In this document: one piece after another, positions 1 to 14,057 of the stretch
How positions within the stretch are numbered: position 1 is the first letter of the stretch
How the letters are laid out: every line of letters begins with the position of its first letter
Virus genome (UHGV): UHGV-0369625
Direction: 5' to 3' (one strand)
Length of the DNA: 14,057 bases
DNA from: a virus
Program-made: the position numbers and the translations under genes
Notes under the pieces: model-generated
Seen by the model: the letters and a program-made list of their open reading frames with translations, nothing else
Database searches by the model: none
What the model was told of the DNA's origin: nothing

Positions 1-113
1 TTCCTAATATTTGACATAAATCATCAACAAAACACAAAGAGGTCAGACCAGATTGAAACAATAAACACGATAATGCAAACTACGCGCCAGCGTATCACAT
101 GGAAGGTTTACCA

Positions 114-524
114 ATGGCTCAGGCTGCCATTTTTAAAGAAATATTCGATCAAGTGCGTAAAGATTTAAACTGTGAATTATTTTATTCTGAGCTAAAACGT
201 CACAATATCTCACTTTATATTTACTATTTAGCCACAGATAATATTCACATTGTGTTAGAAAACGACAACATAGTGTTAGTAAAAGGACTCAAAAAGGTTG
301 TAAATGTTAAATTCTCCAGAAACAAACATCTTATAGAGACCTCCTATAATAAGTTGAAATCAAAAGAAATCACATTTCAACAATACAGGGAAAATCTTGC
401 TAAAGCAGGAGTTTTCCGATGGGTTACAAATATCCAGGAACACCAAAGATATTACTATGCCTTTGATAACTCATTACTATTTACTGAAAGCATCCAGAAA
501 ACTACACAGATCTTACCACGCTAA
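114..524 (+). CDS. ydfO: DUF1398-family prophage protein (YdfO-like), 136 aa
   Basis: ORF track 99..524. The ATG at 99 has no SD, whereas the ATG at 114 is preceded by GGAAGG (101-106) at 7 nt. Stop TAA 522-524. Protein recalled as Qin YdfO. Confidence 0.7.
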
Positions 525-675
525 ACCATAACGTCCGGCTTCTCTCACTCCTGAGCCGGACTGCATTGGTTTAATAAAAACCATCAACAATTGTGATTTA
601 GATATTCGGAACCATTCAAATATAACAAAACCCCGTAAAAACGAGGTTTATGGATAAATTTTATTATTGAATACA

Positions 676-849
676 TCAGATTAAATTAATCTTGACATCA
701 TAGCTTTCAAGACCCGTCATTTTTTCCCGTGCGGTAAACTGAATACTGGTAACTTCTTTCCCGGTCTTTTTCTTAAGTTCAATAATTTTTTTTGTTATAT
801 ATTCAGAAATATCTGCTTCTGCTTTTGTTTTTAAGTTTTCAATATTCAT
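676..849 (-). CDS. gnsB: GnsA/GnsB-family small protein, 57 aa (MNIENLKTKAEADISEYITKKIIELKKKTGKEVTSIQFTAREKMTGLESYDVKINLI)
   Basis: Not in the ORF track (below its size cutoff). Hand-translated from ATG (plus-strand 'cat' 847-849) to TGA (676-678). Strong resemblance to GnsB as recalled. Confidence 0.7.
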   Translation of the reverse strand: MNIENLKTKAEADISEYITKKIIELKKKTGKEVTSIQFTAREKMTGLESYDVKINLI

Positions 850-1020
850 CGTTTCCTCTTTTAGTCTGTTATGACTTTCCAGTTACACAGTAAGTCGATT
901 ATATGGTGCAAACGTGTAAAAGATAAGATGAAACATCGCAATAATCAACATACGATAGTCTAAATTTTACACAAACAGACAAAGAGAATTTTCCTGAATT
1001 ATCAATACAATAGCATCAAA

Positions 1021-1251
1021 TCAACTCAAGAGCCTTATTGCTGCTTCCAGAATTTCTTCTGAAGTAACATGTCGATCCGCGGCTACATAAATGACTTTAT
1101 GATCTCCGGTCAGAGATGGAAACCCTGCGGCCATTACAGTAAGGTGTGTTTTTTCGCCATTTGGATATTCACGCATGATGGTGTTAACTCCAGTCATCGC
1201 TGGCACTACCACTGCTGGTTCAGAGTTAAAAAAAACTATGATTTTTTTCAT
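1021..1251 (-). CDS. ynfN: YnfN-like small prophage protein; start uncertain
   Basis: The 90-aa track ORF starts at TTG 1293. The first in-frame ATG is 1251 (MKKIIVFF..., 76 aa); the ATG at 1176 gives the 51-aa product MREYPNGEK...RLLS that I recall as K-12 YnfN. Stop TGA 1021-1023. Confidence 0.45.
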   Translation of the reverse strand: MKKIIVFFNSEPAVVVPAMTGVNTIMREYPNGEKTHLTVMAAGFPSLTGDHKVIYVAADRHVTSEEILEAAIRLLS

Positions 1252-1290
1252 GATGTTACCGTAGTATGTGAGTATCCATCGAATAGATAC

Positions 1291-1316
1291 CAAGCAAAAA
1301 AGCTCCCGAAGGAGCC
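1291..1316 (-). terminator. Intrinsic terminator-like hairpin (stem GCTCC, loop CGAA, stem GGAGC) with a T-run on the minus strand, possibly bidirectional
   Basis: Plus strand reads aaaaaaGCTCCcgaaGGAGCcttcatttt. On the minus strand the stem is followed by TTTTTTG. It lies about 200 nt downstream of the cspI stop. Confidence 0.5.
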
Positions 1317-1522
1317 TTCATTTTCACTTTTTTAAATCCAACGACAGACGGCTGGCATTTAAGTATTGTGAAATATTATCAAATGTAATCATCATTGATT
1401 TACAAAAGATACATTTTGCCCCGAAAGGATTCATGTCAGAAACATCAAAAGATGATGTTCTATACTGGGAACCATGACAACACGGGCATCTAAAGTGAAT
1501 ATGGTTTGTAATATTGTCTACC

Positions 1523-1735
1523 TCAAAGCGCCACTACATGAACAGCGGCAGGACCTTTAGGTCCGTTCTCAATACCAAATTCAACTTCCTGATTCTCAGT
1601 TAATGTTTTGAAATCGTTGCTCTGAATTGCTGAGAAATGGACAAACACATCTTTGCTGCCATCTTTCGGCGTGATGAAACCAAAACCTTTTTCAGGGTTA
1701 AACCATTTCACTAAACCAGTCATTTTGTTAGACAT
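1523..1735 (-). CDS. cspI: Cold-shock protein CspI (CspA family), 70 aa
   Basis: Full-length CspA-family [16 protein letters not shown]...; RNP1-like KGFGFI and RNP2-like VFVHF motifs; ATG 1735 preceded by AAGG SD; stop TGA 1523-1525. Confidence 0.95.
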
Positions 1736-1905
1736 AATTATTACCTTTTGAAGAAATTAGCCCTTGGGCAGAATGGTCCGAAAAAAAATATCAGAGAGAA
1801 AAACCAACAAGGAAATCTCAAGAGGTACAAATAATAAAATTATAACAATGACTGCTTCAGATAAATTTGTAACAAACCAGAACACCATTAACGCATGATT
1901 AACCA
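1736..1905 (-). promoter_or_regulatory. Long csp-type 5' UTR with a cold-box-like element at its 5' end (boundaries approximate)
   Basis: About 170 nt non-coding leader upstream of cspI. Plus-strand block caaaccagaacaccattaacgcat (about 1884-1907) is near-identical to a block upstream of cspB (about 4774-4799). CspA-family mRNAs are known to carry long regulatory leaders. Confidence 0.45.
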
Positions 1906-2098
1906 CCCATAGCAAGGATTACTTTTGTAAAGAAAAACACAGCAATGAAAGAATAGCTTTATTTATTAATAATAACGTGTCATTCTGATTAAGACCTTTT
2001 ATCTTACCCTTAAGATTTCAGGAATTTTGGCTCATGGAAGAGTCCTTTTTATTTAAATTTTACATTCCGCGATGTAAATGTTCCGATTTAATATTACC

Positions 2099-3122
<1,024 letters not shown>

Positions 3123-3126
<4 letters not shown>

Positions 3127-3434
3127 ATATATTTATGATGAGGACGCTCGTGCTTATTGGCAGGATTTTCAATCTTAAAGGAGTACTGATGCTGCAGATA
3201 AGACTCAACTTTTTCTGACAATTTTTCTGCTACTTCCAGGAAGACTTGCCGGACGCTCCTTCTGGCTGCTGCCTCATAAAACTCCAGCGCAGCTCCTTCA
3301 ACACGGTCCATGGCGACATCCAGGTCAAAAATTTCACCGTCAAAGCGTTCTTTGTCCTGTAATGCTAAAGTTACCGTAACTTTATTCTCAAAATTGCGGA
3401 TCCCTTTCACAATCAGTTCATAGTTTTGAGTCAT
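3123..3434 (-). CDS. ydfR: DUF1327-family prophage protein (YdfR-like), 103 aa
   Basis: Complete ORF; ATG 3432-3434 with GAGGAG SD; sits between holin and endolysin, as in Qin as recalled. Confidence 0.75.
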
Positions 3435-3438
3435 TGAA

Positions 3439-3654
3439 TTACTCTCCTCTCGCAGCCTTACGCCTGTCTTCTTTAATCTTGAAATAAAGATTTGTCAGAT
3501 ACGTCAGCAGGCCAAAAACCAGGCTACCCAGCACACCGATTGCAGCCCACTGTGACGGAGTTACTTTATCGAGTAACTGCAATGCCCAGAAACCAGCATT
3601 ACCCGCCGATGTGCCATAGGCAACACCTGTTGTTAACTTATCCATTGATTTCAT
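3439..3654 (-). CDS. essQ: Phage-21-type class II holin (pinholin) with dual-start motif, 71 aa
   Basis: ATG 3652-3654 preceded by GAGG SD; a second in-frame ATG three codons in (M-K-S-M) is the classic holin/antiholin dual start. Sequence closely matches S21 as recalled (...[22 protein letters not shown]...[20 protein letters not shown]). The track ORF is extended by 25 codons that are unlikely to be translated. Confidence 0.85.
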
Positions 3655-3873
3655 ATCCTCACCCCGATGTACACGGATGGTGCAATATGTTTGAAAAGAT
3701 CGGAGTCTACGGGGTAGTTTTGACAGCACACGTTGTTCTCAACGGCGCTAAAAAAACATACACATTAAAAATGTGGGTAATTATTTTGAAAGAAAATCAT
3801 ATATAAAATAATAATACGAGAAATGTTTTCATATTTAGTGTACTGTATACGGCCATTTATACAGGAAAAGCCT

Positions 3874-4044
3874 ATGTCAGAACGTAAAGACTCAAAATCA
3901 CGCCGTAATTATCTCGTTAAATGCTCCTGCCCAAACTGCACCCAAGAGTCAGAACACAGTTTTTCAAGAGTACAAAAAGGTGCCCTTTTGATCTGCCCTC
4001 ATTGCAACAAAATATTCCAGACAAATCTTAAAGCTGTAGCCTGA
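3874..4044 (+). CDS. Small zinc-ribbon-like protein, 56 aa (two CxxC pairs: CSCPNC ... CPHC)
   Basis: Internal ATG 3874 is preceded by AGGAAAAG SD; the track ORF starts at ATG 3823 with no SD. May correspond to K-12 YnfU (recall only, not verified). Confidence 0.55.
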   Translation: MSERKDSKSRRNYLVKCSCPNCTQESEHSFSRVQKGALLICPHCNKIFQTNLKAVA

Positions 4045-4103
4045 TTGATTTTATTAGTAACAAGTATTTTTTATATTTTAATAATATATTTAAAGCAGAT
4101 AAT

Positions 4104-4126
4104 AAAAAACCCGCCTGAGCGGGTTT
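4104..4126 (-). terminator. Rho-independent terminator (stem ACCCGC, loop CTGA, stem GCGGGT), strong on the minus strand, weaker on plus
   Basis: Plus strand reads aaaaaaCCCGCctgaGCGGGttt; the minus-strand reading is followed by TTTTTT. Likely ends the cspB transcript and possibly the plus-strand small gene. Confidence 0.7.
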
Positions 4127-4406
4127 GAGATTGTGGTGCTTTTTGTGGGAGTCATCCACTTACGCACTTTGTTTTGCCATGCCAGCAGTTAGCTTCTGCT
4201 GTAAAACTATTCATGCAGCAAACCTGCACTTCACCACAATGGTTAGCATACTTTTCCTGATTAAGGTTTTGCCAAATATGCTGGCCATTGTTTCATGTAT
4301 TGGACCTCCTTATTTTTATTAAAGAGATCCAATATTCACTACTCTGTCCGTATCTCTACTCAGGCATCAGCCTTCTTCGTTATCGTATACAGACGAGCGA
4401 TGAATT

Positions 4407-4622
4407 TTAATCAGTAATGATGACATTTGCTGCTGCAGGACCTTTAGCACCACTCTCTATAGAGAAGGTAACCTTTTGACCTTCAAATAAGGTTCGATAA
4501 TTATCATTCTGAATCGCAGAAAAATGCACAAACACATCTTTACTACCATCAACAGGAGAAATAAAGCCGAAACCTTTATCAGCGTTAAACCATTTTACTA
4601 AACCAGTCATTTTATTTGACAT
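4407..4622 (-). CDS. cspB: Cold-shock protein CspB (CspA family), 71 aa
   Basis: [23 protein letters not shown]...; ATG 4620-4622 with AAGGAA SD; stop TAA 4407-4409. Confidence 0.95.
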
Positions 4623-4800
4623 TCTACATTCCTTAACTTGAGCCTTTCGGCATAAATGGTTTGCATAACAGAAACGACTTCGTACTTAATTGGAGAGACT
4701 CAAAGAAGGAATAAGTGAATAACACCTGAAATGAGAACTGCTTTAGTAAACTACTTCGTATATCGTCTGTTCTTCAAACCGACGCAATCATTAACGCATA
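4623..4800 (-). promoter_or_regulatory. cspB long 5' UTR with cold-box-like element (boundaries approximate)
   Basis: Minus-strand sequence near 4760-4795 (...GGTTTGAAGAACAGACG...) resembles the cspA cold box, and the block is shared with the cspI leader. Confidence 0.45.
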
Positions 4801-4922
4801 GTTGAACATATGAAGCAATGTTTATTTTAGACATCCAGCCATCTTCAACCCCATCAAAAAACTATAGCTTTCTTCAGGAACGTGTGTATAGTGCGCCAAG
4901 TTATCAGTATTAAGGAATTTTT

Positions 4923-5135
4923 TTGTCCCGTAAAATGACAGGAATTGTCAAAACCTTTGACGGCAAAAGCGGCAAGGGTCTTATCACCCCATCCGATGGT
5001 CGTATCGATGTCCAGCTTCATGTTTCAGCGCTCAATCTCCGCGATGCAGAAGAAATTACCACCGGATTACGCGTGGAATTTTGCCGGATAAATGGTCTGC
5101 GTGGCCCTTCAGCTGCCAATGTTTACCTTTCATGA
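4923..5135 (+). CDS. cspF: CspA-family cold-shock-like protein CspF, 70 aa, TTG start
   Basis: Frame begins at TTG 4923 with TAAGGAA SD 7 nt upstream; the next ATG (4935) is too far from the SD. Transcribed divergently from cspB. Confidence 0.85.
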
Positions 5136-5189
5136 GCTATATTAAAGCTTTAATTTCAGGCCCCATCGGATCACACATGGAGAGTTTTT

Positions 5190-5279
5190 ATGAATAACCC
5201 CGTCTGTCTTGATGACTGGATGATTGGCTTTAAAAGCTTATGCTGTACTTTGGCCGTAATAGCTCTGCTAATAATATAA
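5190..5279 (+). CDS. Candidate small hydrophobic protein, 29 aa ([29 protein letters not shown])
   Basis: ATG 5190 preceded by GGAGAG SD at 6 nt; hydrophobic C-terminal half; lies between cspF and the bidirectional terminator. Hypothetical, no homology evidence. Confidence 0.3.
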
Positions 5280-5427
5280 TAAGCAGACTCATTGTGTTTA
5301 GGGACATTGTACTGGAAGAAAACATTTTAAACATCAGGCAAATAACCAAGTCACCAGCTAAATAATAAGTTAACAGACATGAGTCCCGGGATGAGATTCA
5401 ACATTACCATTGCCCCATTTAAAGCAC

Positions 5428-5460
5428 AAAACCCGCTCATCAGCGGGTTTTCTACTTTTT
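5428..5460. terminator. Bidirectional intrinsic terminator (stem AAACCCGCT, loop CATC, stem AGCGGGTTT); candidate tR' downstream of Q
   Basis: Ten-bp GC-rich stem flanked by an A-run upstream and a T-run downstream; about 100 nt downstream of the Q stop on the minus strand. Confidence 0.7.
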
Positions 5461-5556
5461 CTTAACGTCGGGTATACAAAGCCCATCGTTGAAAAAATTT
5501 TATCCATATTTTTTGAAAAATGCAAACATCATGTCGCCATCTTCAGCAAAAATCAT

Positions 5557-6309
5557 TTATCTCGTCACCTTCCTCAATTGCGCTTCCGCGTATGCTTCTT
5601 CCTGCCAGCACTTTGTTACCAGTTTACCAATGACGTCCGCATACCCCTTATACCACTGATAATCGGTCAGGTCTGGTACCAGCTTCTGGACATGACGTCG
5701 TGCCAGCGTGGTCGGTAAACGACTAAACCGGTTTCCATTACAACGCCCACAAATCTTATATACCGGTACGCCATGAAACCGGGTTCTTTTTTCATCCAGA
5801 ACAATCCCTTTACCCTTACACCCTCTGCACGCTGTGCTGACTTCGCCCTTACCATGGCAATGCTGACATAGTTCCTTCACCCATTCTTCCTTGATTACAG
5901 ATTCCCCGCGTCTGTAGTGTTTCACCACTTCGCGCAATACATTATAAAATCCCGTACCTGAACAATGCTCACAGCGAGCCTTACTTGCCGCAGACCTGGA
6001 GTAATCAGCAAAGGCAAAACTCACGAGGTAAGGAATAATCTGTAACCGGATTTCTTCACTCAATTTGTTCAATGTCGGGTTATCCAGTGCCATCGCGTAA
6101 TTTAGCAGGCCTTCAATCGCAAACTGAGGGTCCTGAACACCAACTTTTGCCAGAAATAAGGCCAACCCAAGTGGTGCTTTCGACTGCACCATCCCCTGCG
6201 CTGCCATTACATCCGTAATTGTTAAACAACCGGTGCCTGTCGCTGGAGCGTCATCGCTCAATTTTGGAGATTTTGGGGAGTAATATTTTGGTAAGGCTTC
6301 AAGGTTCAT
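5557..6309 (-). CDS. quuQ: Late-gene antiterminator Q (phage 82/21-type Q family), 250 aa
   Basis: ATG 6307-6309 with GGAG SD; the track start at 6339 is TTG. Cys/His-rich zinc-binding region (CEHCSGTG...CQHCHGKG...CRGCKGKG...CGRCNG). Matches Qin QuuQ as recalled. Confidence 0.9.
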   Translation of the reverse strand: MNLEALPKYYSPKSPKLSDDAPATGTGCLTITDVMAAQGMVQSKAPLGLALFLAKVGVQDPQFAIEGLLNYAMALDNPTLNKLSEEIRLQIIPYLVSFAFADYSRSAASKARCEHCSGTGFYNVLREVVKHYRRGESVIKEEWVKELCQHCHGKGEVSTACRGCKGKGIVLDEKRTRFHGVPVYKICGRCNGNRFSRLPTTLARRHVQKLVPDLTDYQWYKGYADVIGKLVTKCWQEEAYAEAQLRKVTR

Positions 6310-6322
6310 GCTCGTTCTCCAC

Positions 6323-7372
6323 TTACGCCAGTACGCCAATTGCCAGCGCGCGATCGATAAAACGAAATATCAGCTCCAGTTGGGAGCCATACTTCTCTTC
6401 AAATGCCACTGTATCCGTATGCAGCTCGTTGTGATGCTTTCTGCACAAAGGCAACACAAAGAGATCATGTGCTTTTGTTCCCATTCCGCCCTGCCCGTGA
6501 CCAATCAGATGATGCGGATCGTCGGCTGGCATACCGCAGCAAGCACACGGCTGTGTCTTAACCCAACGTGTGTATTTCTCCTTAACCCAGCGGCGACGTT
6601 TAGGCAGCTTCATGAAAGATTCCGGAGACTCTGGATCAACGGTGATGCTTACCACCGTCTTTTCCTGTGGTGGTTTTTGTTGCTGGTAGGCGTAAGGCAA
6701 CGGTGCAAGATTTTTTGTGCGTTGTTTCAATATGCTGGTGGCGGTCTGCTCTCCCGGTACGATGTCGCTTTCGCGGTACACCGAGCAGATTTTTTCCGCT
6801 GGTAATCCCAGCGAACGACGCGATACAGCCTCAGGTAGTGCATCCACCACCTGATTGCAGACCGCCCACCAGGATAATTCAGCCAAAGATAATTCCCGCT
6901 CCTGCGTACCGCTTATTGCGTGACGGATGACGTCAATCACCCATGCTGTCAGATTTTGTTGAGCAAGCAGATCCAGTGATTCCGATGTCTGGTCACGCAG
7001 TTGGTTGTCGCAGTGCCAACACAACACCATTGCGCCGGTACCATAACGGTGAATGACTGTTTCAGAGTGATGGTAATCGCCATTAGGCCACTGGCAGGAT
7101 GTAACATGACGTAATAGCCAGTCAGACAATGCGCCAACGCCGCCAGCAGCACGAATCACCCGTTCGTTACTAAAAAACGGCAGCAATGTTTTGTCTTCCA
7201 CCAGCGGCTGGCGAACGGCAGGAACGACTCCGGATGGCAGATTACGCATGCTTTTTGGTTCCGGTTCCACCAGCACTCGAGGATTATGAAATATCTGTAT
7301 GGATTCACGGCCCGGCTTAAGGACCACCAGCCCAAGCTCAGGCACCAGAACAGGTCTAAGTAATACCCGCAC
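6323..7372 (-). CDS. ydfU: DUF968-family prophage protein (YdfU-like) with C-terminal HNH-like motif, 349 aa
   Basis: GTG 7370-7372 preceded by GGAGG SD; the track start GTG 7411 has no SD. C-terminus CACCG...DPHHL...HH..ELH resembles a His-Me finger. Confidence 0.75.
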   Translation of the reverse strand: MRVLLRPVLVPELGLVVLKPGRESIQIFHNPRVLVEPEPKSMRNLPSGVVPAVRQPLVEDKTLLPFFSNERVIRAAGGVGALSDWLLRHVTSCQWPNGDYHHSETVIHRYGTGAMVLCWHCDNQLRDQTSESLDLLAQQNLTAWVIDVIRHAISGTQERELSLAELSWWAVCNQVVDALPEAVSRRSLGLPAEKICSVYRESDIVPGEQTATSILKQRTKNLAPLPYAYQQQKPPQEKTVVSITVDPESPESFMKLPKRRRWVKEKYTRWVKTQPCACCGMPADDPHHLIGHGQGGMGTKAHDLFVLPLCRKHHNELHTDTVAFEEKYGSQLELIFRFIDRALAIGVLA

Positions 7373-7373
7373 G

Positions 7374-7652
7374 TTACCTCCAGATCCGTTGCTGGAAAGT
7401 GCGGGACGCACGTGGTGGGCGTTCGGAGTAAGGCAATCTGACTGAGATTATCCAGTGACGGTAGTCGAGGCTAAGGGCTTTCTTAACCTCGTATCCGCGC
7501 CTGCGGTAACACTGAATTATCCATTCAGCCTGCTCTTCAGTGCATGGAGGGTGTTGGAACCATTCAGACTTGAATGCGTGAGAATACCGCTCGTGCGTGC
7601 AGACAAGAACGGGCGAATTATCAGAATTGTAATATTTTACGTTGCGTGCCAT
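7374..7652 (-). CDS. Hypothetical protein, 92 aa; stop abuts the ydfU start
   Basis: ATG 7650-7652 with GGAGAA SD; stop TAA 7374-7376 is 1 nt from the ydfU GTG. No family recognised. Confidence 0.65.
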   Translation of the reverse strand: MARNVKYYNSDNSPVLVCTHERYSHAFKSEWFQHPPCTEEQAEWIIQCYRRRGYEVKKALSLDYRHWIISVRLPYSERPPRASRTFQQRIWR

Positions 7653-7718
7653 CGGTTTTCTCCGGTGGCACGGTGTTACTCAGCGGGAGTTCAGCCCCGC
7701 GCAAGATTGTAGATGAGT

Positions 7719-7970
7719 TTATTCTTCTGCAAAAGCTGAAAAGCCTGCTTTTATTCCGATCTCTTTCAGTGCCTGTAATGAAGTGACAAACTCACCTTCG
7801 CGCAAGATAAATCCGTCCGTGACTCGAGCATCCACAAAATTAATTAACGCAGCCCCATTCTTTCGCAAACACAGAATGCGGTAATGACTAACAATGTTTC
7901 CATTTTCAACGCACACAGCATAGAGGCCATCTTCACAAAAAATTTTACGCAGTTCTTCGATGTTCATCAT
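7719..7970 (-). CDS. rem: Rem-like small prophage protein, 83 aa
   Basis: ATG 7968-7970 (tandem MM) with GGAAGGA SD; sequence matches Qin Rem as recalled. Confidence 0.75.
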   Translation of the reverse strand: MMNIEELRKIFCEDGLYAVCVENGNIVSHYRILCLRKNGAALINFVDARVTDGFILREGEFVTSLQALKEIGIKAGFSAFAEE

Positions 7971-8085
7971 CAGAATCCTTCCGGATAATTAACTCTCCCC
8001 TTTAAGGGACCATCCCTCTTATCCCTGCGCGCTACTTAAGTATTTTTGATTCTATTCCGGCACCGTCCAGAACTTCAAACGCGTT

Positions 8086-8118
8086 GAAAATAAAAACAAA
8101 AACCCGCCGAAGCGGGTT
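8086..8118 (-). terminator. Rho-independent terminator downstream of hok (stem AACCCGC, loop CGAA, stem GCGGGTT), T-run on the minus strand
   Basis: Plus strand reads aataaaaacaaaaaAACCCGCcgaaGCGGGTTaag; about 70 nt downstream of the hok stop. Confidence 0.7.
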
Positions 8119-8186
8119 AAGTGCGGGTGCGTTGAGGATGCCTGTCACATCAGAGGTGGCGAGGGATTTCTCCCTCGCCGGGTCTC

Positions 8187-8342
8187 TTACTCCTCAGGTT
8201 CGTAAGCTGTGAAGACAGCGACCTCCGTCTGGCCGGTTCGGATTCGTACCTCGCAGAGGTCTTTCCTCGTTACCAGTGCCGTCACAATGACGGTTAAACA
8301 GATGACGATCAGGGCGATTAACATCGCCTTTTGCTGCTTCAT
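8187..8342 (-). CDS. hokD: Hok/Gef-family type I toxin, 51 aa (MKQQKAMLIALIVICLTVIVTALVTRKDLCEVRIRTGQTEVAVFTAYEPEE)
   Basis: ATG 8340-8342 with AGGAGAA SD. Single TM helix plus the conserved Hok C-terminus; matches HokD/RelF as recalled. The track ORF extends 19 codons upstream to ATG 8399. No relB/relE upstream. Confidence 0.85.
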   Translation of the reverse strand: MKQQKAMLIALIVICLTVIVTALVTRKDLCEVRIRTGQTEVAVFTAYEPEE

Positions 8343-8578
8343 AGCCTGCTTCTCCTTGCCTTTCGGCACGTAAGAGGCTAACCTAGATTTGCCGTTCATA
8401 GATTGAGCCTCAGATTAATGTTAAGCGTCTTGCAGGACGCGTAATGTTAACTGGGGCTTTTCTCTATCTGCCTTTGGTGTTCATGCCTGAGACAGATAGC
8501 CTCAAGCACCCGCAGCCATTCTACTTAACTCCCGTTACCTCGCCAATATAAAATCAATCAGAAAGGTGATCCATAAAA

Positions 8579-9265
8579 TCACTCCTTCTCTTCTTTTCCG
8601 TAGTGGAGTTGGCCAATTTTGATAAGAGGGCGTCCCTGAGATTTGCGGTGTAGATTGGTATCGCGCAGAGAATACACACAGCCACAATATTCCTGCTGAT
8701 AGAATTTTTCGCGCTTGCTGATTTCAATCATACGGGACGAGCCGCCCTGCTTGCGCCAGTTATAATCCCAGTACACCATACCCGGATAATGCGCAACAGC
8801 TCGCCGCCCACACTCGTTAACCTGCTGCATATTTTTCCAGCGTGAAATGCCCAGTGAACTGCTGATCACACTGAAACCATTTTCAGCAGCGTACAACGCT
8901 GTCCGCTCAAAACGCATGTCAAAACACATGGTACAACGGATCCCCCTCTCAGGCTCCCATTCCATTCCTTTGGCACGTTCAAACCAGTTGTCTGTGTCGT
9001 AATCAGCATCAATAAATGGCACGCCGTGTTGTTCAGCAAAGCGAATATTTTCATCCTTACGAATTAAATACTCTTTCTGAGGATGAATGTTCGGGTTGTA
9101 GAAAAAGATGGTATAGTCGATTCCCGAGGCCTGAAGCGCCTCCATCACTTCACCGGAACATGGAGCACAGCAAGAGTGCAGTAGTAGTTTGTTTGCCCCG
9201 TTTGGGAGCTCCAATTTAGGCCGTTTGAAATCAGCAATAGTCATAAATATTTTTATTGGGGTCAT
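8579..9265 (-). CDS. QueH-like epoxyqueuosine reductase (DUF208 family), 228 aa
   Basis: Motifs [29 protein letters not shown] and EYCGCVYSL match what I recall as QueH hallmarks. ATG 9263-9265 (no clear SD); alternative ATG 9244. Stop TGA 8579-8581. Confidence 0.75.
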
Positions 9266-9418
9266 GAAAATAGCACAGAGTGTAGCATCAGAGCAGGTCT
9301 ATCGGGAATATATGTCTAAATCTGGTAATATCTGGTTTTGACGCAAAGCGGACAACCACGCTGGCTCTACCCTGCGCCATGAAAATGTCAATTCACATCT
9401 GAACTAATGCTCTTTAAT

Positions 9419-9844
9419 CTAGTAACGTCTAAAATACCTAACATTTCCTTGATAAAATGCCAGTACACGCTGCATAGCTTCGCTCTTCCGGCACTCGCGA
9501 CAGATTATATTCAGGCGCCTGTCGTAGCGGCGTATTTCGCCGTCTGGTAACGACCAGATAAGGTCCGGATCAACCACTGCAGGTTTCTTCACCTTTGCCC
9601 TTGAGAGTTTTTTGCGAGCATTTTGCCAGTCCTTACGCGCCTGTTCAGACGGGAATAACCCGTAACCAGAGTTGTATACATCGCCACTGGCAACCAGCTC
9701 TCTGGCGAGAACACTCATCAGATATCTTGTCGCACCTGTCCTGGCTTCCAGTTGCCGCAACGTCTCGCGACCGCTCAGACGTACAAGTTCAACAACCTGC
9801 CCTTTAATTTTTTCCCGCTCTTCTTGTGTAAATACTTTTGCCAT
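9419..9844 (-). CDS. Hypothetical basic protein, 141 aa, translationally coupled to the upstream DUF1627-like gene
   Basis: ATG 9842-9844 with GGAGG SD; the track start at 9859 is TTG. Lys/Arg-rich; ends ...CRECRK.... No family recognised. Confidence 0.65.
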   Translation of the reverse strand: MAKVFTQEEREKIKGQVVELVRLSGRETLRQLEARTGATRYLMSVLARELVASGDVYNSGYGLFPSEQARKDWQNARKKLSRAKVKKPAVVDPDLIWSLPDGEIRRYDRRLNIICRECRKSEAMQRVLAFYQGNVRYFRRY

Positions 9845-9859
9845 AAGCGCCTCCGGCAA

Positions 9860-10630
9860 TCACTTTTCCGATACAACACGGCGGGAAGAATCAGTAATCT
9901 GTCGAACAATATCCCGGTGCTTGTTCAGCTCCCGCAGCGCGGCGCAGACTCGCTCCCACTTCTGAACATCACTTTTCGCCCTGCGCAGCGCCAGGTTTGC
10001 CCTGCGAAGGGACGGAAAAATCAGCTCATCTGCTTGCGTTTCGGTAAACGATGGCAACGGCTGCACAATGTCCGCCACAGTTTCTGTTTTAATTTCTTCC
10101 TGTGTTGCGGCTTCCCGGACTGGTAACGCAGCACCTGCTGGCTGAGGAAAGGCCTTACCATCACTTTCCGTTACCAGCGCGGCTTTCGGCTCTGCTGGTA
10201 AATTATCGCCCGGCATGCAGTAACGAAATTTACCGTTCTGATTAACGCGTGCCAGCCGCCCCGTTGCGGTTACCACCGCCAGCGTGGAAGCAACCTTGCG
10301 AGTACTGACACCGAACTTACCCGCCAGTTCCTCACACGTTTTAGCCCCATCCTGACCGATAAACTCAATCATCATGTCTGCGGTAACTTTTTGTTCGACC
10401 TCCCCGGTCAGCATATCCTGTGCTTCAGATTTTACTGGCCGCTCTTCGGTTACCCGGGATTCACCTTCGCCAGCCAGAAACCAGGTGTGACCAGTTTTAT
10501 CAACGACGCCTTTTCTTTTGAGTTCCCACAGCTCGTTGACAGCCTCTTCACGACTGATTCCAAGGCGAGCTGCCACCACATGTGAAGAGGCTTTTTTCAG
10601 TGCTTTCAGTGCGTCAGATACGGTTTCCAT
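9860..10630 (-). CDS. Prophage protein with N-terminal winged-helix-like domain (DUF1627-like), 256 aa
   Basis: ATG 10628-10630 with GGAGGAAA SD; begins 21 nt after the DnaC-like stop. Family assignment from recall. Confidence 0.75.
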   Translation of the reverse strand: METVSDALKALKKASSHVVAARLGISREEAVNELWELKRKGVVDKTGHTWFLAGEGESRVTEERPVKSEAQDMLTGEVEQKVTADMMIEFIGQDGAKTCEELAGKFGVSTRKVASTLAVVTATGRLARVNQNGKFRYCMPGDNLPAEPKAALVTESDGKAFPQPAGAALPVREAATQEEIKTETVADIVQPLPSFTETQADELIFPSLRRANLALRRAKSDVQKWERVCAALRELNKHRDIVRQITDSSRRVVSEK

Positions 10631-10651
10631 TAAAATTTCCTCCGGACAAAA

Positions 10652-11398
10652 TTACTTCACAACCCTCATATTGCTGACATTTGGACGCCAGCTATCCCAG
10701 TTAAACGTCACCCATCGACCACCGTTCATGGTCATGCGGTCCATAATCCTCTCACCAAGAAGCGTACTCATTGCGGCATGATTCAGGTTTGTTAACATCC
10801 CGACACTGCACAGTGATGCTGTCCGGCGATCAATTATCTGGTGCAATACCACCTGCTCGTTTTTCGTCTCCCGCTGAACGCCTATTTCATCCAGGACCAG
10901 CAAATCAACCCCGCAAAGCTCCTGTAAAAATTTTTCCCCGGATTTGCCGTTGTCGTAGCTGTCATGCAACACGCTCATGACGTCAGACACGGTGACGATA
11001 ATCACGCTGCGCCCCTTCACCATCAGCCGGTTGCCCATCGCCGCTGCAAGGTGATTTTTCCCGGTGCCGGTTTTACCGCTGAACACAAAATTCGTGCACC
11101 CGGTCATCAGTTCGTCAGCTATGGATTTGGCCTGGCTCAGCGCGTATTTTTGCCCGTCGTTCTGCACCTGATAATTTGCAAACGAGCATTTGCTGTGCAG
11201 AGGCTGGATGCCCGAACGATTCAGGATTTTTTCCACCCGCAACTGGCGATTCTGGCGGTTAATCTCCTCGCTGCGTTTTCGTCCTTCAGCAAGTTGCCAT
11301 TCCCGCCACTCCTCCACCGTCCGGTACGGTGGAACCGACCCCTGTGGTGCAAGTCTGCGAATACGTTCAAGAACCCCAACTGCCGCAATGTTTTTCAT
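10652..11398 (-). CDS. DnaC/IstB-family AAA+ helicase loader (lambda P analogue; YdaV-like), 248 aa
   Basis: Walker A GKTGTGKNHLAAA and Walker B DLLVLDEIG; ATG 11396-11398 lies 7 nt after the O-like stop. Confidence 0.9.
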   Translation of the reverse strand: MKNIAAVGVLERIRRLAPQGSVPPYRTVEEWREWQLAEGRKRSEEINRQNRQLRVEKILNRSGIQPLHSKCSFANYQVQNDGQKYALSQAKSIADELMTGCTNFVFSGKTGTGKNHLAAAMGNRLMVKGRSVIIVTVSDVMSVLHDSYDNGKSGEKFLQELCGVDLLVLDEIGVQRETKNEQVVLHQIIDRRTASLCSVGMLTNLNHAAMSTLLGERIMDRMTMNGGRWVTFNWDSWRPNVSNMRVVK

Positions 11399-11404
11399 GA
11401 CACG

Positions 11405-12367
11405 TCACCCCCTGAATCCCGGCGGTATTTCAGTGTCCGGTTCAGAAATGTGATTCACGCAACGCTGCGCAGGCGAACGCCCCAGGCGGATAACCAGTTC
11501 ATCCCATTTTTCCCGGAGTTTTGCCGGACTCATGATGTTTTTTACCCAGAACGAATCCCGCTGGAGACGCCCAAACATTTCACAAATTTGTCTGTGAGTT
11601 CTGCCATCCAGCATCCGCATTGTGCGAACGTCATTGGCCCATGCTGTCCAGTTGGGTTCTTTCGGTCTAGTGATCTCGCCATCATAGCTGGCCGCCTGCT
11701 CGTAAAGACTCACGATTCGTCCCCAGATCCACTGTGCGCACACCAAATCTTCCTGACTTCCCCACTGGCGTTTTTTCGCACTGAACACAACCGCGTCAGG
11801 GTGTCGGGTTAAAAAATCCTGTTCAGCCGTCTGCGGGTCCGGTTGCGAAGCGTCCGGACAAGAAGATCTTTTATCTGACGGATCAGGTTTTAATACTGAC
11901 GGATCGGGGTCAATCATCGCCCCCCTAATCGGCAGTTTTTTATCAACAGTTGATCCATCAAAATTTGACGGGTCAACCGTTGAGGGGTCAATATTTGACG
12001 GGTCAACTGTTAACGGGTCATTTTTTGCCGGGCTAATTTTTCTTTTCGGTTTATATGACTCACGCGCCGCCGCCGCAGCTGCTTCGAGTTTTTCCACATT
12101 AAGCCGATAGATATTGCTTACATTACGCCCACCGACCTTACGCTCTTCCTTCGTCAGCCAGCCCTCTTTCGCCAGTTCTGCAATAGCCGATTTCACTGTG
12201 GATTCACTTCTTGCACCGATCTGACGCCGGATAGTTTCAATGGCAGGCCATGACACGCCCTCGTCATTGCTGTAGTCTGCAAGACGGGCCATAACCGCCA
12301 CCCTGGATAAGATCATGCCGGTGAAGGCGCACCCTTCCCAGACAAGACCATGAAGCTTGCTGCTCAT
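11405..12367 (-). CDS. Replication initiator (O-like / YdaU-like) with N-terminal HTH and internal origin iterons, 320 aa
   Basis: ATG 12365-12367; the track start at 12382 is GTG. N-terminal MARLADYSNDEGVSWPAIETIRRQIG... HTH-like. Repetitive peptide DPSNIDPSTVDPSNFDGSTVD is encoded by the DNA iterons. Confidence 0.85.
   Translation of the reverse strand: MSSKLHGLVWEGCAFTGMILSRVAVMARLADYSNDEGVSWPAIETIRRQIGARSESTVKSAIAELAKEGWLTKEERKVGGRNVSNIYRLNVEKLEAAAAAARESYKPKRKISPAKNDPLTVDPSNIDPSTVDPSNFDGSTVDKKLPIRGAMIDPDPSVLKPDPSDKRSSCPDASQPDPQTAEQDFLTRHPDAVVFSAKKRQWGSQEDLVCAQWIWGRIVSLYEQAASYDGEITRPKEPNWTAWANDVRTMRMLDGRTHRQICEMFGRLQRDSFWVKNIMSPAKLREKWDELVIRLGRSPAQRCVNHISEPDTEIPPGFRG
11897..12022. repeat. 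Origin-of-replication iterons (at least 4 direct repeats of about 13 bp at 15-bp spacing), followed by an AT-rich tract to about 12060
   Basis: TTGACGGGTCAAC (11965-11977), TTGAGGGGTCAAT (11980-11992), TTGACGGGTCAAC (11995-12007), TTAACGGGTCATT (12010-12022), plus a degenerate copy GGGGTCAAT at 11906-11914; then ttttttgccgggctaatttttcttttcggtttat. Confidence 0.75.
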
Positions 12368-12389
12368 AAAACCCCCGAACACCGTGCTT

Positions 12390-12815
12390 TTAGTGCATCA
12401 CCACAGCATTCCCTGCCGGGCCGCCGCGATTCATCTGGTCATACAAAACAACCGCTGACGCAACAAAATCATCGACATCCTTCACCAGCCGATCCCTCCG
12501 TTCGACGATCTCACGGTAATATTCAGAACTGTGGCTGCGCATACGGGCCACCAGCAAAGGCGGCATCGCCTTTTCGATCGCCGGTAACAGAGCCTGCATT
12601 TTTTCAACAGCATCAGGGGTGTCTTTCTCTACCCAGCGGAAAATTTTCTGGGTATTGCGAGCCAGGGCTTCCGGATGGCTGTCGTCATACAGTTCTGGGA
12701 ACGTCATACCCAACTCAAAATAAGCCTGGGTTATTCCAGCTGCTGGAACTTTTTCGCCATCAGGACGCGCCCAGGCATTCATCGCCATGCGGATGTGTTC
12801 ATGCTTGATTTTCAT
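12390..12815 (-). CDS. YdaT-like protein (reported functional analogue of lambda CII), 141 aa
   Basis: ATG 12813-12815 with AGGAG SD; lies between cro-like and O-like genes as ydaT does in Rac; identity from recall. Confidence 0.75.
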   Translation of the reverse strand: MKIKHEHIRMAMNAWARPDGEKVPAAGITQAYFELGMTFPELYDDSHPEALARNTQKIFRWVEKDTPDAVEKMQALLPAIEKAMPPLLVARMRSHSSEYYREIVERRDRLVKDVDDFVASAVVLYDQMNRGGPAGNAVVMH

Positions 12816-13080
12816 GAATCAAGCTCCTAGAAAGTGGTTGTGTTAACGTTTTGGTATCTTCCAGCTCGGGCCAAATATTCATCCAATCAAAAGGCCTTAG
12901 TTGCTGACGTGTAACTTCACCATTACTGGCTCGCTCAATAAGGACACATAACGATGCCCCTAACACTTGACCTTTACTCAATGCCTTTCTTAGATAACCG
13001 ATGCTGGTACCACACTCGCATGCAAACATACGCTGTTCATCTGACGAAAGAGAATTGAGAAATATTCTTAATTCTTCCAT
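12799..13080 (-). CDS. Cro-like / YdaS-like HTH regulator, 93 aa
   Basis: ATG 13078-13080 with AAGGAG SD; motif IERASNGEVTRQQLRP.DW resembles YdaS; first gene of the rightward operon, divergent from the repressor. Confidence 0.8.
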   Translation of the reverse strand: MEELRIFLNSLSSDEQRMFACECGTSIGYLRKALSKGQVLGASLCVLIERASNGEVTRQQLRPFDWMNIWPELEDTKTLTQPLSRSLIHENQA

Positions 13081-13104
13081 AGCTACTCCTTAGTAAACAC
13101 AGCA

Positions 13105-13152
13105 AAGAATACCCACAGGTAAACAAAAGTCAATACCCACAGGTTGTTTACC
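13105..13152. promoter_or_regulatory. Candidate OR operator/promoter region between cro-like and repressor genes
   Basis: Direct repeat AATACCCACAGGT at 13108-13120 and 13132-13144, with GTAAAC/GTTTAC half-site-like elements. Candidate -35 TTGACT and -10 on the minus strand for cro; candidate -35 TTTACC / -10 TATTAT on the plus strand ending just before the repressor ATG (leaderless). Confidence 0.5.
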
Positions 13153-13180
13153 TTGCGGTAATCGCATCTATTATTTACCT

Positions 13181-13600
13181 ATGGACAAATATGAATTTAG
13201 ACGACAGCAACTCATCAAAATTCGTGATGAGAAATGCGATGGTAAAGCGGTTAACGTGGCCAGAAAGATCGGGCGCGAGCCTTCTTATGTATCAAGAATG
13301 TTGTACCCAGAGGGGAAAAAGGGAAAAAAACGGATCGCTGATGATATGGTGGAGATTATCGAAGAGTCCTTTGGGTTACCCCGGGGATGGATGGATGGTA
13401 TCGTTTCATCATCAACGAACACAGCCTCCAGTTATGAAACAAGGGTTCTAACGCCACGACAACGTATTTTTTTAGATCTCTTAGACGAACTGCCAGAAAG
13501 TGAAGCGGATAAATTATTAAAAACTCTTGAAGAGAAAAAACAGTATTACAATATGATCTACGAAGAAATCCGTAAAAAGAAAGCACAAAACGCATCATAG
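13181..13600 (+). CDS. Putative prophage repressor (CI-like HTH protein), 139 aa
   Basis: Divergent from the cro-like gene; HTH-like segment KAVNVARKIGREPSYVSRMLY; flanked on both sides by operator-like repeats; no SD upstream of ATG 13181. Confidence 0.7.
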   Translation: MDKYEFRRQQLIKIRDEKCDGKAVNVARKIGREPSYVSRMLYPEGKKGKKRIADDMVEIIEESFGLPRGWMDGIVSSSTNTASSYETRVLTPRQRIFLDLLDELPESEADKLLKTLEEKKQYYNMIYEEIRKKKAQNAS

Positions 13601-13640
13601 CTCACCAAACAACTAGTCACCAGTTAAGACACCGCAAAAA

Positions 13641-13684
13641 TTTACCCATGGGTATTTACTTTTTAAATACCTATGGGTATCCTT
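13641..13684. promoter_or_regulatory. Candidate OL operator/promoter: two palindromic sites
   Basis: TACCCATGGGTA (13643-13654, perfect 12-bp palindrome) and ATACCTATGGGTAT (13667-13680). Both share the TACCCA/TGGGTA half-sites seen at OR. Candidate -35 TTTACT / -10 TATCCT overlapping. Confidence 0.5.
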
Positions 13685-13865
13685 CTTTTCATACCAACCC
13701 ACCCCGCCCCACAGAATGCAGGGCAATACTTCGAGTTACCAGGCAGTGGTCAGGGGTTAAGTAGCCAGCCCGAGGCGTAAGAACATGACGGCAGGGTTCA
13801 ACTTTAATAACTATGCAGCAGGTTTTTGTTCCGCTACCCCGGCGTTAAGGGGAAATGAGGTCAGC

Positions 13866-14021
13866 ATGGATACTATCGATCTTGGCAACAACGAATCTCT
13901 GGTGTACGGCGTGTTTCCCAACCAGGACGGCACGTTCACCGCGATGACGTATACCAAAAGCAAAACGTTTAAAACCGAAAATGGTGCCCGTCGCTGGCTG
14001 GAAAGAAACTCAGGTGAGTGA
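13866..14021 (+). CDS. YdaF-like small protein, 51 aa; possible longer form from ATG 13785 (78 aa)
   Basis: ATG 13866 preceded by GAGG SD; MDTIDLGNNESLVYGVFPNQDGTFTAMTYTKSKTFKTENGARRWLERNSGE matches Rac YdaF as recalled. An upstream in-frame ATG at 13785 also has a GAGG-like SD. Confidence 0.6.
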   Translation: MDTIDLGNNESLVYGVFPNQDGTFTAMTYTKSKTFKTENGARRWLERNSGE

Positions 14022-14022
14022 T

Positions 14023-14057
14023 ATGGATTTCGACACAATCATGGAAAAGGCTTACGA
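14023..14057 (+). CDS. 5' end of a further leftward-operon gene (MDFDTIMEKAY...), truncated by the window edge
   Basis: ATG 14023 immediately after the preceding stop, with AGGTGA SD; only 11 codons visible. Confidence 0.35.
   Translation, partial: MDFDTIMEKAY

Follow-up and report, generated by a model that had tools for sequence, protein, structure and literature searches.

An open reading frame of 29 codons in the gap between a cold-shock gene and a phage antiterminator gene raises the question of whether so small a frame is a gene at all and, if it is, what its product could do. The frame lies in a stretch of prophage DNA of 14,057 nucleotides (UHGV virus genome UHGV-0369625), which is referred to here as the window and supplies the coordinates used below. 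The initial annotation, made from the letters of the sequence, had described an unannotated hydrophobic frame with a strong Shine-Dalgarno sequence in an apparently noncoding gap of 420 bp that ends at a bidirectional terminator, and it had placed the product in the size and composition class of small membrane proteins and type I toxins.

Identity and translation of the reading frame

The physical description of the frame was accurate. Direct reading places the Shine-Dalgarno sequence GGAGAG at 5179..5184 on the plus strand, separated by five T residues from the ATG at 5190, and translation from this ATG gives 29 codons plus a stop (5190..5279, plus strand) with a hydrophobic C-terminal half. 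The stop codon, TAA at 5277-5279, is directly followed by a second TAA. The gap measures 421 bp, from the cspF stop (5135) to the minus-strand ydfT stop (5557), and the bidirectional hairpin is present within it at 5428-5451. A Shine-Dalgarno-led ATG frame of this size is by itself common by chance and not unusual: with criteria picked after the frame had been seen, ATG frames of 25 to 60 amino acids with GGAG 4 to 9 nt upstream number 2 in the window versus a mean of 2.1 in first-order Markov shuffles, and when a 14-residue stretch with a mean Kyte-Doolittle value of at least 2.8 is also required, only this frame and hokD remain in the 14-kb window, whereas the shuffles contain 0.003 such frames on average.

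The description of the frame as unannotated was wrong. The window differs from Escherichia coli MG1655 at 1 base across the 661 bp surrounding the frame, and the same 661 bp is found at 80% coverage or more in 1411 E. coli records, where the annotation beneath the matches reads cspF, hypothetical protein, ydfT. In NC_000913.3 the frame is annotated as ynfS, b4750 (YP_009518791.1), within the cryptic prophage Qin, and PGAP calls it as a hypothetical protein in every full-length E. coli match inspected. The peptide encoded in the window is identical to K-12 b4750 at 28 of 29 residues, the sole difference being L11M, and this allele is present on 559 contigs in the protein collection. It matches a Pfam family of its own, PF23697 "YnfS," over residues 1 to 29 of 29, scoring 79.4 bits where the gathering cut-off is 27 (E = 1.5e-22), and an exact-sequence look-up in protein clusters leads to the UniProt entry YNFS_ECOLI. 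Its position is also that of b4750, with cspF on one side and ydfT on the other, and the window is a Qin-type prophage. The gene is therefore already known, with RefSeq, UniProt and Pfam entries, and it is not a discovery of this analysis, having been found in 2018 and its translation independently confirmed since.

VanOrsdel 2018 (PMC6001520) listed ynfS as "cspF / ydfT," 1642122-1642211, 29 amino acids, and detected YnfS by immunoblotting among 36 chromosomally SPA-tagged small proteins in LB cultures; the authors also noted that a tetracycline ribosome-profiling screen had scored the gene as positive without identifying it (PMC6001520). Weaver 2019 (bioRxiv 10.1101/511675) reported strong start peaks at ynfS with both Onc112 and retapamulin and a YnfS level comparable to that of most newly found small proteins. 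Expressed from its native locus, tagged YnfS was present in both exponential-phase and stationary-phase cells (PMC6001520; bioRxiv 10.1101/511675). These published peaks at the ynfS start (bioRxiv 10.1101/511675) answer the proposed check by ribosome profiling or initiation-site mapping, and together with the published tagging and a frame and Shine-Dalgarno sequence that are intact in relatives, they confirm a genuine protein-coding small open reading frame. In K-12, ynfS is translated from its native locus, and we regard it as practically certain that the frame in the window is ynfS and is translated. Our literature search found no functional study of YnfS, and in the literature found, no membrane localization, binding partner or phenotype is reported for it. 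A 2024 survey still placed ynfS among the uncharacterized Qin genes, and a tiling-array study listed it among genes downregulated by fluoride.

Three other frames in the gap were considered as genes and rejected: a plus-strand frame at 5240..5365 and a minus-strand frame at 5230..5349 are both cut by a 7-nt indel, and a minus-strand frame at 5351..5440 is cut by a 1-nt indel. Compared with strain FDAARGOS_1058, the window is 100% identical around ynfS and is 76 bp longer between a 92-amino-acid frame and hokD (window 7652-8187), and it therefore derives from another strain. The hokD/sok locus itself occupies approximately 8187-8511 on the minus strand, where hokD (51 amino acids, ATG at 8342) overlaps mok and sok is matched by Rfam at 110 bits; next to hokD in the closest genome record, an AbiH-family gene stands in place of the K-12 relBE.

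The probable cspF-ynfS unit and the convergent late promoter

The upstream neighbor of ynfS is cspF (4923..5135, plus strand), a cold-shock-domain gene according to the MG1655 and FDAARGOS_1058 annotations and to its matches to NCBIfam CspF (1.5e-44) and the Pfam CSD family. No terminator was found between cspF and ynfS in the terminator scan. Beyond ynfS, a 3' untranslated stretch of the cspF-ynfS transcript (5280..5427, plus strand), which is the most variable part of the locus, leads to the bidirectional intrinsic terminator (5428..5451, both strands) detected by terminator scan, inverted repeat and Term-seq. Of the 10 pairs in its hairpin, 5 are G-C. T-runs flank it on both sides, the minus-strand one reading GTGCTTT. 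Cotranscription of cspF and ynfS is probable, and we infer it rather than read it from a mapped end because the curated Term-seq table lists no plus-strand 3' end at the terminator, its sole entry in the 16423xx range being 1642356(-). At the DNA level, cspF is homologous to the chromosomal cspH as far as its stop codon and no further, and ynfS therefore lies outside the older csp duplication. As a separate observation on the cold-shock genes of the window, the cspA thermoregulator RNA is matched over its full length twice on the minus strand, at 4391-4783 (158.8 bits) and 1496-1881 (112.8 bits), and the two matches take in the 5' leader and the coding sequence of both cspB and cspI; unlike these two genes, cspF has no cspA-type leader.

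On the opposite strand, the same hairpin belongs to a lambda-type late control region. The gene convergent with ynfS, ydfT (quuQ; 5557..6309, minus strand), encodes an antiterminator of the lambda Q family by annotation and by Pfam PF03589 (3.5e-54), and its product is 33% identical to lambda Q (E = 3e-40). The promoter scan found a PR'-like late promoter composed of TTTGCA, 18 nt and TAAAAT (5526 to 5497, minus strand), which together with the TCAACGATGGG that follows it (5492 to 5482) occupies 5482..5526. In an alignment with lambda 44500-44810, TCAACGATGGG matches the first part of the lambda PR' transcript exactly. In lambda, this initial sequence carries a sigma-70-dependent pause element. 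The hairpin (5451..5428) comes approximately 40 nt after it. The region thus has a Q-family gene upstream, a promoter, a -10-like pause element and an intrinsic terminator, and the hairpin that the initial annotation had described as a Q-proximal terminator is tR' of the prophage, with a lambda-like PR' upstream of it.

In the Term-seq table of Adams et al. 2021 (PMC7815308), which spans three growth conditions, the minus-strand 3' end 1642356(-) of MG1655, window position 5424, appears three times. The combination of a PR'-like promoter, a terminator about 40 nt further on and a 3' end at 5424 therefore gives a short PR'-tR' RNA, and the Qin-type prophage makes such an RNA, of approximately 65 to 70 nt and of the lambda 6S/StxS kind. 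A 73-nt minus-strand RNA from this region folds with a z score of -6. A name for the short RNA of Qin-type prophages was not found.

Two further sites in this area are listed in the same study. The first is a minus-strand 3' end, listed once, at MG1655 1642188 or window position 5256 (PMC7815308). It lies inside ynfS, in the complement of codon 23, and 8 nt past a weak A/T-rich hairpin (TCTGCT...AGCAGA, 5264..5287) that was detected as an inverted repeat and in the centroid fold and that extends across the ynfS stop. A minus-strand RNA with this 3' end is most simply explained by read-through from PR'. The second is a bicyclomycin-sensitive plus-strand termination region at MG1655 1643015, window position 6083, antisense to ydfT (Adams et al., PMC7815308); this Rho-dependent site suggests that some plus-strand transcription passes the bidirectional terminator.

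The layout of the locus places the cspF-ynfS unit against late transcription; PR' therefore cannot drive it, and a promoter of its own is needed. The SMRT-Cappable-seq supplements contain no entry for the ynfS region. The sequenced phages with ynfS, namely, 2H10, HannyBb, PhiR42_1 and PhiR63_1, share the order Q, ynfS, cspF, cspB, holin. What this context adds to the published gene is that ynfS accompanies cspF as cargo not only in cryptic prophages but also in sequenced lambdoid phages and that it faces a lambda-like late promoter, of which a short RNA and a read-through RNA can be seen in published 3'-end maps.

Range, variation and selection

Relatives of ynfS were sought with a back-translated motif, DDW-x-IGFK. 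Among GTDB species representatives the scan gave 3 true matches, all in Escherichia or Shigella, and approximately 15 further matches in unrelated taxa, with a chance estimate of approximately 13; in IMG/VR it gave at least 120 prophage contigs. An exhaustive phmmer search of 1.84 billion representatives, with the YnfS query extended by one upstream codon, returned 5 matches. Four of these derive from the E. coli sequence, by a codon deletion in one case, a frameshift in another and insertions that create fusions in the other two, and the fifth is a Citrobacter amalonaticus protein of 29 amino acids (WP_435301382.1) with 62% identity, the only distant homolog that this search found. Across positions 5 to 15 it is identical to YnfS at 10 of 11 residues, keeping the N-terminal VCLDDWLxGFK, and there are two arginines in its C-terminal half, which is not hydrophobic. 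Degenerate patterns for Citrobacter-type ynfS DNA, run on viral and metagenome contigs, retrieved either nothing or only the E. coli I12T allele. The family is thus nearly confined to prophages of Escherichia and Shigella, with near-identical copies named from Salmonella.

The gene is also frequently missing. A 258-bp deletion (window 5126-5383) is present in approximately 224 of 1631 matching E. coli records (~14%); it takes the last cspF codons, the whole of ynfS and most of the 3' untranslated stretch and turns cspF into a pseudogene. The deletion leaves the terminator and PR' intact. Separately, two IMG/VR contigs with the S16I allele have an insertion after the position corresponding to 5310, 31 nt past the ynfS stop. 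This breakpoint was considered as a module boundary and rejected, the insertion being recognized as what we take to be IS3.

For the comparison of close relatives, 117 loci were reduced to 40 haplotypes of a 650-bp segment. In all 40 the ynfS frame is free of indels and GGAGAG is invariant, and the start codon is lost in one (ATG to ATA); a clade that is approximately 9% divergent across 5136-5460 keeps the frame as well. The conservation of the frame across related prophages, which had been proposed as a check, was thereby borne out. The 3' untranslated stretch, in contrast, has a 7-nt indel and a 1-nt indel among the same haplotypes. Variable columns make up 11% of ynfS, 15% of cspF, 15% of the 54-nt spacer and 23 to 27% of the 3' untranslated stretch, and the difference between ynfS (10 of 90 sites) and the latter (36 of 148) is significant by Fisher's test (p = 0.017).

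The proposed check on selection gave a divided answer, as the frame is kept but a signal of selection on the protein is absent. The ynfS variants consist of 9 nonsynonymous changes (M1I, N2D, N3K, P4S, L11M, S16I, A22T, V23L and I29M) and 1 synonymous change, versus 10 and 18 in cspF of the same haplotypes (Fisher p = 0.008), these tallies being small numbers and counting variants rather than independent events. The 9:1 ratio is indistinguishable from the neutral expectation (binomial p = 0.36). Because it differs so from the 10:18 of cspF, constraint on YnfS at the protein level appears to be weak, and the substitution pattern gives no sign of strong protein-level selection.

It is possible that ynfS is a young frame that ribosomes translate but that is essentially unselected, its Shine-Dalgarno sequence and start codon having arisen toward the 3' end of the cspF transcript. 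The neutral ratio of changes, the very narrow taxonomic range and the commonness of the deletion variant all fit this reading, as does the end of the cspH homology at the cspF stop, which leaves the ynfS segment outside the old csp unit. The tagging study, moreover, found no significant link between the detection of small proteins and their conservation or predicted transmembrane domains (PMC6001520). However, ynfS varies less than the adjacent 3' untranslated stretch, with 0 indels versus 2, its Shine-Dalgarno sequence does not vary at all, the common substitutions in its hydrophobic half are conservative, and the 62%-identical Citrobacter homolog has precisely the same length and retains the N-terminal motif. 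We consider an unselected frame a serious alternative, to which we would give rather less than an even chance.

The peptide and the readings of its function

The locus as a whole is best explained as the known small-protein gene ynfS of Qin-type lambdoid E. coli prophages, and we hold this explanation with high confidence. In lambdoid phages, a cargo gene between Q/PR'/tR' and the lysis genes is called a moron, an example being stx of Stx phages. We propose that ynfS is the distal cistron of such a cargo transcript, cspF-ynfS, which would lie between PR'/tR' and the lysis genes in opposition to late transcription and would end at the shared bidirectional terminator. The product would be one continuous helix, with VCLDDWLxGFK at its N terminus as the best-conserved part and with a C-terminal half, S16-I29, that may be hydrophobic enough to serve as an inner-membrane tail anchor. 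If active at all, YnfS would probably bind a larger membrane protein, as other small membrane proteins do.

The initial annotation had suggested a single membrane helix in the hydrophobic half. AlphaFold2, run on the single sequence, predicts one helix over residues 4 to 28 with a mean pLDDT of 85. The peptide of 29 residues has a GRAVY of 1.41, and its uninterrupted hydrophobic run is the 14-residue S16-I29, with K15 upstream, for which the mean Kyte-Doolittle value is 2.86. The additive transfer free energy of residues 10 or 11 to 29 (19 to 20 residues, including K15) comes to -0.3 to -1.0 kcal/mol, on a scale whose values are reportedly those of Hessa 2005, and a hand calculation on the same scale gives approximately +6 kcal/mol for the Citrobacter homolog. 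Since the helix prediction is accompanied by a transfer energy that is only slightly favorable, a tail-anchored helix is plausible but marginal for YnfS, and the Citrobacter sequence is predicted to have none. The suggestion agrees with the predicted helix and the hydrophobic half of the E. coli peptide but does not extend to the distant homolog, whose C-terminal half is not hydrophobic. Substitutions common in the hydrophobic half of YnfS are conservative (A/T, V/L and I/M). The conserved part of YnfS is the N-terminal VCLDDWLxGFK rather than the hydrophobic tail.

The most likely account of YnfS is therefore a translated helical peptide of 29 residues, possibly membrane anchored, that prophages carry as cargo along with cspF and on which selection is weak. 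As to whether YnfS functions as a membrane-associated peptide or its frame is translated but subject to little or no selection, we judge the two about equally probable.

The convergent arrangement suggests a further hypothesis, in which read-through from PR' would pair with the cspF-ynfS mRNA and silence it, so that YnfS synthesis would be coupled inversely to late transcription. We consider this very improbable. If it were true, YnfS would be either a lysogeny-only factor that is turned off on induction or part of a toxin-antitoxin-like module assembled from a by-product of the late promoter.

The type I toxin suggested by the initial annotation, that is, a membrane-damaging hydrophobic peptide repressed by an antisense RNA, found no positive support. 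The size and hydrophobic C-terminal half of YnfS would suit a toxin, a minus-strand RNA does cover ynfS, as seen in the Term-seq 3' end at 5256, and the promoter scan reports a minus-strand promoter-like site at 5300..5271. The search for an antisense RNA that had been proposed thus succeeded as far as the RNA itself is concerned but not for a promoter dedicated to it. The site at 5300..5271 is destroyed in divergent alleles that keep the frame (TGTTTA to TATCTA and ATA to ATG), and the spacing of a second candidate found by direct reading on the minus strand (-10 TAAAAT at plus-strand 5324-5329 and -35 GTGACT at 5349-5354) differs by 7 nt in one of the clades; the RNA is more simply accounted for by read-through from PR'. 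Family searches were equally unproductive: with E values up to 10, Pfam gave only PF23697, NCBIfam gave nothing, no Hok, Ldr, Ibs, TisB or other toxin family was matched, and a PHROGs search with the peptide gave nothing significant. At gathering scores, Rfam reported in the whole window only the two cspA-type leaders and sok, all of them elsewhere; around ynfS it had no antitoxin RNA near threshold, the sub-threshold matches (isrK, OrzO-P and amino-acid leaders) aligning solely to the terminator hairpin. The 325-nt plus-strand RNA folds no better than its shuffles (z = -1.2), an ordinary structure rather than the strong one of a type I toxin mRNA. YnfS is made natively in both growth phases and has strong start peaks, the opposite of typical toxin repression, and the window already has a true type I pair in hokD/sok. 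No overexpression experiment with growth arrest or membrane damage is reported in the papers found that mention ynfS. With these results the toxin idea is unsupported, and we regard it as very unlikely.

Equally unlikely is that the act of translating ynfS matters in itself, with ribosomes shielding the 3' portion of the cspF mRNA against Rho, RNases or antisense pairing: conservation of the nucleotides without a signature of protein-level selection, the two minus-strand 3' ends that document convergent PR' transcription and the bicyclomycin-sensitive site at 6083, where Rho acts on plus-strand transcripts, are in keeping with it, but it has no direct evidence and no downstream gene to regulate, it leaves the retention of VCLDDWLxGFK in Citrobacter unexplained, and the ynfS stop lies 148 nt before the terminator stem, so that ribosomes cannot directly influence the hairpin.

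Comparison with known systems

The cspF-ynfS unit, our preferred reading of the locus as prophage cargo, resembles stx in being inserted after Q and PR'/tR' and before the holin gene, but it differs from stx in being oriented against late transcription. Lambda 6S, which is 194 nt long, and StxS are short PR'-tR' transcripts of lysogens. The minus-strand RNA of the Qin-type prophage is like both in having a Q-family antiterminator, a PR'-like promoter with TCAACGATGGG, an immediate terminator and a 3' end observed in vivo. At a predicted 65 to 70 nt, it is shorter than lambda 6S, whereas StxS is processed to a 74-nt form, and no similarity to the lambda sequence was seen past the first 11 nt.

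The type I pairs hok/sok, ldr/rdl, ibs/sib and tisB/istR share with ynfS a small hydrophobic peptide and an overlapping RNA from the opposite strand. They differ from it in that ynfS matches none of their families, has no conserved promoter dedicated to an antisense RNA and yields a protein that is detectable without induction. Another comparison is with AcrZ and MgtS, small bacterial membrane proteins that modulate larger membrane proteins. Although the hydrophobic stretch of YnfS is short (14 residues), ends at the C terminus and is absent from the Citrobacter homolog, unlike in this class, YnfS is similar to its members in being shorter than 50 amino acids, in having one predicted helix with a hydrophobic segment and its own Shine-Dalgarno sequence, and in having been discovered through the same tagging and ribosome-profiling approaches.

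Follow-up and report, generated by a model that had tools for sequence, protein, structure and literature searches.

In the prophage region analysed here, a small gene of 92 codons (orf92) and the gene behind it, ydfU, are best explained as two separate, translationally coupled genes, of which ydfU codes for a predicted HNH nuclease placed in the slot before the antiterminator gene Q, with Orf92 as a putative accessory protein; we assign this reading as a whole a probability of about 0.8. The window, i.e. the whole stretch of DNA that was analysed (UHGV virus genome UHGV-0369625, 14,057 nucleotides), is 100% identical between positions 6200 and 7800 to E. coli strain 746, and the same segment shows 97.8% identity to the Qin cryptic prophage of K-12 MG1655. 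Sequence related to it was found in 4921 of the 5426 complete E. coli genomes. The genes on the minus strand are, in this order, hokD, rem, a 92-aa "hypothetical protein", ydfU (DUF968) and ydfT (antiterminator Q), with the ATG of ydfT 13 nt past the stop of ydfU. The region is an ordinary Qin-type cryptic prophage stretch of E. coli and contains no broken gene. The segment from rem through orf92 and ydfU to ydfT(Q) would make up the distal portion of the early-right (nin-like) operon in a lambdoid prophage of Qin type, and a strong Rho-dependent terminator has been described upstream of ydfU (PMC9160355). The PGAP annotations of both K-12 and the identical strain 746 sequence list orf92 and ydfU as CDSs with exactly the boundaries given in the table. 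In the curated K-12 record NC_000913.3, the 346 bp between rem and ydfU form a gap in which nothing is annotated.

Table. Position of genes, domains and signals around the orf92-ydfU junction (window coordinates)
Feature	Position	Strand	Description
rem	7719..7970	-	83-aa ORF; "protein Rem" in K-12 and strain 746; upstream, transcription unit shared with orf92
orf92 SD GGAGAA	7658..7663	-	5 nt ahead of the orf92 ATG; read from the sequence
orf92, 92-codon gene	7374..7652	-	ATG 7652-7650, TAA 7376-7374; PGAP "hypothetical protein"; member of phrog_1212
orf92 codons 1-26, N-terminal extension	7575..7652	-	Escherichia Qin-type only; variable; predicted disordered, pLDDT <50 for residues 1-21
orf92 codons 27-92	7377..7574	-	conserved core, Pro-rich linker and C-terminal motif [YFW]QQ[RK][IM]W[RG]
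ydfU SD GGAGG	7377..7381	-	formed by TGG AGG, the final two sense codons of orf92
Junction TAA-C-GTG	7370..7376	-	orf92 stop, 1-nt spacer C 7373, ydfU start GTG 7372-7370
Predicted RNA hairpin	7366..7405	-	would pair the ydfU SD and GTG with orf92 codons 83-87; minimum-free-energy fold; hypothesis
ydfU	6323..7372	-	349 aa, DUF968 protein; stop TAA 6325-6323; intact; PGAP CDS
YdfU residues 61-140, N-terminal Cys/His domain	6953..7192	-	most constrained part, dN/dS 0.05
YdfU residues 262-349, predicted His-Me finger (HNH) domain	6326..6589	-	HNHc_6, RecA_dep_nuc; pLDDT 70-92
Motif C276-x2-C279...D284 D285 P H287 H288...C310-x2-H313 H314...H318	6419..6547	-	predicted Zn ligands and catalytic His
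ydfT, Q-type antiterminator	5557..6309	-	Pfam Antiterm, E = 3.5e-54; PGAP coordinates

The two genes adjoin in a compact arrangement in which the 3' end of orf92 (...CGG ATC TGG AGG TAA) supplies the Shine-Dalgarno (SD) sequence of ydfU. The initial annotation had described the 92-aa ORF as carrying an SD of its own, as ending one nucleotide from the GTG of the DUF968 gene and as containing the SD of the latter within its 3' end; each of these readings holds in the sequence, and for the stop/start geometry the PGAP CDSs agree. It had left two interpretations side by side, namely tight coupling of a two-gene unit or a longer gene split by a frameshift. Related loci were gathered from IMG/VR and from E. 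coli genomes (221 in total), and the small ORF could be delimited in 215 of them. All 215 show the junction GGAGG TAA N GTG, N being C in 212 cases and T in the remaining three. Stop and start thus lie a few nucleotides apart, the SD is located inside orf92 and the arrangement is conserved in homologues, as is expected for a coupled pair. Ribosomes that finish orf92 at the UAA would sit on the ydfU SD (UGG AGG), and reinitiation at the GUG one base downstream would start YdfU; by this proposed termination-reinitiation event, synthesis of YdfU would be tied to translation of orf92. The sequence evidence supports the view that orf92 and ydfU are two separate genes which are translationally coupled. 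The same geometry, in which 1 nt separates stop and start and the upstream ORF contains the SD, is found in termination-reinitiation coupling of phage and bacterial operons, and the neighbouring nin genes are equally tight, with rusA/DUF968 overlaps of 4-16 nt.

According to the split-gene interpretation, orf92 and ydfU would be the halves of one longer gene and the present copy would be a pseudogene. Such a history could account for the fact that both frames overlap and are open over about 75 nt (7373-7447), and a database protein of 438 aa (P0122) indeed joins the two frames. P0122, however, is a singleton with an internal Met at the position where the GTG should read Val, which suggests an artefact or a rare deletion. 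No credible orf92-DUF968 fusion was found in the 141 clusters of Orf92 homologues, all of which are about 90-92 aa long, and P0122 was the only joined protein among the best-scoring 120 of 1571 DUF968 clusters, the large ones of which are 348-352 aa long. The clusters with thousands of members contain proteins of 349 aa (DUF968) and of 90-92 aa (Orf92), respectively. Apart from the invariance of the stop and the 1-nt spacer in all 215 loci and the purifying selection described below, the split-gene reading is contradicted by the existence of Orf92 relatives as independent 66-aa proteins, which are followed by NinG, YbcO, RusA or an exonuclease, and by DUF968 proteins of Citrobacter and Phytobacter that are preceded by rusA rather than by the small gene. 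For practical purposes, the frameshift-split reading is refuted, and it is the coupling half of the initial alternative that stands.

A programmed +1 frameshift at AGG-UAA-C, which would yield an Orf92-YdfU fusion in a prfB-like manner, has hardly any probability either. The junction superficially resembles the frameshift site of the E. coli release factor 2 gene prfB, as an SD-like GGAGG stands directly 5' of the stop, a C follows, and AGG is a rare codon. Yet the GGAGG, rather than standing a few nucleotides 5' of the putative shift codon, overlaps with it, an AGG in the P-site would re-pair poorly in the +1 frame (GGU), and ydfU possesses its own in-frame GTG at canonical SD distance. Furthermore, where the same cassette stands ahead of unrelated genes, the spacing ranges from an overlap of 1 nt to +4 nt, so that the relative frames differ. 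Two longer versions of ydfU were rejected as well, i.e. a start at GTG 7411 (362 aa, overlapping orf92) and the 375-aa calls found in some databases, since the variation in the overlap is synonymous in the orf92 frame only. Codon 89 of orf92, which is CGC, CGG, CGT or CGA, gives non-synonymous changes if read in the ydfU frame. The upstream extension of the ydfU frame therefore appears to be non-coding.

To evaluate the selection acting on orf92, 88 unique sequences were compared. Over the whole gene the dN/dS ratio is 0.22. It falls to 0.12 in codons 27-92 (0.11 in codons 27-75, 0.10 in codons 76-92), where synonymous differences are abundant and non-synonymous ones few. Codons 1-26 are relaxed, with a dN/dS of 0.62. 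In the tail the synonymous rate is lower than in the core (dS of 0.20 compared to 0.75). To judge from this substitution pattern, orf92 is a real protein-coding gene under purifying selection, whose Escherichia Qin-type version has gained a variable N-terminal tail of 26 residues, predicted to be disordered. AlphaFold2 predicts a beta-alpha-beta-beta core with a pLDDT of about 86, comprising strands at residues 27-33, 55-60 and 67-74 and helices at residues 39-51 and 84-90, and this fold region shows 30-50% identity across genera. Neither Orf92 nor 21 diverse family members, which were scanned in addition, gave a match in Pfam, NCBIfam or PADLOC. The anti-phage defence and toxin-antitoxin models of PADLOC did not match Orf92, YdfU or Rem, and a search of the literature for orf92 by identifier or coordinates retrieved nothing relevant.

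Residues 27-92 of Orf92 match positions 1-66 of the 66 positions of phrog_1212 (E = 1.8e-35), a result that was confirmed by an exhaustive HMM search. When 1.84 billion representative proteins were searched with a profile, only 75 relatives of Orf92 were found, and the typical phrog_1212 relative is a free-standing protein of 66 aa, equivalent to Orf92 residues 27/28-92. Hosts of these relatives include Salmonella, Citrobacter, Klebsiella, Kluyvera, Raoultella, Phytobacter, Rahnella, Yersinia and Plesiomonas, as well as Edwardsiella, and isolated phages with a relative are mEp237, mEp460, Gifsy-1, Gifsy-2, SPN3UB, phiES15, Edno5, PY54 and N15, where the gene is called "orf QD1". In all cases the phrog_1212 relatives are annotated as hypothetical. 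The queries P0250 and P0275, used against viral contigs, gave nothing useful. All lineages have the small gene either within the nin-like region, where it is flanked by the replication genes and Q, or, in N15-like phages, beside Q.

The gene which follows the small gene differs between lineages. It encodes a DUF968 protein in E. coli and Klebsiella, RusA and then a DUF968 protein in Phytobacter, Citrobacter and phage Chris1, YbcO/DUF1364 and then RusA in mEp237 and phiES15, NinG in Gifsy-2 and Edno5, an RNase_T/DnaQ-like exonuclease in N15 and Salmonella, and a MazG-like protein in Rahnella; genes of no known kind follow in Yersinia, Plesiomonas and an Enterobacter phage. Among 317 classifiable loci, which were collected by their similarity to a small number of queries and thus form a biased sample, the next gene is DUF968 in 218, NinG in 62, YbcO in 20, RusA in five, RNase_T in four and another gene in eight. 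Irrespective of the gene that follows, the small protein ends family-wide in [I/M/V]-W-[R/G/E], coded by TGG plus AGG, GGG, GAG or AGA and then a stop codon, and the next gene starts at a distance that ranges from an overlap of 1 nt to 4 nt downstream. As these codons are found at every 3' end, the last two codons always create the SD of the next gene. The cassette is hence a property of the 3' end of the small gene, with interchangeable genes behind it, which further supports translational coupling. For the same reason orf92 and ydfU cannot be regarded as an exclusive two-gene unit: the coupling proposed in the initial annotation persists, but RusA, YbcO, a DnaQ-like exonuclease and genes that code for no nuclease are found behind the small gene as well. 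Compared to ordinary coupling, the only unusual feature is this family-wide conservation of SD-forming last codons (W-R/G/E) before interchangeable genes.

With regard to its role, Orf92 is a small basic protein in which a predicted beta-alpha-beta-beta core is combined with a C-terminal peptide that is conserved; it belongs to the uncharacterised phrog_1212 family, whose gene would always be located directly upstream of the nuclease slot. It is probably an accessory factor that binds DNA or protein. One could alternatively assume that orf92 is nothing but a translated leader, in which the act of translation controls ydfU and the peptide has no function. The double use of its last codons as the ydfU SD, the reduced dS of its tail and the weak GTG start codon of ydfU would all fit this assumption, as would a possible SD-sequestering hairpin. 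Folding of positions 7430-7330 predicts such a hairpin of 14 bp over the ydfU SD and GTG; if it is real, initiation at ydfU would need ribosomes to unwind it, which would also fit the lower dS of the orf92 tail. Shuffle controls lend the hairpin no support, however: for the 101-nt region the z-score of -0.37 is not significant, and in 14 family representatives the SD is not more strongly occluded than with shuffled upstream sequence (Fisher p = 0.056), so that the predicted hairpin is to be regarded as unproven. In addition, a dN/dS of 0.11 in the core and a confidently predicted fold that is conserved across genera are at odds with a functionless peptide, and we consider the leader-only explanation very improbable.

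It is possible, but in our view unlikely, that Orf92 is instead a dedicated partner of the downstream nuclease, e.g. a specificity subunit, chaperone, inhibitor or immunity factor, and that both proteins form a functional two-protein nuclease system. In the similarity-gathered sample, the next gene is a nuclease, drawn from five families, at 309 of the 317 loci; coupled translation would favour a fixed stoichiometry, and a folded core that leads through a Pro-rich linker into a conserved C-terminal peptide is the typical layout of a protein with a docking motif. On the other hand, the partner nucleases do not share a fold (His-Me finger, RusA, DnaQ-like), and this speaks against a specific interface between the two proteins. 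MazG-like or unknown genes follow some of the homologues, no PADLOC or toxin-antitoxin-type match was obtained, and the synteny may reflect only a conserved mosaic boundary in the nin region. A more far-reaching idea, which we regard as speculative and quite unlikely, is that the phrog_1212 protein serves the lambdoid nuclease slot universally as an accessory factor: translated together with the respective nuclease (DUF968, YbcO, NinG, RusA or DnaQ-like), it would be tethered via [YFW]QQ[RK][IM]W to a common target, for instance a hub of host replication or recombination (beta-clamp, SSB or RecA), or to DNA, and would direct or restrain the nuclease. The C-terminal peptide of the family loosely resembles Q-x-x-[LIM]-[FW] motifs, which we take to be clamp-binding motifs.

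YdfU matches the full length of the Pfam family DUF968 (PF06147; profile positions 1-171) with 257.4 bits at a cut-off of 27.8 (E = 8.6e-77), whereby the match covers the C-terminal half of the protein, and it also matches PHROG 96, which is named "HNH endonuclease". The last 97 residues alone score 28.7 bits against HNHc_6 (cut-off 26.6, E = 1.2e-6) and give E = 8e-5 against RecA_dep_nuc, which is below the cut-off of that family. The HNH-like motif noticed in the initial annotation at the C-terminus of the DUF968 protein, CACCG...DPHHLIGHG...LCRKHHNELH at residues 276-318, is in this way borne out by HMM search. In an alignment across genera C276, D284, D285, H287, H288, C310, H314 and H318 are invariant, and C279 is conserved in eight of nine sequences, the exception being the Citrobacter homologue. 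At the sequence level, the zinc-site pattern CxxC...Cxx[C/H] is present (C276-x2-C279 and C310-x2-H313), and column 313 is His or Cys depending on the clade, as expected of a zinc ligand. The position of the Asn in the H-N-H signature (315) varies between N, T, D and R; a conserved Asn is missing from many His-Me families (PMC5714182). D303 is invariant and is aligned near the D-N of McrA. When homologues from Klebsiella, Citrobacter and Phytobacter are included in a YdfU-family profile, its alignment with the HNH motif of McrA is in register but not significant (E = 0.42). Taken together, these data support the prediction that the C-terminal 90 residues of YdfU form a zinc-stabilised His-Me (HNH) nuclease domain.

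The ydfU gene as a whole is likewise constrained (dN/dS = 0.16, 60 unique sequences), and the strongest constraint falls on the N-terminal Cys/His domain, in which C93, H101, C118, H120 and C121 are invariant across genera. For residues 61-140 neither a Pfam nor a PDB match was obtained, and a comparison with the HNH domain of YdfU as a possible degenerate duplicate was not significant by BLASTP (E = 0.66) or hhalign (E = 0.079). The AlphaFold2 model of full-length YdfU is poor (mean pLDDT of 46.5, shallow alignment) and is reliable for residues 270-349 only; in a Foldseek search with this model the top matches were HNH proteins, none of them significant. YdfU is a two-domain protein, and branched or damaged DNA in phage recombination and replication is its most likely substrate. 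The literature search found no experimental report on the biochemistry or metal-dependent nuclease activity of YdfU, which is still included in the y-ome list.

Both the HNH nature of YdfU and a proposed role in recombination are already published (PMC5714182). Jablonska et al. (2017) placed DUF968 and DUF1364 in group 7 of the His-Me finger proteins, naming YdfU of Qin and YbcO of DLP12 (PDB 3g27), described RusA and Q as neighbours and proposed a NinG-like role in recombination for the group (PMC5714182); HNH fusions in DUF968-type proteins were discussed by Curtis et al. (2014) (PMC4118853). The protein encoded in the window is 97-98% identical to K-12 YdfU, shares with it the C-terminal beta-beta-alpha-Me motif and the RusA/Q neighbourhood, and does not differ in kind from the group 7 description, to which the N-terminal Cys/His domain outside the Pfam match and the His/Cys switch at a predicted zinc ligand are added. 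Essentially all of the coupling, the HNH nuclease and the NinG-like position is captured by annotation pipelines and literature. What is added here is modest and consists of orf92 as a genuine conserved gene, of the cassette with the SD in its last codons before interchangeable nucleases, and of the constrained, unclassified N-terminal domain of YdfU. Beyond annotation this has little importance, as tight coupling is normal in phage operons. Nevertheless, the 346-bp gap in the K-12 record holds a 92-codon gene under clear purifying selection, which deserves a name and a test. Moreover, the small-protein family provides a clean example of a conserved gene-end cassette behind which nuclease genes are swapped; this fits modular exchange in lambdoid phages and gives reason to ask whether the small protein works together with these nucleases.

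Known phage nucleases provide a frame for the position of YdfU. The suggestion in the initial annotation that the protein lies upstream of Q in the place of NinG/Rap is supported by synteny, as homologues of the small gene stand directly before NinG, with the same coupling cassette, in Gifsy-2 and Edno5. Like YdfU, NinG/Rap of lambda (PF05766), a structure-specific endonuclease of the ninR region, is encoded just before Q and belongs to the His-Me finger superfamily. With 349 aa and its extra N-terminal domain, YdfU is nevertheless larger than NinG (about 200 aa), and at E <= 1 or <= 10 the NinG profile does not match it, whereas the true NinG proteins downstream of orf92 homologues match with E = 1e-74 to 1e-82. 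YdfU is a positional analogue of NinG and not a member of its family, and it would fill the pre-Q nuclease slot that is held in other lambdoid phages by NinG/Rap, YbcO or RusA. The two profiles matched by the C-terminus of YdfU both derive from phage nucleases linked to recombination, i.e. the RecA-dependent HNH nuclease Ref of phage P1 (PF16786, PDB 3plw) and the Orf-HNH proteins of Listeria and Staphylococcus (PF16784, HNHc_6; PMC4118853); an Orf-like N-terminal domain was not detected in YdfU. Orf92, finally, has a positional counterpart in NinF of lambda and P22, a small protein encoded directly upstream of ninG and thus at the same place relative to the nuclease slot. The two proteins share no homology, and NinF and phrog_1212 genes are both present in one Enterobacter phage.

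The curated K-12 MG1655 reference (NC_000913.3) shows a gap without an annotated gene between ydfU and rem. The 92-codon ORF located in this gap (orf92) is intact in the K-12 copy, is under purifying selection and is called by PGAP in other assemblies. Its N-terminal extension evolves near-neutrally (dN/dS of 0.62), yet it keeps the reading frame, the whole ORF being always either 90 or 92 codons long. A published study (PMC9160355) ranks the terminator 'upstream of ydfU' with the strongest that depend on Rho in E. coli. As the region upstream of ydfU (window 7373-7720) consists mostly of orf92 coding sequence, orf92 may thus be poorly translated in uninduced K-12.

Coordinates of the features discussed (window positions unless stated otherwise)
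Feature	Position	Strand	Remark
orf92	7374-7652 (NC_000913.3 about 1644306-1644584)		92-codon ORF
orf92 codons 1-26	7575-7652		N-terminal extension, Escherichia version only
YdfU residues 61-140	6953-7192		N-terminal Cys/His region
YdfU H313	6434-6436		predicted zinc-ligand position
queH	8579-9265	minus	encodes epoxyqueuosine reductase (QueH; Pfam match at E = 1e-65)
151-aa protein	L232 (Plesiomonas prophage locus) 3700-4152		downstream of small-gene homologue

Within YdfU, the N-terminal Cys/His region is the most constrained part of the protein (dN/dS of 0.05), and C93, H101, C118, H120 and C121 are invariant across genera. A comparison of this region with Pfam and PDB yielded no match; it may represent a degenerate second HNH-like domain, although hhalign returns an E-value of only 0.079. 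At position 313, most homologues carry His (CRKHH), while Cys is found in one clade of E. coli and E. albertii (CRKCH). Moreover, related E. coli contigs encode 607-aa fusions of YdfU to the Q antiterminator (database proteins P0123-P0125), which contain both the Pfam DUF968 and Antiterm domains. Several contigs, some as long as 4.7 Mb, carry such fusions, so that in some strains an indel must have bridged the 13-nt spacer separating ydfU from ydfT.

The 151-aa protein of the Plesiomonas prophage has no match in Pfam. Its pattern C-x2-C-G ... H-x-S-H ... C-x2-C-H, as judged by eye, points to a further nuclease of the HNH type, likewise unclassified, that takes the place of YdfU downstream of the small gene.

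Downstream of hokD, the window carries queH at the place that is occupied by relBE in K-12 Qin, and in E. coli strain 746 an extra KwaB-like gene pair lies between hokD and queH. The region thus has the look of a hotspot for variable cargo or defence genes. Between hokD and rem, the minus strand (window 8101-8118) holds a strong hairpin that resembles an intrinsic terminator, with the sequence AACCCGCTTCGGCGGGTT and a T-run behind it.

What the first reader, a model, noticed from the sequence alone, without database searches (positions are those of the whole stretch)
8086..8578. Solitary hok toxin with 3' hairpin and terminator, no relBE upstream
The Hok peptide matches HokD/RelF as I recall it, but in K-12 Qin hokD is the third gene of relB-relE-hokD. 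Here the upstream neighbour is the QueH-like gene and a 236-bp leader (8343-8578) replaces relBE. That leader contains an inverted repeat (TTAAGCGTC ttgcag GACGCGTAA, about 8420-8447) and an in-frame upstream ATG at 8399. Downstream is a perfect 9-bp hairpin (GGCGAGGGA tttc TCCCTCGCC, 8158-8179) and then a terminator. This layout resembles the fold-back and antisense-controlled architecture of autonomous hok/sok loci. How this copy is kept silent is therefore open: a Sok-like antisense RNA, an overlapping mok-like frame, or neither.
Basis: partly seen in the sequence, partly recalled or inferred. Interest (0 to 1): 0.5.

Follow-up and report, generated by a model that had tools for sequence, protein, structure and literature searches.

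The report
Complete hok/mok/sok toxin–antitoxin cassette in prophage
The "solitary" hok toxin gene is an ordinary, complete hok/mok/sok type I toxin–antitoxin cassette with its own promoter, antisense antitoxin RNA and fold-back mRNA, of the kind already annotated in Shiga-toxin phage 933W and common in E. coli prophages.

Summary
The open question, how this copy is kept silent, can be answered from the sequence: the locus is a full hok/mok/sok cassette.

- **Leader:** it matches Rfam RF01794 end to end (110 bits, gathering score 59).
- **hok promoter:** a sigma-70-like promoter puts the mRNA 5' end at 8511.
- **tac/fbi:** the first 12 nt (tac) pair with fbi at 8137-8125. This pairing holds in 99.6% of cells across 51 distinct hok loci, with C-G to U-A compensation.
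- **Refolding:** removing the 3' end in silico switches the fold to tac/ucb plus mok-SD/dcb, as described for plasmid R1.
- **mok:** the in-frame ATG at 8399 starts a 70-codon mok, laid out like mokC and mokW.
- **Sok:** a Sok gene lies on the plus strand (-35 8356-8361, -10 8379-8384, start about 8391).

[quoted passage not shown] The full-leader form occurs in at least 2949 of 5426 complete E. coli genomes. The K-12 relBE-hokD form (1166 genomes) is the truncated derivative. This is already known and of low interest.

The parts
8518..8546 (-). hok/mok mRNA promoter: -35 TTGGCG (8546-8541), 17-nt spacer, -10 TAGAAT (8523-8518). It places +1 at G8511.
   Evidence: Consensus scan, 9 of 12 matches. 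The -10 is nearly invariant in 66 distinct cassettes, and conservation collapses just upstream of the -35. It aligns with the hokC and hokW promoters.
8092..8511 (-). Full-length hok (mok-hok) mRNA, about 420 nt.
   Evidence: The 5' end comes from the promoter and from position 1 of the Rfam RF01794 match. The 3' end comes from the intrinsic terminator. MFE -169.1 kcal/mol, z = -7.1.
8500..8511 (-). tac (translational activator) element, GGGUGCUUGAGG, at the mRNA 5' end.
   Evidence: Pairs with fbi in the full-length MFE and with ucb in the 3'-truncated MFE. Invariant in 66 cassettes.
8453..8459 (-). ucb (upstream complementary box, anti-SD), AAGCCCC.
   Evidence: In the full-length fold, mRNA positions 54-61 pair with positions 99-106, which include the mok SD. 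In the truncated fold, positions 53-59 pair with tac. This matches the first helix of the Rfam model.
8408..8411 (-). mok Shine-Dalgarno, GAGG, 8 nt upstream of the mok ATG.
   Evidence: Read directly from the sequence. Sequestered by ucb in the full-length fold and paired with dcb in the truncated fold. Invariant in 66 cassettes.
8187..8399 (-). mok reading frame, 70 codons, in frame with hok and sharing its stop codon.
   Evidence: ORF list. The layout and length match annotated mokC of K-12 (69 aa) and mokW of 933W (70 aa). Alignment.
8374..8379 (-). dcb (downstream complementary box), AGCCUC. It overlaps the Sok -10 on the opposite strand.
   Evidence: Pairs with the mok SD region (mRNA 101-106 with 133-138) in the truncated-mRNA MFE and in the Rfam consensus structure.
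8352..8357 (-). hok Shine-Dalgarno, AAGGAG. Its complement carries the Sok -35.
   Evidence: Read from the sequence. CAAGGAG is invariant across 51 hok loci and 66 cassettes.
8187..8342 (-). hok toxin ORF, 51 aa, identical to HokD/RelF.
   Evidence: Pfam PF01848, E = 1.2e-23. 100% identical to K-12-type HokD and 92% identical to HokW.
8158..8179 (-). 3' stem-loop just after the hok stop codon (GGCGAGGGA gaaa UCCCUCGCC). It would be the terminal hairpin of the processed mRNA.
   Evidence: Present in both MFE folds. An equivalent G+C-rich hairpin sits at the same place in all aligned hok loci. The role is inferred from R1 (PMC9841398).
8125..8137 (-). fbi (fold-back inhibition) element, CCUCAACGCACCC, complementary to tac with one bulged C.
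   Evidence: tac-fbi duplex of -21.5 kcal/mol. In 51 distinct loci, 99.6% of cells are paired, with C-G (27 loci) against U-A (24 loci) compensation at position 4, and slid controls reach at most 61%.
8092..8118 (-). Intrinsic terminator of the hok mRNA (AACCCGC uucg GCGGGUU followed by a U-run).
   Evidence: Terminator scan. Cassette conservation ends at the stem.
8356..8384 (+). Sok promoter: -35 TTGCCT (8356-8361), 17-nt spacer, -10 TAACCT (8379-8384).
   Evidence: Read. The same positions are occupied in K-12 sokC and 933W sokW, located from their annotated RNA starts. The -35 is invariant; the -10 is nearly so, with 8382 varying at a minor-allele fraction of 0.20 and 8379 at 0.08. The hokW paper silenced sokW by mutating its -10 region; primer YO-421 shares the adjacent GCCTCTTACGTGCCGAAAG and replaces the preceding bases. 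The generic scan did not flag this promoter, because the -10 matches the consensus at only 3 of 6 positions.
8391..8468 (+). Sok antisense antitoxin RNA, about 71-78 nt. It has a single-stranded 5' tail (8391-8404), a 24-bp terminator hairpin (8405-8459) and a UUUUCUCU tail. It is complementary to ucb, the mok SD, the mok AUG and the first mok codons.
   Evidence: The start is mapped from sokC (starts 9 nt inside mokC), from sokW (starts 9 nt inside mokW, 71 nt long) and from Rfam model position 106. Fold -33.3 kcal/mol, z = -6.4. The 3' end (8461 or 8468) is inferred.
8421..8444 (.). It is the apical extension, about 18 nt, of the Sok terminator hairpin (equivalently, the hok-mRNA hairpin).
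   Evidence: It appears as an insertion relative to the Rfam consensus and relative to hokC. It is present in all hokD/hokW-type loci examined.

Best explanation
The region from about 8546 to 8092 is a self-contained hok/mok/sok type I toxin-antitoxin cassette of the hokD/hokW subgroup. It sits in the nin-like region of a Qin-like lambdoid prophage, between the replication genes and the Q antiterminator.

**Mechanism, inferred by homology to R1 hok/sok and to hokW-sokW:**
1. P_hok makes an mRNA of about 420 nt starting at 8511.
2. The 5' tac box pairs with the 3' fbi box, and ucb covers the mok ribosome-binding site. The full-length mRNA is therefore stable but neither translatable nor bound by Sok.
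3. Slow 3' trimming removes fbi. tac then pairs with ucb, and the mok SD moves into a hairpin with dcb.
4. In that state mok, and hok through translational coupling, can be translated, unless the unstable antisense Sok RNA (8391 to about 8465, plus strand) pairs across the mok start region and the duplex is degraded.
5. Hok is therefore made only when Sok synthesis stops.

**Shown here:** the sequence elements, their positions, the two alternative folds, and tac-fbi covariation.

**Inferred:** transcription, 3' processing, translational coupling, RNase III cleavage, and the biological role. The likely roles are prophage addiction or help with lysis on induction, as reported for hokW-sokW.
For: - **Leader:** full-length Rfam RF01794 match at 8511-8337 on the hok strand, 110 bits against a gathering score of 59, E = 8.7e-25. 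The same model hits the K-12 hokC/sokC locus on the hok strand, which allows Sok to be mapped.
- **Toxin:** Hok is PF01848 and identical to HokD.
- **mok:** in frame, 70 codons, like annotated mokC and mokW.
- **Promoter and terminator:** P_hok and the terminator were found by scan.
- **Sok:** the promoter, start and hairpin are co-linear with annotated sokC and sokW.
- **Folds:** the full-length MFE pairs tac with fbi and ucb with the mok SD. The MFE without the 3' end switches to tac/ucb plus mok-SD/dcb. These are the two states described for R1 in PMC9841398.
- **Covariation:** tac-fbi is complementary in 51 distinct loci, 99.6% paired, with compensatory C-G to U-A change.
- **Closest characterised relative:** 92% identical over the whole cassette to 933W hokW-sokW. 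That system was shown to be a functional type I TA whose Sok promoter mutation unleashes toxicity (PMC8621323).
- **Autonomy:** conservation begins at the -35 of P_hok and ends at the terminator stem. Upstream flanks of 80 viral loci fall into 33 unrelated clusters.
Against: - There are no expression data for this window. The RNA ends are inferred from homologues.
- The Sok -10 (TAACCT) matches the consensus at only 3 of 6 positions and was not picked up by the generic promoter scan.
- The Sok 3' tail is an interrupted U-run, so the 3' end is uncertain (8461 or 8468).
- Native chromosomal hokA, hokB and hokC loci reportedly do not mediate post-segregational killing and are not activated by rifampicin (cited in the bioRxiv preprint 10.1101/2025.08.07.668861). 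Intact elements therefore do not guarantee R1-like behaviour.
- Read-through from the QueH gene and the early-right phage operon into hok is not excluded and could modify regulation.
Confidence: 0.93

Rival explanations
1. hok is a passenger ORF expressed only by read-through from the QueH gene or the phage early-right operon. On this view there is no antisense partner, and it resembles K-12 hokD riding on the relBE transcript.
For: hok lies in the same orientation as QueH and the early operon (YdaS/YdaT-like, replication genes, Q). The scan found no terminator between QueH and hok. In K-12, hokD does sit behind relBE without its own leader.
Against: The cassette has its own promoter placing +1 exactly at the conserved tac 5' end. 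It has a complete Sok gene co-linear with annotated sokC and sokW. Its conservation boundaries coincide with its own promoter and terminator, whatever the upstream gene: 33 different upstream contexts, with QueH in only 4 of 80.
Confidence: 0.03
2. The cassette is structurally intact but is a functionally silent relic. On this view Hok is never released under natural conditions, as proposed for the chromosomal hok loci of K-12.
For: [quoted passage not shown] Most K-12 hok loci are described as inactivated (PMC12214031).
Against: Every regulatory element is intact and under visible constraint. tac, ucb, the SDs and the Sok -35 are invariant and the Sok -10 nearly so, and the hok ORF shows almost no change, across 66 distinct cassettes (the loci were chosen for an identical peptide, so only the absence of synonymous change is informative for the ORF). 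The 92%-identical hokW-sokW is active: HokW is produced after mitomycin C, and the locus doubles phage release (PMC8621323). The cassette is carried by phage genome records such as mEp460, Tritos and HannyBb.
Confidence: 0.12
3. The cassette's main role is defence against other phages by abortive infection, rather than prophage maintenance or help with lysis. This is a rival about biological role only, not about mechanism.
For: R1 hok/sok on a high-copy plasmid reduced T4 plating efficiency by 42% (cited in PMC8621323). Prophages often carry defence systems (preprint discussion).
Against: The preprint found no enrichment of hok near defence systems. The only direct test on a prophage copy found a positive effect on the carrier phage's own release. 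Nothing in the sequence discriminates between these roles.
Confidence: 0.2

Closest known systems
hokW-mokW-sokW of Stx2 phage 933W / Sakai prophage Sp5
   Same: 92% nucleotide identity from the promoter -10 region to fbi. HokW is 92% identical. mok is 70 codons and in frame. Sok starts 9 nt inside mok. The Sok -10 and -35 are identical, and the ~18-nt apical extension of the Sok hairpin is the same. Primers and probes in PMC8621323 match the window leader.
   Different: The location in the phage genome differs: near the right end of 933W next to an Ea22-like gene, against the nin-like region here. The terminator downstream of fbi is different. mok codons 2-6, which correspond to the Sok 5' tail, also differ.
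hokD (relF) of the E. coli K-12 Qin prophage
   Same: Identical Hok peptide. The hok SD, ORF, 3' hairpin, fbi, terminator and downstream rem-ydfU-Q genes are all the same.
   Different: The K-12 copy lacks the hok promoter, tac, ucb, the mok start and sok. Homology begins about 14 nt upstream of the hok ATG, directly after relE, and there is no Rfam sok hit. The window carries the intact form. The relE-hokD junction is found in 1166 of 5426 genomes, against at least 2949 with the full leader.
hokC (gef)/mokC/sokC of E. coli K-12
   Same: Hok is 82% identical. mok is in frame with a 19-codon extension. The leader matches the same Rfam model end to end, and the Sok start is in the same position.
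   Different: hokC lacks the ~18-nt hairpin extension, so its leader is 150 nt against 169 nt. In K-12, IS186 is annotated about 20 bp downstream of the hokC stop, and homology to the window is lost in the fbi region.
hok/mok/sok of plasmid R1 (the archetype)
   Same: The same set of elements (tac, fbi, ucb, dcb, mok, Sok) and the same two alternative folds, as described in PMC9841398. tac-fbi covaries between the two subgroups: GGGUGC/GCACCC here against GGCGC/GCGCC in R1-like loci.
   Different: Similarity is much lower: HokW, which is 92% identical to the window's Hok, shares 44% identity with R1 Hok. R1 mok is out of frame with hok (from my own recollection of the R1 sequence), whereas it is in frame here. 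R1 is plasmid-borne with a proven post-segregational killing role.

Membership tests
[quoted passage not shown] | Small hydrophobic Hok/Gef toxin ORF | tested here: met
   PF01848, E = 1.2e-23, 82.9 bits against a cut-off of 22. 100% identical to HokD.
[quoted passage not shown] | Conserved structured 5' leader of the hok mRNA | tested here: met
   RF01794 model positions 1-157 of 157, 110 bits against a gathering score of 59, E = 8.7e-25, on the hok strand. The same strand and extent are matched at K-12 hokC.
[quoted passage not shown] | Overlapping mok reading frame with its own SD, starting upstream of hok | tested here: met
   ATG at 8399 with GAGG 8 nt upstream, 70 codons, in frame like annotated mokC and mokW. 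Translational coupling itself cannot be tested with these tools.
[quoted passage not shown] | cis-encoded antisense Sok RNA with its own promoter and terminator, covering the mok translation start | tested here: met
   Sequence features only: -35 TTGCCT, 17-nt spacer, -10 TAACCT, +1 at about 8391, a 24-bp hairpin and a U-rich tail. These are co-linear with annotated sokC and sokW. The -35 is invariant and the -10 nearly so in 66 cassettes. Expression was not measured.
[quoted passage not shown] | Long-range tac (5' end) / fbi (3' end) pairing that closes the full-length mRNA | tested here: met
   Formed in the MFE of the 420-nt mRNA. Duplex -21.5 kcal/mol. 99.6% paired in 51 loci, with 24 cells changed on both sides, 0 of 500 shuffles reaching the observed value, and slid controls at 29-61%.
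[quoted passage not shown] | Alternative pairings: ucb/mok-SD in the full-length mRNA; tac/ucb and mok-SD/dcb in the 3'-truncated mRNA | tested here: met
   The MFE of 8511-8092 shows ucb paired with the mok SD. The MFE of 8511-8140 shows tac/ucb and SD/dcb. The definitions are taken from PMC9841398. This is in silico only.
[quoted passage not shown] | Slow 3' processing of the hok mRNA, RNase III cleavage of the Sok-hok duplex, and an unstable Sok against a stable hok mRNA | not testable with these tools
   This needs Northern blots or a rifampicin chase. For the 92%-identical hokW-sokW, the antitoxic activity of sokW partly requires RNase III and Hfq, and shorter hokW RNAs were seen (PMC8621323).
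relBE-hokD operon arrangement (K-12 Qin) | hokD directly downstream of relB-relE, without its own leader | tested here: not met
   The upstream gene is QueH, there is no relBE, and a full leader is present.

The most novel reading that the evidence does not exclude
The one non-textbook feature is a hypervariable patch at 8382-8406. It covers mok codons 2-6, which form the loop of the mok-SD/dcb hairpin and correspond to the single-stranded 5' tail of Sok. The patch sits inside an otherwise almost invariant cassette. At least 8 loop alleles occur among cassettes that encode the identical HokD peptide, and the hairpin is preserved in all of them. Two genomes that each carry three copies have three different alleles. 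The patch could be a specificity code that keeps co-resident prophage hok/sok copies from cross-silencing one another. That would be diversifying selection on the Sok recognition site, and it would allow each prophage to be addicted or induced independently.
Probability: 0.3. Interest if true: 0.4.

Novelty: already known. Interest (0 to 1): 0.12.

Why it matters
The main value is for annotation.

RefSeq/PGAP labels these loci only as "hokD toxin", with no mok or sok feature. A reader who compares them with K-12 can therefore mistake a complete toxin-antitoxin cassette for an orphan toxin.

The analysis shows that the K-12 relBE-hokD arrangement is the derived, truncated form. The intact cassette is the commoner state in E. 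coli: at least 2949 of 5426 genomes, against 1166 with the relE-hokD junction.

This adds no new biology beyond what is known for hokW-sokW. The allelic variation at the Sok recognition loop is a modest lead on cross-talk between multiple prophage copies.

Tried and rejected
- **Generic promoter scan for Sok.** The scan found P_hok and the terminator but not the Sok promoter, because its -10 matches the consensus at only 3 of 6 positions. Sok was therefore located by homology to annotated sokC and sokW.
- **Strand of the Rfam "sok" model.** The model matches the hok-sense strand, not the Sok strand. This was checked on K-12 hokC/sokC, so the hit was read as "leader present" and not taken as the Sok coordinates.
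- **hokW in the 933W nin region.** I looked there and it is absent. It lies near the right end of the phage.
- **Literature search for "sokD".** It returned nothing relevant.
- **Read-through-only and decayed-relic readings.** Both were considered and judged unlikely; see the rival explanations.
- **Formal test of ucb/SD/dcb covariation across the 51-locus alignment.** Not attempted, because the alignment of that region is not in register between subfamilies. Only the first 6 tac-fbi pairs were counted.
- **Homology and structure tools.** The search for homologous proteins and structure prediction were not used, because the family assignment was already unambiguous.

Full report
**1. Observation**

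The minus strand of 8086-8578 carries a 51-codon ORF (8342..8187). It is a Hok/Gef toxin (PF01848, E = 1.2e-23) and is 100% identical to K-12 HokD.

The upstream gene is a QueH epoxyqueuosine reductase (9265..8579, E = 1.1e-65), and the gap between them is 236 bp.
- the in-frame ATG at 8399;
- the inverted repeat at 8421-8444, which matches 8 of 9 positions;
- the perfect 9-bp hairpin at 8179-8158;
- the terminator, with stem 8118-8101 and a T-run.

A K-12-type genome confirms the comparison gene order relB-relE-hokD-rem-ydfU-ydfT.

**2. What it is**

*Leader and promoter.* Rfam gives a full-length match (model positions 1-157 of 157, 110 bits against a gathering score of 59, E = 8.7e-25) to family RF01794 "sok" at 8511-8337, on the same strand as hok. 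The model hits the K-12 hokC locus on the hok strand too, while the annotated sokC lies antisense within it. The model therefore describes the hok mRNA leader. A sigma-70-like promoter (TTGGCG, 17-nt spacer, TAGAAT; 8546-8518) places +1 at G8511, which is model position 1.

*Fold-back structure.* The 420-nt RNA from 8511 to the terminator folds with z = -7.1. Its MFE pairs the first 12 nt (GGGUGCUUGAGG, tac) with CCUCAACGCACCC at 8137-8125 (fbi). It also pairs AGCCCCAG (ucb) with CUGAGGCU, which contains the mok Shine-Dalgarno. When the 3' end is removed (8511-8140), the MFE switches: tac now pairs with ucb, and the mok SD pairs with AGCCUC (dcb, 8379-8374). These are the closed full-length state and the open truncated state described for plasmid R1 hok mRNA (PMC9841398).

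*mok.* The ATG at 8399, with GAGG 8 nt upstream, opens a 70-codon frame that runs in frame into hok. Annotated mokC of K-12 (69 aa) and mokW of phage 933W (70 aa) have the same layout.

*Sok.* The plus strand carries TTGCCT (8356-8361), a 17-nt spacer and TAACCT (8379-8384). sokC and sokW both start 9 nt inside their mok frame, which corresponds to 8391 here. That position lies 7 nt after the -10 and is also Rfam model position 106.
- From 8391 the RNA has a 14-nt single-stranded tail, a 24-bp hairpin (8405-8459) and a UUUUCUCU tail. The fold is -33.3 kcal/mol with z = -6.4.
It is an insertion of about 18 nt relative to the Rfam consensus and to hokC, and it is shared by all hokD/hokW-type loci examined.

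**3. Comparative evidence**

*tac-fbi covariation.* From 77 genome loci I extracted 51 distinct full-length hok mRNAs.
- tac and fbi are complementary in all subgroups, and fbi sits about 45-50 nt after the hok stop codon.
- On the alignment, the six tac-fbi pairs that are in register are 99.6% paired.
- Position 4 is C-G in 27 loci and U-A in 24.
- None of 500 shuffles reaches the observed value, and slid controls reach 29-61%.
- The U-A/C-G switch also occurs within the hokB-type subgroup, so it is not a single event.

*Cassette boundaries.* Among 80 IMG/VR loci encoding the identical HokD peptide, 77 have the full leader, 2 are relE-type and 1 is otherwise truncated. In 66 distinct cassettes, conservation begins at the -35 of P_hok and ends at the terminator stem. 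The upstream flanks of the 80 loci fall into 33 unrelated clusters, and QueH is upstream in only 4. The unit is therefore an autonomous mosaic cassette.

*Frequency in E. coli.* Among 5426 complete genomes, at least 2949 carry a copy covering at least 80% of the query, leader included. The relE-hokD junction is found in 1166.

*K-12 form.* Homology with K-12 hokD starts only at the hok SD (about 8356). K-12 keeps the 3' hairpin, the terminator and an fbi box with no tac partner, and it has no Rfam leader hit. That marks the K-12 form as the truncated derivative. This agrees with the statement, citing Pedersen and Gerdes 1999, that the K-12 hok loci other than hokB were inactivated by insertion elements (hokA, hokC, hokE) or by genomic rearrangements (PMC12214031).

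**4. Known relatives**

Sequenced phage records carry the same cassette: mEp460, HannyBb, Tritos, Evi, Rac and Stx phages. It is annotated there as MokW, HokD or "host killer".

Phage 933W annotates hokW, mokW and a 71-nt sokW. The window is 92% identical to that locus from the -10 region to fbi.

Takada et al. 2021 (PMC8621323) studied hokW-sokW of prophage Sp5 and reported that:
- mutating the sokW promoter releases toxicity;
- the antitoxic activity of sokW partly requires RNase III and Hfq;
- sokW disappears and HokW appears after mitomycin C, in a RecA-dependent way;
- deleting the locus halves phage release.

Their primers and probes match the window leader. Enrichment of hok in prophages has also been described in a bioRxiv preprint (10.1101/2025.08.07.668861).

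**5. Mechanism and confidence**

I am confident (0.93) that this is a canonical hok/mok/sok cassette, silenced at two levels: the tac-fbi fold-back of the full-length mRNA, and Sok antisense control of mok translation, to which hok translation is coupled.

The elements, the two alternative folds and the covariation are shown here. Transcription, 3' processing, coupling and RNase III cleavage are inferred from the homologues.

The biological role is not settled by sequence. Help with lysis and phage release, or prophage maintenance, is the best-supported guess, because of the hokW-sokW work. Defence against other phages remains possible. Native chromosomal hokA, hokB and hokC loci were reported not to behave like R1, which is a caution.

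**6. Context**

On the minus strand the window reads as the early-right and late region of a Qin-like lambdoid prophage. In order, the genes are:
- YdaS-like and YdaT-like regulators;
- an HTH replication protein and a DnaC-like ATPase;
- DUF1627, DUF977 and QueH;
- the hok/sok cassette;
- rem, DUF968 (ydfU) and antiterminator Q;
- cold-shock protein (csp) genes;
- holin, lysozyme and Rz.

The hok terminator lies upstream of Q in the same orientation as the early operon. It might therefore also act as a nin-region terminator, but this is inference only.

**7. Verdict**

The cassette is already known and of low interest.

The only lead beyond the textbook is the hypervariable Sok-recognition loop at 8382-8406. 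At least 8 alleles occur among cassettes with an identical toxin, and co-resident copies differ in the two genomes checked.

Noticed in passing
window 8382-8406 (both strands): A hypervariable patch inside an otherwise almost invariant cassette. It covers mok codons 2-6, which form the loop of the mok-SD/dcb hairpin and correspond to the 5' tail of Sok. Minor-allele fraction is 0.2-0.55 there, against about 0 in the flanks. At least 8 alleles occur among 66 cassettes encoding the identical HokD, and the hairpin energy is preserved. Three co-resident copies in each of two genomes carry three different alleles. These may be Sok/hok specificity alleles.
   Followed up: partly
window 8201-8207 (minus strand), Hok Tyr47 codon at 8204-8202: UUACGAA lies around the Tyr47 codon (UAC followed by G), a UACG context that recalls the anticodon loop of tRNA-Arg(ACG) (from memory). 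The TACGAA core is conserved across most hok loci in alignment A5. PMC12214031 reports low-level (6%) A-to-I editing of hokD mRNA, recoding to Cys at the conserved Cys46-equivalent position.
   Followed up: partly
window 4391-4783 (-) and 1496-1881 (-): Two full-length matches to the cspA thermoregulator leader (RF01766, 158.8 and 112.8 bits) precede prophage cold-shock protein genes: a cspB-like ORF at 4622..4407 and a cspI-like ORF at 1735..1523. A third csp ORF lies on the plus strand at 4923-5135.
   Followed up: no
window 8579-9265 (-): An epoxyqueuosine reductase QueH gene (PF02677, 1.1e-65) sits in the nin-like region of the prophage, at the position occupied by relBE in K-12 Qin. It is upstream of the hok cassette in only 4 of 80 viral loci. 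Why a prophage carries a queuosine-pathway enzyme was not examined.
   Followed up: no
window 8092-8118 (-) relative to Q at 5557-6339 (-): The hok mRNA terminator lies in the same orientation as the early-right operon, upstream of rem, ydfU and the Q antiterminator. It could also act as a nin-region terminator that limits Q expression. This is inference only.
   Followed up: no
L015, L024, L030, L035-L037, L051, L069 (genome contigs); phage record PP818812.1: Contigs encoding HokD-type peptides at 96-100% identity over the matched part, or R1-like Hok, are filed under Veillonella, Acinetobacter, Xanthomonas, Streptomyces, Ferruginibacter, Oscillibacter, Dysgonomonas and Vagococcus. An "Actinobacillus phage" record carries a cassette 95.8% identical to the window. 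These are probably contamination, mis-binning or mislabelled hosts.
   Followed up: no
L008 (E. coli ECMA0423, CP178302.1): A hokD-type copy has the mok-SD/dcb region, but the search pattern found no recognisable tac box. It may be a differently truncated or mutated leader.
   Followed up: no
RefSeq records of L002, L003 and the hits: PGAP annotates only a "hokD" CDS at these complete cassettes, with no mok CDS or sok ncRNA. MG1655 (sokC, sokB) and 933W (sokW) do carry those features. This annotation gap invites the "orphan toxin" reading.
   Followed up: yes

Follow-up and report, generated by a model that had tools for sequence, protein, structure and literature searches.

The reduction of oQ34 to Q34 on tRNA is performed by QueG, a cobalamin-dependent enzyme (PMC5175355), and co-occurrence of QueG with a second epoxyqueuosine (oQ) reductase, QueH, has been documented in some streptococci. 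QueG (a cobalamin/[4Fe-4S] protein, b4166 in E. coli) and QueH catalyze the same reaction but are not homologous; QueH from T. maritima is represented in the PDB by 7LC5, 7LC7 and 9DEU, together with the mutants 9D86 (C9S) and 9DCO (D13N). E. coli is unable to make B12 de novo. Zallot et al. are said to have reported in 2017 that an E. coli queG mutant regains queuosine (Q) when given queH genes, and that QueG and QueH co-occur in Acinetobacter baylyi. To our knowledge, oQ-tRNA and Q-tRNA have not been established to differ in decoding.

With respect to viruses, Hutinet et al. (2019) found no QueA, QueG or QueH homologues in those that they analyzed (PMC6884629), which agrees with the assertion of an initial annotation of the DNA described here that known phage sets of 7-deazaguanine genes do not include QueH. 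The gene that we describe lies in a 14,057-nucleotide stretch of the virus genome UHGV-0369625 (the whole of which is referred to below as the window), and its presence in one widespread lambdoid prophage lineage, as well as in an isolated phage, HannyBb, adds to the no-QueH statement of that survey. The enzyme itself is ordinary, i.e. a typical QueH that is already correctly named in RefSeq and UniRef, and the gene is common; what is notable is its phage location, its mobile carriage into QueG-type species, its redundancy with QueG and the strain differences that are implied. The reading that we prefer, and consider probable, is that a working housekeeping queH was captured by a lambdoid phage together with its own -10 element, and that it would free Q-tRNA synthesis in the lysogen from cobalamin.

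A full-length QueH with the invariant cysteines of its family

The queH open reading frame occupies positions 8579 to 9265 on the minus strand and encodes 228 residues, with the QueH motifs quoted in the initial annotation, including EYCGC, present. The existence of that frame stands, but the start assigned with it probably does not. The true start is probably Met8 (ATG at 9244), giving a coding sequence of 8579 to 9244 (minus strand) and a protein of 221 residues, because the Rac-type alleles L011 and L015 have ATT in place of the first ATG, followed by an in-frame stop, because Providencia queH has stops among the codons upstream of the Met8 equivalent, and because both Erwinia queH and the PGAP model WP_000150294.1 begin at the Met8 equivalent. 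Residue numbers below refer to the 221-residue protein.

The product is a bona fide, full-length and typical member of the QueH family (PF02677, DUF208, COG1636), as judged by its sequence, its invariant residues and its predicted fold. The Pfam profile PF02677 matched it over positions 1-174 of 175 with E=1.1e-65 and 221.5 bits, compared with a curated cutoff of 23.5 bits, and was the sole Pfam match, domains of the QueG/reductive-dehalogenase type being absent. A search of PDB sequences matched T. maritima QueH (7lc5) at E=7.8e-22, and both matches lie far beyond chance. The NCBIfam search gave no model matching the product, so the PGAP name for QueH does not derive from an NCBIfam HMM. In PHROGs the product was assigned to phrog_3217 only, the profile beginning at residue 41; with its label of 'unknown function', this family is uninformative as a guide to function.

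An exhaustive HMMER search with QueH gave 4,774 matches at E<=0.001, from which the representatives for alignment were taken. When the window protein was aligned with 31 diverse representatives (identities of 36-73%), 18 columns were invariant, and the window protein has the invariant residue in all 18: the seven cysteines C25, C26, C29, C104, C107, C187 and C189, and N52, E58, Y59, R62, E99, R103, R111, K137, Q184, G188 and S192. A second alignment, of 24 QueH sequences, returned the identical set, and the family's cysteine motifs CCxPC, RCxxC and YCGC are all found. The CC..., CxxC and CGC cysteines of T. maritima QueH align with those of the window protein, the mutated positions C9 (C9S) and D13 (D13N) aligning with C25 and C29, respectively; the two mutant deposits point to residues of mechanistic interest. 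T. maritima QueH has an Asp at position 13 where the window protein has a Cys (CCAPC), but a Cys occupies this position in 32/32 of the diverse QueH members aligned and, being the family consensus, does not represent the loss of a residue.

An AlphaFold2 model, for which the 24-sequence alignment was the input, has a mean pLDDT of 94.7 and a pTM of 0.90. The predicted fold is of the adenine-nucleotide-alpha-hydrolase-like type and superimposes on solved QueH: the top Foldseek matches in the PDB are five T. maritima QueH entries (rmsd 1.2-1.7 A; target-normalized TM 0.90-0.92), the nearest of which have rmsd values of 1.2-1.3 A over ~179 columns with a TM of 0.92, and beyond these come TtuA (TM <0.5) and further enzymes of the PP-loop type, none of them reaching a TM of 0.55. 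Profile match, invariant residues and fold thus concur in establishing the identity proposed in the initial annotation.

Prophage neighbourhood, prevalence and carriers

Pfam and Rfam matches identify the element that hosts queH as a lambdoid prophage of Qin/Rac type, the early-right and late genes of which are on the minus strand. Upstream of queH are, in order, the repressor and Cro-like genes, YdaT and a gene for an O-like HTH protein, then a DnaC/IstB-like ATPase, DUF1627 and DUF977 (Pfam). The DUF977 gene (9419 to 9859, minus strand; Pfam DUF977, 9e-28) is the last of the replication module and is separated from queH by a gap of 153 bp (9266-9418), close to the ~150 bp of intergenic DNA first described. 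Downstream is a mokD/hokD type I toxin gene (8187 to 8399, minus strand; Pfam HOK_GEF, 3e-23), of which hokD proper, annotated as such in homologous loci, occupies 8187-8342 (minus strand). A sok-family match (Rfam RF01794, 110 bits, gathering score 59) covers the hok leader/antitoxin region at 8337 to 8511 on the minus strand, and a promoter scan placed a hok promoter-like site, TTGGCG-17-TAGAAT, at 8546 to 8518 on the same strand. Beyond hok/sok are Rem, DUF968/HNH and antiterminator Q (Pfam), followed by cspF/cspB-like genes with cspA-type 5' UTRs (Pfam, Rfam), and furthest downstream a P21-type holin, DUF1327, a lysozyme and an Rz-like gene (Pfam). The description of queH as prophage cargo between replication genes and hok is accordingly accurate. 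No complete E. coli genome matches the window over its full length, the best match covering 81% of it at 97.4% identity. The DUF1627-DUF977-queH-hokD module is shared by the type strain of E. albertii.

In a survey of ~149 loci on viral contigs, many of them redundant, DUF977 was upstream of queH in nearly all, as it was in every annotated E. coli locus examined. The gene downstream varied, being hokD in ~107 of the ~149 loci, a C5-methyltransferase with an NgoMIV-type restriction enzyme in 27, Kiwa KwaA/KwaB in 3 and DUF1971 in 1. Annotated examples of these arrangements include the O157:H7 strain Z1723, in which restriction-modification (R-M) genes are downstream of queH, WCHEC4533, in which queH is followed by Kiwa and then by ydfW-flxA-ydfV-relBE-hokD, and Rac-type prophages with DUF1971 downstream. 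Since DUF977 is nearly constant and the downstream cargo varied, queH is a fixed element beside a slot for swappable cargo, and is not part of a co-inherited system with that cargo.

The placement of the gene had been thought unusual, a view that its prevalence contradicts. By megablast, queH is in 995/5,426 complete E. coli genomes (18%), nearly always on the chromosome, with at least 80% of the gene covered in 985/995 carriers. An identical 221-aa protein occurs on at least 1,000 contigs, where it is named 'MULTISPECIES: epoxyqueuosine reductase QueH [Enterobacteriaceae]', the RefSeq name of the E. coli prophage copy being 'epoxyqueuosine reductase QueH'. Carriers include ST131, O157:H7, O104:H4, O111 and APEC strains and, among laboratory strains, E. 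coli B (REL606, ATCC 11303), E. coli C and ATCC 8739; the Qin prophage of K-12 seems to have lost the gene. The initial annotation would have counted itself refuted by a common, already characterized prophage gene, and common and annotated it proves to be, which is half of that condition; experimental characterization was not found, the searchable literature on QueH or epoxyqueuosine reductase in phage, prophage and lysogens holding nothing on prophage queH, including its activity, expression or phenotype.

Among deposited phage genomes, that of the temperate Escherichia phage HannyBb alone carries queH, annotated as hypothetical, at the same position, i.e. with replication genes on one side and a Mok/Hok gene on the other. 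In IMG/VR, ~215 viral contigs encode a QueH, and a scan of that collection led by a distant QueH, aimed at other phage groups, returned the same enterobacterial lambdoid loci. Two viral matches from outside E. coli (L099 and L107) were considered as phage-borne QueH, but look like chromosomal flanks of predicted prophages and were left uncounted.

Origin, putative expression signals and selection of the prophage gene

The premise that enterobacteria normally use QueG holds for E. coli, in which queG is present in 5426/5426 genomes, so that QueH is always a second reductase in this species; as a statement on the whole order it is too broad, chromosomal queH (79-92% aa identity) being found in Enterobacter, Kluyvera, Scandinavium, Erwinia, Providencia, Photorhabdus, Serratia and Dickeya. 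The closest non-phage QueH proteins are the chromosomal ones of Scandinavium (92%), Kluyvera (91%) and Enterobacter (88-90% aa), those of the other five genera being 79-86% identical to the window protein. QueH is 75-80% identical at the amino acid level even in Sphingomonas, Pseudomonas and Stenotrophomonas, and conservation this strong prevents a precise identification of the donor lineage. In the loci examined the settings are ordinary chromosomal ones, namely mnmA-nudJ-rluE-icd-chorismate mutase-queH in Enterobacter, purL-queH-glrK-glrR-glnB-hmp-glyA in Erwinia, tmcA-DUF441-queH in Providencia and benE-queH in Photorhabdus; in Scandinavium the gene is amid dehydrogenase genes and an Hcp gene. 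IncF conjugative plasmids also carry queH, in Klebsiella pneumoniae (84% nt identity) and in Salmonella (91% nt identity), which suggests independent mobilization into species that normally use QueG. GC content was considered as a sign of foreign origin and set aside, the contrast between queH (0.45-0.48) and its neighbours (0.50-0.54) being too small.

Conservation upstream of the gene reveals a putative extended -10 element, TGcTACACT, at 9279 to 9287 on the minus strand, 34 nt upstream of the Met8 ATG. The sequence CTGATGCTACAC is kept in all E. coli queH alleles, those of Rac type included, despite their differing upstream neighbours, and TGCTACACT is also found upstream of chromosomal Erwinia queH. 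A -10-like hexamer precedes the ATG by 31-32 nt in Erwinia (TACACT), Providencia (TATACT) and Photorhabdus (TATAAT). Within E. coli, an upstream block of ~115 bp (9245 to 9360, minus strand) travels with queH across differing alleles, being common to the Qin-type alleles (the window, L001, L014 and L017) and to those of the HannyBb/E. coli B type (L002, L010 and L012); beyond it the alleles diverge, with the end of DUF977 in some and a methyltransferase fragment in others. The recurrence of a -10-like element at a similar distance in phage and chromosomal copies suggests that queH may have been captured together with its native promoter. A generic consensus promoter scan gave no sigma-70 site upstream of queH, TGcTACACT not being called, and the same scan predicted no terminator on either side of the gene; queH could, as a consequence, be read through from the phage early-right (pR) operon.

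The prophage alleles of queH are under strong purifying selection. Among 8 distinct E. coli prophage alleles, pairwise dN/dS is 0.05-0.09 at dS values of up to 0.5, and the 62/62 non-redundant copies on viral contigs (30 nucleotide alleles encoding 14 protein alleles) are intact, with all seven cysteines kept. Even the degraded prophage of E. coli B, in which the integrase is frameshifted and tail genes are truncated, has an intact queH, as does the defective prophage of strain F11, and the integrity of the gene in such decayed prophages points to selection at the level of the host.

These results are consistent with the following sequence of events. An Enterobacteriaceae chromosomal housekeeping queH would have been captured by the Qin/Rac-type lambdoid lineage with the DUF977 replication module, would have carried its own -10 promoter element with it, and would now be lysogenic-conversion cargo of the prophage. 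In the lysogen, host Tgt and QueA would build oQ34 in the tRNAs for Asp, Asn, His and Tyr, and QueH would reduce the oQ epoxide to Q via a [4Fe-4S] cluster and an adjacent iron, the ligands being conserved cysteines; in E. coli the final step of Q-tRNA synthesis would in this way be made independent of the supply of cobalamin. The analysis shows the family membership, ligand residues, fold, prophage location, prevalence, co-occurrence with queG and purifying selection of the gene, and from these we infer that the enzyme would be active, that its own promoter would drive expression in the lysogen and that it may confer a fitness benefit. The initial suggestion that queH could retune the decoding of NAU/NAC codons under B12 scarcity is plausible, with the qualification that the contrast that matters for decoding is oQ versus Q rather than G versus Q.

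An alternative, which we consider unlikely, is that queH encodes a working enzyme of no measurable effect, with QueG and environmental corrinoids sufficing and the gene hitch-hiking on the prophage. The universality of queG in E. coli would fit such a redundant passenger, as would the position of queH next to a site at which hok, R-M and Kiwa genes replace one another and its apparent loss, with no known consequence, from the Qin prophage of K-12, but the low dN/dS maintained at substantial dS, the intactness of every non-redundant copy and the separate acquisition of queH on IncF plasmids of Klebsiella and Salmonella argue otherwise, as does its retention in decayed prophages, where neutral passengers normally decay. 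The gut supplies corrinoids, so that QueG may usually suffice, a point against the reading that we prefer.

It is very unlikely, in our view, that queH primarily serves the phage, being expressed in the delayed-early phase from pR after induction or infection so as to provide fully modified Q-tRNA for translation of the late genes. The gene does point the same way as cro, O, the DnaC-like gene, DUF977 and Q, the interval from DUF977 to queH has no predicted terminator, and HannyBb, an isolated temperate phage, has queH at the same position; against this, queH is intact in prophages no longer capable of lytic growth, its -10 element is common to the phage and chromosomal copies, and tRNA turnover would be slow compared with the lytic cycle. 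A role for the phage of this type would be compatible with the capture and host-level benefit that we propose.

Finally, although phages do use 7-deazaguanines in DNA (PMC6884629) and the downstream slot of other alleles holds NgoMIV-type R-M, Kiwa or hok/sok genes, it is scarcely credible that QueH acts on a different substrate in DNA modification, or joins neighbouring genes in defence or anti-defence, given that no DpdA/Tgt-like, QueC/D/E or FolE protein is found among the 20 window ORFs scanned (Pfam), that PADLOC gives no match for QueH, that the protein is 88-92% identical to chromosomal housekeeping QueH with every invariant residue kept, and that queH is fixed while the downstream cargo varies, hence no co-inherited unit. 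The PADLOC search (E<=0.01) gave no match for DUF977, Hok, Rem or DUF968 either, and for DUF1627 two weak matches only, CARF and Csa3; a defence or anti-defence role was rejected on these grounds and on the constancy of queH beside its variable cargo. A role in DNA modification was likewise rejected, DpdA and preQ0 genes being absent from the scanned window ORFs and DpdA/Tgt-like, FolE, QueD, QueE and QueC genes being unannotated in homologous prophages as well.

Significance and comparison with known systems

The distribution of queH implies that tRNA from REL606, ATCC 11303, E. coli C and ATCC 8739, when compared with that from K-12 without added B12, may differ in its oQ/Q state, a strain difference that matters for studies of tRNA modification and translation. 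The strong purifying selection on queH and its independent presence on plasmids of QueG-type species suggest that the cell gains something from not needing cobalamin at the oQ reduction step; if so, the functional difference between oQ and Q becomes experimentally approachable. A broader proposal, which we regard as possible but doubtful, is that mobile elements repeatedly supply a B12-independent oQ reductase to QueG-only Enterobacteriaceae, such that the oQ/Q state is an acquired, strain-variable trait of consequence in cobalamin-poor niches, e.g. urine, blood and aerobic environments. The carriers concerned are one lambdoid prophage lineage (E. coli, E. albertii) and the IncF plasmids (Klebsiella, Salmonella). 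Were this correct, the oQ-versus-Q state of four tRNAs would affect translation, fitness or phage yield, no queuosine gene acting at the tRNA level would have been shown to be phage cargo before queH, and a comparison of K-12 with REL606, E. coli C or ATCC 8739 would provide a natural handle on whether oQ and Q differ in function.

Compared with described enzymes, the window protein shares its Pfam family with T. maritima QueH, to which it is 30% identical over the ~179 aligned columns, but extends beyond it by ~16 residues at the N-terminus and ~25 at the C-terminus, the latter including a basic tail that is common to other proteobacterial QueH proteins. The chromosomal QueH proteins of Enterobacterales are more similar still, being of near-identical length with all invariant residues, and their genes have a similar -10 element ~31-34 nt upstream of the ATG. 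In contrast with these copies, which lie among housekeeping genes (purL/glrK, tmcA, icd/rluE/mnmA), the window copy is in a lambdoid prophage and in a species already having QueG. QueG, which is present in every QueH-positive E. coli, needs cobalamin and is encoded by a core chromosomal gene, whereas QueH here is mobile cargo.

The DpdA clusters of phages (FolE, QueC, QueD and QueE, with or without QueF, ArcS or Gat-QueC; Hutinet et al., 2019) are, like queH, made up of genes of the queuosine/archaeosine pathways, but they insert preQ0-derived bases into DNA, whereas queH encodes a lone tRNA-level finishing enzyme without those partners. The nearest parallel in terms of gene organization is with the morons of lambdoid phages, located in the nin-like region from the replication genes to Q. 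Like them, queH is a lone non-phage gene between phage modules, adjoins swappable cargo (hok/sok, R-M, Kiwa) and survives in defective prophages, and it fits the description of a moron in lying between DUF977 and hok/DUF968/Q, in occurring in 18% of E. coli and in having chromosomal genes as its closest relatives. Of the dedicated promoter and terminator and the transcription in the repressed prophage that would be expected of a lambdoid moron, what is seen for queH is the conserved extended -10-like element, a candidate promoter that travels with the gene and matches in position the -10 hexamers of its chromosomal counterparts.

Cargo around queH and routes of mobilisation

Directly downstream of queH lies a hotspot for cargo, a slot filled in the window by hokD/sok (8187-8578), in WCHEC4533 (L014) by a Kiwa KwaA/KwaB pair (4153-5792), in the Qin-type locus of O157:H7 (L017, Z1723) by a C5-methyltransferase with an NgoMIV-type restriction enzyme (3806-5816), and in Rac-type prophages (L011) by a DUF1971 gene (5037-5375). 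In alleles of the HannyBb/E. coli B type, the interval between queH and DUF977, its usual upstream neighbour, contains a truncated DNA methyltransferase fragment (8762-8968 in phage HannyBb, L002; 9757-9942 in E. coli B, L010; and 6768-6953 in L012), which is the mark of an earlier cargo replacement, in these cases at the upstream junction of queH.

Conjugative IncF plasmids, with queH as cargo in 11 Klebsiella records and 1 Salmonella record, are a second, independent route for the mobilisation of queH into QueG-type species. The gene lies at 6988-7656 in a K. pneumoniae IncFIB/IncFII plasmid (L248) and at 6992-7660 in a Salmonella IncFII plasmid (L249), with the fec genes for iron-dicitrate transport and TonB-like fragments as neighbours.

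With respect to capture from a chromosome, icd is an attachment site for lambdoid elements, e.g. e14 and phage 21, and in Enterobacter sp. ECC-175 (L172 1-6500) it is located approximately 1 kb upstream of a chromosomal queH. Together these observations hint at aberrant excision near icd as a possible capture route, though a simple event of this type does not fit the internal position of queH in the prophage.

Source and other genes of the window

None of the complete E. coli genomes matches the window from end to end, the best giving 81% coverage at 97.4% identity, and window 8097-10652 is matched at 98% in the E. albertii type strain NBRC 107761 (L168), the QueH of which is identical to that of the window. 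The window may thus derive from a mosaic prophage that is not represented among the RefSeq complete genomes.

In the prophage's late region there are two 5' UTRs of the Rfam cspA thermoregulator type (1496-1881 and 4391-4783, minus strand) and three cspI/cspB/cspF-like cold-shock-protein genes (1523-1735, 4407-4622 and 4923-5135). The Q antiterminator (5557-6339, minus strand) has a DnaJ-type CXXCXGXG zinc-finger region; its ORF overlaps by 17 nt that of the adjoining DUF968 protein (6323-7411, minus strand), the C terminus of which is HNH-nuclease-like.

QueH in databases and phage records

The NCBIfam HMMs gave no match to the window QueH. PHROG 3217 carries the label 'unknown function'. Since its profile begins at residue 41, the proteins in it have probably been given an internal Met as their start and are without the CCAPC motif. 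In phage HannyBb, queH (L002 9001-9687) is annotated as hypothetical. QueH homologues (32-78% identity) are also encoded in some unannotated phage-labelled records (OR844989.1, OR848462.1, OR846867.1, CAKLQH020000001.1 and MT83xxxx), with the labels 'Staphylococcus phage' (282 kb), 'Listeria phage', 'Acinetobacter phage MD-2021a' (328-379 kb) and, for short human-faecal contigs, 'Bacteriophage sp.'; the sizes of these records and their missing annotation suggest bacterial DNA or contamination.

Laboratory strains and the K-12 Qin prophage

An intact queH is present within a defective prophage in E. coli B (8990-9655 in B-ZidR, L010), including the LTEE ancestor REL606 (NC_012967.1 1620086-1621336) and ATCC 11303, in E. 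coli C (NZ_CP029371.1) and in Crooks (ATCC 8739); BL21(DE3) is absent among the queH matches listed. Given its intactness in these common lineages, the oQ versus Q content of their tRNA without B12 may differ from that of K-12. The gene order in WCHEC4533 (L014 1-6666) is queH, Kiwa, ISNCY, ydfW, flxA, ydfV, relB, relE, hokD and rem, an arrangement that corresponds to the right-hand portion of Qin in K-12. This suggests that the K-12 prophage arose by deletion, with loss of queH together with the replication module.

Follow-up and report, generated by a model that had tools for sequence, protein, structure and literature searches.

A probable long-form Ren homolog and a helicase-loader-linked DUF1627 protein at the apparent end of a lambdoid replication module

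In the 14,057-nucleotide stretch of virus genome UHGV-0369625 that we analysed (the window), two adjacent genes on the minus strand, downstream of a DnaC-like helicase loader gene, belong to the known and already catalogued families DUF1627/YdaW (gene A) and DUF977/LygF (gene B). They are ordinary lambdoid prophage genes that are co-transcribed. They appear to close a Rac-type lambdoid replication module, for which they most likely encode dispensable early accessory proteins. The best explanation, to which we give a probability of about 0.6, combines a homolog of lambda Ren (gene B) with an optional module linked to the helicase loader (gene A). What was observed is the identity and homology of the genes, their place in the operon, their domain layout and their co-occurrence; the functional steps are our inferences.

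Both open reading frames of the original prediction were confirmed on the minus strand (Table 1). They are real genes rather than chance reading frames because they score far above the gathering scores of Pfam DUF1627 (PF07789; gene A, 328 bits, E = 9.8e-99, amino acids 91-245 on profile positions 1-155 of 155; gathering score 28.1 bits) and DUF977 (PF06163; gene B, 97.7 bits, E = 7.7e-28, amino acids 1-135 on profile positions 1-133 of 134; gathering score 22.1 bits). The DnaC-like gene stops 21 nt before the start of gene A (ATG at 10628-10630), and a protein sequence identical to gene A is labelled "DUF1627 domain-containing protein" by PGAP. The ATG of gene B (9842-9844) gives 141 aa, which PGAP calls likewise; with an alternative TTG start five codons earlier, the protein would be 146 aa long. 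No overlapping RNA genes were found in the region using Rfam.

The junction between the two genes reads TGA-ttgccGGAGGcgctt-ATG, and gene B indeed starts 15 nt after the stop of gene A on a GGAGG, as first described. Among related loci, the junction is identical in 105 of 125 and the 15-nt spacing is kept in 121 of 125; in divergent relatives the spacing is 14-16 nt. The pair had been called translationally coupled, for which proximity is the one argument, whereas gene B is preceded by a strong Shine-Dalgarno sequence of its own and the RNA across the junction shows no excess of structure over shuffled controls (z = +1.1), so that structure-dependent coupling was rejected. Gene B is in frame with gene A, and two "fusion" proteins were found in databases. 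Read-through of the TGA into an A-B fusion was rejected since the in-frame spacing varies elsewhere (14 or 16 nt); the two database proteins are single-contig sequences with additional mutations or frameshifts and do not support read-through.

Table 1. Features of the gene pair and of the surrounding early region (positions in the window)
Feature	Position	Strand	Evidence or remark
Gene A, DUF1627/YdaW family, 256 aa	9860..10630	-	ORF, PF07789, phrog_630, PGAP
GGAGG Shine-Dalgarno sequence of gene A	10639..10643	-	8 nt upstream of ATG; read from sequence
Gene A HTH unit 1, aa 4-50, predicted three helices and short hairpin	10481..10621	-	AF2, Pfam, PHROG
Gene A acidic linker 1, aa 51-83, predicted disordered	10382..10480	-	pLDDT 22-29 over aa 51-80
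Gene A HTH unit 2, aa 84-137, start of the DUF1627 region	10220..10381	-	AF2, Pfam, PHROG
Gene A linker 2, about aa 138-196 (widest range 124-196), predicted disordered	10043..10219	-	pLDDT 30-43
Gene A C-terminal long helix, aa 197-255, most conserved part (LRRAK..VQKWERVCAALRELNKHRD)	9866..10042	-	AF2
A-B spacer, 15 nt	9845..9859	-	GGAGG at 9850-9854, 5 nt before ATG of gene B
Gene B, DUF977/LygF, probable long-form Ren homolog, 141 aa	9419..9844	-	PF06163, phrog_142, hhalign
Gene B winged helix-turn-helix, aa 7-65	9650..9826	-	AF2, pLDDT 90-94 over most
Gene B basic helix, aa 67-83 (EQARKDWQNARKKLSRA)	9596..9646	-	AF2 helix, pLDDT about 86-92
Gene B C-terminal Ren motif, aa 112-131 (NIICRECRKSEAMQRVLAFY), with Cys pair	9452..9511	-	Lambda Ren alignment
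DnaC-like helicase loader, upstream neighbour of gene A	10652..11398	-	NCBIfam PRK12377 E = 1.4e-152; phrog_50
O-like replication initiator with putative origin	11405..12382	-	phrog_391 E = 2e-115; PGAP start 12367
pR-like promoter candidate	13106..13133	-	Consensus scan; operator-like repeats flank the promoter (operator region 13107-13163)

After the pR-like promoter candidate, the genes follow in the order cro-like, ydaT-like, O-like, DnaC-like, A and B, with intergenic gaps of 6, 21 and 15 nt in the operon and about six 15-nt iterons (11943-12032) inside the O-like gene. This order bears out the proposed position straight after the loader, where lambda has ren and the nin genes. A tight early operon had also been suggested and is supported, since no other promoter-like or terminator-like sites were found on the minus strand from the pR-like promoter down to position 8546, beyond the end of the pair. 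Transcription of both genes would start at this early promoter, in one unit with the cro-like, YdaT-like, O-like and DnaC-like genes.

Sequence profiles indicate that gene B is very probably a true homolog of Ren. Gene B and lambda Ren (NP_040633) match PHROG 142 ("Ren-like exclusion protein") with E = 4.6e-46 and E = 1.6e-41, respectively, both over nearly their full lengths, and hhalign aligned DUF977 with the lambda Ren family at 97.2% probability (E = 4.5e-11) over 83 columns across both domains. Amino acids 112-131 of gene B are identical to amino acids 73-92 of lambda Ren at 12 of 20 positions (60%; BLASTP E = 5e-7). The function of gene B had been regarded as not assignable; PHROG 142 and hhalign give confident homology to Ren, the kind of relationship that the original prediction had itself named as speaking against it. 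That gene B is Ren-like is already known to phage annotation pipelines, and phage records name the family "Ren-like exclusion protein" or LygF. Gene B is 70-95% identical to the annotated LygF proteins in these records and, compared with LygF/DUF977 proteins of Salmonella and E. coli prophages, is a full-length member with nothing substantive different. A literature search on "LygF" returned irrelevant matches only, and in the literature searched the name stands without a functional study.

Gene B and lambda Ren have in common an N-terminal winged helix and the motif N-x-I/V-[C/F]-x-E-C-R-x-S-x-x-M-x-R-V-L-A-x-Y. Both are small, are tightly packed against the preceding gene and come last in the replication block of the pR operon (O, P and ren in lambda). 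They differ in length (141 versus 96 aa, with an overall identity of about 27%), gene B having an insertion of about 45 residues (basic helix and linker, aa 67-110) in which the basic helix falls into a gap of the Ren alignment. In lambda, P and ren overlap by ATGA, whereas gene B is separated from the upstream gene and has its own GGAGG; lambda ren is preceded by P, and gene B by a DUF1627 or an O-like gene. Pfam leaves lambda Ren outside DUF977. If read as a family of long-form Ren proteins, DUF977 ties thousands of prophage genes to the 45-year-old question of what Ren does where replication and Rex meet.

As predicted, gene B is very basic (pI 10.1; 30 Lys and Arg versus 17 Asp and Glu). 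Foldseek searches of its model against PDB and BFVD returned generic winged-helix regulators only (GntR, MarR, ArsR, AspA), none of them at E <= 0.001. In the DUF977 alignment, N112, C115, C118, S121, M124, R126 and F130 are invariant, and the motif residues are unchanged across family members that are only 32-65% identical to gene B; the region is modelled at low confidence (pLDDT 40-65). The Cys pair of CRECRK, described earlier as terminal, is real (C115 and C118) but is located 23 residues before the C-terminus, within the conserved motif. A CxxC zinc or redox site was rejected: these are the only two Cys of gene B, C115 is an extra Cys, for which the Ren family has Phe, and the gene B alignment shows no further conserved pair of Cys or His that could complete a four-ligand metal site.

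The top PDB sequence matches of gene B were the Zα domains of PKZ, E3L and ADAR1 (PKZ, E = 7e-4). Zα domains are defined by conserved residues that contact Z-form nucleic acid: an Asn and a Tyr of the recognition helix and a Trp of the wing (with Pro-Pro). In gene B, the Asn and Tyr of PKZ VNRHLY align with Ser44 and Arg48 (Arg and Arg in the family consensus) and the wing Trp is absent, so that Zα-like binding of Z-DNA was rejected.

Published studies on lambda (bioRxiv 10.1101/2021.04.19.439022; PMC10695390) describe ren as co-translated with O and P and as non-essential, plaques being formed without it. They also report poor growth of phages mutated in ren on Rex+ lysogens, suppressors of which map to O and P, and a two-hybrid interaction of Ren with both RexA and RexB. 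By analogy, gene B would encode a dispensable early protein that acts like Ren: the C-terminal helix would associate with the phage replication-initiation machinery, the winged helix would perhaps contact DNA, and the protein would let the phage replicate in cells with Rex-type exclusion systems. We put forward this exclusion-escape role tentatively, at somewhat less than even odds, and "works like Ren" would here be a transfer of phenotype and not of mechanism. An exclusion role had been guessed for both genes; for gene B it would agree with the Rex escape known from Ren genetics, and for gene A it is neither supported nor refuted. No Rex-like genes are visible within the window.

Gene A matches phrog_630 over its full length (E = 9e-133) and is near neutral overall (pI 7.7). 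Its AF2 model is poor as a whole (mean pLDDT 51), and a fold search with it against PDB gave nothing significant (best E = 0.1). The helices of HTH unit 1 were predicted at aa 4-11, 16-23 and 27-39 (pLDDT about 64-76), where HTH_Crp_2 of Pfam matches below threshold (aa 18-48) and phrog_16668 matches aa 1-56. Linker 1 has a net charge of -4 over aa 61-80 and occurs as five length-variable alleles. HTH unit 2 has two alleles and predicted helices at aa 84-94, 99-106 and 110-123; it shows sub-threshold Pfam matches to HTH_PafC, FeoC and HTH_11 and matches phrog_142 (E = 3e-6) and phrog_1687 ("MarR family", E = 1.4e-7). Linker 2 is rich in Pro, Ala and Glu, with a net negative charge. The C-terminal region (predicted helices aa 197-203 and 206-255; pLDDT 72-81 over aa 211-250) bears VQKWERVCAALREL, is matched by phrog_1888 and phrog_29124 and is kept in every allele, even in the protein of phage 75/02 Stx with its 59% identity. 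The N-terminal HTH and the acidic middle, which corresponds to the linkers, had been recognized before, but the second HTH and the long C-terminal helix had been missed. Internal duplication was rejected, with no BLASTP alignment between the two HTH units, and paralogy of genes A and B through a Ren-type winged helix was not demonstrable (hhalign probability 32% for HTH unit 2 of gene A against gene B and 3% for gene A against Ren).

ScpB and DDRGK1/UFL1 are among the non-significant fold matches of gene A, and Pfam DDRGK matches below threshold. The likeness to these tandem winged-helix proteins is one of layout only, with two winged-helix or HTH units per chain, and gene A differs in the long disordered linkers that part its units and in the long helix behind them. 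Plasmid Rep-type initiators might likewise be likened in layout to gene A as tandem winged-helix proteins. From the model, gene A would carry two HTH units on flexible acidic linkers, with the C-terminal helix probably serving oligomerisation, and might act as a flexible multivalent adaptor or DNA-binding accessory at the loader/initiator step. Assignment of gene A as an accessory or adaptor of the replication module is possible but doubtful.

The same winged-helix or HTH units could make one or both proteins ordinary sequence-specific regulators that bind operators and tune lysis-lysogeny or the nin-like region. The closest folds are GntR, MarR, ArsR and IclR regulators (all fold matches of both models at E of 0.003 or worse), phrog_1687 also matches lambda Ren (E = 1.5e-10) beside its weak match to gene A, and K-12 YdaW is listed among putative transcription factors (PMC9308461). 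On membership in the MarR, GntR or ArsR families the signs are mixed: the winged-helix fold is present, all Pfam HTH matches are below their cut-offs, and effector, ligand-binding or classical dimerisation domains were not found. Operator-type inverted or direct repeats occur only at the cI/cro-like switch, with none within or adjoining the pair, and genes A and B have no promoter of their own. Ren genetics, moreover, concerns replication and Rex, not transcription, and we consider a regulator function unlikely.

YdaW of the K-12 Rac prophage and of Rac-SA53 resemble gene A in belonging to PF07789 and in being encoded directly after the ydaV loader gene. The Rac-SA53 protein is 65% identical to gene A; a lygF/DUF977 gene is located downstream of it as in the window, and it is preceded by a short P-like loader, not a DnaC-like one. 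In K-12, YdaW is a DUF1627 pseudogene cut after about 151 aa by an internal deletion of Rac and shares only 55% identity with gene A over aa 1-154. In a screen by overexpression (bioRxiv 10.1101/2020.06.22.160242), this N-terminal fragment of 151 aa came up as a blocker of RcaT, the toxin of retron-Sen2. Along with the accessory early region in which the genes sit and the action of Ren itself against an exclusion system, the screen would be in line with dedicated anti-defence factors that work apart from replication, against abortive-infection toxins such as retron effectors or in host takeover. Against this, the retron result is one screen match with a distant relative, the HTH proteins dicC and mhpR were also blockers (bioRxiv 10.1101/2020.06.22.160242), and we suspect that YdaW may have blocked indirectly via plasmid-borne toxin expression. 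A toxicity or takeover domain is absent, and PADLOC matches are all at noise level: membership in the defence and toxin-antitoxin families of PADLOC-DB was rejected, with weak matches of gene A to Csa3/CARF winged helices (E about 1e-3) and none of gene B. The strict position after the loader and the Ren suppressors in O and P point instead to the replication machinery, and the anti-defence reading is quite unlikely. Anti-defence was the class favoured by the original prediction.

The loader is the constant neighbour of gene A. It was found directly upstream in all 87 dereplicated contexts (64 DnaC-like and 23 P-like), and gene A was directly downstream in 76 of 76 loci selected by their loader; this rule was drawn from closely related Escherichia prophages. 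Gene B is a frequent but not an obligatory companion, and the special coupled pair that had been proposed did not hold up. Lack of pair conservation, the second result that the original prediction had named as refuting it, was obtained in part: gene B came next in 67 of 83 informative dereplicated DUF1627 contexts and DUF977 was missing in the other 16, DUF1627 is absent from about one third of close DUF977 loci, and among phage records with 24 carrying each gene only about 12 carry both. Four gene orders were observed (O>DnaC>A>B, O>P-like>A>B, O>P-like>A>other and O>B), and unrelated genes sometimes come after DUF1627. Phage HannyBb and 23 IMG/VR loci lack both loader and DUF1627, and gene B there comes straight after the O-like gene. 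Gene A would be a separate, optional module, and we do not think that it is an obligate partner of gene B.

The constant adjacency, the absence of gene A where the loader is absent, and the joint gain or loss of DnaC and gene A between related loci might also suggest that gene A is an essential cofactor of the phage helicase loader, a core protein for DnaB delivery at a Rac-type origin. Yet the lambda P loader works without a DUF1627 gene, and the sampled loci are closely related and hence non-independent. Gene A alleles mix freely between two unrelated loader families, which speaks against a specific fit between gene A and the loader protein; no allele-specific pairing of gene A modules with loader type was found, the HTH alleles occurring with both types. 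DUF1627 is apparently restricted to Escherichia/Shigella, whereas DnaC-like phage loaders are far more widespread; the species-level scan for DUF1627 retrieved three loci only, with narrow search patterns, and samples the breadth beyond Escherichia poorly. An essential cofactor is thus improbable, and the adjacency could reflect the placement of recombination breakpoints rather than function.

A joint role as a guard of the replication module is a long shot that we mention by analogy. Proteins encoded beside the initiator and loader would shield these, or replication intermediates, from abortive-infection sensors, with Ren acting against Rex-type systems and YdaW against others such as retron toxin-antitoxin modules; the latter part draws on the single screen in which RcaT was blocked by the fragment of YdaW from K-12. 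If true, the loader-then-DUF1627 adjacency would be a trigger-plus-blocker gene pair like recE-racC in the same prophage family.

Decay of both genes into functionless leftovers of a cryptic prophage is hardly credible: the window is a mosaic prophage region and the K-12 Rac copy is truncated, but both reading frames are intact and conserved in thousands of genomes, one or both are carried by isolated plaque-forming or inducible phages (Rac-SA53, 75/02 Stx and HannyBb), and the motif of gene B is invariant among its diverged members.

DUF977 DNA was found in 74% and DUF1627 DNA in 51% of complete E. coli genomes, and with both families in half to three quarters of these genomes, the pair carries little weight as a discovery. 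The companion of DUF1627/YdaW is a helicase-loader gene, whichever of the two types, and not Ren, which provides a testable handle on the family. One related locus (L119) has the same 3' end of the O-like gene and the same gene B as the window, without the 1.55-kb DnaC+A segment; such natural variants, which differ only in the DnaC+DUF1627 cassette, are ready experimental material.

The two genes that follow the helicase loader, gene A (DUF1627/YdaW) and gene B (DUF977/LygF), belong to named families, have identical annotated counterparts in many genomes and are already known; as a pair they are ordinary accessory genes of lambdoid prophages. Gene B encodes a basic protein (pI 10.1), a full member of Pfam DUF977 (97.7 bits), which matches phrog_142, "Ren-like exclusion protein", over its full length (E=4.6e-46). 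Its relatives in phage records are named LygF, DUF977 or "Ren-like exclusion protein". The product of the annotated ren gene of lambda, which we used as reference, also matches phrog_142 (E=1.6e-41) and matched no family in Pfam. BLASTP aligned the two proteins in a C-terminal motif only (NIICRECRKSEAMQRVLAFY in B and NLVFKECRQSAAMKRVLAVY in Ren; 12/20 identical, E=5e-7). Comparison of a DUF977 profile (members 32-92% identical to B) with a Ren profile (members 63-94% identical to lambda Ren) gave a probability of 97.2% (E=4.5e-11) over 83 columns covering both the winged helix and the motif. At the level of sequence profiles, this match identifies B as a long-form Ren homolog, in which about 45 extra residues, forming a basic helix and a linker, separate the two shared elements. 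The relationship is already recorded in PHROGs and in some GenBank records; added here is an explicit link at the profile level from DUF977 to Ren, which is missing from Pfam. The original prediction held that no function could be assigned to either gene, which for B is superseded by the Ren homology.

The AlphaFold2 model of B contains a confident winged helix and one further helix (aa 7-83, pLDDT 86-94), with low confidence in the motif region. Foldseek searches of PDB and BFVD returned generic winged-helix regulators, none at E<=0.001. By sequence, the top PDB matches are Zα domains (E=7e-4), a reading that we rejected because the Asn, Tyr and Trp residues that contact Z-DNA are missing. 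The "CRECRK" Cys pair, previously placed at the end of B, actually lies within the conserved motif, 23 residues from the C-terminus. Ren has Phe in place of the first of these Cys residues, and a CxxC metal site therefore does not characterise the family as a whole.

In lambda, ren is co-translated with O and P, and heteroimmune ren mutants grow poorly on Rex+ lysogens, with suppressors in O and P (bioRxiv 10.1101/2021.04.19.439022 supplement). Two-hybrid assays showed interaction of RexB with Ren in yeast, and of RexA and RexB with Ren and O in bacteria; the authors describe the role of Ren as unidentified and probably linked to replication (bioRxiv 10.1101/2021.04.19.439022). Plaques can form without ren, which is non-essential (PMC10695390). 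By its homology with Ren and its position, B would be dispensable and expressed early; it would engage the initiation complex and may permit replication despite Rex-type exclusion.

Both Pfam DUF1627 (328 bits) and phrog_630, a family without annotated function, include gene A as a full member, and its relatives in phage records are named YdaW or DUF1627. In K-12, the Rac pseudogene directly after the DnaC-like ydaV (the ydaW position) is a truncated 5' part of a DUF1627 gene and has the same position as A. At pI 7.7 the protein is close to neutral; it contains acidic stretches, and these had been described before. Its AlphaFold2 model is poor overall (mean pLDDT 51), yet the layout is clear and includes a second helix-turn-helix (HTH) unit and a long C-terminal helix that had been overlooked; this helix is the part most conserved across all variants. 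Comparison of A with solved structures gave no significant fold or sequence match. The second HTH unit weakly resembles the winged helix of B (32% probability), and the two HTH units showed no similarity to each other. This layout and the invariable position of A suggest that it could act as a flexible oligomeric adaptor or a DNA-binding accessory at the loader/initiator step. The sole experimental lead to its function is weak: truncated K-12 YdaW was a blocker in an overexpression screen against the retron-Sen2 toxin, as were more HTH proteins (bioRxiv 10.1101/2020.06.22.160242).

We found DUF1627 DNA in 2,767 and DUF977 DNA in 4,040 of 5,426 complete E. coli genomes (up to 9 and 5 copies per genome, respectively). 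Among species representatives, DUF1627 was found, with narrow search patterns, in Escherichia only. DUF977 is a small family, with 102 clusters (50% identity) in a set of 1.84 billion representative proteins. Selection by close DUF1627 relatives gave 77 informative loci; in every one DUF977 lies 15 nt 3' of DUF1627, and, at 96-100% identity, these loci are not independent. When a more divergent DUF1627 (PPompW type) served for selection, DUF977 came next in only 47 of 80 loci, and the loader 5' was DnaC-like in 52 and short and lambda-P-like in 28 (PF06992, phrog_109). Dereplication left 87 contexts, all with a loader 5' of DUF1627 (64 DnaC-like, 23 P-like); in 67 of the 83 informative for the downstream gene, DUF977 follows. 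DUF1627 HTH alleles occur freely with either loader type, and in 76/76 new loci of low diversity selected by the loader itself, DUF1627 comes next. In 23 loci selected by DUF977, which comprise three O-like N-terminal types, and in phage HannyBb, DUF977 directly follows the O-like gene, without loader or DUF1627. A related locus (L119) shares with the window the 3' end of the O-like gene, a near-identical DUF977 and identical downstream DNA, and is missing the 1.55-kb segment with DnaC and DUF1627 (window 9860-11398 versus L119:3840-4560). This cassette is a clean presence/absence polymorphism. From these counts and L119, the A-B pair is frequent but not obligatory; with its conservation incomplete, the original prediction is supported in part. 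The constant neighbour of A is the helicase loader, and B stands as a separate unit that closes the replication module, just as ren does in lambda. The rule that DUF1627 comes after the loader and the cassette polymorphism are both added here.

Two proteins from metagenomic contigs (P0122 and P0124) appear to be DUF1627-DUF977 fusions, which arise because A and B share a reading frame in this allele. P0122 reads the TGA as Gly and has Arg for Met1 of B, and P0124 contains frameshifts. Both fusions are probably artefacts, because each comes from a single contig.

The junction from A to B reads TGA-ttgccGGAGGcgctt-ATG in the coding direction, a 15-nt spacer with GGAGG 5 nt 5' of the ATG of B. 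Gene A starts 21 nt after the loader stop, with GGAGG 8 nt 5' of its ATG. Both reading frames were called exactly so by PGAP in a genome with identical DNA, and the earlier description of the frames, spacer, GGAGG and basic B was accurate. A consensus scan found a pR-like promoter candidate (13133-13106, minus strand); down to 8546 it gave no further promoter-like or terminator-like site on that strand. With gene spacings of 6, 21 and 15 nt along the operon, we reasonably infer early co-expression of A and B with the replication genes, and here, as for the location of the pair, the original prediction was right. Strict translational coupling gains no support here: a strong Shine-Dalgarno sequence precedes B itself, and the degree of structure in the junction RNA is not unusual (z=+1.1). 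In L119, DUF977 follows another gene and has a GTG start with AGGAGG.

Features of the window and predicted layout of the gene A protein
Feature	Position	Strand	Remarks
Repressor	13181-13600	plus	
cro/YdaS-like gene	12799-13080	minus	
YdaT-like gene	12390-12815	minus	
O-like initiator	11405-12382	minus	
DnaC-like loader	10652-11398	minus	
Gene A, 256 aa	9860-10630	minus	
Gene B, 141 aa	9419-9844	minus	
QueH homolog (epoxyqueuosine reductase)	8579-9265	minus	PF02677, E=1e-65; directly 3' of DUF977
hok-family toxin ORF and sok antitoxin RNA	8187-8511	minus	sok: Rfam, 110 bits
Q-type antiterminator	5557-6339	minus	PF03589
Three CspA-family cold-shock genes	1496-1881, 4391-4783; 4923-5135	minus; plus	
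73-aa ORF, two CxxC pairs (CPNC...CPHC), zinc-ribbon-like	3823-4044	plus	between holin region and csp gene
A, HTH unit 1	aa 4-50		AlphaFold2 model
A, acidic linker, disordered	between HTH units 1 and 2		AlphaFold2 model
A, HTH unit 2	aa 84-137		AlphaFold2 model
A, linker 2, Pro/Ala/Glu-rich, disordered	between HTH unit 2 and long helix		AlphaFold2 model
A, long helix	aa 197-255		AlphaFold2 model; pLDDT 72-81 over aa 211-250

Within the O-like gene, about six tandem, partly palindromic 15-nt iterons (TCAACnGTTGAnGGG, 11943-12032) overlap DPS/VDPSN peptide repeats of the protein and, by analogy with the lambda O gene, probably constitute the replication origin of the prophage. In the interval that separates the divergent repressor and cro-like genes, two copies of the direct repeat AATACCCACAGGT and an inverted repeat (13107-13163) overlap promoter-like hexamers on both strands and probably represent the immunity operators. 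The C-terminus ...RCVNHISEPD(T/N)EIPPGFRG is common to O-like initiators that differ in N-terminal type (window 11405-11470; related loci L165 and L166). It weakly resembles the end of the primosomal protein DnaT, and the O-like proteins of PPompW and pPE4 carry the Pfam DnaT DNA-binding domain. These DnaT-like features suggest that loader-less modules may directly recruit the host primosome. L166 (PP818812.1, "Actinobacillus phage vB_Apl-pPE4") is attributed to Actinobacillus pleuropneumoniae. Its early region is of the E. coli Rac type (dicA, ydaT, O-like, P-like, DUF1627, hok), with 78% protein and 84% DNA identity to the window, and its assigned host seems doubtful.

The window, a segment of a lambdoid prophage, has its early operon on the minus strand and by sequence comparison is mosaic: an early region identical to an ompW-integrated Rac-like prophage (AR_0013) is combined with a Qin-like late region (ydfU, ydfT, rrrQ). 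At least 80% of it occurs in one place in 1 of 5,426 complete genomes. Gene B is followed in turn by QueH, hok/sok, DUF968, Q and the lysis genes. QueH, a tRNA-modification enzyme, is a prophage cargo gene here, and the order DUF977 then QueH recurs in many related prophage loci. Within the nin-like region, the hok ORF and sok RNA make up a type I toxin-antitoxin locus. The Q-type antiterminator contains a DnaJ-type CXXCXGXG zinc-finger segment (36 bits; Pfam cut-off 32.7). Cold-shock genes lie on both sides of the lysis cassette, as in the Qin prophage, and in two of the three the 5' UTR is a cspA thermoregulator of full length (Rfam scores of 113 and 159 bits).

Follow-up and report, generated by a model that had tools for sequence, protein, structure and literature searches.

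The immunity region of CP-933P/Sp12 in E. coli O157:H7 encodes a short uncleavable repressor, PaaR2, together with the YdaS-type Cro and YdaT, and it features PR and PRM promoters that diverge from an intergenic region of 97-100 bp, and a second operator set at PL (PMC8630535, PMC9986795). Expression of paaR2 was shown to be leaderless by 5' RACE and N-terminal protein sequencing (PMC8630535), binding at OR and OL and activation of PRE by YdaT have been shown experimentally (PMC8630535, PMC9986795), and footprinting has defined the YdaT operator (PMC9986795). In Qin, the repressor DicA, which is also short and lacks a cleavage site, is encoded upstream of and co-directional with ydfA-ydfB-ydfC-dicF-dicB and represses dicBp, and the antirepressor Rem relieves this repression (PMC10448788). 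The Gifsy-1/-3 repressors GfoR and GfhR are short (about 136 aa), uncleaved proteins that are inactivated by small antirepressors, and they have different operators yet are sensitive to the same antirepressors (PMC3121763).

Gene order of the probable immunity region

We analysed a stretch of 14,057 nucleotides from the viral genome UHGV-0369625, which is referred to here as the window. Positions 12390-14021 very probably constitute the immunity region of a lambda-like E. coli prophage, with the following genes and YdaT site:

12390..12815, minus strand: ydaT, CII analogue (Pfam YdaT_toxin; PHROG CII-like activator)
12799..13080, minus strand: cro-like gene, 93 aa (residues 1-73 mEp043-Cro-like; phrog_35)
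12805..12822, unstranded: high-affinity YdaT operator TTGATT-N6-AATCAA (TTGATTTTCATGAATCAA), matched exactly, across the 3' end of cro and the start of ydaT
13181..13600, plus strand: repressor gene, 139 aa, CI analogue (ORF; PHROG 5736 'transcriptional regulator', E 6e-70)
13866..14021, plus strand: ydfA (DUF1391), first gene of the PL operon (Pfam DUF1391; RefSeq annotation of identical DNA)

The repressor gene occupies the position of dicA, between a divergent cro/ydaT/replication operon and a Qin-like (ydfABC-dicB) operon that continues into exo-xis-int, with which it is co-directional as in Qin. This position, together with an N-domain found in annotated CI repressors, supports the original prediction that the region is an immunity switch. 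The locus differs from Qin in its Cro analogue, which is mEp043/YdaS-like and not DicC, and a Rem-like antirepressor was not identified in the window. The Cro-like protein is 73% identical to the Cro of phage mEp043 (NC_019706) and 36% identical to Sp12/CP-933P YdaS, and its Pfam YdaS match falls below the cutoff. The 3' end of cro marks a junction with CP-933P-type DNA: homology to Sp12/CP-933P DNA starts at the YdaT operator, and YdaT itself is about 96% identical to CP-933P YdaT (PDB 8bt1). A CII-type establishment regulator is therefore found downstream of cro in the form of YdaT and its exact operator. In contrast, PaaR2 is only 23% identical to the window repressor (over 90 aa), and the window repressor is not followed by paaA2-parE2 toxin-antitoxin genes. 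mEp043 differs in encoding a lambda-type CII and, downstream of PL, an N antiterminator, where the window has YdaT and ydfABC-dicB. A tRNA scan of the window found none.

Domains of the repressor

By alignment, the repressor is a mosaic of a DNA-binding domain of the mEp043 CI type and a C-terminal domain of the DicA/PaaR2 type. Residues 1-73 correspond to the helix-turn-helix DNA-binding domain, residues 77-87 to a disordered linker and residues 89-138 to the helical C-terminal domain. Residues 1-86 are 65% identical to mEp043 CI, with an identical recognition-helix segment, REPSYVSRMLYPEG, and 28 homologs all share the predicted recognition-helix residues S35, Y36, R39 and M40. This N-domain, which is of the MDKYE...LPRGWMDG type, is 65-82% identical over residues 1-74/86 to that of many S24-type proteins and represents a widespread CI DNA-binding domain without a Pfam model. 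Searches of the repressor against Pfam and against PDB sequences returned nothing significant, and weak matches to ADAR Z-alpha (E about 0.08) were discarded as chance. An AlphaFold model (pLDDT 85.7) has Xre-type HTH proteins as its closest structural matches.

The C-terminal part sets the protein apart from mEp043 CI, which has 228 aa and an S24 self-cleaving peptidase, whereas the window repressor gave no match to the S24 peptidase (Pfam PF00717) and stops at residue 139 with its DicA-like helical domain. In a BLASTP comparison, DicA aligned only with residues 89-134 (33% identity over 46 aa). The DicA family NF007257 (NCBIfam) likewise matched only at residues 86-136 (E 2e-5), and its score of 24.5 bits against a cutoff of 101 places the repressor outside that family; PaaR2 has a distantly related C-terminal domain. 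RacR gave no significant alignment (best E-value 2.3), which leaves the protein outside the RacR family as well. The repressor had been described as different from DicA and RacR, which is accurate for the DNA-binding domain and for the lack of RacR similarity but not for the C-terminal domain, which is DicA-like. The accompanying suggestion of a distinct immunity type has merit in that the predicted specificity differs from those of DicA and RacR, but mEp043 and many S24-type repressors share the domain and its operators and thus provide precedent. The different operators and shared antirepressor sensitivity published for the Gifsy repressors parallel the modular pairing of a DNA-binding domain with a C-terminal domain seen here, with the difference that no antirepressor was found in the window.

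Putative operators on either side of the repressor gene

The putative operators and the promoters and terminator that they overlap or adjoin are as follows:

13106..13133, minus strand: PR, predicted promoter for the cro-ydaT-replication genes; -35 TTGACT (13133-13128), 16-nt spacer, -10 TATTCT (13111-13106), predicted start near 13099 (promoter scan)
13110..13121, unstranded: operator O1, TACCCACAGGTA, within the PR spacer and overlapping the PR -10
13134..13145, unstranded: operator O2, TACCCACAGGTT, one mismatch, adjoining the PR -35, with its centre at about -41.5 from the predicted PRM start
13147..13174, plus strand: PRM, predicted repressor promoter; -35 TTTACC (13147-13152), 16-nt spacer, -10 TATTAT (13169-13174) (promoter scan)
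13149..13160, unstranded: operator O3, TACCTTGCGGTA, overlapping the PRM -35 and spacer
13643..13654, unstranded: operator OL2, perfect palindrome TACCCATGGGTA, adjoining the PL -35
13643..13689, plus strand: candidate intrinsic terminator of the repressor transcript; the two OL palindromes as RNA, a 16-bp hairpin and then UCCUUCUUUU (terminator scan)
13656..13683, plus strand: PL, predicted promoter for the ydfABC-dicB-exo-xis-int operon, dicBp analogue; -35 TTTACT, 16-nt spacer, -10 TATCCT (read by hand)
13668..13679, unstranded: operator OL1, TACCTATGGGTA, within the PL spacer and overlapping the PL -10

The repeat unit is a 12-bp palindrome, TACC-N4-GGTA, which measures about 16-18 bp when its TTT/AAA flanks are included. 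Its extended form is TTTACC-YRYR-GGTAAA, and the central 4 bp of O3 deviate from the Y-R-Y-R consensus. Four exact copies of TACC-N4-GGTA occur in the whole window against 0.09 expected, a count reached by none of 200 shuffles, and all four are confined to the two regulatory regions. When one mismatch was allowed, the sole extra site within these regions was that at 13134-13145, and the four sites outside them are at chance level (2.8 expected). The cro/repressor intergenic region therefore contains three sites (13110, 13134 with its mismatch, and 13149), and two more follow just past the repressor stop (13643 and 13668). Two weaker candidates are not kept in relatives, namely TACCTATGGACA over the ATG (13176-13187, two mismatches), which is probably a chance occurrence, and TACT-N4-AGTA at 13084-13095 near the cro Shine-Dalgarno.

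The original prediction had placed two direct copies of AATACCCACAGGT in a 100-bp cro/repressor intergenic region, and a perfect palindrome, TACCCATGGGTA, and a second site, ATACCTATGGGTAT, past the repressor stop. The intergenic region is exactly 100 bp (13081-13180), and all of these sequences are present, the two copies exactly (13108-13120 and 13132-13144) and the downstream sites at 13643-13654 and 13667-13680. However, the unit is the 12-bp palindrome and not a 13-bp direct repeat, and the third intergenic site, O3, had been overlooked. GTAAAC/GTTTAC elements that were listed separately do occur, but most belong to these palindromes as their outer flanks (GGTAAAC at 13118-13124, GTTTACC at 13146-13152), and the GTAAAC at 13093-13098 is part of no site conserved in relatives.

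We also searched for the motif in 28 loci (150 kb) that encode homologs of the repressor N-domain, which derive from phage mEp043, Enterobacterales, Aeromonas and two betaproteobacteria. These loci contain 93 exact motifs against 2.3 expected, and as in the window sites are found at both regulatory regions. A site lies near -72/-73 from the repressor ATG in 26 of the 28 loci, usually with others near -47/-48 and -32/-33, and downstream of the gene 24 loci have a pair of sites 24-27 bp apart. Among 26 scored loci, O1 is an exact site at -72/-73 in 23 and O3 is exact at -32/-33 in 21. The invariant columns in an alignment of 19 loci are the TACC/GGTA half-sites, CAATACC, TTTACC and the ATG; CAATACC is the left half of O2, whose right half is variable, and TTTACC and GGTA are invariant in O3. 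mEp043 has the same operator core and layout, with three sites between cI and cro and another two at its annotated PL. No published operator mapping for mEp043 was found in the literature searched, and a literature search on operator sequences returned only unrelated papers. In CP-933P, the reported repeats have a different consensus, GTTTAGTAA.

The motif accompanies the conserved N-domain whatever the type of C-terminal domain, and across these loci it is the repressor N-domain, not Cro, that the motif tracks. The proposal that one protein binds at both OR and OL is supported by the sites flanking the gene in 26 of the 28 loci, including loci without a Cro homolog, and by the invariance of the recognition-helix residues.

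Predicted promoters and proposed working of the switch

A promoter scan of 12900-14057 called PRM and PR only, which are divergent sigma-70-like sites. PL is predicted to be weak (8/12 consensus matches), fell under the scan threshold and was not called, and it aligns with PR as a paralogous promoter (inverted repeats I1 and I2). The layout of PR is the same in relatives, with the -35 directly after O2 and the -10 starting with the last TA of O1, and PR and PL share one common layout across 24 loci.

The predicted PRM start coincides with the A of the repressor ATG at 13181. A leaderless repressor had been proposed from a TATTAT and the lack of a Shine-Dalgarno before the ATG; the TATTAT (13169-13174) ends 6 nt before the ATG, and the 25 nt upstream contain no GGAG, AGGA or GAGG. 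The proposal gains support from TTTACC-N16-TATTAT ending at this distance, from the conservation of its position in relatives and from the paaR2 precedent (PMC8630535). In about 24 of 27 relatives a -10-like TAnnnT hexamer ends 6-7 nt before the ATG, though its sequence differs, with an invariant TTTACC 16-17 nt upstream, and in mEp043 the -10 likewise ends 6 nt before the MDKYE start. These features support a leaderless repressor transcript, like those of lambda cI and CP-933P paaR2. In Orbus (L031), a distant relative, a Shine-Dalgarno-like GGGGGG precedes the ATG, which suggests that leaderless expression is not universal in the family.

Taken together, the divergent repressor and cro genes, the short intergenic region with its back-to-back predicted promoters and the repetition of one operator sequence at PL point to what is in all likelihood a standard lambdoid switch, with a predicted binding specificity unlike those of DicA and RacR. 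In the mechanism that we propose, the repressor would bind the 12-bp cores as a dimer or higher oligomer. Occupancy of O1, which covers the PR spacer and -10, and of O2, which adjoins the -35, would turn off cro, ydaT and the replication genes, and the OL pair, which lies on PL in the same geometry, would turn off ydfABC-dicF-dicB-exo-xis-int. PRM would transcribe the repressor gene, and the message would be leaderless because the PRM -10 ends 6 nt before the ATG. O2 would be centred about 41.5 bp upstream of the PRM start, which corresponds to the placement of OR2-bound lambda CI when it activates PRM, and O3, over the PRM -35, could mediate negative autoregulation or be the preferred site of Cro. 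YdaT at the cro/ydaT-junction operator would probably drive an establishment promoter and, by analogy with lambda and CP-933P, a PRE-type transcript activated by YdaT is probably made alongside the leaderless one. A consensus scan of 12300-12950 found no PRE-like promoter, a result that carries no information, since promoters that depend on an activator resemble the consensus poorly. Induction would probably proceed via an antirepressor and not via RecA-stimulated self-cleavage, since the DicA/PaaR2-type C-terminal domain replaces the S24 peptidase. No LexA box was found in the window, which covers part of the prophage only, and a Pfam scan of 10 large ORFs in it revealed no antirepressor gene.

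This arrangement resembles lambda in its divergent PR and PRM with three operators, the 24-bp spacing of O1 and O2, the centring of O2 near -42 of PRM, the predicted leaderless message, and a repressor gene that is flanked by OR and OL and read in the same direction as PL. The PR and PRM starts of lambda are about 82 bp apart, and those predicted in the window are separated by about the same distance. It differs from lambda in having an operator core of 12 bp instead of 17 bp, an O2-O3 spacing of 15 bp, two OL sites instead of three, a repressor without the S24 domain, and YdaT in place of CII, and in lacking rexAB and a separate terminator before OL. As in Qin, the predicted sites are found at the divergent promoter as well as at the promoter of the dicB operon. 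The switch design is ordinary and already known, with no mechanism beyond those of lambda, Qin and CP-933P, but its repressor joins pieces of two known repressor types.

The sites might instead be occupied chiefly or exclusively by the Cro-like protein, with the 139-aa protein recognising other DNA or not serving as the maintenance repressor. Cro does bind the same operators in lambdoid switches, and Cro homologs accompany the motif at 21 of the 28 loci; however, this Cro family is absent from five Klebsiella loci, Izhakiella and Orbus, where the motif is still found beside and downstream of the N-domain homolog. The Klebsiella loci lack O2 and retain O1 and, in most cases, O3, together with all or most of the OL pair. 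Because the motif also occurs with any C-terminal domain wherever the N-domain is conserved, and several sources annotate the repressor family, including mEp043 cI, as CI repressor, we consider binding chiefly or exclusively by Cro very unlikely. It is also very unlikely that the gene is a decayed S24-type CI in a cryptic prophage, from which deletion or recombination removed the peptidase domain to leave a non- or partly functional protein with the sites as relics. Such decay would fit the N-domain homologs, most of which are S24-type proteins of 220-242 aa, and the frameshifted variants of the gene in some E. coli (P0010-P0019). Yet Yersinia, Serratia and Arsenophonus (53-58% identity) and Salmonella (85%) conserve the short protein at full length with its DicA-type C-terminus, the C-terminal domain is modelled as confident helices (pLDDT about 90) and is common to the functional DicA and PaaR2, and all five operators are intact. 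Moreover, many E. coli genomes carry the region at 100% identity, and 822 of 5426 complete E. coli genomes have at least 80% of it.

For a functional repressor of this kind, the message could still originate only from an upstream promoter, such as a YdaT-dependent PRE-type promoter inside cro/ydaT, and carry a long untranslated leader, in which case TATTAT would be fortuitous. The exact YdaT operator at 12805-12822 and the activation of PRE by YdaT in CP-933P (PMC8630535) suggest that long-leader transcripts probably also exist. That they are the sole message is improbable, given the conserved TAnnnT and TTTACC spacing in relatives, the fact that the region has just two promoter-like sites, to one of which TATTAT belongs, and the experimental leaderless start of the analogous paaR2 (PMC8630535). 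A long-leader message would also be without a Shine-Dalgarno, and the Gifsy-3 gfhR promoter lies between two in-frame AUGs (PMC3121763).

Beyond a leaderless message from PRM, the OL operators may double as its intrinsic terminator, acting as operator in DNA and terminator in RNA; the OL hairpin folds at -23.4 kcal/mol (z-score -5.3). As a broader reading, which we offer tentatively and with some doubt, one DNA-binding domain and operator set is carried by both self-cleaving S24-type and uncleavable DicA-type repressors, the window repressor may also recognise operators that belong to inducible mEp043-like phages, and the OL operators may have this second role. If this is true, host immunity to mEp043-like phages would not be lifted by SOS induction, and the prophage's own induction signal would be antirepressor-based. 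The repressor is a clear natural case of modular exchange in phage repressors, in which one predicted DNA-binding specificity is paired with alternative induction modules. In RefSeq this repressor is a "hypothetical protein", for which the window now supplies a concrete operator consensus and a promoter map, and its presumed control of the dicB/dicF cell-division inhibitor operon in these strains would matter for reading prophage-linked filamentation.

Predicted operators and promoters around the repressor gene

The original prediction read 13081-13700 of the window as an immunity switch, and strong comparative evidence supports this reading, which suggests that the locus is a conventional lambdoid switch. 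The divergent 93-aa and 139-aa ORFs are separated by exactly 100 bp.

Features of the predicted switch
12799-13080, minus: Cro-like gene, 93-aa ORF, leftward from 13080
13110-13121: O1, predicted operator
13134-13145: O2, predicted operator
13149-13160: O3, predicted operator
13133-13106, minus: PR; -35 TTGACT 13133-13128, 16-nt spacer, -10 TATTCT 13111-13106; scan
13147-13174, plus: PRM; -35 TTTACC 13147-13152, 16-nt spacer, -10 TATTAT 13169-13174; scan
13181-13600, plus: repressor gene, 139-aa ORF, rightward from the ATG at 13181
13643-13654: OL2, predicted operator
13668-13679: OL1, predicted operator
13656-13683, plus: PL; TTTACT 13656-13661, 16-nt spacer, TATCCT 13678-13683; read by hand

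Two direct copies of AATACCCACAGGT had been reported in the intergenic region, and we located them at 13108-13120 and 13132-13144; past the repressor stop, the reported perfect palindrome TACCCATGGGTA and second site TACCTATGGGTA lie at OL2 and OL1. The repeats are real, but their unit is better read as the 12-bp palindrome TACC-N4-GGTA, with three intergenic sites (13110, 13134 and 13149) and two past the stop codon. GTAAAC/GTTTAC elements, described as separate, are present (13118-13124 and 13146-13152) but are the outer flanks of palindromes; the extended operator form is TTTACC-N4-GGTAAA. Four exact copies of TACC-N4-GGTA occur in 14 kb against 0.09 expected, a number attained in 0 of 200 shuffles, and all four lie inside the intergenic and post-repressor regions. 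The fifth site, O2, is one base off (GGTT), and one-mismatch sites elsewhere in the window are as numerous as expected by chance. An OL1-like sequence with two mismatches, TACCTATGGACA, spans the repressor ATG (13176-13187); it is not conserved among relatives and was rejected as a probable chance match.

A consensus promoter scan of 12900-14057 returned only two sigma-70-like sites, PRM and PR; the predicted PL has 8 of 12 consensus matches, which is under the scan threshold. The PR -35 directly follows O2, and its -10 starts with the final TA of O1. The OL pair and PL show the same design, which is seen again in 24 loci. With repressor on O1/O2 or OL1/OL2, access of RNA polymerase would be blocked, and occupancy of O3, which overlaps the PRM -35, would repress PRM. 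The centre of O2 lies 41.5 bp upstream of the predicted PRM start, and OR2 of lambda sits at nearly the same distance (-42), from which we infer by analogy that PRM may be activated from O2. As RNA, the two OL palindromes (13643-13689) pair into a single 16-bp hairpin (-23.4 kcal/mol, z-score -5.3), and the U-rich tract UCCUUCUUUU comes directly after it. Because no other terminator candidate was found between the repressor stop and PL, this hairpin may, speculatively, terminate the PRM transcript, and such a double role for the OL sites would be of modest interest.

Conservation of the predicted operators among relatives

The sample comprised 27 loci encoding a relative of the repressor DNA-binding domain (N-domain), one genome per species, plus phages mEp043 and CharmingMan; loci L032 (30% identity) and L033 (38%) were left out as too distant, and the 28 compared loci include the window. 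Host taxa are Enterobacterales, Aeromonas and, among betaproteobacteria, Ferrovum and a Hydrogenophilaceae MAG. A site near -72/-73 from the start codon of the conserved MDKYE N-terminus was found in 26 of the 28; the exceptions, Izhakiella (L029) and Orbus (L031), both have a site near -48/-49. Most loci carry further sites near -47/-48 (usually ending in GGTT) and -32/-33 and, beyond the 3' end of the repressor gene, two more with a spacing of 24-27 bp. Over 150 kb of loci, exact TACC-N4-GGTA motifs number 93, against 2.3 expected. Invariant columns in a 19-locus intergenic alignment are TACC and GGTA of O1, CAATACC of O2, TTTACC and GGTA of O3, and the ATG. The central four bases are Y-R-Y-R at O1, O2 and the OL sites; O3 departs from this pattern, which could be a basis of differential affinity.

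By sequence comparison, the motif tracks the repressor N-domain rather than Cro. It is found with every C-terminal domain type of repressor, and five Klebsiella loci that lack both a homolog of this Cro and O2 retain O1, in most cases O3, and all or most of the OL pair. These loci (L010, L012 and L014-L016) place the same N-domain on a different subtype of S24, the LexA-type peptidase domain, and have TTTGCTATATTTT in place of O2.

Repressor architecture and control

The repressor has no Pfam match, which places its DNA-binding domain outside Pfam coverage, a point of modest interest; it matches PHROG 5736, "transcriptional regulator". It had been said to differ from DicA and RacR. This holds for RacR, to which no similarity was found, and similarity to DicA is confined to the C-terminus (BLASTP against K-12 DicA, residues 89-134, 33% identity; DicA family model, residues 86-136, 24.5 bits, with the cutoff at 101). 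PaaR2 shares 23% identity across 90 residues, and the motif LTxxQxxLLxxFxxLPExE lies within this stretch. In a database search, residues 1-75 matched the N-terminal domains of S24 proteins of 220-242 aa at 65-82% identity; these proteins number in the hundreds and include the cI product of phage mEp043. The short form with a DicA-type C-terminus is found at full length in E. coli, Salmonella, Serratia, Yersinia and Arsenophonus. Because of these two sets of matches, we regard the repressor as a domain mosaic of an mEp043-type DNA-binding domain and a DicA/PaaR2-type helical C-terminal domain, and this domain swap, in which one operator specificity goes with effector domains of the S24 type or the DicA type, is of modest interest. 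The suggestion of a distinct immunity type stands in part: the predicted binding specificity is different from those of DicA, RacR and PaaR2, but the DNA-binding specificity module is shared with relatives, of which mEp043 is the closest. The closest experimentally characterised architecture is that of CP-933P.

In the AlphaFold model (pLDDT 85.7), the N-terminal part consists of four helices, with residues 23-30 and 34-40 making up a helix-turn-helix, and a disordered linker (77-87) leads to two C-terminal helices. Rep, the repressor in the Rep-Ant complex of a Salmonella temperate phage (PDB 5d50), is the top structural match, with other Xre-type HTH proteins next. In the predicted recognition helix, S35, Y36, R39 and M40 are invariant in 28 homologs. 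Some E. coli proteins (P0010, P0013-P0019) start MNLDDSNSS..., which corresponds to the +1-frame ORF from the ATG at 13191 (13191-13451), and return to the repressor frame near G/A homopolymer runs GGGGAAAAAGGGAAAAAAAC at about 13311-13334; they are likely frameshift alleles with a destroyed DNA-binding domain.

The repressor has no S24 domain and is similar to DicA and PaaR2 at its C-terminus. In Qin, the antirepressor Rem lifts repression by DicA (PMC10448788), and Gifsy repressors stay uncleaved and are switched off by antirepressors (PMC3121763); by analogy with these systems, antirepressor control is probable here as well. Neither an antirepressor gene nor a LexA box was found in the window.

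Predicted transcript start and neighbouring genes

The PRM -10 ends 6 nt before the ATG, and the predicted transcription start is therefore the A of the ATG, as in the classical leaderless start of lambda cI. The proposal of a leaderless repressor message is supported by the lack of an upstream Shine-Dalgarno sequence and by a TAnnnT-type hexamer that about 24 of 27 relatives have 6-7 nt ahead of the ATG and that varies in sequence (TAGAAT, TAAAAT, TATGAT and others). ORF inspection revealed no earlier in-frame start, and the MDKYE N-terminus is invariant in homologs. For the analogous paaR2 of CP-933P, a leaderless start was proved by 5' RACE and N-terminal protein sequencing (PMC8630535). 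In CharmingMan (L003, 2992-3001) and L020-L022, the start as annotated or as it appears (MKAMDKYE or similar) lies inside the predicted -10 (TAGAATG), and translation more likely begins, leaderless, at the conserved MDKYE ATG 9 nt further on. In the distant relative from Orbus sasakiae (L031), which has a single upstream operator, AAGGGGGG precedes the ATG (upstream of 2501); its message is probably not leaderless, and the family would therefore not be uniform in this respect.

The Cro-like protein shares 73% identity with mEp043 Cro over residues 1-73 and 36% with CP-933P/Sp12 YdaS, and the third gene encodes YdaT, with about 96% identity to the CP-933P protein of known crystal structure. The high-affinity YdaT operator TTGATT-N6-AATCAA is present as an exact copy, TTGATTTTCATGAATCAA, which spans the cro end and ydaT start (12805-12822), the position of the YdaT footprint in CP-933P (PMC9986795). 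Because DNA homology to O157:H7 Sp12/CP-933P starts exactly at this operator and runs leftward through ydaT, the site marks a mosaic (recombination) junction within the cro 3' end. In CP-933P, YdaT activates a PRE-type promoter (PMC8630535), and by analogy a long-leader establishment transcript probably exists alongside the leaderless maintenance transcript.

Many E. coli chromosomes match the final 1.36 kb of the window (12700-14057) at 100% identity, and 822 of 5426 complete E. coli genomes contain at least 80% of it. In one of the chromosomes with this match, annotation leftward of the intergenic region reads "transcriptional regulator", YdaT-family protein, HTH replication protein and DUF977, and rightward "hypothetical protein" (the 139-aa ORF), ydfA, ydfB, ydfC, dicB, DUF1482, exonuclease, excisionase and integrase. 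The Qin prophage is arranged in the same way, except that dicA stands where this region has the 139-aa gene. The remainder of the window encodes a Q antiterminator, DUF968, DnaC-like and O-like replication genes, a lysis cassette and a homolog of QueH (epoxyqueuosine reductase; 8579-9265, minus strand; Pfam E 1e-65), which is an unusual cargo gene for its position among the prophage early-right genes.
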